Shown: one piece after another, positions 1-25,079 of the stretch
Position numbering within the stretch: position 1 is the stretch's first letter
How the letters are laid out: every line of letters starts with the position of its first letter
From: a virus
Lineage: Duplodnaviria; Heunggongvirae; Uroviricota; Caudoviricetes
Virus record (IMG/VR): IMGVR_UViG_2671180296_000013
Span: 1-25,079 of that record
Reading direction: 5' to 3' (one strand)
Length of the DNA stretch: 25,079 bases
The notes under the pieces: model-generated
Told to the model about the DNA's origin: nothing
The model's database searches: none
What the model saw: only the letters and a program-made list of their open reading frames with translations
Position numbers and translations under genes: made by a program

Positions 1-10520: not shown

Positions 10521-10694
10521 TCATTCCCGAACCACCTTGAAACCGAGCCTTTCCAGGTATTCAATGAATGCCTCGATAGATAAAATTACATGATCATCAG
10601 GAATTAACGTTGCGTAGATAACTTCCCCATTCTCAACGCGCACAGCATAGAGGCCATTTTCACTAAAAATTTCACGCAATTCTTCGATTTTCAT
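10521..10694 (-). CDS. Small hypothetical protein (57 aa)
   Basis: Hand-translated: MKIEELREIFSENGLYAVRVENGEVIYATLIPDDHVILSIEAFIEYLERLGFKVVRE, TGA at 10521-10523, AGGA about 9 nt upstream. Too short for the supplied track. Confidence 0.35.
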   Translation of the reverse strand: MKIEELREIFSENGLYAVRVENGEVIYATLIPDDHVILSIEAFIEYLERLGFKVVRE

Positions 10695-10849
10695 CAGCAG
10701 AATCCTTCCGGATAATTAGCACTCCCCTGTTTGGGGTCCATCCCTCTTCTCCCTGCGCGCTAACTAAGCAATATGATTCTATTTACTCCAAACGGCCCCT
10801 CAAGTACCACAACCAAAGGAGTACACAAAAAGCTAATCAACTACGCTGC

Positions 10850-10877
10850 ACAACAAAAAACCCGCCGAAGCGGGTTA
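10850..10877 (-). terminator. Intrinsic terminator (minus strand) downstream of hok
   Basis: Stem aacccgc (10859-10865) pairs with gcgggtt (10870-10876), loop cgaa; on the minus strand it is followed by TTTTTTGTTG. Confidence 0.6.
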
Positions 10878-10944
10878 AGTGCGGGTGCGTTGAGGATGCC
10901 TGACACATCAGAGGTGGCGAGGGATTTCTCCCCCGCCTGGTCTC

Positions 10945-11100
10945 TTACTCCTCAGGTTCGTAAGCTGTGAAGACAGCGACCTCCGTCTGGCCGGTTCGGA
11001 TTCGTACCTCGCAGAGGTCTTTCCTTGTTACCAGTGCCGTCACTATGACGGTTAAACAGATGACGATCAGGGCGATTAGCATCGCCTTTTGCTGCTTCAT
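10945..11100 (-). CDS. hok: Hok/Gef-family type I toxin (51 aa); the overlapping upstream frame to 11157 is mok-like
   Basis: MKQQKAMLIALIVICLTVIVTALVTRKDLCEVRIRTGQTEVAVFTAYEPEE is a single transmembrane helix plus periplasmic tail and matches Hok/RelF-type peptides as I recall them. Confidence 0.8.
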   Translation of the reverse strand: MKQQKAMLIALIVICLTVIVTALVTRKDLCEVRIRTGQTEVAVFTAYEPEE

Positions 11101-11274
11101 AGCCTGCTTCTCCTTGACCTTTCGGTCCGTAAGAGGCAATCTATATGTGACGAGCATATAGGGGCCTCACTTTGTACTGACCCCAAAAAGTTGGACAGTT
11201 AAACACGAGGCAGATAGCCTCAAGCACCCGCAGCAATTCTACTTAACTCTGCCGTTACAGCAAACCGTTTTCGC

Positions 11275-11298
11275 CCGATATGGGAATTCCCATATCGG
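11275..11298. repeat. Perfect 24-bp palindrome ccgatatgggaattcccatatcgg in the hok upstream region
   Basis: Directly read; exactly self-complementary and centred on GAATTC. Confidence 0.8.
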
Positions 11299-11382
11299 AA
11301 TGAATTCAGTTCACCTGGCGAGGCTTAGCGTACAATTTTTTCCGTTTTGTGAGCTGCCCCTACATGCCGCTGGCGCGGCATC

Positions 11383-11414
11383 CGGAAAAAGAATCCACGT
11401 CCTGAAGGACGTGG
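11383..11414 (-). terminator. Intrinsic terminator (minus strand) immediately after the binding-protein gene
   Basis: Stem ccacgtcc (11395-11402) pairs with ggacgtgg (11407-11414), loop tgaa; on the minus strand it is followed by ATTCTTTTT. Confidence 0.6.
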
Positions 11415-11420
11415 AGGATG

Positions 11421-12179
11421 TCAAGTGCCTTTCCTGGTCCAGCCATATTTTTTGAATGCAGGCGCCGCTTCATCGGTTTGTAGCCATTCTGCAAATCGAC
11501 GGGTTTCATCATTTGCATCCTGACGTACTGTAATGTTCATATCACGCCATATCACGTAGTCTGGCGCTATTTCCACGACATCACCAATTTCTGGATTACT
11601 GGCTGCCCAGTCAGCCCAGGTTATCCAGACATCTGCTTCAGGCTGATTCTCAAGAGCCTTACGTGCAGTTCCGCTGTTGGGCGCATATAAAATAATATTT
11701 TTTCGGATTGCGGCGACAGTTTCTATATTCCCTTTACGTCCGGCAATATCTTCCCAGACGCCAGTGCCTGATGTATTACTGGTACCACCACCATCATTAA
11801 CAATTACGCCAATCCCGGGTCTGGTCAGGTCGTCAATACTCCGGATATTTTTAGGATTACCTTTCTTTACCAATAAAATACTTTTTCGCAGATAAAGAGG
11901 CTGAATATCTTTTTCACTGAAGCTGTCTTTATGGTCCCGAATGATAGCCAGAGCAGATTGTTCTGATGCGCCAAACAAGATATCTGCATTTTTTTTGGCA
12001 TCTTCATTCCATTTGTTCTGTGGGCCGTAATGAACGTTCACTATAATACCTGTTTTTTCGGCATAAAGTTTGGCTGCATCAAGCAAGGCTGTATGCGGGC
12101 CACCAGGACCATACAGATTGATATCAGCATAAGCAGCAGAAGACAGGAATATTAAAAAACCTGCCATTATGTTCCTCAT
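11421..12179 (-). CDS. Secreted periplasmic substrate-binding protein, ModA-like (molybdate/tungstate-type PBP fold), orphan
   Basis: 252 aa with signal peptide MRNIMAGFLIFLSSAAYA; overall layout and C-terminal FKKYGWT resemble ModA-type binding proteins. AGGAG SD, own terminator, AT-rich upstream region, and no adjacent permease or ATPase genes. Confidence 0.55.
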   Translation of the reverse strand: MRNIMAGFLIFLSSAAYADINLYGPGGPHTALLDAAKLYAEKTGIIVNVHYGPQNKWNEDAKKNADILFGASEQSALAIIRDHKDSFSEKDIQPLYLRKSILLVKKGNPKNIRSIDDLTRPGIGVIVNDGGGTSNTSGTGVWEDIAGRKGNIETVAAIRKNIILYAPNSGTARKALENQPEADVWITWADWAASNPEIGDVVEIAPDYVIWRDMNITVRQDANDETRRFAEWLQTDEAAPAFKKYGWTRKGT

Positions 12180-12597
12180 AAAAAACTCCTTTTATTGGTT
12201 ATCATGAAATAAAGTTATAAACACTACAAATAATATATATTACATCCAGATAAACTTATCCGACTTTACCTCGTGCATAGTTTGTTATTTAAAGTTAACA
12301 AAATAAGGAAAATTATACGCATATTGAAGAGTATAAACCTTACATGTTGATTACATTTTTGTAATCAACATCCTGTTTGGAATAGCCAGCCTTTAATGGA
12401 TAACTATTTCTGACAATGCAATGAGTATAATCAAGTCCATCTTCCACTGAGAATTAGAGGCGGCATGCTTTTTCCGGCTCTTGCCGGATATCCGTAATTG
12501 TCCATAATCTGCAGATTTATACCTTCAGCATGACCTGTCAGCGAAAATTTGTCCGGTGTTTCTACGGGAATGACATCAAAAGTTACACGCACTCGCG

Positions 12598-13003
12598 TTA
12601 CCGTGTAGACCTACTTTCCTGCACTTGCAAGATCACAGTGGTGTAACCGTAACAGGAATTTATTCTCTGGACCGGCAGTAAATCCCTGAGTGGCGTGGTT
12701 CCCATATCAATTTCCCGCCAGGCAGCCTCCATTGCCAGCGTACAGGCTGGAGCCATGACCTGCCCTTTAAATCTGGCCCGACCATCCCACCGGACGTGTT
12801 CTTCTCCCCTGAACTTAGGTACAGTCATCTCCAGTGGCACAAAAGTGTCAGCGCCATGATTTTTGACCGTTATCGCGCTACGGATATTTTGTTGACTGGT
12901 GAAAATCACCCCGCAGAATCAGGCTTATTCCCTTAACCCGGGCTTTCATCCTGACCGCCGCCTCACTACGGCCAATCAGACTGCCGATGCATTTTACCTT
13001 CAT
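12598..13003 (-). pseudogene. Hypothetical gene of unknown function, apparently split over two frames (ORFs 12878..13123 and 12598..12909)
   Basis: MKVKCIGSLIGRSEAAVRMKARVKGISLILRGDF in one frame continues as TSQQNIRSAITVKNHGADTFVPLEMTV... in the other; no family recognised. Confidence 0.3.
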
Positions 13004-13038
13004 TGTTAGTATCATGATTTCAGGCCTGCACCATCCAC

Positions 13039-13785
13039 TCATTGCCCGGACTTCCGACAAATCCCGGCAACCATATCCCGGTGCTTGTTCAGCTCCCGCA
13101 GCGCGGCGCAGACTCGCTCCCACTTCTGGACATGATTCTTCGCCCTACGCAGTTCGCGATTTGCCATATGCAGCGATGCCAAAATCAAATCATCTTCTCG
13201 CGTTGCAGTAAACGATGGCAGCGACTGCACAATGTCCGCCACAGTTTCTGTTTTAATATCTTCCTGTGTTGCATCTTTCTGTACCGGTAACGCAACACCG
13301 GCTGGCTGAGGAAAGGCTTTACCATCGGTTTCCGCTACCGATTCAACTTTCGGCTCTGCTGGTAAATTATCACCTGGTATGCAGTAACGAAATTTACCGT
13401 TCTGGTTTACGCGAATCAGACGACCTTTGCTGATTGCCATTGCCAGCGTTGAAGCAACTTTGCGGGATGTTGTACCGAACAGCGTAGCCAGTTCATCCGC
13501 CGTTTGTGGTCCGCGTTGTTCAATCGTCGCGGTTAAATCGCACTCTGAGATTTTCGCTACTGTTGCCGTGGTGGTTTCTTCCGGCTGTTCTTCTGGCGCT
13601 GGCTGTTCCTGCTGAACGTTGTTATCAGCCACACGCCAGGGGTACGCGCTTTTATCAACAAAACCAGCCTTTTTCAGTTCCCACAGCTCGTTCAGCACTT
13701 CTTCACGACTGATATCAAGTCGCGCAGCCAGCTCTACCGACGAGGCTTTTCCCATCGCTTTCAGTGCGTCAAAAACAGTCTCCAT
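13039..13785 (-). CDS. Phage protein with N-terminal winged-helix-like domain (DUF1627-like)
   Basis: 248 aa with a strong GGGAGG SD; N-terminus ...[29 protein letters not shown] looks like a wHTH, followed by a Pro/Glu-rich linker. Confidence 0.5.
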
Positions 13786-13817
13786 AAATTTCCTCCCGGT
13801 AAAAATTACTTCTCAAC

Positions 13818-14279
13818 TCAAACAAAACCAGCCGTTTTCCGGCGTTCATACTCCTGTTTCAGCAACTCAATTGGCGTTGGTCCCGACGGGCGTTTTGGTG
13901 CCGCCAGCTGTCGCCGGACTGGCGGAATGCTCAGGCCGTTACCAACATGCTTTGCCCATTTCGTCAGTTGCCGTTCTGCAAGCCGTTTTAACTCCCCTTC
14001 GGTCATCTGGCGCTCAATCCCCTTTGAACGCATCTCGAGGCAAATGTGATACAGCACAGGCTGAGACCACGGGTATTTATCGCTTCCGTCGTATCGCCAG
14101 GACTCGTTGCGCCAGCGGCGGTACTCCTCCATCACAGCATCCACCGTCAGACCGAATGGATTGGCTCCGCTTTCCGAAATCAGCGCCACAAACTCAGCCA
14201 GGTCCGGAGGCCATGTTTCACCCGCCCGGCAGCGGTCCATGCACTGGCGGCAGACCTGCCGGATTTGCTGCTCAGTCAT
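13818..14279 (-). CDS. Replication protein P-like (helicase-loader family); start uncertain, longer forms from 14360 or 14483 would overlap the O-like gene
   Basis: ...TEQQIRQVCRQ...PPDLAEFVALI...DKYPWSQPVLYHICLEMRSKG... resembles the central and C-terminal parts of lambda P. The ATG at 14279 overlaps the O-like stop (GATGACTGA). Confidence 0.55.
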   Translation of the reverse strand: MTEQQIRQVCRQCMDRCRAGETWPPDLAEFVALISESGANPFGLTVDAVMEEYRRWRNESWRYDGSDKYPWSQPVLYHICLEMRSKGIERQMTEGELKRLAERQLTKWAKHVGNGLSIPPVRRQLAAPKRPSGPTPIELLKQEYERRKTAGFV

Positions 14280-15396
14280 CGCGCCAATCTGTGCAATCCA
14301 GAGCTTCGATGGTGCGGCCCCGTTCTTCCGGGTCCAGCGGTTCGAATAAACCTCCCCCATGAGTTCCCACAGCTTCCACGCCGTTTCCGTCGCTGATAAA
14401 TCCGTTTTCACGTTCCCACTGCTCACGTGCTGCCCGAATTTCCTGAACTGCCCGTGATGCGGTGCCACCTGGTGCTGCTGCATAGTTTGCCCCCTTGCTG
14501 ACTGGTTTAACCTGCGCCCTGACGTGATTTACGTGACGGGCGAATTTCTGCTCCCACTGAACCTGCGTGAAAACTTTCCCCTCCGCTGCCCAGTAGTCCC
14601 GGAAGGCGGCAAGTTCAGCAGGTGTAAATTCCGGCTCAGGAAGAGCCATCCCCCACAACGCAGCCCGTCGTCGAAAATCCCGTGACGGATACCAGCTATC
14701 GCTCATCGGGAATTTCCCGATGGGTTCGCTCAGGCCTTCCAGGTAATCAGGTTCCGCTGTCTGCAACGGCACGCCATTTGCCTCACTGGCCGGAGCACTC
14801 TCGCGCACGCGCGCGTTATGTGTGGGGTTTATATATCTGTTATCTGTTATCTGGATACCGCATGACAAAGCGTTAGCCTTATCCTTAGGCTTATCCTCAG
14901 GCAAAGGGATTGCCTTATCGAATGCCATCCCCAAAGCCTCAGAAACCCCGTAGGACGCGGCTCTCAGCGATTCCCTGGCCTCCCATTTGAGAGGGCAATC
15001 AGGAATTAAAGCGAATGCCTTTGCCCAAGATTTAATGACATTTATCGAGTTTGGCGGATTGTGTTTCGCAGCATTCGGGAGCCAAAAAACTCTGGCTTTG
15101 ATATCTGCTTTCACCATGCCAAGATTCATGGCTTCGCCTAAGGCTAAGTCAAAGGCTTCGATATCCCACCCCAACTCTTCAGCCATTGCTGCCCGCCCGG
15201 CTTTAAACAACCCAGGAATAATCCCGGTAAATGGACTGGTCAGCAGATAAATAAACAAACTCTGTCCACTTGGAGGCAGAGGAGATAACGCCCTAAATTT
15301 GGGATCATCCCATATCGTTATTTTTACCTTGCGATAAGGCTCATTGTTTGCCTTAGTTTTTGGCATGGGATTTGGCATGTTTTTAGCCTTAACCAT
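14272..15396 (-). CDS. Replication initiation protein (O-like functional position), contains iteron-like repeats
   Basis: Large ORF directly upstream of and coupled to the P-like gene; ATG at 15396 with GAGG SD (the track start at 15450 is a TTG); internal direct repeats at 14830-14920. Confidence 0.5.
   Translation of the reverse strand: MVKAKNMPNPMPKTKANNEPYRKVKITIWDDPKFRALSPLPPSGQSLFIYLLTSPFTGIIPGLFKAGRAAMAEELGWDIEAFDLALGEAMNLGMVKADIKARVFWLPNAAKHNPPNSINVIKSWAKAFALIPDCPLKWEARESLRAASYGVSEALGMAFDKAIPLPEDKPKDKANALSCGIQITDNRYINPTHNARVRESAPASEANGVPLQTAEPDYLEGLSEPIGKFPMSDSWYPSRDFRRRAALWGMALPEPEFTPAELAAFRDYWAAEGKVFTQVQWEQKFARHVNHVRAQVKPVSKGANYAAAPGGTASRAVQEIRAAREQWERENGFISDGNGVEAVGTHGGGLFEPLDPEERGRTIEALDCTDWRDD
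14830..14920. repeat. Iteron-like direct repeats (ATCTGTT x2-3; GCCTTATCC-type x3 with a DnaA-box-like TTATCCTCA) inside the O-like gene; candidate origin
   Basis: atctgttatctgttatctgg at 14835-14855; gccttatcc, ggcttatcc and gccttatcg at 14874-14918; an adjacent GC-rich then AT-rich stretch. Confidence 0.4.
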
Positions 15397-15475
15397 AATT
15401 GCCTCATCTGGTGTCGAACCTTCCTCCGGATATAATCTGTGATTCCCCAATCAACAGAACCAAAGGAGGTTCGAC

Positions 15476-15931
15476 ATGTCTTTAATGGCTGTTTGCCAAA
15501 AAATTAAAAATCACATGCGCACTGTGTACAAAATTAACCAGCACGACCACGACATGGTTAACCTGGTAACATGCAGGGCTATAGTTCTCACCCGCTTCCA
15601 CCTGATTCTTACAAATCACTCACGGGATTCTCTCCTGAGCCCCAGTAGCTATGATTCGCTGGCGAGATTGCTATACCAGGCAAGTGAAAAACGTATTACT
15701 GATCCCTTATCTGTTTCCCCTGTCCTTGCTCTTCACATTCTGGAAGACGCTCTCTATGCCCCCCATCAGGAATGCGACTATCAATTTCTTGAAGCTGAGA
15801 AATCAATGAGAGAATGGTTCGTTGAATATCGCGAACGGCAGCAAAAGTTATCCTCAGAGTATTCAGAACTTCCGCAACTTCGCTGGAGTGATCTTCCGAA
15901 CGAATTATTTGCTCTGACCCCAGAAAATTAA
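15476..15931 (+). CDS. Hypothetical protein (151 aa) on the opposite strand to the early-right operon
   Basis: ATG at 15476 preceded by AAGGAGG 6 nt upstream; overlaps minus ORF 15696..16109 by 236 nt, so both may not be real. Confidence 0.35.
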   Translation: MSLMAVCQKIKNHMRTVYKINQHDHDMVNLVTCRAIVLTRFHLILTNHSRDSLLSPSSYDSLARLLYQASEKRITDPLSVSPVLALHILEDALYAPHQECDYQFLEAEKSMREWFVEYRERQQKLSSEYSELPQLRWSDLPNELFALTPEN

Positions 15932-16109
15932 TTCTTGGGGATAAATCGTCCATAACTGAACGCAGGCTAAGTTCTGCGCTCTGAAGCTTCCGAACCGAAG
16001 TTTCTGTACCCCAACCCGCAATTTCTGCATTTTTTGCAAGTTTCAGGATCCAGTCTCGTAGTTCGCCGGGAGTAAGATTTCCAGCATTGATAAACGGTTT
16101 GATTTTCAT
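15696..16109 (-). CDS. Hypothetical protein (137 aa) downstream of ydaT in the early-right operon
   Basis: ATG at 16109, 20 nt after the ydaT stop and on the operon strand; conflicts with plus ORF 15476..15931. Confidence 0.35.
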   Translation of the reverse strand: MKIKPFINAGNLTPGELRDWILKLAKNAEIAGWGTETSVRKLQSAELSLRSVMDDLSPRINFLGSEQIIRSEDHSSEVAEVLNTLRITFAAVRDIQRTILSLISQLQEIDSRIPDGGHRERLPECEEQGQGKQIRDQ

Positions 16110-16128
16110 TGTTAGTTACCCTATTCAC

Positions 16129-16551
16129 TTAATGAACAACAACAGAATCGCCGGACGAACCGCCGCCGCTGAAATGTGCTTTCCGGTAAACGGCCTGGAC
16201 TGCATCATCATGCGCATCAATTGCCGTACTCAACGCTTCCTGCGCCGCCAGTAATGCACGGCGTTCCAGGGTATCGAAGATGCAGAGTCGGTGACGCAGC
16301 TCGCGCGGAAGAATTGCCAGAACCGCAGGGATCAGTTTCTGAATTTTTTCCCTTTGCGCTTTCGTTTCACCTTTCAACCAACGGTGATAGATATTCTGCT
16401 GATTGTTCCAGTCCTTGCCTGGTACCAGGGGCAATTCGCCGCCCCCTTGGCGCAGATATTCTTCAGTAATTGCATTGGCTACCCATGCCTGCCCTTTTTC
16501 AGCGGCCAGGGCTAACAGCACTGATTCAATGTGCTCATGCCTGATTTTCAT
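16129..16551 (-). CDS. ydaT: YdaT-like protein (Rac prophage YdaT family; CII-position)
   Basis: MKIRHEHIESVLLALAAEKGQAWVANAITEEYLRQGGGELPLVPGKDWNNQQNIYHRWLKGETK... closely matches Rac YdaT as I recall it; 140 aa. Confidence 0.8.
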   Translation of the reverse strand: MKIRHEHIESVLLALAAEKGQAWVANAITEEYLRQGGGELPLVPGKDWNNQQNIYHRWLKGETKAQREKIQKLIPAVLAILPRELRHRLCIFDTLERRALLAAQEALSTAIDAHDDAVQAVYRKAHFSGGGSSGDSVVVH

Positions 16552-16810
16552 GAATCAACTCCTGTGCATTTTGTGTGTTAGCTTTACATCCAACAGGTAA
16601 ACCATCGGTCGGATTCGGGTAGATATCAGGCCGAAGTTCATGAGGTGTAACCTCGAAATTCGTAGCCTCCGCGATACGCAATACCTTTTCGGGGCTTAAC
16701 TGACTACGGCCAGTAGCTACGAGGCTAATCATCGATTGCGAACAACCAGCGAGTACGGCCAAACAAGACTGTCGTACACGATTTTTTTTCAAATATTCAT
16801 CTAATGTCAT
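16535..16810 (-). CDS. ydaS: Cro-like HTH regulator (YdaS-like)
   Basis: MTLDEYLKKNRVRQSCLAVLAGCSQSMISLVATGRSQ is an HTH; ATG at 16810 with AAGGTGA SD; divergent from the repressor gene. Confidence 0.7.
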   Translation of the reverse strand: MTLDEYLKKNRVRQSCLAVLAGCSQSMISLVATGRSQLSPEKVLRIAEATNFEVTPHELRPDIYPNPTDGLPVGCKANTQNAQELIHENQA

Positions 16811-16914
16811 AAGGGTCACCTTAGTAATGCCTGTCAAAATATTAACTATATTAATTTAAATGATCAATACCTATATCAGTTTGAGTTTATGAGTTGTGTT
16901 CATAAGATGGTGGT
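16811..16914. promoter_or_regulatory. Divergent promoter/operator region between the cro-like and repressor genes
   Basis: AT-rich 104-bp intergenic region with palindrome-like TTAACTATATTAA and tgatcaa motifs. Position is by analogy to lambda OR; sites not mapped. Confidence 0.45.
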
Positions 16915-17379
16915 ATGAGAAGAAAACGCGAAGAAATCGCATCGCCAGAAGCTACGCAGCGTCTGCGCGCAGTCTGGGATGCCAAAAAAAGAGAGCTCAA
17001 ACTGACTCAGGAGCTTGCTGCTGAGCTAATGGGCTTTGAGACTCAATCCACAGTTAGCCACTATCTCAACGGAAAGGCTCCACTAAACACTGATGCAGCA
17101 TTAAAATTCGCTGTATTACTAAGAGTTAAGCCTGAAGAGTTGAGGCCTGATTTAGCTGATCTGATGAATTACGTCCGTTCCTCAGGAACTTATGACGAAA
17201 GTTTCGAAGGCGAAGGTTGGCGGATGGTTAACAAGCAACAAGCTGATTTACTGGATCTTTTTGAAATCCTTCCCGAATCAGAAAAAGCAAAACTAATCGA
17301 AAGGCTTAAAGGTCAAAATGAACTCTACAAAGAAGCGTTTGAAAAGATGCTGGCAGCTCAGAAACGCATGAAGAAATAG
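16915..17379 (+). CDS. Prophage repressor (CI-like, RacR-position)
   Basis: 154 aa with HTH LTQELAAELMGFETQSTVSHYLNGK; divergent from the cro-like gene and followed by a strong terminator. Confidence 0.65.
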   Translation: MRRKREEIASPEATQRLRAVWDAKKRELKLTQELAAELMGFETQSTVSHYLNGKAPLNTDAALKFAVLLRVKPEELRPDLADLMNYVRSSGTYDESFEGEGWRMVNKQQADLLDLFEILPESEKAKLIERLKGQNELYKEAFEKMLAAQKRMKK

Positions 17380-17397
17380 CTCCCGTAACCTCGTAAC

Positions 17398-17427
17398 TAA
17401 ACCGCCATTTTTGGCGGTTTTTTTGTC
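17398..17427 (+). terminator. Intrinsic terminator after the repressor gene
   Basis: Stem aaaccgcc pairs with ggcggttt (17399-17420), loop atttt, followed by a T-run. Confidence 0.7.
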
Positions 17428-17614
17428 CCCTCAGCTCCCTCACCTTACTTTTTTATCAAAAAAAACACTAAAAATTTCATTACGATAGTACATTTTTATC
17501 AACAAAATGCATATTTGTGTTGATCACTCATATGAATATAACTAATATTATTGCAGAAGCAGCACGGCGCTGTAGGTTTTAGTTCCGCCACCCGGCGTTA
17601 AGGGGAGATATAAG

Positions 17615-17920
17615 ATGACATTTACTCAGGGTATTGACCCGCTAGAAACTAATAATGCTGTATTTTGTCTGGCGTATGAATTGTCTGTACAGGCATCAAC
17701 AATGGCAAAGGAAAGAGAGCTAACTCCAAGGCAGGCACGTCTCGCACTGGAACTCGCCAGCCGGGTATCAGTAGCAAAAAAAATCGCACCAGCCGTAATG
17801 GCACAAAACCTGGCTGATGCAATTACAGATCTCAGGTCAATACAACCATACAATTATCATGTCGAAGAGGCATTAGAAAAATTAATCGCTGCTGCCTACG
17901 CCATCATTGATGAACTGTAA
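17615..17920 (+). CDS. Hypothetical protein, first gene of the early-left operon
   Basis: 101 aa with AAGGGGA SD; not arginine-rich, so not an obvious N-type antiterminator. Confidence 0.5.
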   Translation: MTFTQGIDPLETNNAVFCLAYELSVQASTMAKERELTPRQARLALELASRVSVAKKIAPAVMAQNLADAITDLRSIQPYNYHVEEALEKLIAAAYAIIDEL

Positions 17921-18304
17921 TAATTGATATGCTGGAGAATTTCTATTCCTGAGAGATGCATTTTTCACGCCAGGACAACGCCCGGCAATTGCCAGATTCA
18001 GTTTTTCACGCTGCTCTGGCGTAAGAAGTTTAACAAGTTCTTCAAGAACAAGCGCGGTAGCCTCTAATCTGGCGGAAAGATAATCAATATTTTTGTGTTG
18101 AGATTGAATAGGCATAAGCAATTCCTTACTGGTTGTGTGAGAACTCCAGTATACCACCGAGCCTGAAGTGGTAAAAAGACAGGCATACAACACGAAGGCG
18201 CACGGAGGAGGTGTTTTTCCCTTAGAAGGCTTGTCGTTAAATTTCTTCGACCGTGCGCTTCCGGTTGTGAATAACAACATTGCTGTGTGTAGTCCTAGCA
18301 GCAT
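17882..18304 (-). CDS. Hypothetical protein with hydrophobic N-terminal segments, in the position Rac gives to sieB; start may instead be the ATG at 18115
   Basis: 140-aa ORF convergent with the preceding gene; the N-terminal region has two hydrophobic stretches; no SD at 18304, AAGGA upstream of 18115. Confidence 0.35.
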   Translation of the reverse strand: MLLGLHTAMLLFTTGSARSKKFNDKPSKGKTPPPCAFVLYACLFTTSGSVVYWSSHTTSKELLMPIQSQHKNIDYLSARLEATALVLEELVKLLTPEQREKLNLAIAGRCPGVKNASLRNRNSPAYQLLQFINDGVGSSD

Positions 18305-18508
18305 CAGTTTTTTCTTGAAGTTCGGCTGATGTCCGCCCTTTTTAAAGTGAATTTTGTGATGCGGTGAATGCGGCTAAGCGCACGCGGAACAGTTAAAAGC
18401 ATCTGTGTTATGGGTGGATTATCCGGCGTTAATTGTTAACTGGTTAACGTCACCTGGAGGCACCAGGCACAGCATCGACAAAGTTCATTTGTAAAAATGG
18501 AGATAATT

Positions 18509-18730
18509 ATGATTGCTCATCACTTCGGAACTGATGAAATACCACGTCAGTGTGTGACTCCTGGCGATTATGTTCTTCATGAAGGCCGGACATATATTGC
18601 CTCGGCAAACAATATTAAAAAGCGAAAGCTTTATATTCGTAACCTGACCACAAAAACATGCATTACTGACCGCATGATTAAAGTCTTCCTCGGTCGTGAT
18701 GGTTTACCTGTAAAGGCGGAGTCATGGTGA
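18509..18730 (+). CDS. kilR: KilR-like small protein (73 aa)
   Basis: 73 aa from the ATG at 18509 with GGAGA SD. Assignment rests on length and on the gene order KilR-YdaE-RacC matching Rac. Confidence 0.5.
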
Positions 18731-18900
18731 TGACTAAGAAAATAAAATGTGCTTACCACCTTTGCAAAAAAGACGTTGAAGAAAGCAAAGCTATTGAAAG
18801 AATGCTTCACTTCATGCACGGGACTTTATCTATAGACGAACCGAGAAAATATTGCAGTGAAGCTTGTGCCGAAAAAGACCAGATGGCACACGAACTTTAA
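18730..18900 (+). CDS. ydaE: YdaE-like small Cys-rich (zinc-binding) protein (56 aa)
   Basis: Hand-translated: [56 protein letters not shown]; stop at 18898-18900; ATG overlaps the upstream stop. Too short for the supplied track. Confidence 0.5.
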   Translation: MTKKIKCAYHLCKKDVEESKAIERMLHFMHGTLSIDEPRKYCSEACAEKDQMAHEL

Positions 18901-18974
18901 TTAATTGACTATTCGAAACTGAATTTATGCCAGAAATGGCAGGGATTCGCTCAACCTTAATTCAGGAGAAAAAC

Positions 18975-25079: not shown

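Follow-up and report, generated by a model that had tools for sequence, protein, structure and literature searches.

The early-right (nin) region of a rac/lambda-like prophage carries a hok-type toxin gene whose antisense partner is hard to find: a preliminary description could recognize neither a sok gene nor its terminator with confidence, and pointed to an exactly self-complementary 24-mer upstream of the toxin. This raises the question of whether toxin, antisense RNA and palindrome belong to one functional module. We analyzed the whole stretch of DNA (25,079 nucleotides, hereafter the window) and propose that two unrelated things very probably lie side by side here, a decaying hokD-type type I toxin-antitoxin allele and a free-standing copy of a palindrome otherwise found in KilA-N genes. 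The hok portion of the locus is ordinary, and the palindrome family is the interesting portion.

The toxin gene hokD lies downstream of the adhesin gene paa. The corresponding locus of E. coli RM9088 (NZ_CP042298.1), in which hokD is annotated at 1554579-1554734, is 99.9% identical to the window, and hokD is annotated in 5,031 of 5,426 E. coli genomes as well as in Stx and lambdoid phages. The hok side of the locus comprises the following elements:

10945..11100, minus strand: hokD toxin gene, 51 aa (Pfam HOK_GEF, identity to K-12 HokD, annotation in RM9088)
10945..11157, minus strand: mok-like open reading frame, 70 aa, from the ORF list, sharing the hok frame (ATG 11157-11155; GAGG 11168-11165)
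10853..10876, minus strand: intrinsic terminator of the hok mRNA, a stem at 10859-10876 followed by a T-run (terminator scan; kept in other alleles)
10880..10902, minus strand: fbi (fold-back inhibition) box, complementary to the hok mRNA 5' end
11206..11229, minus strand: hok mRNA 5' end with tac and the ucb (anti-SD) hairpin GAGGC-UAUCU-GCCUC, kept in all aligned hok loci
11236..11264, minus strand: hok promoter, -35 TTTGCT (11264-11259), 17-nt spacer, -10 TAGAAT (11241-11236)
11385..12179, minus strand: paa (AcfC-family adhesin), a separate cargo gene (Pfam SBP_bac_11; annotation in RM9088 and O157)
11394-11415, minus strand: paa terminator stem (terminator scan)

The 51-aa peptide had been taken for a Hok/Gef membrane toxin, and both a profile match (HOK_GEF, PF01848: 82.9 bits against a cut-off of 22, E = 1.2e-23) and comparison with hokD/relF, to whose E. 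coli K-12 product it is identical at 51/51 residues, bear this out. The overlapping upstream frame that had been noticed opens at ATG 11157 with a GAGG Shine-Dalgarno (SD) sequence 8 nt before it; it runs in hok's own frame, not a different one, and its product is an N-terminally extended Hok. By alignment, it is positionally homologous to mok of plasmid R1 hok and of hokA, hokB and hokC. In the ESC818 allele, a 1-nt indel turns this frame into a short ORF whose end, AUGA, overlaps the hok start, which argues for translational coupling of hok to the mok-like frame over a function of the mok peptide. The strong terminator reported about 70 nt downstream is also there, its stem starting 68 nt past the hok stop codon.

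The regulatory elements of the mRNA, using tac, ucb, dcb and fbi as defined in PMC9841398, can be placed as well. Inverted repeats join the fbi box to the 5' end (10880-10888 with 11224-11232, 9/9; 10890-10902 with 11211-11223, 10/13), and the predicted minimum-energy folds of the window mRNA and of the intact O157 mRNA both contain this 5'-3' tac-fbi pairing. In the predicted fold, ucb GCCUC (11210-11206) pairs with the mok SD GAGGC; alternatively, GAGGC and GCCUC form a hairpin with tac. Transcription of hok would start at about 11229, where the match to the Rfam sok family (RF01794) also begins. In six different prophage contexts, conservation of the hokD module reaches upstream as far as the hok promoter block and no further; the -35 box is weak, and the promoter is absent from the output of a consensus promoter scan.

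Upstream of the promoter lie two further elements:

11275..11298, no strand: perfect 24-bp palindrome CCGATATGGGAATTCCCATATCGG, 12 + 12 without a spacer, 12/12 pairs
11299..11315, minus strand: conserved flank GAACTGAATTCATT, which travels with the palindrome

The 24-mer is as unusual as the preliminary description held: it occurs once in the window, and 100 shuffles gave 0 matches at up to three mismatches. Neither chance nor a sequencing adapter explains the palindrome: many genes contain it in frame and at a single homologous position, and it is found with hokD in 577 complete E. coli genomes that carry paa, as well as in some paa-less prophages. Its hairpin has a predicted energy of -18 to -19 kcal/mol as RNA and -11 as DNA. 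The features of a Rho-independent terminator are lacking, the palindrome being followed by GCGAAAAC and AATGAATT on the two strands with no U-tract and being absent from the terminator scan. No Rfam family covers it (the best match is the MS2 hairpin, E = 8), and a search of an incomplete literature library for the sequence or its peptide, and for KilA-N together with a palindrome, found no description.

KilA-N is a widespread, poorly understood DNA-binding domain. The window palindrome is identical to the commonest allele of a family residing inside KilA-N genes, where it is read as DMGIPIS. We define this family as a 22-24-bp dyad with the center GG(A/G)AT(T/C)CC and fully complementary arms. 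The same 22-24-mer is found inside KilA-N (BstA-like) genes of many phyla, at a fixed position and in two reading frames, with at least 80 matches in a search across phyla and at least 10 unrelated contexts among viral contigs. The proteins that bear it match Pfam KilA-N (E = 4e-27) and PADLOC BstA (E = 3e-21).

The palindrome in these genes is maintained at the level of the nucleic acid, which is evident from the forced choice of synonymous codons, from its use in two reading frames and from compensatory arm changes. Near-palindromic DNA is used by 135 of 146 encodings of DMGIPIS; counted by distinct genes, 23 of 24 have the near-palindromic form, where the codon usage of these genes predicts 0.00046. 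In Bacteroidota KilA-N genes, the same DNA is read in a second frame, as RYGNSHI. When homologues were collected without reference to the site, pairing extended to 89% of stem cells, and compensatory changes were seen at 7 of 10 pairs. Doubly changed cells number 44, compared with 15.7 +/- 4.4 in shuffles, while three stem cells are changed on one side only; none of 500 shuffles reaches the observed score. The covariation score is 0.380 at the palindrome and at most 0.082 in slid controls, and only 2 of 6,638 control windows are comparably self-complementary. The covarying unit is a 10-bp stem with a 4-nt loop, variation being concentrated at loop positions 11 and 14. The peptide motif is ruled out as the cause of the DNA identity by the codon test, by the second frame and by the presence of DMGIPIS in only 20 of 120 close homologues. 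A point against our account of the palindrome is that Gly-Ile-Pro, conserved in the protein, likewise dictates the invariant center GGAATTCC. The idea of a mosaic or recombination joint gained no clear support from a comparison of upstream with downstream identity at 106 KilA-N loci, in which only a few Nostoc pairs were discordant, owing to truncated copies.

Other copies stand free of such genes. They lie just after stop codons or form arrays of different alleles in non-coding DNA; overall, the palindrome is found in either orientation, and also inside genes of other kinds. The window copy is of this kind, being intergenic and outside the fixed KilA-N-domain position, as are the Dhillonvirus and array copies; a tblastn search for KilA-N genes was negative for the window, the RM9088 locus and the Dhillonvirus phage 'rolling'. 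The window palindrome would be a leftover or decoy copy with no demonstrable role in hok expression.

Whether this copy does anything is a separate matter. It may be a functionless relic of a KilA-N gene that once stood divergently beside hok, left behind by deletions and the insertion of paa, a reading that we hold to be plausible though somewhat doubtful. Phage vB_EcoS-613R10 has just such an arrangement, hok and a palindrome-bearing gene for a 257-aa KilA-N/BstA-like protein lying back to back 350 nt apart, and the paa-side flank GAACTGAATTCATT weakly resembles the sequence that follows the palindrome in KilA-N genes. In paa-less prophages (STEC299, O104:H4), a 34-aa ORF immediately precedes hokD and has this flank as its 3' end. 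A 1-nt mismatch in the STEC299 copy and a 14-nt deletion in that of ESC818 suggest decay. Against a relic, all 41 viral contigs with the paa-hok context have a perfect copy (a partly circular count, since they were found by an exact-match pattern), and an 84-nt block shows identity of 99% or more across 553 E. coli records. The recurrence of free-standing copies elsewhere, directly behind stop codons and in arrays of several alleles, is also an argument that such copies can have a function.

As for the element inside KilA-N genes, it would most likely act as DNA recognized by a KilA-N-type protein, by analogy with BstA. It would be bound in double-stranded or hairpin form and serve as a cognate site, with a logic analogous to that of the DNA-based aba element of BstA. 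The aba element lies within bstA itself, acts as DNA and suppresses the cognate BstA (Owen et al., 2021; PMC8585504). The palindrome is likewise a short DNA element embedded in the gene of a KilA-N/BstA-like protein, and the proteins that bear it resemble BstA in having an N-terminal KilA-N domain and in matching its C-terminal part. It is not aba itself: in BTP1, aba is an unrelated 63-bp sequence that spans the bstA start codon, has terminal CCCGCC direct repeats and is not palindromic (PMC8585504). The BTP1 bstA region holds no copy of our palindrome, whose proposed link to immunity is by analogy. Both this and the absence of a KilA-N gene from the window and from a palindrome-carrying Dhillonvirus phage speak against the cognate-site reading. 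A further candidate came from phage HK022. Its Roi protein binds a site in its own gene, and this site was rejected as a counterpart because the HK022 genome contains no copy at up to three mismatches.

Could the family instead work as RNA? An mRNA hairpin controlling the translation or stability of a potentially toxic protein would account for the strong covariation over a 10-bp stem and 4-nt loop, for the variation at loop positions 11 and 14 and for the stable predicted hairpin (z-scores of -3.6 to -4.4). We consider it unlikely: the stems contain almost no G-U pairs (3 G-T against 8 A-C mismatches among 300 stem cells, a small count) and have no sense-strand bias, and copies in both orientations, in arrays and in other genes do not fit a hairpin of the KilA-N message. 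Returning to recognition as DNA, we tentatively put forward, as a conjecture that may well fail, that GGAATTCC-centered palindromes represent an undescribed class of cis-element, a cognate recognition or self-immunity site that KilA-N/BstA-like proteins carry in their own coding sequence, whose free-standing copies (at hokD, in virulent Dhillonvirus and in multi-allele arrays) would be decoys against KilA-N-type abortive-infection proteins of resident prophages.

We now turn to the antisense side of the hok locus, where three elements can be delimited:

11114..11142, plus strand: putative sok promoter, -35 TTGACC (11114-11119), 17-nt spacer, -10 CAATCT (11137-11142)
11149..11172, plus strand: retained 5' part of the Sok antisense RNA (target-recognition end), with a putative start
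11173..11212, minus strand: IS150 right-end scar, 40/40 nt identical to the last 40 nt of IS150

Judged from these remains, the antisense sok gene is incomplete: its promoter-like hexamers are kept and its terminator hairpin is lost. We take the promoter to be the positional homologue of the R1 sok promoter; its hexamers are conserved in the O157 and ESC818 alleles, and the consensus promoter scan did not report it. The retained part of Sok matches the intact O157 allele without a difference as far as AAG (11170-11172); from there on the sequence is that of the IS150 end. A comparison of the IS150 right end in loci L004 and L005, together with a multi-locus hok alignment, resolves the scar into 33 IS-only nucleotides (11173-11205) and a microhomology shared with the hok leader (TGCCTCG, 11206-11212). 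It stands in place of 51 nt of native leader found in intact alleles, Sok terminator included, so that the 3' arm of the terminator hairpin and the U-tract (hairpin plus UUUU in intact alleles) are deleted. This agrees with the failure of the preliminary description to identify a sok terminator, as a plus-strand terminator scan of the sok region found no terminator-like site; sok had been missed because half of it is gone. The covariance-model search for Sok that it had suggested gives 37.9 bits at 11098-11229, below the Rfam gathering threshold of 59, while intact hokD alleles score 103.9 and 101.5 bits. No complete IS150 (IS3 family) is present, only the right-end 40 nt, with no transposase ORF in the region. 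The designation hok-type locus therefore holds for the toxin, the mok-like frame, the terminator and the tac/fbi complementarity, and fails for an intact hok/sok module, the IS150 end at 11173-11212 having replaced the 3' half of sok.

Other hok loci indicate how the scar may have arisen. A full IS150 sits at the homologous site, in the same orientation and with 3-bp duplications, in hokA (K-12-like strains), hokB, hokC and plasmid hok; the window shares insertion point and orientation with these, and the 3-bp target duplication AAG with hokA. IS150 would thus have inserted at a hot spot in the part of the leader that encodes the Sok hairpin, with AAG as target. A later deletion between the leader sequence CTATCTGCCTCG and the near-identical CTATATGCCTCG inside IS150 would have taken nearly all of IS150 and 51 nt of leader, leaving the 33-nt IS-end scar. 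The interrupted loci keep the whole 1.4-kb IS150, whereas the window has only its terminal 33-40 nt, and in the window, unlike in those loci, the deletion through 7-12-nt microhomology would have rejoined the hok promoter to mok/hok. The scarred allele could then still produce a stable, folded-back and translationally closed full-length hok mRNA, while its antitoxin RNA could be made only as an unterminated read-through antisense. With no Sok terminator and an antitoxin RNA limited to read-through, the module is probably a decaying allele rather than a functional addiction or defense system.

Comparison with known hok systems sets this allele apart. The toxin of the K-12 Qin hokD (relF) is identical, as are fbi, the terminator and the rem/ydfU-type neighbors downstream, and DNA identity is 98% starting 14 nt ahead of the start codon; upstream of that point, K-12 has relBE instead and lacks promoter, tac, mok and sok, whereas the window retains the promoter, tac/ucb, mok and the first part of sok, with an IS150 scar in the leader. 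The hokD of O157:H7 and of Stx and lambdoid phages ('hokW-mokW') shares gene and position, between the replication genes and the Q region, and O157 also shares the paa-palindrome-hokD arrangement at 98.6% identity; those intact alleles have the full leader and the Sok terminator hairpin, where the window has 33 nt of IS150 for 51 nt. With R1 hok/sok and hokC/mokC (gef), the locus shares a weak promoter, tac, ucb/anti-SD, mok, hok, fbi, terminator and an antisense promoter inside mok. The mok of R1 is in a frame other than that of hok (as seen in locus L005), while the mok-like ORF of the window is in the hok frame; mokC is in frame with hokC. R1 hok/sok is a proven post-segregational killer, and chromosomal hok loci are reported, in work cited in bioRxiv 10.1101/2025.08.07.668861, not to mediate killing.

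That the module is instead intact and working, with a sok that merely differs from the textbook form, seems to us quite improbable. In its favor, every element of the hok side is there along with the sok promoter region, and the strain is viable; a read-through Sok would lose none of its complementarity to the hok leader and might remain active. The 33 differing nucleotides, however, are an exact IS150 end rather than a divergent sok, the plus strand retains no hairpin with a U-tract, and the Rfam sok score of 37.9 falls far from the 102-104 bits of intact alleles. The scar junction is found in only 2 of 5,426 complete E. coli genomes, so it is not a maintained variant. Its presence in at least two sequenced strains indicates that the allele is not lethal, which fits a silent hok and a working antisense alike.

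The palindrome had also been proposed as a protein-binding site or an RNA fold-back element in the hok leader; a role as operator or activator of the hok promoter, or as a leader element, is very improbable, because, although it lies immediately upstream of the -35 box (center about 57.5 nt before the presumed start) and keeps company with hokD in the genomes counted above, it is outside the transcript (46 to 69 nt upstream of 11229), its distance to the -10 box varies among prophages (33 nt here, about 51 nt elsewhere), most of the hokD contexts examined lack it and ESC818 carries a deleted version, and the identical sequence recurs in unrelated genes, phages and phyla without hok. If it is a protein-binding site, it is possibly one of a KilA-N-type system rather than of a hok regulator.

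The gain for hok biology is modest: an account of why sok escaped recognition, and the record of a rare allele in which IS150 came in and then went out by microhomology. IS150 targets the same few leader bases in five different hok loci, pointing to a recurrent route by which these modules are disarmed. In the palindrome, a constraint on the nucleic acid shapes a protein, which is unusual: compensatory changes drag the encoded amino acids along. Should it be a cognate site, its arm bases would simultaneously specify four protein residues; should free-standing copies be decoys, a replicating phage that carries one would escape the KilA-N-type abortive-infection proteins of resident prophages. 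The palindrome offers a concrete candidate site for KilA-N binding and immunity experiments.

The hok gene lies in a rac/lambda-like E. coli prophage. Over 701 bases, the locus and its surroundings share 99.9% identity with the chromosome of E. coli RM9088, where the neighbors are recE/recT, kilR, replication proteins, the adhesin gene paa, hokD, DUF1367, the Q-region and lysis genes. All genes concerned are on the minus strand. The 51-aa Hok/Gef toxin of the preliminary description is borne out (ORF 10945-11100, Pfam E=1.2e-23), and the comparison with hokD proposed there shows identity to K-12 HokD. The overlapping upstream frame is an ORF that starts at ATG 11157 and, being in frame with hok, encodes a 70-aa extended Hok, while the downstream terminator, a hairpin followed by a T-run, begins 68 nt past the stop codon. 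These observations are correct and ordinary. We placed the hok elements from an alignment of the window with the O157:H7 allele, the paa-less hokD allele of ESC818, hokA, hokB, hokC and plasmid hok:

11264-11236, minus strand, weak hok promoter (TTTGCT, 17 nt, TAGAAT)
~11229, minus strand, hok mRNA start
downstream of this start, minus strand, tac/ucb hairpin (GAGGC-UAUCU-GCCUC)
11168-11165, minus strand, mok SD (GAGG)
11157, minus strand, mok start codon
11100, minus strand, hok SD and start codon
10880-10902, minus strand, fbi box

The fbi box pairs with the 5' end of the hok mRNA through complementary blocks (9/9 and 10/13), and this pairing is present in the minimum-energy folds of both the window mRNA and the intact O157 mRNA. 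The predicted pairing matches the published model, in which tac/fbi closure, with ucb holding the mok SD, gives way upon 3' trimming to tac/ucb pairing, mok translation and Sok binding (PMC9841398). Two mok configurations occur among hokD alleles: in the window and O157, mok extends hok in frame by 19 codons, and in ESC818 a 1-nt indel makes it a separate 19-codon ORF ending in AUGA over the hok start (L002:3180-3230 versus window 11100-11160). The ESC818 form is more in keeping with translational coupling than with a function of the Mok peptide. Through its in-frame mok, hokC/mokC counts among the closest relatives. They also include the intact hokD copies of O157 and Stx phages as well as K-12 hokD, which differs in having relBE in place of everything upstream of -14. 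A preprint describes hok genes as enriched in prophages and cites reports that chromosomal copies showed no activity when assayed for killing (bioRxiv 10.1101/2025.08.07.668861). ESC818 has an ORF6N gene upstream of hokD, and the stretch ahead of that gene (L002:2188-2385), a P1/P7-type antirepressor control region, matches the Rfam families of C4 antisense RNA, its a1/b1 targets and isrK.

Other features of the prophage are the following:

23344-23523, minus strand, RalA antitoxin RNA (216.9 bits)
10521-10694, minus strand, 57-aa ORF downstream of hok, without Pfam match
10776-10803, minus strand, promoter-like site (TTGAGG, 16 nt, TAGAAT) just upstream of the 57-aa ORF
11337-11380, minus strand, second small hairpin (ATGCCGC-GCCA-GCGGCAT) with an A-rich tract, between the paa terminator and the palindrome

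RalR/RalA, a type I system, is a second RNA-antitoxin system of the same prophage. The 57-aa ORF occupies the rem position of other prophages and in RM9088 only part of it is annotated as a pseudogene. By the lysis cassette, the RM9088 annotation also lists toxin cargo (a scabin-related ADP-ribosyltransferase, a subtilase-family AB5 binding subunit and an enterotoxin A/B pair), transferred from L001:14806-18518 of the homologous RM9088 prophage to approximate window positions ~4900-8650.

The window departs from intact alleles in the stretch that separates the ucb hairpin from the mok SD. A divergent sok is ruled out as the source of this stretch by 40 nt (11173-11212) identical to the extreme end of IS150. 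The same end belongs to complete IS150 copies upstream of hokB (L004), plasmid hok (L005), hokA (L006, L008) and hokC (L007), all of which share one orientation, occupy the homologous site of the leader and show 3-bp target duplications (AAC, CCA, AAG, ACC). Across five different hok loci (window 11170-11212; L004:1104-2555), IS150 is found at the same few leader bases, in the part coding for the Sok hairpin, a strikingly specific target. hokA shares the right junction of the window (…CAGTACA joined to AAGTGAGG), and the left junction lies within TGCCTCG, a sequence found both in the leader (CTATCTGCCTCG) and, 41-53 nt before the end, in IS150 (CTATATGCCTCG). Because of these two junctions, the simplest history would be that IS150 inserted into the hok leader and that a microhomology-mediated deletion then took ~1.4 kb of IS together with 51 nt of leader, leaving 33 IS-only bases; IS150-interrupted hokA would be a relative through this mode of decay.

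Among the missing 51 nt is GGCAGAUAG, which in the intact fold is the pairing partner of the 5' hairpin's CUAUCUGCC; read on the opposite strand, they also contain the Sok terminator hairpin's 3' arm with its UUUU. The preliminary description could not locate a sok terminator with confidence, and a terminator scan of the sok region found no terminator-like site left on the plus strand. Nor does the covariance model recover an intact sok: Rfam sok scores 37.9 bits in the window, below the cut-off of 59, versus 103.9 and 101.5 bits in intact alleles. Among 5426 complete E. coli genomes, the scar junction turns up in just two. This rare hokD allele bears an IS150 scar, and its sok is deprived of its terminator; judging from its sequence, the hok side looks able to make a closed full-length mRNA, which a read-through antisense RNA may still neutralize.

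Upstream, the reported self-complementary 24-mer (CCGATATGGGAATTCCCATATCGG, 11275-11298) forms a perfect, spacer-free palindrome; it occurs once in the window and no shuffle reaches it, in line with the remark that it is unusual for random sequence. Its proposed role as an RNA fold-back element of the hok leader does not hold, as it lies outside the hok transcript, on the upstream side of the -35 box. The conserved hokD module starts at about the -35 box in six prophage contexts, only some of which carry the palindrome; in ESC818 it is shortened by a 14-nt deletion, and it stands 33 nt from the -10 box in the window and ~51 nt from it in other prophages. The paa-palindrome-hokD arrangement occurs in 577 genomes. 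In the paa-less prophages of STEC299 and O104:H4 the order is 34-aa ORF, palindrome, hokD, and therefore paa inserted upstream of a pre-existing palindrome-hokD junction. The palindrome is real and non-random, and it is no hok element.

An exact-pattern scan found it in 52 viral contigs, mostly in the paa-hok context, with at least 10 unrelated flank contexts. In virulent Dhillonvirus phages it lies 20 nt past the helicase/primase stop codon among ~30-bp direct repeats, possibly an origin or regulatory region; in phage 'rolling' (L147:2440-2560, MN850575.1 ~15190-15300), where no KilA-N gene was found, it sits within three such repeats (GGCAACCAATGCGCGCAAAATTTAATCTTT-like). In several contigs of 27-69% G+C it falls inside long ORFs and always reads DMGIPIS. 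A one-genome-per-species scan gave at least 80 matches; those listed include Cyanobacteria, Bacteroidota, Bacillota, Alpha-, Beta- and Gammaproteobacteria, Chloroflexota, Spirochaetota, Verrucomicrobiota and others, and the majority of them are at one fixed position in KilA-N-domain genes. The proteins match Pfam KilA-N (E=4e-27), and those from enterobacteria and Dehalococcoidia additionally match the C-terminal part of PADLOC BstA (E=3e-21 and 9e-16, respectively). Beyond KilA-N genes, the same 22-mer is in frame as DMGIPIS in the interdomain linkers of unrelated phage early proteins (loci L151, L162, L183, L229, L161, L190/L060), namely an AAA_24 ATPase, a Prim-Pol primase-helicase, a Rha regulator and a ~2000-aa Azospirillum protein.

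In this family it is the DNA that is kept, rather than the peptide. When all synonymous encodings of DMGIPIS were searched, two near-palindromic ones accounted for 135 of 146 sites, and GAT ATG GG[AG] AT[TC] CCC ATA TCG is used in 23/24 distinct KilA-N genes (0.00046 expected from their own codon usage). Bacteroidota KilA-N genes carry the same DNA at the same domain position in another frame, reading RYGNSHI. Only 20/120 close protein homologues have DMGIPIS; others have DTGIPVS, DVGIPTS, DAGIPAS, VTGIPVT, ATGIPVA, SMGIPID and more, the variant residue pairs being exactly those that complementary arms would force. Homologue DNA retrieved through protein motifs downstream of the site, hence independently of the palindrome, gave 30 distinct 24-mers, with the further perfect palindromes CCGTTACGGGAATTCCCGTAACGG, CCGATGCGGGAATTCCCGCATCGG and GTGATACGGGAATTCCCGTATCAC among them; a parallel viral-contig scan added GGTCCATGGGAATTCCCATGGACC. 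Stem positions are Watson-Crick paired in 264/300 cases, versus 25% for 6638 control windows drawn from these genes, of which only two reach 8/9. Counting G-U, 89% of cells are paired and 7/10 pairs show compensatory changes; doubly changed cells number 44, versus 15.7 +/- 4.4 when shuffled (0/500), and the covariation score is 0.380, versus at most 0.082 with the partner slid. Covariation extends to synonymous positions (e.g., ATC…CCG versus ATG…CCC). When contexts were chosen by the 22-mer core (97 in all), 63% had a complementary outermost pair, all four pair types being represented, and complementarity falls to ~25-30% beyond that pair. An mRNA hairpin could also impose paired arms, but stem mismatches show no G-T excess (3 G-T, 8 A-C), which weakly favors a DNA dyad or hairpin.

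Different alleles of the palindrome also form non-coding arrays:

L141:591-666, three alleles within 80 nt
L170:2606-2704, three alleles within 80 nt
L224:1486-1728, three by scan and at least two more, imperfect, by eye
L211:4455-4496, two, adjacent
L153:2933-3086, Calothrix, two upstream of a KilA-N gene with an internal copy of its own

Array members are GGAATTCC-centered, and their AT-rich centers are conspicuous in high-G+C genomes. Because such arrays occur, stand-alone copies can likely be functional, with allele identity mattering. The window has one copy, of the commonest allele, and tblastn found no KilA-N gene there. In one phage, hok stands back to back with a KilA-N gene that bears the palindrome, showing how a KilA-N fragment could end up beside hok.

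The nearest precedent is BstA, a KilA-N abortive-infection protein neutralized with cognate specificity by aba, a DNA element in its own locus (PMC8585504). The likeness is one of logic and not of membership, since the aba sequence of BTP1 differs and BTP1 bstA lacks the palindrome. No description of this family was found in the literature searched. The palindrome beside hok is a member of a covarying family tied to KilA-N genes, in which it may serve as a cognate protein site, act as a decoy or be a relic.

Follow-up and report, generated by a model that had tools for sequence, protein, structure and literature searches.

The long open reading frame between positions 11383 and 12480 of the window (the whole stretch of 25,079 nt of Caudoviricetes DNA that was analysed, to which all positions below refer) is almost certainly paa (adfO), a known virulence-associated accessory gene (moron) that is carried on lambdoid prophages of EHEC, EPEC and ETEC-type E. 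coli. Nothing counts against this identity, and the find is ordinary and already known: Paa/AdfO has been described since 1999–2003 and is annotated in hundreds of genomes. The preliminary description, which had presented an orphan ModA-like binding protein carried as a self-contained moron, had implied that the gene was novel; this implication is to be dropped, because the exact protein is the named factor Paa/AdfO. The product is an orphan member, with a solute-binding fold, of the AcfC/PEB3/Paa family of colonisation factors.

Identity of the gene and its product

The list of open reading frames contains a single long entry inside 11383–12480, which lies on the minus strand, starts with ATG, encodes 252 aa, and is oriented in the same direction as the replication, early-right, nin-type, lysis and late genes of the prophage:

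11421–12179, minus strand: paa (adfO) coding sequence, stop codon (11421–11423) included; 252 aa with an 18-residue signal peptide

The encoded protein is an exact match to RefSeq WP_001815900.1, "AcfC family adhesin Paa", and the same protein is present in at least 999 contigs of the public protein collection. It differs from the Paa/AdfO protein of O157:H7 strain TW14359 at a single position (E181G). E. coli RM9088 and OkiPb01695 match the window over a region of 1.7 kb with 100% DNA identity, and the genes in it are annotated there as paa, fimbrial protein (pseudogene) and hokD. The RM9088 copy is named Paa in the literature (PMC8565820, PMC10562709), and phage records label the gene Paa or adherence factor AdfO. 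Porcine attaching-effacing associated protein (Paa) and AdfO are the same protein; in O157:H7 EDL933, adfO is z2053 and belongs to O-island 57 (prophage CP-933O), where it is reportedly always accompanied by ckf (z2054), a hok-type gene (PMC8565820, PMC10562709). The mature protein would have 234 aa, a mass of 25.8 kDa, a pI of 5.7 and a net charge of about −3; with this pI, it is not a polycation.

Genomic context and distribution

Along the minus strand, paa is preceded by a DnaT-like replication gene, the gene for replication protein P, a DUF1627 gene, a 54-aa phage ORF and a fimbrial remnant, and it is followed by hokD/sok, a DUF1367 gene, a DUF1364 gene and a Q-like DUF1133 gene. The position between replication and nin-type genes, as it had been proposed from the sequence, is thus confirmed, with P and DUF1627 on one side and hokD, DUF1367, DUF1364 and DUF1133 on the other. 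The constant downstream neighbour of paa is the toxin locus:

10945–11229, minus strand: hokD (published as ckf) toxin gene at 10945–11100 and sok-like antisense region at 11098–11229

RefSeq annotates the toxin gene as hokD, and the PHROG comparison assigned it to MokW-like host killing (7.5e-33). In an Rfam scan of 10400–13000, only sub-threshold matches were obtained, a sok-like and an isrK-like one, both below paa, and the AT-rich leader of the gene remained empty; the sok-like region reached 37.9 bits, under the gathering score of 59.

The local order of P, DUF1627, small ORF, fimbrial remnant, paa and hokD (ckf) is shared with the O157:H7 copy. The carriers differ, the O157 copy residing on OI-57 and the copy of the window on a Rac-type prophage at ttcA, which also contains a pertussis-like AB5 toxin pair and an IS21 element. 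The LT-II enterotoxin genes of the RM9088 relative are missing from the window.

Of 5426 complete E. coli genomes, 611 contain the DNA of paa, at 582 chromosomal places and 36 places on plasmids, and 564 of the records are at least 99% identical. The serotypes include O157:H7, O55:H7, O145, O111, O103, O45 and O121. The complete arrangement of fimbrial remnant, paa and hok is present in 574 genomes.

No permease or ATPase genes were found near paa, the neighbours being the fimbrial pseudogene upstream and hokD downstream, in agreement with the preliminary description, and linkage to modB/modC was not seen either, no permease or ATPase gene being present among the annotated matches to the window. 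Homologues that also lack a cognate transporter, usually behind a long intergenic gap, occur in Edwardsiella, Enterobacter, Campylobacter and E. albertii and on Salmonella IncFII plasmids. The E. albertii homologue is inserted into the aga sugar locus; the Enterobacter homologue has an ABC operon as a neighbour, about 690 bp away, but this operon comes with a binding protein of its own. Because the homologues stand alone in all these settings, the orphan status is a trait of the AcfC/PEB3/Paa family and not special to the phage copy.

Export signal

The first 18 codons of the gene have the layout of a signal for export:

12126–12179, minus strand: predicted signal peptide of the Sec/signal-peptidase-I type, MRNIMAGFLIFLSSAAYA, codons 1–18, with predicted cleavage before D19

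The N-terminus of Paa, MRNIMAGFLIFLSSAAYA followed by DINLYGPGGPH, has one basic residue, a hydrophobic core (up to 2.8 in a 9-residue Kyte-Doolittle window) and A-Y-A at positions −3 to −1. The signal peptide was called by inspection of the hydrophobicity and the AXA motif and by alignment. The mature chains in the PEB3 crystal structures begin at the residue that is aligned to D19 of Paa, and the same Sec signal layout is present in all 22 family members. A lipobox was not found, and the whole Paa sequence is devoid of cysteine, so that Paa cannot be a lipoprotein. Likewise, neither a membrane anchor nor an outer-membrane targeting feature was found in the sequence. Paa is predicted to carry a cleavable Sec signal peptide and no lipid anchor.

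Fold, family and ligand class

Pfam SBP_bac_11 covers residues 20–247 of Paa (E 1.6e-34), and the solved structures nearest in sequence are those of PEB3 from Campylobacter jejuni (E 4.1e-82) and AcfC from Vibrio cholerae (E 1.5e-81), both matching over residues 11–248, to which Paa is about 52–55% identical. The AF2 model of Paa (pLDDT 90.2) has the two-lobed class-II binding-protein fold and superposes on the solved AcfC/PEB3 members. In Foldseek comparisons, the values were TM 0.90/0.97 with an rmsd of 1.1 Å at 52% identity for AcfC (4jb7), and TM 0.87–0.88/0.95 for PEB3 (0.88/0.95 for 3fj7). The homology therefore places Paa in a solute-binding-fold family and not in a non-binding-protein family, and the secreted product with a binding-protein fold that had been expected from the sequence is borne out by the Pfam match, the model and the predicted signal peptide.

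The conservation of the inter-domain pocket was assessed in an alignment of 22 sequences from at least six genera, with members from Enterobacteriaceae, Aeromonas, Vibrio, Francisella, Helicobacter and Campylobacter. All 66 invariant columns are kept in Paa, including GPGGPH, SxQS, SNTSGTG-WED, NSG and DxWxTWxDW. By this alignment, Paa appears to retain every family-invariant residue of the pocket. Going by the PEB3 structures, these motifs are presumably ligand contacts. That pathogens and non-pathogens have the same invariant pocket suggests that the binding of a small molecule is under selection.

The next structural tier after AcfC/PEB3 consists of ModA (TM 0.66–0.73 at 12–18% identity) and the sulfate-binding proteins, 1sbp matching Paa with E 5e-4 by sequence and TM 0.70/0.59 by fold. 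ModA and Paa share the class-II periplasmic binding fold, the SBP_bac_11 family and a similar size. Membership in the ModA family was rejected, because the TIGR01256 equivalog reached only 18.6 bits at a cut-off of 62.5, and other modA models 12–18 bits at cut-offs of 253–470. The same was true for the sulfate/thiosulfate-binding proteins (Sbp, CysP), with 19–23 bits at cut-offs of 155–308 and a match that was confined to residues 93–146. The designation "ModA-like" is thus apt for the fold, ModA being the nearest solved fold outside the own family of Paa, and wrong as a family name. The ligands in the solved relatives are phosphorylated C3 acids (L-phospholactate, 3-phosphoglycerate), phosphate and D-aspartate, and not molybdate or tungstate (structure entry titles; PMC12469816).

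Two relatives allow a closer comparison. AcfC (accessory colonisation factor C) resembles Paa in family, fold, signal peptide and the lack of a cognate transporter, as well as in its location on a mobile pathogenicity element and its colonisation phenotype (PMC5976639). However, acfC is in an operon behind the chemoreceptor-like gene acfB on VPI-1 (PMC5976639), whereas paa is a solitary gene with signals of its own, next to which no chemoreceptor gene is located. PEB3 (2hxw, 3fj7, 3fjg, 3fjm, 3fir) is about 53% identical to Paa, has an identical SNTSGTG loop and identical other pocket motifs, is also encoded by an orphan gene and is needed for normal gut colonisation (PMC12469816). In contrast to Paa, which is acidic and located on mobile elements, PEB3 is basic (pI about 9 in its relatives), N-glycosylated and encoded in the core chromosome. 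The PEB3 sequon DFNVS is aligned to a stretch of Paa, DSFSEKD, that has no sequon.

Cargo slot and portable unit

A sibling Rac-type prophage at the ttcA site of strain 06-00048 is collinear with the window up to 11321 and again from 13069, and contains unrelated cargo in between (DUF551, methyltransferase, DUF977 and others). As the collinearity on both flanks encloses different genes, the intervening region is a variable cargo slot. Next to paa, this slot harbors the remains of a fimbrial gene:

11322–13068, no strand assigned: variable cargo slot, bounded by the blastn break points 11321 and 13069 against the sibling prophage
12381–12845, minus strand: piece from within a papH-like gene for a minor fimbrial subunit, abutting the upstream edge of the paa unit

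The corresponding RefSeq fimbrial pseudogene (12340–12873) is frameshifted and has an internal stop. The two longest ORF fragments of the remnant gave nothing in Pfam, and the remnant was identified by comparison at the DNA level: strain ECC-1470 has an intact gene for a 195-aa fimbrial protein, part of a pap-like chaperone-usher operon, to which it shows 85.6% identity. The fragment is a scar from an earlier genomic home and records the pick-up of the unit. The cassette junctions were also searched for terminal or target-site repeats of the IS type, and only short pairs at chance level were retrieved. One of these pairs (11382–11394 and 12465–12477; 13 nt, 92%) roughly coincides with the borders of 11383 and 12480 that had been set for the element in the preliminary description.

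The extent of the element is indicated by an IncFII plasmid of porcine ETEC, which encodes a Paa protein with 92% identity, and the DNA homology of which with the window is limited to 11358–12383. These 1026 bp comprise two 3' hairpins, the gene and a leader of 204 bp that is rich in AT. They constitute the portable unit that prophage and IncFII plasmid have in common. Its features outside of the coding sequence are:

12180–12383, minus strand: AT-rich leader that accompanies the gene (about 25–27% GC); the plasmid-variant homology ends at 12383
12186–12191, minus strand: Shine-Dalgarno motif AAGGAG, 6 nt 5' of the ATG, invariant in prophage and IncFII plasmid copies
12312–12317, minus strand: candidate −10 hexamer TATAAT, 138 nt 5' of the ATG, with a weak −35; the perfect hexamer is kept in the window, O157 and plasmid copies
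12344–12371, no strand assigned: inverted repeat from a repeat search, with perfect 12-bp arms separated by 4 nt, ATGTTGATTACA-N4-TGTAATCAACAT; it overlaps the expected −35 region
11384–11415, minus strand: intrinsic terminator from a terminator scan, with a 9-bp stem at 11415–11394 (6 G-C pairs) and a 4-nt loop, followed by TTCTTTTTCC
11357–11387 (core 11364–11381), minus strand: second G+C-rich hairpin, which lacks a T-run and lies where the portable unit ends on its 3' side, conserved in window, O157 and plasmid

The GC content is 27.1% in the upstream region from 12180 to 12430, 43.9% in the gene and 49–52% in the flanking phage genes. A promoter at TATAAT 12312–12317 is suggested by the conservation of the hexamer; a consensus promoter scan that required both hexamers did not pick it up. 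The palindrome at 12344–12371 has one copy in the window, with 0.01 expected by chance, and its core is kept in the plasmid copy. Based on this conservation, the 28 bp represent a candidate operator. An operator of the phage is ruled out, because the palindrome occurs only once in the window and is also present on the plasmid copy. It is not known to match any operator: for the consensus sites of FNR, TyrR and CRP, the spacing or the order of the half-sites does not fit.

The terminator begins 6 nt past the stop codon, and the RNA fold of the 3' region has a free energy of −32.4 kcal/mol (z −3.2). Its stem is more complete in the window than in the O157 copy, in which the 5' arm is shortened, and the arm is mostly gone in the plasmid copy. 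Altogether, the AT-rich upstream region, the own terminator and the self-contained nature of the moron, all of which had been proposed from the sequence alone, were found again in this analysis: the sibling has other genes in the slot, and the gene moves with leader and terminator between prophage and plasmid. We conclude that paa is a moron in the early-right region, as is evident from a sibling without paa, a deviating composition and a clear terminator of its own, with the own promoter being a candidate only.

Possible roles of Paa

According to the summaries in PMC8565820 and PMC10562709, mutants of paa/adfO adhere less well to HeLa cells and pig ileum, and the account in PMC8565820 also has them colonising less well. 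In what these reports and PMC5976639 say of the protein, Paa figures as an adhesin required for attaching-effacing lesions. In an adfO mutant, other proteins were also produced and secreted differently (PMC8565820). RNA-seq of EDL933 showed that the gene (as "acfC") is up in rumen and rectal contents while the phage is not induced, and that uninduced lysogens transcribe the O157 copy (PMC8524897). AcfC was recovered in the periplasmic fraction and affects chemotaxis to mucin, while adhesion to cells was unaffected by its loss; in ELISA, the purified protein preferred heparin, chondroitin sulfate and mucin to hyaluronic acid (PMC5976639).

The explanation to which we give about even chances is that Paa is a periplasmic sensor or shuttle for a small anion, which works via a membrane partner of the host, and that the effect on adherence is indirect. 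The mature 25.8-kDa protein would act in the periplasm and would close on a small anion of the type of a phosphorylated C3 acid, phosphate, sulfate or an acidic amino acid, which would be held by the SNTSGTG loop and its neighbours. Information or the ligand itself would then be handed to a host-encoded chemoreceptor, sensor or transporter in the membrane, and the adherence phenotype would not result from binding of Paa to the host cell. This explanation is favoured by the lack of an anchor, by a pocket that is invariant in pathogens and non-pathogens, and by the acidic character of Paa in comparison with the basic PEB3-type proteins. Sensing of a ligand would also fit with the periplasmic AcfC, which has a role in mucin chemotaxis and none in adhesion, with L-phospholactate and D-aspartate in the solved relatives, with the changed production and secretion of other proteins in the adfO mutant, and with a gene that stands alone throughout the family, without a cognate permease or ATPase. 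Among the functions that had been considered in the preliminary description, feeding of or signalling to a host membrane partner stays viable, whereas sequestration of a nutrient and a surface decoy are without support.

A true adhesin, which would be exported via Sec, reach the surface or the medium and bind host structures such as sulfated mucins or glycosaminoglycans as the first step of attachment, is in our view rather unlikely, although RefSeq and the literature use the name adhesin. The reduced adherence of the mutants, as summarised in the two reports cited above, and the binding of AcfC to heparin, chondroitin sulfate and mucin argue for it. However, a lipobox, an anchor and an outer-membrane targeting feature are all missing from the Paa sequence, the mature protein is mildly acidic where PEB3-type proteins are basic, the pocket for a small ligand is invariant in pathogens and non-pathogens alike, and AcfC is periplasmic and dispensable for adhesion, in contrast to Paa/AdfO with its less adherent mutants. 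It is far less probable that Paa is a ModA-type binder of molybdate, tungstate or sulfate, which scavenges the oxyanion for the lysogen or feeds the host transporter ModBC or CysUWA. The common fold and Pfam family, the rank of ModA and the sulfate-binding proteins as next-best structural matches and the weak local matches to sulfate-binding models near the SNTSGTG loop are consistent with such a role, but the scores fall far below the family cut-offs, the identity to the ModA structures is low, modBC genes are not found near paa, and the relatives with 52–55% identity contain phospholactate, 3-phosphoglycerate, phosphate or D-aspartate in their solved structures instead of oxyanions of Mo or W. 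Moreover, E. coli itself already encodes ModA, Sbp and CysP. We give least credence of all to a functionless passenger, that is, decaying foreign DNA retained by the adjoining hok/sok addiction module together with the fimbrial remnant. The neighbouring fimbrial gene is indeed a dead fragment, and the terminator has lost part of its stem in O157 and on the plasmid. Yet the ORF of paa is intact, the nearly identical 564 records and the single amino-acid change between window and O157 speak against decay, every family-invariant residue is retained, and mutant phenotypes as well as regulated transcription have been reported (PMC8565820, PMC8524897). According to the literature, clean deletions reproducibly impair colonisation or adherence, and the defects are complemented in trans.

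Implications

paa/adfO is a catalogued virulence-associated marker for the risk profiling of STEC, EPEC and ETEC, and its prophage site by ckf/hok has been published. The present analysis defines a portable 1-kb unit that occurs both in prophages and on IncF plasmids, a candidate operator that is conserved, and the scar of a fimbrial gene. The remaining interest is modest and concerns the role of Paa as an adhesin or as a periplasmic ligand sensor. We tentatively suggest, as a possibility that we rate as somewhat short of probable, that Paa is no adhesin at all, but an orphan periplasmic sensor that is supplied by the prophage, plugs into a chemoreceptor, a two-component sensor or a transporter of the host, and is under the control of the 28-bp palindrome. 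If this is true, lysogens would gain a chemotactic or regulatory response to an anion derived from the gut, which would be a compound similar to phosphoglycerate or phosphoenolpyruvate, an acidic amino acid, or sulfate liberated from mucin.

Prophage type and insertion element

The whole window (right end at about 21200-25079) represents a Rac-type lambdoid prophage with intR, xisR, ralR, a recE-type gene, kilR and ydaS/ydaT-like genes. In the closest relatives of the window, the integration site adjoins ttcA. The lysis/late region is interrupted by an IS21-family element (3607-5573, minus strand), which is adjoined by an antirepressor-like open reading frame:

3607-4404, minus strand: istB of the IS21-family element
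4401-5573, minus strand: istA of the IS21-family element
5647-6120: P22_AR_N antirepressor-like open reading frame of 157 aa

The closest relatives, the E. coli strains RM9088 and OkiPb01695, lack this IS21/antirepressor-like stretch. The RM9088 relative carries LT-II-type enterotoxin genes among its lysis genes, which are missing in the window.

Sequences surrounding paa

Two palindromes, two sub-threshold small-RNA matches and a gene remnant are located around paa, the gene of the AcfC/PEB3/Paa-family protein:

10855-10936, minus strand: isrK-like match just below the toxin gene hokD (Rfam, 30.5 bits versus a gathering score of 50)
11098-11229, minus strand: match to the antisense RNA sok, overlapping the hok leader (Rfam, 37.9 bits versus a gathering score of 59)
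11275-11298: perfect 24-bp palindrome, CCGATATGGGAATTCCCATATCGG, between the hok region and the paa unit
12344-12371: perfect palindrome in the paa leader, spanning 28 bp (two 12-bp arms around a 4-nt spacer), upstream of the conserved TATAAT
12381-12845: fimbrial remnant upstream of paa, an internal piece of a papH-like gene

The isrK named by the Rfam match is a prophage sRNA. The 28-bp palindrome occurs once in the window, and its core is also kept in the plasmid-borne copy of the paa unit; it is a candidate for the operator of a regulator.

An intact papH-like counterpart, 85.6% identical to the fimbrial remnant, is present in E. coli ECC-1470 (locus L012, 6963-7550). It is part of a pap-like chaperone-usher operon, which has pgtABC, genes of phosphoglycerate sensing, and a fragment of an IS21 element as neighbors. 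As 3-phosphoglycerate is a ligand of the Paa relative PEB3 of Campylobacter jejuni, this neighborhood is a curious match, which may be due to chance.

A glycosylation-type motif in Paa

Paa contains one D-M-N-I-T motif around the family-invariant N215:

11531-11545: D-M-N-I-T, paa codons 213-217

The motif agrees with the Campylobacter-type N-glycosylation sequon D/E-x-N-x-S/T. Paa does not conserve DFNVS, the sequon that is used in PEB3. E. coli is not known to have the pgl system, and the Paa motif has no obvious relevance in this species.

An AB5 toxin pair

A pertussis-toxin-like AB5 toxin pair (7427-8645, minus strand) is flanked by a Q-like antiterminator gene and holins:

7427-7909, minus strand: B subunit, annotated as 'subtilase family AB5 toxin binding subunit'
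7920-8645, minus strand: A subunit, Pertussis_S1 match (E 5e-15), 'scabin-related ADP-ribosyltransferase' in RefSeq

The pair in the window is compatible with the prophage-borne toxins of the EcPlt/ArtAB type that are reported in PMC11610972.

Follow-up and report, generated by a model that had tools for sequence, protein, structure and literature searches.

A candidate iteron-type replication origin embedded in the initiator gene of a Rac/PPompW-like lambdoid prophage

Introduction

The 25,079-nucleotide stretch of viral DNA analyzed here (hereafter the window; IMG/VR record IMGVR_UViG_2671180296_000013) carries a Rac/PPompW-like lambdoid prophage read on its minus strand. Its replication initiator gene carries repeats which we consider, with a probability of roughly 65% and from sequence comparisons, to be an iteron origin embedded in that gene, lambda-like in its logic and outside the lambda O family. 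The principle that an origin may lie within the gene of its initiator, and that its repeats match the initiator's N-terminal domain, is classical. In ori-lambda, for example, iterons and an AT-rich tract occupy the middle of O (PMC7466680), and in repABC plasmids the origin is reported to lie inside the repC initiator coding sequence (PMC3155836), a position similar to that of the present candidate although the proteins are unrelated. What is new is an initiator family with no Pfam N-domain, model phage or described origin in the searched literature (on oriJ/Rac, DnaT-like prophage proteins, Eru replication types and initiator-gene origins), and a repeat anatomy unlike that of lambda.

These repeats provide a concrete and mutable origin candidate for widespread, unstudied temperate-phage replication modules, which occur in prophages of E. 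coli, Salmonella, Citrobacter, Serratia and Klebsiella and in many environmental lineages. They also offer a DNA signature (AAGSCTT at 12-bp spacing, then a CAG run), illustrate that a cis-acting element can strongly shape codon choice within a gene, and lead to design rules for synonymous changes by which origin function could be tested with the protein unaltered.

Materials and Methods

A protein search with the N-terminal domain of the initiator (N-domain) gave about 90 relatives. Three DNA sets were used, namely 29 genome loci (Enterobacterales, Stenotrophomonas, Burkholderiales, Rhodocyclales, Acidobacteriota, Desulfovibrio, Spirochaetales, Gemmataceae and Mesorhizobium of the Rhizobiales), 80 viral contigs obtained through protein homology, and 120 IMG/VR viral contigs obtained through DNA pattern alone (AAGSCTT three times at 12-bp spacing). 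The repeat units entering the decisive codon tests were chosen by phase alone. An argument from the two codon frames of AAGSCTT was dropped, since (K/E)-A-(F/L) can be encoded in either frame, and codon-position tests were used instead. Residue numbers of the initiator are counted from the ORF start at 15450.

Results

The Initiator and Its Neighborhood

The genes run in the order cI/DicA-like, YdaS/cro-like, YdaT-like, initiator ORF, lambda-P-like, DUF1627 and paa/adfO (Table 1). The initiator ORF is open up to a TTG at 15450 (14272-15450, 392 codons), and the annotation of phage pPE4 places the start at the equivalent of 15396. The loader gene is immediately downstream and overlaps the end of the initiator gene; its ORF spans 13818-14483 and its start is uncertain (14360, or 14279 in annotations elsewhere).

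Table 1. Features of the initiator region, in window coordinates; slashes mark unit boundaries.
Feature	Position	Strand	Details
Lambda-P-like helicase-loader gene	13818-14360	minus	PF06992, E 1e-16; PHROG 109 and 33198
Initiator gene	14272-15396	minus	374 aa from probable ATG 15396, preceded by GAGG
DnaT-like ssDNA-binding domain coding region	14512-14712	minus	
GC-rich alternating palindrome	14802-14815		CGCGCGCGTGCGCG; stem CGCGC/GCGCG
A/T patch and mosaic junction	14816-14832	minus	ATAAACCCCACACATAA
Heptamer run	14833-14853	minus	CAGATAA CAGATAA CAGATAT
Array II	14854-14943	minus	about seven 12-bp units, strict period; includes three GCCTTATC repeats
Proposed DnaA box	14891-14899	plus	TTATCCTCA; part of an array II unit
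Array I	15085-15159	minus	12-bp units GAA/GCCTTTGACTTA/GCCTTAGGCGAA/GCCATGAATCTT/GGCATGG...
Array 0	15322-15393	minus	units AAGGCTAAAAAC ATGCCAAATCCC ATGCCAAAAACT AAGGCAAACAAT GAGCCTTATCGC AAGGTA
YdaT-like gene	16129-16551		
YdaS/cro-like gene	16535-16837		
cI/DicA-like repressor gene	16915-17379	plus	

The initiator consists of an N-domain predicted to adopt a winged-helix fold (aa ~50-180; AF2 model), a linker predicted to be disordered (aa 195-235), a DnaT-like domain (aa 247-313) and a conserved acidic tail. The DnaT-like domain is the sole Pfam match (PF17948, E 7e-17), with the N-domain matching no Pfam family even at E<5. Identity with full-length primosomal DnaT is ruled out, as the NCBIfam DnaT equivalog NF002770 scored 93.5 against a cut-off of 201 with residues 239-316 alone matching, and the N-terminal domain of E. 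coli DnaT is absent. The original prediction had called the gene O-like, which is appropriate for its position and P-like partner but not for the protein itself; neither Phage_rep_O (PF04492) nor the lambda-O C-terminal domain Phg_2220_C (PF09524) was matched in Pfam, O domains were likewise absent in NCBIfam and PHROG searches, and the C-terminal domain is DnaT-like, so that membership of the lambda O family is ruled out.

Replisome-organizer and DnaD-like phage initiators carry the origin in their own gene (the SPP1 G38P-oriL type). The window's initiator matches PHROG 1408, “replication initiation protein” (E 7e-90), and it resembles these initiators in that its N-domain matches the PHROG families “DnaD-like helicase loader” (E 5e-13, a weak signal) and “replisome organizer,” and in the repeat layout found at the domain boundary in an Exiguobacterium phage. 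However, Pfam DnaD_N and Phage_rep_org_N are unmatched, and the partner is P-like rather than a DnaB/DnaI-type loader. A similar architecture is that of DopC, DopE and other O-like proteins, which combine an N-terminal HTH-type domain with a DnaT C-domain and are encoded beside a lambda-P homologue (PMC5509034), all of which applies to the window's initiator. Chromosomal DopC has an HTH_36 N-domain, and its authors did not find iterons (PMC5509034), whereas the initiator described here has an N-domain of another family, together with repeats.

Repeat Arrays and the Heptamer Run

Array II and the heptamer run are positioned in the part of the gene encoding the interdomain linker, between the N-domain and the DnaT-like domain. 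ATCTGTT and GCCTTATC-type repeats had been proposed here from the sequence alone, and each of them is present: ATCTGTT at 14835-14841 and 14842-14848 (in the heptamer run), with ATCTGGA at 14849-14855, and GCCTTATCC, GGCTTATCC and GCCTTATCG at 14876-14884, 14888-14896 and 14912-14920. In gene sense the order is GATAAGGC..GATAAGCC..GATAAGGC, CAGATAA CAGATAA CAGATAT, ATAAACCCCACACATAA and then CGCGCGCGTGCGCG. The proposed extent was too narrow, covering about 60% of array II and missing the rest to 14943 as well as arrays I and 0. The units of array II share the core WWG/SCWW at their boundaries (GAG/GCTT, ATG/GCAT, AAG/GCAA, TTG/CCTG, AAG/CCTA, AAG/GCTA and TTG/TCAT), and its GATAAGSC units are the enteric degenerate form of the family motif AAGSCTT, of which array II contains zero exact copies.

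TRF detects a period-7 array at 14834-14853 (score 40) and period-12 arrays at 14873-14902 (score 46) and, in the array I region, at 15130-15160. Scores of at least 40 are reached by five arrays in the whole window, array II and the run accounting for two of them, whereas dinucleotide shuffles give 0.37 +/- 0.7. The window's densest 316-bp stretch for AAGSCT/AGSCTT is 14850-15165, with six occurrences where 0.38 are expected (about 15-fold, Poisson 3e-6), and GSC trinucleotides in 14854-14961 are separated by lags of 12 (5 pairs), 24 (4) and 23 (one). Codon choice in array II also departs from the window background, with Lys AAG in 4/4 (0.28), Pro CCT in 3/3 (0.22) and Leu TTG in 3/3 (0.10).

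Array I has the motif and period of array II and lies about 250-300 bp upstream, in the part of the gene that encodes aa 98-122 of the N-domain, which form helix 3 and the wing in the AF2 model. It was found in every homolog in an alignment of 29 loci, and in other phyla it reads GAAGCCTTCnnnGAAGCCTTYnnnGAAGCCTT..AAGGGTATGGC. As both arrays end in AAG GGTATGSC, array II has the appearance of a direct duplication of array I, and it should be noted that duplication or gene conversion, rather than a common binder, could account for the shared motif. Array 0, a candidate third array, has the same 12-bp period and falls in the region encoding the N-terminal tail; it occurs in enteric relatives only, where GAG-CCT and AAG are invariant in nine representatives. 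The three arrays are spaced about 220-300 bp.

Conservation Across Homologs

The original prediction pointed to homologous initiator genes as a place to look for the repeats, and the array is present in all homologs. About 140 homologous loci from many phyla have a common layout, in which AAG-N-CTT recurs every 12 bp and is followed by a (CAGGAR)n run or a run of 7-nt CAG units. Each locus has 4-8 units at a strict 12-bp period, phased on the run in every case, with a single 11-bp step in one subgroup. All 29 genome loci conform to this (4-8 AAG-N-CTT units, then the CAG run), as do about 60 unique enteric linker sequences, and 79 of the 120 IMG/VR loci picked by DNA pattern alone encode the N-domain. 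Across homologs exact AAGSCTT reaches 11.7 per kb in the linker compared with 0.54 per kb in the flanks. The run is polymorphic in copy number, consisting of (CAGGAR)3-10 or of 7-nt variants (CAGTAAA, CAGAAAG, CAGATAA, CAGGTAG, CAGGGAG and CAGGAAT), and among relatives the number of array units and the length of the run differ by steps of 12 and 6 nt. The heptamer run of the window is, on this comparison, the enteric and A/T-rich variant of the (CAGGAR)n run of the family.

The mosaic structure of these prophages separates the two halves of the gene. In Megablast comparisons with Rac-SA53 and PPompW, homology takes in the P gene plus the C-terminal half of the initiator and stops where the repeats end, at about 14835-14856; in a four-way alignment the sequence shared with the initiators of these two phages begins in the A/T patch (14816-14832). 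Both phages join the same DnaT C-module to unrelated N-domains (DUF1376 in Rac-SA53, HTH_36 in PPompW), and neither of these fusions has an array of the array II type. The three have the TAAACCCCAC junction in common but differ in what lies just upstream of it: PPompW has its own ACCCAAA repeats (x6), whereas the only repeats in Rac-SA53 are a short 6-nt tandem (AGATAC AGATAC AGATCT) and one in inverted orientation, with no recurring 7-mer array. These differences at the junction indicate that the repeats of the window go with its N-domain, and the point at which homology stops indicates that the A/T patch and the GC palindrome go with the C-module. The repeats travel with the N-terminal domain.

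More distant relatives have other motifs. The Klebsiella phage ST13-OXA48phi12.4, whose N-domain shares about 30% identity and whose partner is of the DnaC type, retains the NQEQDQEQ run and carries GAAAGGGTT(T/C) units 11 bp apart, adjacent copies of which are translated in different frames; GAAAGGGTT is found in both arrays, at the I and II positions. The GAAAGGGTT array hardly changes over 69 variants of this Klebsiella subfamily, in contrast to its flanks and to the length of the run. The gene for the DnaD-like protein of the Exiguobacterium phage has three copies of the palindromic TATCGATA and a purine run at the same domain boundary. This is indirect evidence that the motif may covary with the N-domain subfamily.

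Constraint on DNA

In one subgroup of homologs the middle codon of the unit, NCT, has T as its third base in 43 of 48 cases where local codon usage predicts 7.2 (z 14.7), while its first base and hence its amino acid varies (Ala 18, Pro 16, Thr 10, Ser 3). The other subgroup has xAA in 56/56 (21.3 expected), GSC in 50/53 (20.8) and Leu TTR in 14/14 (2.5). The same test in array I gave 73/75 and 78/79 against 31 and 23.5 expected, with control codons in the remainder of the N-domain near expectation. Among nine enteric representatives third-position conservation is 0.83 in the array and run vs. 0.68 in the N-domain, although amino acids in the array and run are less conserved than those of the N-domain.

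The 7-nt period of the run means that it cannot be a peptide repeat. In the locus L146 it reads CAGGTAG CAGGTAG CAGGGAG, every third unit being CAGGGAG, where TAG would be in frame, and in a Gemmataceae locus the run is read in another frame (a single MAG, to be taken with caution). Fixed third positions, variable amino acids and an 11-bp motif translated in different frames together point to a constraint on DNA rather than on peptide, and the repeats are under selection at the DNA level. Direct repeats conserved as DNA, at least three in number and about one helical turn apart (12 bp here, 11 bp in relatives), are what is expected of iterons.

Duplex Stability and the Hairpin

A GC-rich and then AT-rich stretch, also part of the original prediction, was recovered (GC 0.70 at 14780-14819 and 0.375 at 14820-14859), its GC-rich side corresponding to the palindrome CGCGCGCGTGCGCG. 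The run and A/T patch (14816-14853) comprise about 39 bp at 33% GC. In nearest-neighbour profiles of 128 loci the least stable 25-bp segments are centred on the 3' end of the run and are followed by a stable GC stretch, the minimum amounting to +2.0 SD in enteric loci and +1.3 SD in the others. The run is 58-67% GC in most homologs, which is unusual for an unwinding element, and it may be no more than a spacer prone to slippage.

Among 76 non-enteric loci, 38% have a perfect stem of 6 bp or more within 55 nt 3' of the run, vs. 4-5% of controls; in enteric loci the figure is 3%. The stems of the non-enteric loci (6-9 bp) differ in sequence while pairing is kept. The palindrome CGCGCGCGTGCGCG sits where many non-enteric homologs have this 6-9-bp hairpin; it is weak in the window, with a 5-bp stem, and three close relatives (L057, L059 and L061) are without 6 nt of it.

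The DnaA-Box Reading

One repeat unit, TTATCCTCA, had been put forward as a DnaA box on an 8/9 match, and it is rejected as such here on the grounds of a chance-level count and no conservation in relatives. Sites with at most one mismatch to the DnaA box number 11 in the window (5.9 +/- 2.3 expected), an exact box is absent from the whole window, and a search for a DnaA-box cluster returned this one 8/9 site within the repeats and no consensus cluster. In phage pPE4, which is 97% identical, the site is TTATCCTTA, and non-enteric homologs have nothing resembling it. Its mismatch falls outside the positions which we take to be tolerated in the consensus.

Discussion

Comparison With Lambda

The order found here, with repeats followed by a low-stability tract and a palindrome, is also that of ori-lambda. 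As in ori-lambda and the Stx phages, the repeats of the window lie in the middle of the initiator gene, in its interdomain coding part, and are followed by a low-stability tract, with a P-type loader gene downstream; in both, added repeats lengthen the protein and the type of repeat follows the N-terminal domain (PMC7466680). The proposed likeness to the embedding of lambda ori therefore stands for the repeats at a domain boundary beside a low-stability stretch, but it does not extend to the repeats themselves. Lambda has four to six 19-bp iterons (inverted repeats) in mid-gene and an AT tract of roughly 40 bp, whereas here there are 12-bp units with a 7-bp near-palindromic core, a run of 6- or 7-nt CAG units in an A/T stretch of about 39 bp, and extra arrays inside the region coding for the DNA-binding domain. 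The comparison with lambdoid iterons, which the original prediction had suggested for repeat spacing, sets 12-bp units against 19-bp units, and the 12-bp unit and 7-bp palindrome count against the origin model.

A Possible Mechanism

Under the origin model, we infer that the initiator binds the 12-bp-period arrays (array II, probably array I, and array 0), presumably through its N-terminal half, and that the bound initiators assemble into a nucleoprotein complex along approximately one helical face. The run and A/T patch, as the least stable duplex nearby, would open first, the heptamer run acting as the first-melting element or as a spacer, and replication would start at this site. The DnaT-like C-domain and the conserved tail might then hold single strands and/or dock the P-like loader, which would deliver host DnaB, and early transcription from the cro-side promoter would cross the site, as in lambda. 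It should be noted that helix 3 in the AF2 model (EAFDLALGEAM) is without basic residues, so that a DNA-reading surface is not evident.

Alternative Explanations

Several other explanations of the repeats have to be weighed. The arrays may be protein-binding sites that serve autoregulation, copy-number control or a transcriptional roadblock, with the origin elsewhere, an explanation that we consider unlikely. All of the DNA-level evidence fits it equally well, and three separate arrays about 220-300 bp apart recall the control iterons of plasmids. On the other hand, the replication module showed no further repeat cluster or A/T-rich candidate except the cI-cro operator region, and the run, low-stability patch and hairpin beside array II resemble origin anatomy. 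A constraint on single-stranded nucleic acid, either as mRNA structure regulating the translation or decay of initiator and loader or as a single-strand initiation signal, is rather improbable too. It would accommodate the fact that AAGCCTT and AAGGCTT are reverse complements, a minimum-free-energy fold of the window in which array I pairs with array II (z -2.5 to -2.6), and the hairpin that retains pairing as its sequence changes; RNA-fold z-scores are inconsistent across homologs.

We regard it as very unlikely that the repeats are an ordinary low-complexity peptide linker produced by replication slippage and devoid of DNA-level function. Such a linker would agree with the predicted disorder, with the peptide PEDKPKDKA ((EQ)n elsewhere) and with the stepwise variation in unit number and run length, but synonymous sites are fixed where amino acids vary, units of 7-nt and 11-nt period fall in different reading frames, and array I is inside what is predicted to be a folded helix. 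Least credible of all is that the GCCTTATCC repeats serve as the DnaA boxes of a DnaA-dependent origin, since the single 8/9 match (at 14891) is at chance level and not conserved in pPE4 or the non-enteric homologs, with no exact box to add to it.

The embedded iteron origin, our preferred explanation, can be extended into a more speculative proposal, which we put forward tentatively and think less probable than not. Gene and origin would be one self-contained module of an undescribed initiator family, where the DNA encoding helix 3 and the wing is itself a binding array, array II is its duplicate at the domain boundary, and the CAGG run of 6- or 7-nt units and the hairpin form a new element for opening or loader entry that is conserved from Acidobacteriota to Enterobacteriaceae.

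Occurrence of the N-Domain

Model phages with this N-domain were not found, the phage collection giving only pPE4 and Chris1. In the plasmid collection, which has no characterised replicon with this N-domain, the matches were one distant Ralstonia and a 47.7-kb circular phage-like element, identical to the N-domain (100% over the 145-aa query) and without a typed plasmid replicon. This circle shows that such phage genomes occur extrachromosomally, and does not place the origin. Among 5,426 complete E. coli genomes, 37 have this type of N-domain, in proteins annotated as “DnaT-like ssDNA-binding domain-containing protein.”

Overlap of the initiator and P-like genes

The reading frame of the lambda-P-like helicase loader runs into that of the initiator (see table). 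This ORF encodes 221 aa; its Pfam P homology begins at residue 60, and the match to PHROG 33198 begins exactly at Met42 (ATG 14360), which implies that the P-like gene overlaps the conserved tail of the initiator by 89 nt. Annotations in other records place the start at 14279, giving an 8-nt overlap, and PHROG 15931 covers both proteins, as if the two had been fused in some annotations.

Features of the window around the replication module and elsewhere; the tandem arrays listed are those remaining at a TRF score of at least 40
Feature	Position	Strand	Remarks
Initiator ORF/P-like ORF overlap	14272-14483	-	out of frame with each other
Inverted repeat TGTCGAACCT/AGGTTCGACA	15412-15421 / 15467-15476		perfect, 10 bp, arms 45 nt apart
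Divergent ORF, 151 aa	15476-15931	+	overlaps the 137-aa minus-strand ORF
137-aa ORF	15696-16109	-	PHROG 37051
hok/gef-like small ORF and paa/adfO adherence-factor gene	10945-12179		downstream of replication module
Tandem array, period 14	17121-17150		within cI-like gene
Tandem array, period 21	20867-20914
Tandem array, period 11	6230-6251

The inverted repeat is located upstream of the initiator ATG (15396), inside the open extension of that ORF (to 15450), and also at the start of the divergent ORF.

Repeats in related initiators

The HTH_36-type initiator of the PPompW prophages (PPompW / Stx2_14040, about 2800-3003 in gene sense) carries six copies of ACCCAAA, spaced by 89, 44, 22, 20, and 10, directly upstream of the same mosaic junction as in the window's initiator; these are likely a separate iteron set. 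PPompW prophages also resemble the window in having a hok/gef-like ORF and paa/adfO downstream of the replication module.

Klebsiella-type initiators (L238-L317) with sequences 86-99% identical have anywhere between 4 and 8 copies in their CAGGAW run, which thus varies in length as a microsatellite does. In a Gemmataceae MAG (2780-2970) the conserved CAGGAM run lies in a single long ORF and is read there in another frame, giving SGTGPGPGTG; this change may be real or may stem from a frameshift in the assembly.

Close relatives of the module

The same initiator/P module is found in E. coli "plasmid" p727A3-47K (CP100067.1; circular, 47.7 kb), in which a typed plasmid replicon is absent and which probably represents the circular genome of a phage. 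The annotation starts its initiator at an internal Met, giving 305 aa and cutting the winged helix. "Actinobacillus phage vB_Apl-pPE4" (PP818812.1) is 97-99% identical to the window's E. coli prophage region, and Actinobacillus looks doubtful as its host.

Follow-up and report, generated by a model that had tools for sequence, protein, structure and literature searches.

The DNA analyzed here (the window; 25,079 nucleotides from a virus of the Caudoviricetes) carries, between ydaT and the replication gene of its early region, two ORFs that lie on opposite strands and share 236 nt (15696-15931), and the question raised by this locus is whether one of them, or both, encodes a protein. The original prediction, made from the sequence alone, held that the two ORFs were mutually exclusive and that the sequence could not settle which strand was coding. 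Its description of the locus proved accurate. A 137-aa ORF on the minus strand, with its ATG at 16109, continues the early operon after ydaT, which sits 19 nt upstream. On the plus strand the ORF listing and the sequence confirmed a 151-aa ORF with an ATG start and a strong initiation region, in which AAGGAGG is followed by 6 nt (TTCGAC) and the ATG at 15476. We also agree that an antisense gene at such a position in an early operon is unusual. The replication initiator probably starts, as proposed, at an internal ATG about 300 nt further on: the ORF is open from 15450, the first ATG with a Shine-Dalgarno sequence (GAGG) is at 15396, 300 nt beyond the stop of the minus-strand ORF, and the match to PHROG 1408 begins at residue 38 of the 392-aa replication ORF. 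The annotated start of this gene differs between records, giving 375 aa in the phage record and 304 aa in PGAP. The right edge of the flagged region (16128) adds just a 53-aa GTG ORF (15967-16128), which is without support. The features needed for the comparison are as follows.

14272-15396, minus strand: replication initiator (DnaT domain, O-like), the downstream neighbor (PHROG 1408, replication initiation)
15463-15469, plus strand: Shine-Dalgarno sequence AAGGAGG of the plus-strand gene (from sequence)
15476-15931, plus strand: probable gene for a 151-aa acidic protein, predicted to be all-helical, antisense to the early operon (homologs, pN/pS, AF2)
15696-16109, minus strand: probable gene, 137-aa ORF, co-directional with the early operon (homologous ORFs, PHROG 37051, pN/pS, AF2)
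15699-15775, minus strand: C-terminal tail of the minus-strand ORF, residues 112-137, open and apparently without protein constraint
15776-15931, both strands: putative dual-coding core, plus codons 101-151 and the plus stop, minus codons 60-111 (suppressed synonymous change)
16129-16551, minus strand: ydaT, CII-like, the upstream neighbor (Pfam PF06254, YdaT_toxin; PHROG 163, 'CII-like transcriptional activator'; RefSeq ydaT)

The plus-strand gene is a member of a small family of uncharacterized proteins. The family comprises 23 clusters at 50% identity, drawn from 1.84 billion representatives, and most members are full-length at about 150-160 aa. Homologs align without gaps over 151 aa down to 48% identity, the ORF is 150-157 aa long over all lineages and nearly gapless inside each clade, and the C-terminal motif L..L.W.DLP is invariant. 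Over residues 1-73, which lie outside the overlap, pS was 0.72 and pN 0.33, and the pN/pS of 0.45, like all such ratios here compressed by the saturation of deep-lineage synonymous distances, was the lowest of the six frames. Third codon positions changed more than second positions over the same part (2.84 versus 1.38 per site, p=1.7e-9). The AF2 model contains six helices with a mean pLDDT of 68.6, and the protein is predicted to be all-helical and soluble (GRAVY -0.39, pI 5.95). There is no PHROG or Pfam entry for the family, and a search of PADLOC-DB gave zero matches.

The minus-strand protein gave a full-length match to PHROG 37051 (E=5e-94, positions 1-137 of 137), which carries no function annotation and is also matched by two distant homologs (P0020 and P0033). 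Called proteins at 39-58% identity were found by profile search, the ORFs in several lineages have their own Shine-Dalgarno sequence, GGAGG or AAGGAGG, and standalone paralogs exist (L046 and L047). In the non-overlapped N-terminus (residues 1-59) pS was 0.72 and pN 0.43, the pN/pS of 0.61 was again the lowest of six frames, and change at third positions exceeded that at second positions (p=4e-6). Each reading frame is thus under protein-level purifying selection outside the overlap. A structure prediction made with database homologs placed helices at residues 14-31, 35-64 and 72-112, with block-mean pLDDT of 81-94 over residues 41-110 and values below 50 for residues 116-137. In this model the functional protein would probably be residues 1 to about 111, folded as a three-helix coiled coil. 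The protein is acidic (pI 5.4), soluble and helical, and its best match in PADLOC-DB, JetD (E=0.025, 11.6 bits), was not significant.

Searches with both translations, which had been recommended, therefore found homologs for both and a family entry, itself unannotated, for the minus-strand protein only. Scans of both proteins against Pfam, NCBIfam, PADLOC and PHROGs, of both alignments against Pfam and of the remote members against PHROGs showed nothing beyond PHROG 37051; no family, fold or solved structure whose function is known was matched by either protein, and no toxin fold, catalytic motif or membrane segment was seen in either.

Within the overlap the codon phase is +1/-1, +2/-3, +3/-2, so that the wobble base of each gene opposes the second codon base of the other. 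Over 15776-15931, parsimony changes per site dropped from 3.0 to 1.38 at plus third positions (p=3.5e-10) and from 3.3 to 1.2 at minus third positions (p=2e-11), a constraint that rests on about 8-14 lineages which are not fully independent and whose deep synonymous distances are saturated. The pS values followed, at 0.39 in the plus frame and 0.30 in the minus frame versus 0.72 elsewhere in either. Because synonymous change is suppressed in both frames over this stretch, and over this stretch only, it appears to be dual-coding. The switch to double constraint is abrupt at about 15776, where the minus-strand protein completes its third predicted helix and where the minus-strand ORF has a natural stop in one lineage (after residue 110 in L007; the stop is still earlier in L006).

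In the rest of the overlap, 15699-15775, the plus frame alone is constrained. Its coding pattern there is normal (1.32/1.18/3.46), whereas the minus frame has a pN/pS of 1.13, and minus second positions changed 2.85 times per site versus 1.35 in the core (p=2e-6). The last 26 minus codons would seem to be an unconstrained passenger of the plus frame, encoding a read-through tail that is probably disordered. The point at which the tail ends is set by the other gene, since the TAA stop (15696-15698) lies, as read from the sequence, opposite Ile74-Thr75 (ATT-ACT) of the plus-strand protein, and this conserved Ile/Val-Thr dipeptide makes the stop on the opposite strand.

When codons of one ORF were shuffled synonymously in 10 lineages, the minus frame stayed open in 1.7-30% of trials per lineage and the plus frame in 0.1-35%; the open state of each frame is not explained by the sequence of the other protein, and the arrangement goes beyond what chance would give. 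The suppression of plus wobble change in the core could in principle reflect an RNA-level constraint instead of the minus-strand protein. The standalone minus-strand paralogs (L046 and L047) are not a clean single-coding control, because the core constraint is relaxed there (own-frame pN/pS of 0.95 in a single comparison).

Both frames are open over the overlap in every lineage examined that carries the plus-strand gene, and the opposite frame is a recognizable homolog of the minus-strand protein in all but one, a Trabulsiella locus (L009) in which the plus-strand gene is intact and the minus N-terminus has been replaced. Since homologs hold both frames open and about 156 shared nt are suppressed in both, the ORFs are not mutually exclusive. 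A comparison that looked for homologs keeping one frame, with the other disrupted by synonymous variation, gave the opposite result: synonymous sites changed normally where one frame codes and were suppressed in both frames where they share the core. The statement that the coding strand could not be settled is correct for the single sequence and does not hold once related loci are compared. We consider it likely, from this comparative evidence, that both ORFs are genuine protein-coding genes that move horizontally as a single, inseparable unit, a two-gene cassette of about 0.7 kb (15408-16109) located among the early genes of temperate phages of enterobacteria. A convergent overlapping arrangement of this kind, with about 150 bases coding for parts of both proteins, is rare in bacteria.

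Among the 14 representatives of the near set the plus-strand protein is 44-99% identical to that of the window, and in the remote pairs (L047-L050, L061, L077-L084 and L086) it is about 25-38% identical, with overlaps of 194-272 nt, so that the arrangement is kept from 99% to about 25-30% protein identity. The hosts of the pair are lambdoid enterobacterial prophages and one P2-like prophage, which has Cox and an integrase; E. coli RM9088 and 06-00048 are among the strains with the cassette. The minus-strand gene is always co-directional with the early operon and just upstream of the replication genes, and position and orientation are the same across backbones with DnaT/P, IstB/DnaB and HTH_36 replication modules and in the P2-like prophage. 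The GC content of the cassette is 44-47%, versus 50-60% in the flanking ydaT and replication genes. Each gene can exist without an intact partner, as the Trabulsiella locus and the standalone minus-strand paralogs demonstrate. In strain F9792 the same slot is occupied by another convergent pair.

The approximately 70-nt leader upstream of the plus-strand ATG is more conserved than the coding sequence, with a mean column identity of 77% over lineages whose synonymous sites are saturated. The Shine-Dalgarno region hardly varies among 17 distinct leaders (consensus AACCnAAGGAGGTTCGAC-ATG), and this extends to pairs whose proteins are just about 25-30% identical. The elements of the leader are these.

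15408-15475, plus strand: conserved leader, with a candidate sigma-70 promoter and a long imperfect inverted repeat
15408-15413, plus strand: candidate -35, CTGGTG (alignment reading; 17-nt spacer to the -10)
15431-15436 (TATAAT) or 15433-15438 (TAATCT), plus strand: candidate -10 (alignment reading)
15413-15424 and 15465-15475, plus strand: inverted repeat arms GTCGAACCTTCC and GGAGGTTCGAC, respectively (sequence)

In the alignments, judged by eye, a 19-nt spacer goes with TGnTAnnnT (extended -10) and a 17-nt spacer with TATNCT. The candidate promoter was not called by a consensus scanner, which called a non-conserved site at 15372-15399 instead. On either strand the predicted leader hairpin is a stable one (-29.1 and -32.7 kcal/mol, z about -4.8), and it folds more stably as minus-strand RNA in 14 of the 17 lineages, with 20 versus 13 consensus pairs. 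Covariation was not significant on either strand by RNAalifold and pair counting, shuffles equaling the observed values; apparent compensation in two lineages (L009 and L048) needs register shifts and was left out of the counts. Rfam gave zero matches for the leader. A LexA box, considered by analogy with pO, was rejected, as only CTG-N15-CAG was seen, which is not a LexA box. A TGATT-N4-AATCAA element makes YdaT a candidate for an operator role at the leader. No terminator was detected, including any terminator-like site on the plus strand downstream of 15931.

If both genes are real, the minus-strand gene would be read with the early (pR-type) operon, after the cro/cII-like genes and ahead of the replication genes, and the plus-strand gene, which has a conserved leader and a ribosome-binding site to itself, would be read toward it, the two units overlapping at their 3' ends. 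In the lysogen the early operon would be repressed and the plus-strand gene transcribed from the sigma-70-like promoter within the leader, with a start expected near 15443-15450. Upon induction or infection, early transcription would cross the minus-strand gene and then run antisense over the entire plus-strand gene; it would yield the minus-strand protein and silence its partner via transcriptional interference and RNA duplex formation, a step modeled on lambda oop/pO at the equivalent position. Such expression in alternation is a tentative proposal, which we hold to be somewhat short of probable. Both proteins are acidic and soluble, and the probable target of each is either its partner or something that the two share; a specific biochemical role for the pair would be more tentative than the alternation itself. 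It is interesting to speculate, although we regard this as doubtful, that the locus is a genetic switch of a new type, in which tail-to-tail coding on opposite strands hard-wires two proteins to mutually exclusive expression. Synthesis of the plus-strand protein would then be confined to the silent prophage and that of the minus-strand protein to the firing of the early operon, and the 52 dual-coded codons would form an interaction or antidote interface, which would make the pair inseparable by recombination. If true, temperate phages would have their first example of a sense/antisense protein pair that is deeply conserved, and the locus would lend itself naturally to testing whether selection on both products can maintain long antisense overlaps.

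Explanations with a single gene fit the comparisons poorly. The plus-strand gene alone might be real, with the minus-strand ORF an open antisense by-product joined to a short upstream peptide or to an untranslated spacer after ydaT. The tail of the minus-strand ORF does behave in this way, both in its pN/pS and in having its stop set by the other protein; the remote clade keeps the plus C-terminal motif better than the opposing minus sequence; the Trabulsiella locus has lost the minus N-terminus with the plus-strand gene intact; and the probability that the minus frame is open given the plus-strand protein reaches 0.30 in one lineage. We nevertheless judge this very unlikely, because, with L009 as the sole exception, the 59 N-terminal codons outside the overlap are conserved at the protein level and the minus profile matches from profile position 1-3 (E 1e-12 to 1e-65), and because of the codon-position bias and lowest pN/pS of that N-terminus, the coincidence of plus wobble suppression with the predicted minus helices only, and the Shine-Dalgarno sequences of the minus-strand ORFs themselves. 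The converse, that the minus-strand gene alone is real and 15397-15695 is an untranslated early-operon spacer beside a spurious plus-strand ORF, is the RefSeq/PGAP view, and it agrees with the PHROGs family that exists for the minus-strand protein alone. It is scarcely tenable against a plus-strand ORF that is essentially gapless per clade in all lineages, is substituted in the manner of coding sequence where nothing else is encoded, is called by other annotation pipelines in Salmonella and Serratia, and, given the minus-strand protein, would be open with a probability of only 0.001-0.01 in most lineages.

Two further explanations accept both proteins and differ in what the pair is for. A toxin/antidote-like or defense/counter-defense pair would have the plus-strand protein as a lysogen-expressed effector (exclusion or addiction) and the minus-strand protein as its early neutralizer, with the overlap blocking their separation by recombination. 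The two genes occur and diverge together in every lineage except L009, whose minus-strand gene is without its N-terminal part, the pair is a moron-like unit of lower GC that moves between unrelated prophage backbones, its convergent 3'-overlap layout is like that of type I toxin-antitoxin loci of Gram-positive prophages, and F9792 has a different convergent pair in the same slot. We consider this unlikely all the same, since PADLOC, Pfam, NCBIfam and toxin folds are all without a match, neither of these acidic, soluble, helical proteins has a catalytic motif or a membrane segment, and a plus-strand gene without an intact partner in L009 speaks against a lethal toxin. Quite unlikely, in our view, is that both genes are translated and the plus transcription unit is mainly regulatory, working in antisense, as oop does, to limit the entry of early-operon read-through into the replication genes, in which case the leader hairpin would be a processing or stability element on the early (minus-strand) RNA. 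Such a role would suit a position like that of lambda pO-oop, antisense and between a cII-like gene and the replication initiator (PMC5869508), a leader that is more conserved than either protein, and its better folding as minus-strand RNA, but a purely regulatory RNA leaves the protein-level constraint along all 151 codons unexplained, and neither covariation on either strand nor an Rfam family supports the hairpin.

Returning to the reading in which both genes are genuine and form one cassette, the locus can be compared with several known systems. In lambda, oop runs leftward from pO and 52 bases of it overlap the end of cII (PMC5869508). The antisense unit here likewise reaches over the 3' end of the early gene that precedes it and occupies the same early-right slot, between the cII-like gene and the replication initiator, starting next to the gene for the latter, with the same position and orientation in all lambdoid contexts examined. 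In contrast, oop is a short non-coding RNA, whereas the present unit has a conserved 151-aa ORF under purifying selection, an overlap of 236 nt of which about 156 nt are constrained in both frames, no sequence similarity to oop, no Rfam match, and no terminator-like site past its end.

Antiparallel overlapping genes have been studied in E. coli, including nog1/citC, laoB, ano, and pop in EHEC. As here, two proteins come from opposite strands and one is missed by standard annotation. Most of the E. coli cases, however, are short ORFs of recent origin that lie within a long conserved 'mother' gene and show weak or no purifying selection, whereas the cassette consists of similar-sized genes placed tail to tail, both non-overlapped halves are under purifying selection, and the arrangement survives to low protein identity. 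In one survey, negative selection was generally absent from long antiparallel ORFs (bioRxiv 10.1101/724807). Whether long prokaryotic antiparallel overlaps ever encode two selected proteins is disputed, and this pair offers a clean comparative case: each gene has a non-overlapped half that shows by itself that the gene codes, no other phase would restrict the overlap more, the double-constraint zone has sharp, structurally sensible borders, and the arrangement has persisted while the proteins diverged to about 25-30% identity and the pair passed between unrelated prophages.

The type I toxin-antitoxin loci txpA/RatA, bsrG/SR4 and par of pAD1 have convergent transcripts that overlap at their 3' ends. 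The cassette resembles them in its convergent units, a 3' overlap of at least 100 nt, carriage by prophages and a structured leader around the Shine-Dalgarno sequence. In those loci, however, a non-coding RNA serves as antitoxin to a hydrophobic peptide of fewer than 60 aa, while the proteins on both sides here are soluble, acidic and 110-151 aa long, lack PADLOC or Pfam matches, and the opposing transcript has a conserved protein-coding gene. Like a prophage moron, the cassette is small, has its own ribosome-binding site and a candidate promoter, lies between conserved phage modules, has a GC content below that of its flanks and occurs in unrelated prophage backbones. A typical moron, by contrast, is a single gene with its own terminator and an orientation that avoids collision with phage transcription, whereas the cassette has two interlocked genes, one of them in the phage early operon, and no detected terminator. 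Lastly, the leader recalls the 'fold-back inhibition' of read-through transcripts in IS10, in that the predicted transcription start of the gene itself is preceded by a stretch complementary to its ribosome-binding site. By this likeness only incoming outside transcripts would sequester the Shine-Dalgarno sequence and AUG (hairpin -29 kcal/mol), but the hairpin is as stable or more so on the other strand, covariation is lacking, and the start is only predicted.

Where lambda has oop, the cassette has an antisense unit that is protein-coding and whose leader is unusually conserved, and this slot, directly upstream of the replication genes, is a meeting point of lysis-lysogeny and replication control. 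The pair also exposes a systematic gap in annotation. PGAP/RefSeq annotates the minus-strand gene alone in E. coli (WP_000695003.1, 137 aa) and leaves about 500 nt blank, whereas the Salmonella and Serratia records annotate the plus-strand gene alone. Usually only one gene of the pair is annotated because gene callers forbid such overlap, and as each annotation lists just one gene, neither family is seen whole. The species-representative genomes yielded one locus alone, that of Trabulsiella, and the phage GenBank set yielded one record.

The early-right operon of the prophage lies on the minus strand; the ORF pair and its neighbors, in operon order, are as follows.

16535-16837, minus strand: cro/YdaS-like HTH gene, first in the listed operon
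16129-16551, minus strand: ydaT (Pfam YdaT_toxin; PHROG 'CII-like activator')
16109-15696, minus strand: 137-aa ORF (the - gene), 19 nt after ydaT
After the 137-aa ORF and before the replication initiator: 300-nt stretch without a minus-strand gene
15476-15931, plus strand: 151-aa ORF (the + gene), with AAGGAGG at 15463-15469 and a 6-nt spacer before its start
14272-15450, minus strand: DnaT-domain replication initiator; its frame is open from 15450 and ATG 15396 is the first well-placed start
After the replication initiator, minus strand: lambda-P-like gene, last in the listed operon

The 300-nt gap is taken up by the + gene, whose 3' part overlaps the - gene by 236 nt. The original prediction was right in all details of this arrangement (a 137-aa ORF after ydaT, an antisense 151-aa ORF and a 236-nt overlap), and the replication gene does probably start beyond the minus-strand gap, at ATG 15396. 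The element in close relatives is a Rac-type prophage at ttcA, and approximately 1 kb around the ORF pair was found in 22 of 5,426 complete E. coli genomes (96.6-99.8% identity). RefSeq annotates only the 137-aa ORF, leaving 509 nt empty, and one GenBank phage record annotates both ORFs. The RefSeq replication initiator is 304 aa long, a start that is probably too far downstream: the PHROG 1408 alignment begins at residue 38 of the 392-aa replication ORF, and ATG 15396, with a GAGG Shine-Dalgarno, gives 375 aa, matching the phage record. One collected locus, PP818812.1, is named 'Actinobacillus phage vB_Apl-pPE4'; since it matches this E. coli Rac-type prophage at 97% identity across the 1-kb query and carries ydaT, kilR and recE-type genes, its host attribution looks doubtful.

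Protein searches with the 151-aa translation retrieved full-length 151-aa homologs down to 48% identity (Salmonella, Serratia and metagenomes), which align gaplessly, and the 137-aa translation retrieved only relatives of at least 86% identity. Taken alone, this asymmetry suggested that the + ORF was the sole real gene, a reading overturned by the DNA of the distant loci. Opposite the distant + homologs, in the same position and phase, lies a 110-139-aa ORF clearly homologous to the 137-aa ORF, including its 59 non-overlapped N-terminal residues. The asymmetry is an annotation artefact, because gene callers do not permit overlaps of this kind and retain just one of the two ORFs. Searching with both translations had been a check proposed at the outset; a profile of - proteins subsequently retrieved called homologs at 39-58% identity.

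We gathered 87 loci from E. coli genomes, GenBank phages, IMG/VR, metagenomes and assembled read sets. The minus frame was open across the overlap in every locus bearing the + gene, and in all of these but one the - ORF was recognisably homologous over its full functional length, so the two ORFs are not mutually exclusive as had been supposed. A second, remote clade (loci L047-L050, L061, L077-L084 and L086) has + proteins only ~25-38% identical to those of the first and overlaps of 194-272 nt. The cassette, consisting of both genes and a leader (15408-15475) ahead of the + ATG, keeps a constant position 3' of cro/cII/ydaT-type genes and 5' of replication genes, with the - gene always co-directional with early transcription; it accompanies DnaT/P-type, IstB/DnaB-type and HTH_36-type replication modules and also occurs in a P2-like prophage with Cox and integrase. 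The + family is small, comprising 23 clusters at 50% identity among 1.84 billion representatives, its full-length members being 148-162 aa (one 185 aa) and the others 43-105-aa fragments.

From the coordinates, + codon positions 1, 2 and 3 face - positions 1, 3 and 2 in the overlap, so that a silent change in one gene always strikes the second codon base of the other. Parsimony changes per site were counted on a 14-lineage tree, and Nei-Gojobori proportions from eight deep lineages agree with them.

Changes per site at codon positions 1/2/3, and pS/pN, by frame and region
+ only region, + frame: 2.19/1.38/2.84
Minus-only region, - frame: 2.42/1.98/3.32
Overlap, + nt 220-303, + frame: 1.32/1.18/3.46
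Overlap, + nt 304-453, + frame: 1.28/1.22/1.38
pS/pN, + frame: single-coded half 0.73/0.33; overlap tail 0.72/0.27; core 0.39/0.21
pS/pN, - frame: single-coded half 0.72/0.43; overlap tail 0.36/0.41; core 0.30/0.22

The first part of the overlap has a purely + coding pattern, its most variable sites being second positions of the - frame, and in the last ~150 nt all three codon positions are constrained. A 30-nt sliding profile places the switch at ~15776, between a tail (15699-15775, the last 26 - codons) and a dual-coded core (15776-15931). Third-position changes drop in the core in both the + frame (p=3.5e-10) and the - frame (p=2e-11), and - second-position changes increase in the tail (p=2e-6; all Mann-Whitney), where pN/pS of the - frame is 1.13. 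Per lineage, 0.017-0.30 (- frame) and 0.001-0.35 (+ frame) of synonymous-codon shuffles left the other frame open; the openness of either frame is not a consequence of the other protein's sequence. The coding strand had been considered undecidable from the sequence, with homologs that keep one frame while synonymous change disrupts the other as the deciding observation. Instead, the homologs keep both frames open, core pS is lowered in both, and pN/pS in each single-coded half is lower for the proposed frame than for the other five, which turns 'one or the other' into 'both'. This comparative evidence argues strongly that both frames are coding, and the pair, two uncharacterised protein families plus an unusually conserved leader, appears to be a new, deeply conserved case of antiparallel dual coding within the early region of a temperate phage.

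AF2 modeling on an 18-sequence alignment predicted three long helices in the - protein (residues 14-31, 35-64 and 72-112), with block-mean pLDDT of 81-94 for residues 41-110 and <50 for 116-137. Three independent markers fall at the predicted end of helix 3: the substitution switch, the natural - ORF stop in locus L007 and the end of the - alignment. The functional - protein is probably ~111 residues long, with the other 26 codons forming a read-through tail. ATT-ACT at 15695-15700, a conserved Ile/Val-Thr dipeptide of the + protein, makes a TAA on the opposite strand; that the - frame runs on to this stop explains the 236-nt overlap in many lineages without selection on the tail. The + protein has six predicted helices (mean pLDDT 68.6), its invariant motif L..L.W.DLP falls within the dual-coded segment, and both proteins are acidic and soluble. 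Rare disruptions of the + frame, a 14-residue frameshifted core stretch restored downstream in P0004 (E. coli ACLB1Q_06795) and loss of the start region in locus L032 (680-1135), are either assembly errors or decaying copies.

No part of the cassette is better conserved than the ~70-nt leader, with 77% mean column identity across lineages with saturated synonymous sites, including the remote clade; its conservation exceeds that of either coding sequence even where the paired proteins are ~25-30% identical. It contains a promoter-like motif, TTGGTG (CTGGTG in the window), a 17-nt spacer and TATNCT (TATAAT in the window); an alternative form has a 19-nt spacer with TGnTAnnnT, mostly TAGCCT, the extended -10 TG accompanying the longer spacer. 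A real sigma-70 promoter would be expected to show this pairing, and transcription from the candidate would start near 15443-15450. Just upstream, within the 5' end of the replication gene, a TTGGCA-16-CATAAT site (10 of 12; 15372-15399, plus strand) is conserved in the closest relatives only, and chance alone predicts two sites of this quality in the stretch.

The leader spacer holds GYCGAACCTTCC, complementary to the Shine-Dalgarno region GGAGGTTCGAC, and a long imperfect inverted repeat would sequester Shine-Dalgarno and AUG. A strong hairpin is predicted for both strands (-29.1 and -32.7 kcal/mol, z ~ -4.8), and in 14 of 17 lineages the minus-strand RNA folds more stably; counting hairpin pairs gave no compensatory changes, no excess over shuffles and no significant covariation. 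The ribosome-binding site of IS10 is insulated against read-through transcripts, and by analogy the leader may insulate that of the + gene. It might also be a processing or stability element acting on early RNA, or a protein operator. TGATT-CCCC-AATCAA at 15440-15454, in the E. coli lineage only, has half-sites matching the YdaT box (TTGATT/ATGATT-N6-AATCAA; PMC9986795, PMC11879457) at a spacing of 4, not 6, and may be a weak YdaT site or a coincidence; strain RM9088 has its AATCAA mutated to AAGCAA. The published box is also matched by CTGATT-TTCATG-AATCAA at 16541-16558, spanning the ydaT start codon, and Rac has a YdaT box at the same place, overlapping the ydaT start (PMC9986795, PMC11879457).

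For the expression logic and biochemical function of the pair we offer hypotheses. No promoter of its own was seen for the - gene, which, 19 nt after ydaT, should be expressed each time the early operon is active. The + gene is oriented against that operon, has its own initiation signals and could accumulate only with the operon off, i.e., in the lysogen. At the onset of early transcription the whole + gene would be crossed in antisense, and such crossing is known to silence the weaker unit through polymerase collision and RNA duplex formation. The pair may be a cis-antisense toggle, with + made in the lysogen and - in lytic growth; at the same map position, lambda has pO-oop against cII (PMC5869508).

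Tail-to-tail dual coding makes the two genes inseparable by recombination, as would be expected of partners that need to stay together. The proteins may neutralise each other, may share a common host or phage target, or may simply accompany a regulatory antisense unit as passengers with unrelated functions. Two variants counsel caution about a lethal-toxin model. The Trabulsiella guamensis locus (L009, 1505-2504) keeps an intact + gene (150 aa), while unrelated sequence has taken the place of the N-terminal part of its - gene, in an open frame of 258 codons, and its - core has acquired helix-breaking changes. No other lineage seen has + while lacking a recognisable full - gene. In addition, standalone - paralogs (P0033 and P0034; L047 3001-3363 and L046 3001-3357) lie between ydaT and a complete pair. 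The strand opposite them bears a decayed + C-terminus (…FPVLQRSALLSELSGLMSEN), suggesting that a whole pair was duplicated and its + copy later lost.

A near-identical prophage in E. coli F9792 (L003, 3177-3725) has another convergent pair in this slot, behind the same leader and ATG. Its 83-aa + ORF and 98-aa - ORF abut without overlapping, and neither has a family match. Convergent two-gene units seem to be exchanged at this slot.

Follow-up and report, generated by a model that had tools for sequence, protein, structure and literature searches.

The reading of YdaS and YdaT as regulators of the Cro and CII kind was proposed by Casjens and Jobling, and the case from genetic context was set out in Jobling 2018 (PMC5917428). 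[quoted passage not shown] The paaR2/ydaS/ydaT genes of CP-933P constitute a CI/Cro/CII-like circuit, with the promoters PRM, PR, PL and PRE shown experimentally (PMC8630535, PMC9986795), and the CP-933P YdaT box, TTGATT-N6-AATCAA, is located at the ydaS/ydaT junction (PMC9986795). For K-12 Rac, which has racR-ydaS-ydaT (PMC9638921, PMC11879457), the footprinted YdaT box is ATGATTCATGAAAATCAA (PMC11879457), and the operator motif of RacR is (W)TAGGC-N3-GCCTA(W) (PMC9638921). In DicA-DicC of prophage Qin in K-12, a small non-cleavable helix-turn-helix (HTH) repressor is divergent from a Cro-like gene; a YdaT-type gene is not annotated beside dicC.

Here, we compare these systems with a locus in a 25,079-nt stretch of viral DNA (the window). 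The region is very probably the lysis/lysogeny control (immunity) region of a Rac-like lambdoid E. coli prophage, carrying a cassette unlike that of K-12 Rac. A Cro-like role of YdaS and a CII-like role of YdaT are supported at this locus, although this reading has already been published and tested in other prophages; little is added to the debate on these two proteins, since the CP-933P and K-12 Rac experiments have already decided it for the regulatory reading. What is new here is the swapped cassette, the CI/DicA domain make-up of its repressor, the conserved YdaT box, and the predicted operators and promoters (Table 1).

Table 1. Features of the immunity region (positions in the window; names of operators and promoters follow their lambda counterparts)
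Feature	Position	Strand	Remarks
ydaT, CII-like transcriptional activator, 140 aa	16129-16551	-	PF06254 match; homologous to K-12 YdaT
YdaT box, minus-strand TTGATTCATGAAAATCAG	16541-16558		spans the ydaT ATG (16549-16551); also left edge of the swapped cassette
Cro-like YdaS-family HTH gene, 91 aa	16535-16810	-	PF15943 + HTH_3; overlaps ydaT by 17 nt
Immunity cassette (cro-like gene, OR, repressor, terminator, OL/PL)	16558-17578		differs from K-12 Rac
Predicted PR-like promoter of cro-like gene and ydaT	16839-16867	-	-35 TTGATC (16867-16862), 17-nt spacer, -10 TAATAT (16844-16839); start ~16832
Predicted OR1 TATTAACTATATTAATT	16840-16856		1 mismatch to pattern; overlaps PR -10
Conserved block TCAATACCTATATCAGT	16864-16880		position of lambda OR2; midway between OR1 and OR3 (24 + 24 bp)
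Predicted PRM-like repressor promoter	16881-16908	+	-35 TTGAGT (16881-16886), 16-nt spacer, -10 TAAGAT (16903-16908); start ~16915
Predicted OR3 TATGAGTTGTGTTCATA	16888-16904		exact match; between the two hexamers of the PRM-like promoter
Prophage repressor, 154 aa	16915-17379	+	lambda-CI-type N-terminal HTH and DicA-type C-terminal helical domain; without S24 peptidase domain
Intrinsic terminator after repressor gene	17399-17425	+	9-bp stem (17399-17420), then T run
Predicted PL-like promoter	17520-17548	+	-35 TTGATC (17520-17525), 17-nt spacer, -10 TAATAT (17543-17548); start ~17555
Predicted OL1 TATGAATATAACTAATA	17531-17547		exact match; overlaps PL -10

Gene order and the three regulators

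The order of genes is exactly lambda-like: a CI-type repressor gene is divergent from a Cro-like gene, which is followed by a CII-like gene. A 104-nt intergenic segment separates the first two, and the repressor, the Cro-like protein and YdaT are, by homology, all HTH DNA binders. Beyond ydaT, and past an uncharacterised 137-aa ORF, lie the replication genes, which encode a protein with a DnaT domain (14272-15450) and a homologue of lambda P (13818-14483); on the other side of the switch, past PL, an early-left operon contains kil, recombination genes, xis and int. Nine related loci, in E. coli, Hafnia and metagenomic sequences, have the same arrangement, with a repressor divergent from YdaS-like and YdaT-like genes, and this recurrence indicates real genes, not chance ORFs; in two Salmonella contigs, the YdaS- and YdaT-like genes were not called, so that gene order is uninformative there. 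An earlier note on this DNA had listed the repressor, the YdaS-family gene, ydaT and a strong terminator, and all four were recovered where it placed them; its two intergenic intervals, 16811-16914 and 17430-17614, were likewise confirmed.

The same note took membership of the repressor in a non-DNA-binding family as the observation that would count against it. This does not apply to the repressor, which has an HTH_3 match (E 2.9e-9); its residues 12-82 align with the N-terminal domain of lambda CI (E 4e-8 to 2e-7), including the lambda sigma-contacting acidic patch E34/D38, which is conserved as E33/E37. The C-terminal part is of another type: residues 105-154 match DicA of prophage Qin (BLASTP E 2e-6), and hhalign over both domains yields 97.6% for DicA across 117 columns, the N-terminal domain being nearer to lambda CI than to DicA. 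Past the HTH, the structural model is helical except for short bridges, and this domain has ~70 residues. An S24/LexA-like autocleavage domain was not found in the repressor, for which Pfam reports only the HTH and which is only 154 aa long. In a search for LexA boxes, as possible signs of an antirepressor under SOS control, the window gave 7 matches against 6.0 expected, none of them convincing.

The Cro-like protein is assigned to the YdaS family by PF15943 (38.5 bits, cut-off 30), with a further match to HTH_3, and it matches the PDB 'Cro' entries 8c7k and 8co2 (E 1.5e-6 and 2.7e-6, respectively) and phrog_35 (E 2e-27). Its identity to K-12 YdaS is 42%, across only 50 residues, and a relationship to DicC was considered, with no detectable similarity. 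The ORF spans 16535-16837 on the minus strand; translation most likely begins with the ATG at 16810, because this is the annotated start in the near-identical gene of the RM9088 prophage, and an AAGGTGA ribosome-binding site precedes it.

YdaT is 96% identical to its K-12 counterpart, matches PF06254 (E 5e-11; 43.3 bits, cut-off 21), PDB entries 3c4r and 8bt1, and phrog_163, 'CII-like transcriptional activator' (E 1e-36), and retains the DNA-binding residues H56/R57 together with the helix residues L107/A110 that were named in PMC11879457. The YdaT box differs from TTGATT-N6-AATCAA by one mismatch, and a box covers the ydaT start in 8/8 related loci scanned. A search for a PRE-like plus-strand promoter from the YdaT box up to the repressor gene, at a relaxed threshold, gave no match within the cro-like gene. 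Activator-dependent promoters often lack consensus elements.

These assignments bear on the alternative that the YdaS-like protein and YdaT are a toxin-antitoxin pair, or toxins held under a dedicated repressor, such that the region would serve addiction instead of phage development. The Pfam families are still named 'YdaS_toxin' and 'YdaT_toxin', and, in K-12, ectopic YdaT or YdaS is toxic and RacR is essential (PMC5700377, PMC5700373, PMC11879457). However, the YdaS-like protein and YdaT both bind DNA through an HTH and have relatives of solved structure (the Cro entries and a POU-like tetramer, respectively), YdaT has a defined operator that is conserved in the window, and the layout is completely lambdoid, with the two genes placed between those for a CI-type repressor and for replication. 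Furthermore, the toxin-antitoxin idea failed direct tests (Jobling letter, PMC5917428; Jurenas 2021, PMC8630535), the toxicity has been traced to an effect on the host gene rcsA, which is regulated (PMC11879457), and the loss-of-binding data for H56A/R57A argue against a YdaT toxicity that is independent of DNA binding. An addiction module is thus highly improbable, and the proposal of the earlier note that YdaS and YdaT occupy the cro and cII positions, in favour of the regulatory reading, is supported by gene order, by the HTH domains and by the YdaT box over the ydaT start; the same argument from genetic context was made before (PMC5917428).

A different question is whether the region still serves a lysis/lysogeny decision, or has become, in a defective prophage, a fossil that acts solely as a DicA/DicC-style repression module to silence harmful early genes (kil, ydaT). 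An IS21 element (istA/istB, 3607-5573) is inserted beside a truncated antirepressor-like gene, and the prophage may be defective; in addition, the C-terminal domain of the repressor is common to DicA of the defective prophage Qin, and K-12 Rac acts as a repression-only module. Conversely, the regulatory genes, terminator, promoter hexamers and YdaT box are all intact and evidently conserved, the replication, recombination, xis and int genes of the window are full-length ORFs, and the phage Rac-SA53, with a repressor 70% identical to that of the window, is deposited as a complete 52-kb genome. The window represents only about half of the prophage, too little to judge competence. We consider the fossil to be a doubtful explanation, albeit one of some weight, and treat the region below as a lysis/lysogeny switch.

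Limits and spread of the immunity cassette

In a blastn comparison with K-12 Rac, positions 16128-16557 were aligned (94.7%), and homology resumed only at 17579-17617; the flanking DNA is 92-95% identical to K-12 Rac. Of the three genes, ydaT alone is Rac-like, and the cassette is swapped. Its limits are sharp, with the left one falling exactly at the YdaT box. For the Rac backbone, this cassette appears to represent a second specificity of immunity. Among 5426 complete E. coli genomes, 75 (~1.4%) cover at least 80% of it.

We also compared the repressor and its control regions directly with those of K-12 Rac. A RacR identity of the repressor was rejected (BLASTP E 4.6; hhalign probability 0.2%). 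The RacR operator motif has 0 matches in 16811-16914 and 17430-17614, and its 20 matches in the whole window, versus 25.6 expected, are below chance. Reciprocally, the operator pattern predicted here (see below) is absent from the K-12 immunity region. A repressor unlike RacR, combined with the absence of each operator motif from the other's immunity region, points to a different immunity specificity. The label 'Rac-type', which the earlier note gave to the region, therefore holds for the prophage backbone and for ydaT, and does not hold for the repressor, the Cro-like protein or the operator.

Predicted promoters, operators and working of the switch

Both hexamers of the PR-like promoter are conserved in all relatives. 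The PL-like promoter, which has identical hexamers and spacing, is conserved in relatives as well, and the two promoters are contained in 46-nt segments with 74% inverted similarity (16831-16876 versus 17511-17556). The PRM-like promoter is the best plus-strand match in 16530-16914, and its -10 element in relatives is TAAGAT or TAAAAT. The predicted PRM start coincides with the A of the repressor ATG and would yield a leaderless mRNA, as reported for lambda cI and paaR2 (PMC8630535); a conserved Shine-Dalgarno sequence upstream of the repressor ATG was not found in relatives. It should be noted that the PR, PRM and PL calls are based on hexamer matches and conservation, and that a generic promoter scan, at its threshold, listed none of the three. 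The terminator hairpin has a folding energy of -14.4 kcal/mol (z = -5.1; 0/200 shuffles as good) and is retained in relatives with different stem sequences. In the conserved PL leader (17555-17614), where a structured RNA or nut-like element was sought, the fold is no better than that of shuffles (z = +0.5), and the sole Rfam match, to STnc100, is sub-threshold and located further downstream.

We predict that the operators of the repressor are 17-bp dyads of the form TATKAR-N5-YTMATA at three positions (OR1, OR3 and OL1; Table 1). The 25-kb window contains two exact matches to this pattern, the OR3 and OL1 sites, both in control regions. Five related loci of 2.7-4 kb, with repressors 78-96% identical, were compared; matches with at most one mismatch occur in them only at the OR1, OR3 and OL1 positions, except for one site adjoining OL1 in locus L012. 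The OR1-OR3 distance is 48 bp in the window and in 5/5 of these loci. When the intergenic region was shuffled 20000 times with matched composition, two such matches arose only 6 times, a frequency that has to be read with the pattern having been derived from the same window sites on which it was scored. The half-site of lambda is TATCAC, and the shared TAT start fits the retained Q44 of the repressor. The block at the position of OR2 is nearly invariant in six loci and does not match the operator pattern; a convincing OR2 was not found, the best candidates having 3-4 mismatches to the pattern.

If the conservation of these dyads reflects solely the -10 elements and AT-rich promoter DNA, they are not operators, and the true sites lie at other positions, such as the conserved GATCAATAC...ATCAGTTT block. 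One half of each dyad overlaps a -10 hexamer, so that its conservation could partly be promoter conservation, the most conserved intergenic block (16862-16882) is outside the pattern, and footprints in CP-933P and K-12 are broad, with ambiguous motifs (PMC8630535, PMC11879457). However, across the loci the half-sites are conserved and the central 5 nt variable: even within promoter spacers, which are normally unconstrained, the half-sites are kept as TATKAN, while the centres vary freely. In addition, the pattern is otherwise nearly absent from the five loci, and the sites mirror lambda OR1, OR3 and OL1 in length, symmetry and position. We judge the absence of operator function unlikely, and the dyads remain our predicted operators.

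With these elements, the switch could work as follows. (i) In the lysogen, the repressor would bind the 17-bp dyads, at OR1 over the -10 element of PR and at OL1 over that of PL, shutting off the cro-like, ydaT and replication genes on one side and the kil, recombination, xis and int genes on the other. (ii) OR3, inside the repressor's own promoter, would mediate negative autoregulation, and the repressor mRNA would start at or next to the AUG, leaderless like that of lambda cI; since E33/E37 are conserved, positive autoregulation is possible as well. (iii) After infection or derepression, the Cro-like protein would compete at the same region, and YdaT would bind its box and raise transcription in the sense of the repressor gene, an effect reported in both K-12 and CP-933P. 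Induction by RecA-stimulated self-cleavage would not be expected, since a LexA-like autocleavage domain is lacking. The proposed scheme gives concrete coordinates, open to testing, for the operators and promoters of a previously uncharacterised repressor, in which a lambda-CI-type DNA-binding domain is joined to a DicA-type C-terminal domain without a self-cleavage module, a make-up that bears on the induction of toxin-carrying prophages. The window carries a pertussis-like toxin gene pair, and the prophage of the closest relative carries LT-II and pertussis-like toxin genes.

A second YdaT box and comparison with known systems

A second near-consensus YdaT box, CTGATTATTAATAATCAA, is located at 23559-23576, 51 nt upstream of the start codon of xisR (xisR-intR). 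The right half of this box is at the -35 position for a TAATAT -10 element at 23598-23603, and an identical box is present in K-12 Rac. Published K-12 work describes only two YdaT sites within Rac and does not mention the box upstream of xisR. Conceivably, YdaT directly controls the integration/excision genes in Rac-like prophages through a PI-like, YdaT-dependent promoter, with the cassette being one more specificity of a known switch; we offer this suggestion tentatively and think it rather unlikely. The region around the box, present in 1925 E. coli genomes, is at least 90% identical in every one of them, so that phylogenetic footprinting had no power. In mEp237, a distant YdaT-type phage, a 2-mismatch box was found inside the cII-like gene and none near int; control of int by a YdaT box is not supported beyond Rac.

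Compared to lambda, the window has a repressor with a short helical domain of ~70 residues instead of the S24/LexA-like autocleavage domain of CI, and a Cro-like protein that is an all-helical XRE-type HTH protein, unlike lambda Cro. The CII analogue YdaT, a POU-like tetramer, recognises an inverted repeat, versus the direct TTGC repeats bound by lambda CII (PMC9986795). A lambda-type N/nut system is not evident in the window. In CP-933P, PaaR2 is reported to be without sequence similarity to CI, whereas the N-terminal domain of the window repressor is a clear CI homologue; paaR2 is co-transcribed with the paaA2-parE2 toxin-antitoxin pair, whereas the window repressor gene leads directly into a terminator; and the YdaT of CP-933P is only ~30% identical to the Rac type.

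K-12 Rac has the layout, the backbone and the YdaT box over the ydaT start in common with the window, and the -10 element of its rightward promoter is TAATAT, as in the window (PMC11879457). However, RacR is unrelated to the window repressor, and the ydaS-ydaT junction is a 22-nt gap in K-12, compared to the 17-nt overlap of the cro-like gene and ydaT here. The closest phage record is Rac-SA53 (KU052037), an LT-II toxin-carrying Rac-like phage, in which the identity of the repressor extends over 98% of its length and the repressor/Cro-like pair is annotated as dicA/dicC. Gene order in Rac-SA53 is that of the window, and ydaT, its box and the 5' leader of PL are shared as well, whereas the recognition helix differs from that of the window in the repressor and also in the Cro-like protein, and only the OR1-like site of Rac-SA53 fits the operator pattern. 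Rac-SA53 probably represents a sister immunity type.

The immunity genes and their terminator

The three genes lie in the arrangement described in the earlier note, a repressor gene divergent from cro-like ydaS and ydaT (Table). The cro-like gene is upstream of ydaT, with a 17-nt overlap between them; its mechanical ORF extends to a TTG at 16837, and the start was set at ATG 16810 because the near-identical prophage of E. coli RM9088 is annotated with it, AAGGTGA precedes it, and transcription is predicted to begin upstream of it. Its product matches two PDB depositions named 'Cro' (8c7k, 8co2), and the solved YdaT structures 3c4r and 8bt1 align end to end with the window YdaT. The repressor/YdaS-like/YdaT-like order was found again in nine related loci (E. 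coli, Hafnia, metagenomes); two Salmonella contigs, in which no YdaS- or YdaT-like gene was called, are uninformative for gene order. The terminator claimed after the repressor gene is also borne out: a 9-bp GC-rich hairpin (-14.4 kcal/mol, z = -5.1) is followed by a T run, and relatives retain the hairpin with differing stem sequences.

The lambda CI N-terminal domain aligns with repressor residues 12-82 (E 4e-8 to 2e-7), which, together with the HTH_3 match, clearly sets the repressor apart from non-DNA-binding families. In this alignment, lambda Q33, E34, D38, Q44, S45 and N52 correspond to repressor Q32, E33, E37, Q44, S45 and N52. In lambda CI, Q44 and S45 recognise the half-site bases TATC, and PRM is activated through the E34/D38 patch, which touches sigma-70. 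Within the repressor family, Q32, E33 and Q44 are invariant, N52 is present in at least 90%, position 37 is always acidic, and S45 is variable (S/G/A). A basic arm (MRRKR) lies at the N terminus. An S24 peptidase is absent from the C-terminal part, where residues 105-154 share homology with DicA, the repressor of prophage Qin (its residues 85-134; BLASTP E 2e-6), and hhalign over both domains gives 97.6%. By homology, the DNA-binding domain deserves the label 'CI-like', yet the repressor is a non-cleavable one; induction by RecA-stimulated self-cleavage of an S24 domain is not expected. LexA boxes in the window are not above chance.

Features of the window (predicted sites are named as such)
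Feature	Position	Strand	Description
istB; istA (IS21)	3607-4404; 4401-5573
157-aa gene	5647-6120		P22 antirepressor N-terminal domain only
S2/S3-like binding subunit	7427-7909		pertussis-toxin-like
S1-like ADP-ribosyltransferase	7920-8645		pertussis-toxin-like
Q-like antiterminator gene	9033-9695		DUF1133
Periplasmic-binding-protein-like gene	11421-12179		SBP_bac_11
137-aa ORF	15696-16109		phrog_37051, E 5e-94
ydaT	16129-16551	-	140 aa; PF06254 E 5e-11 (Pfam)
cro-like YdaS-family HTH gene	16535-16810	-	91 aa; PF15943 above cut-off, HTH_3
YdaT box	16541-16558	-	TTGATTCATGAAAATCAG; ydaT ATG inside spacer
Predicted PR-like promoter	16867-16839	-	TTGATC, 17 nt, TAATAT; ahead of cro-like gene
Predicted OR1	16840-16856
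OR2-position block	16864-16880		TCAATACCTATATCAGT
Predicted PRM-like promoter	16881-16908	+	TTGAGT, 16 nt, TAAGAT; best plus-strand match upstream of repressor
Predicted OR3	16888-16904
Repressor gene	16915-17379	+	154 aa; HTH_3 protein
Predicted PL-like promoter	17520-17548	+	hexamers and spacing as PR-like; ahead of first early-left gene
Predicted OL1	17531-17547
STnc100-like stretch	18340-18516
kilR-like ORF	18497-18730
Recombination module	19349-23118		hybrid
xisR-side YdaT box	23559-23576		CTGATTATTAATAATCAA; 1 mismatch

The immunity cassette and the prophage around it

The description 'Rac-type' holds for the prophage backbone and for ydaT, whose product is 96% identical to K-12 YdaT, but not for the immunity cassette. 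In the blastn comparison with K-12 Rac, 16128-16557 aligns at 94.7%, and no further alignment appears before 17579-17617. No similarity links the repressor to RacR (BLASTP E 4.6; hhalign probability 0.2%), and the cro-like protein is 42% identical to K-12 YdaS over 50 residues only. Neither control region of the window (16811-16914 and 17430-17614) contains the operator published for RacR, (W)TAGGC-N3-GCCTA(W) (PMC9638921), and the operator pattern predicted here, TATKAR-N5-YTMATA, is not found in the K-12 immunity region. By these comparisons, the immunity cassette at 16558-17578 has been swapped, as is classical for lambdoid mosaics, and the YdaT box sits on its left junction. Among 5426 complete E. 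coli genomes, 75 cover the cassette to at least 80%, and a sister type also exists, with a repressor 70% identical, as in Rac-SA53, the closest phage record. The first early-left gene has a leader (17559-17617) that stays conserved among heteroimmune cassettes, in both immunity types and in Salmonella and metagenomic loci, and K-12 Rac homology restarts inside it, at 17579; no significant RNA fold was detected in this leader (z = +0.5).

The window spans the early half of a Rac-like lambdoid prophage. Past ydaT lie a 137-aa ORF without known function (found in RM9088 and OkiPb01695; K-12 Rac lacks it and has ydaU next to ydaT), a DnaT-domain replication protein and a lambda P homologue; past the repressor come kilR-region DNA, the recombination module, excisionase and, at the window end, integrase. 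The module begins with a 677-aa protein that has the Exonuclease VIII N-terminal domain only; Gam, a RecT-family annealase and a YqaJ-type exonuclease come next. In K-12 Rac, RecE/RecT occupy this place. A sub-threshold Rfam match to sRNA family STnc100 (33.9 bits, E 8e-5, versus a gathering score of 47) extends from just upstream of the kilR-like ORF across the start of that ORF, beside DNA homologous to K-12 kilS. The closest genome is RM9088 (98.3% identity over 2.8 kb), with its prophage at ttcA carrying LT-II and pertussis-like toxin genes. The pertussis-like gene pair of the window, downstream of the Q-like antiterminator gene, agrees with the toxin cargo of Rac-like LT-II prophages in the closest relatives. 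The periplasmic-binding-protein-like gene, whose RM9088 counterpart is annotated as AcfC-family adhesin Paa, is a virulence-associated cargo gene within the prophage. IS21 directly adjoins the 157-aa gene, possibly the remnant of an antirepressor-like gene truncated by the insertion, which may also be a sign that the prophage is defective.

Predicted promoters, operators and YdaT boxes

The PL-like promoter falls inside a 46-nt inverted similarity (74%) that links both control regions. With the PRM-like hexamers, transcription would begin at about 16915, on the A of the repressor ATG; because, in addition, no conserved Shine-Dalgarno sequence precedes this ATG in relatives, the repressor mRNA is likely leaderless, as are those of lambda cI and paaR2 (PMC8630535). 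Comparison of loci with repressors 78-96% identical brings out three predicted 17-bp dyads, OR1, OR3 and OL1, that fit the TATKAR-N5-YTMATA pattern. Only two exact matches occur in the 25-kb window, both among these dyads; in five other loci, allowing at most one mismatch, matches occur only at the three dyad positions, plus one extra beside OL1 in the comparison locus L012. OR1 and OR3 lie 48 bp apart throughout, and the five bases at the dyad centre vary. Shuffling the intergenic region 20000 times at matched composition gave two such matches only 6 times, with the caveats that the pattern was built from the same sites on which it is scored and that every predicted operator overlaps a -10 hexamer. 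Midway between OR1 and OR3, a block that is near-invariant across six loci contains no dyad and falls outside the pattern; its possible roles are those of an atypical OR2, of a site for the cro-like protein or YdaT, or of an upstream element for repressor transcription. All these promoters and operators are candidates read from the DNA.

The footprint of K-12 YdaT, ATGATTCATGAAAATCAA, extends across its own start codon; the protein activates repressor-sense transcription and requires H56 and R57 for DNA binding (PMC11879457). The CP-933P YdaT binding site is TTGATT-N6-AATCAA, at the ydaS/ydaT junction (PMC9986795). A YdaT box covers the ydaT start in 8 of 8 related loci scanned, divergent YdaT proteins included, and the window YdaT retains H56 and R57. 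Between the box and the repressor gene, no plus-strand promoter that YdaT would activate was found. A second, near-consensus box precedes the xisR ATG (23627) by 51 nt; TAATAT follows 21 nt past the box (23598-23603), and the right half of the box is where the matching -35 would fall. An identical box is present in K-12 Rac (1704-1721 of locus L007), with no mention in the searched K-12 YdaT literature. Roughly 0.05 such sites are expected by chance in 25 kb (a rough estimate), and conservation is uninformative, since identity is 90% or more wherever the region occurs; no such box lies near the int gene of a distant YdaT-type phage. As a lead only, a PI-like xis/int promoter dependent on YdaT may lie at the xisR-side box.

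The proposed switch and known systems

The domains, the gene order, the YdaT box and the terminator are observed; where proteins bind, where transcription starts and which way each regulator acts can be projected onto them by analogy with lambda, CP-933P (PMC8630535) and K-12 Rac (PMC11879457). In the lysogen, the repressor would occupy OR1 and OL1, keeping the cro-like gene, ydaT and the replication genes off and, on the other side, the kil, recombination, xis and int genes; at OR3, it would curb its own synthesis. After infection or derepression, the cro-like protein would compete in the same region, and YdaT at its box would increase repressor-sense transcription.

The Cro/CII-like reading of ydaS and ydaT, supported in the earlier note, is correct, yet not new, because it has been published and tested. 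The genetic-context argument was made by Jobling 2018, where Casjens 2003 is cited (PMC5917428); experimental tests exist for CP-933P (PMC8630535, PMC9986795) and K-12 Rac (PMC11879457), and YdaT homologues are labelled CII in PHROGs and in several phage records. What the present prophage adds to these systems is one further uncharacterised immunity specificity, with predicted sites.
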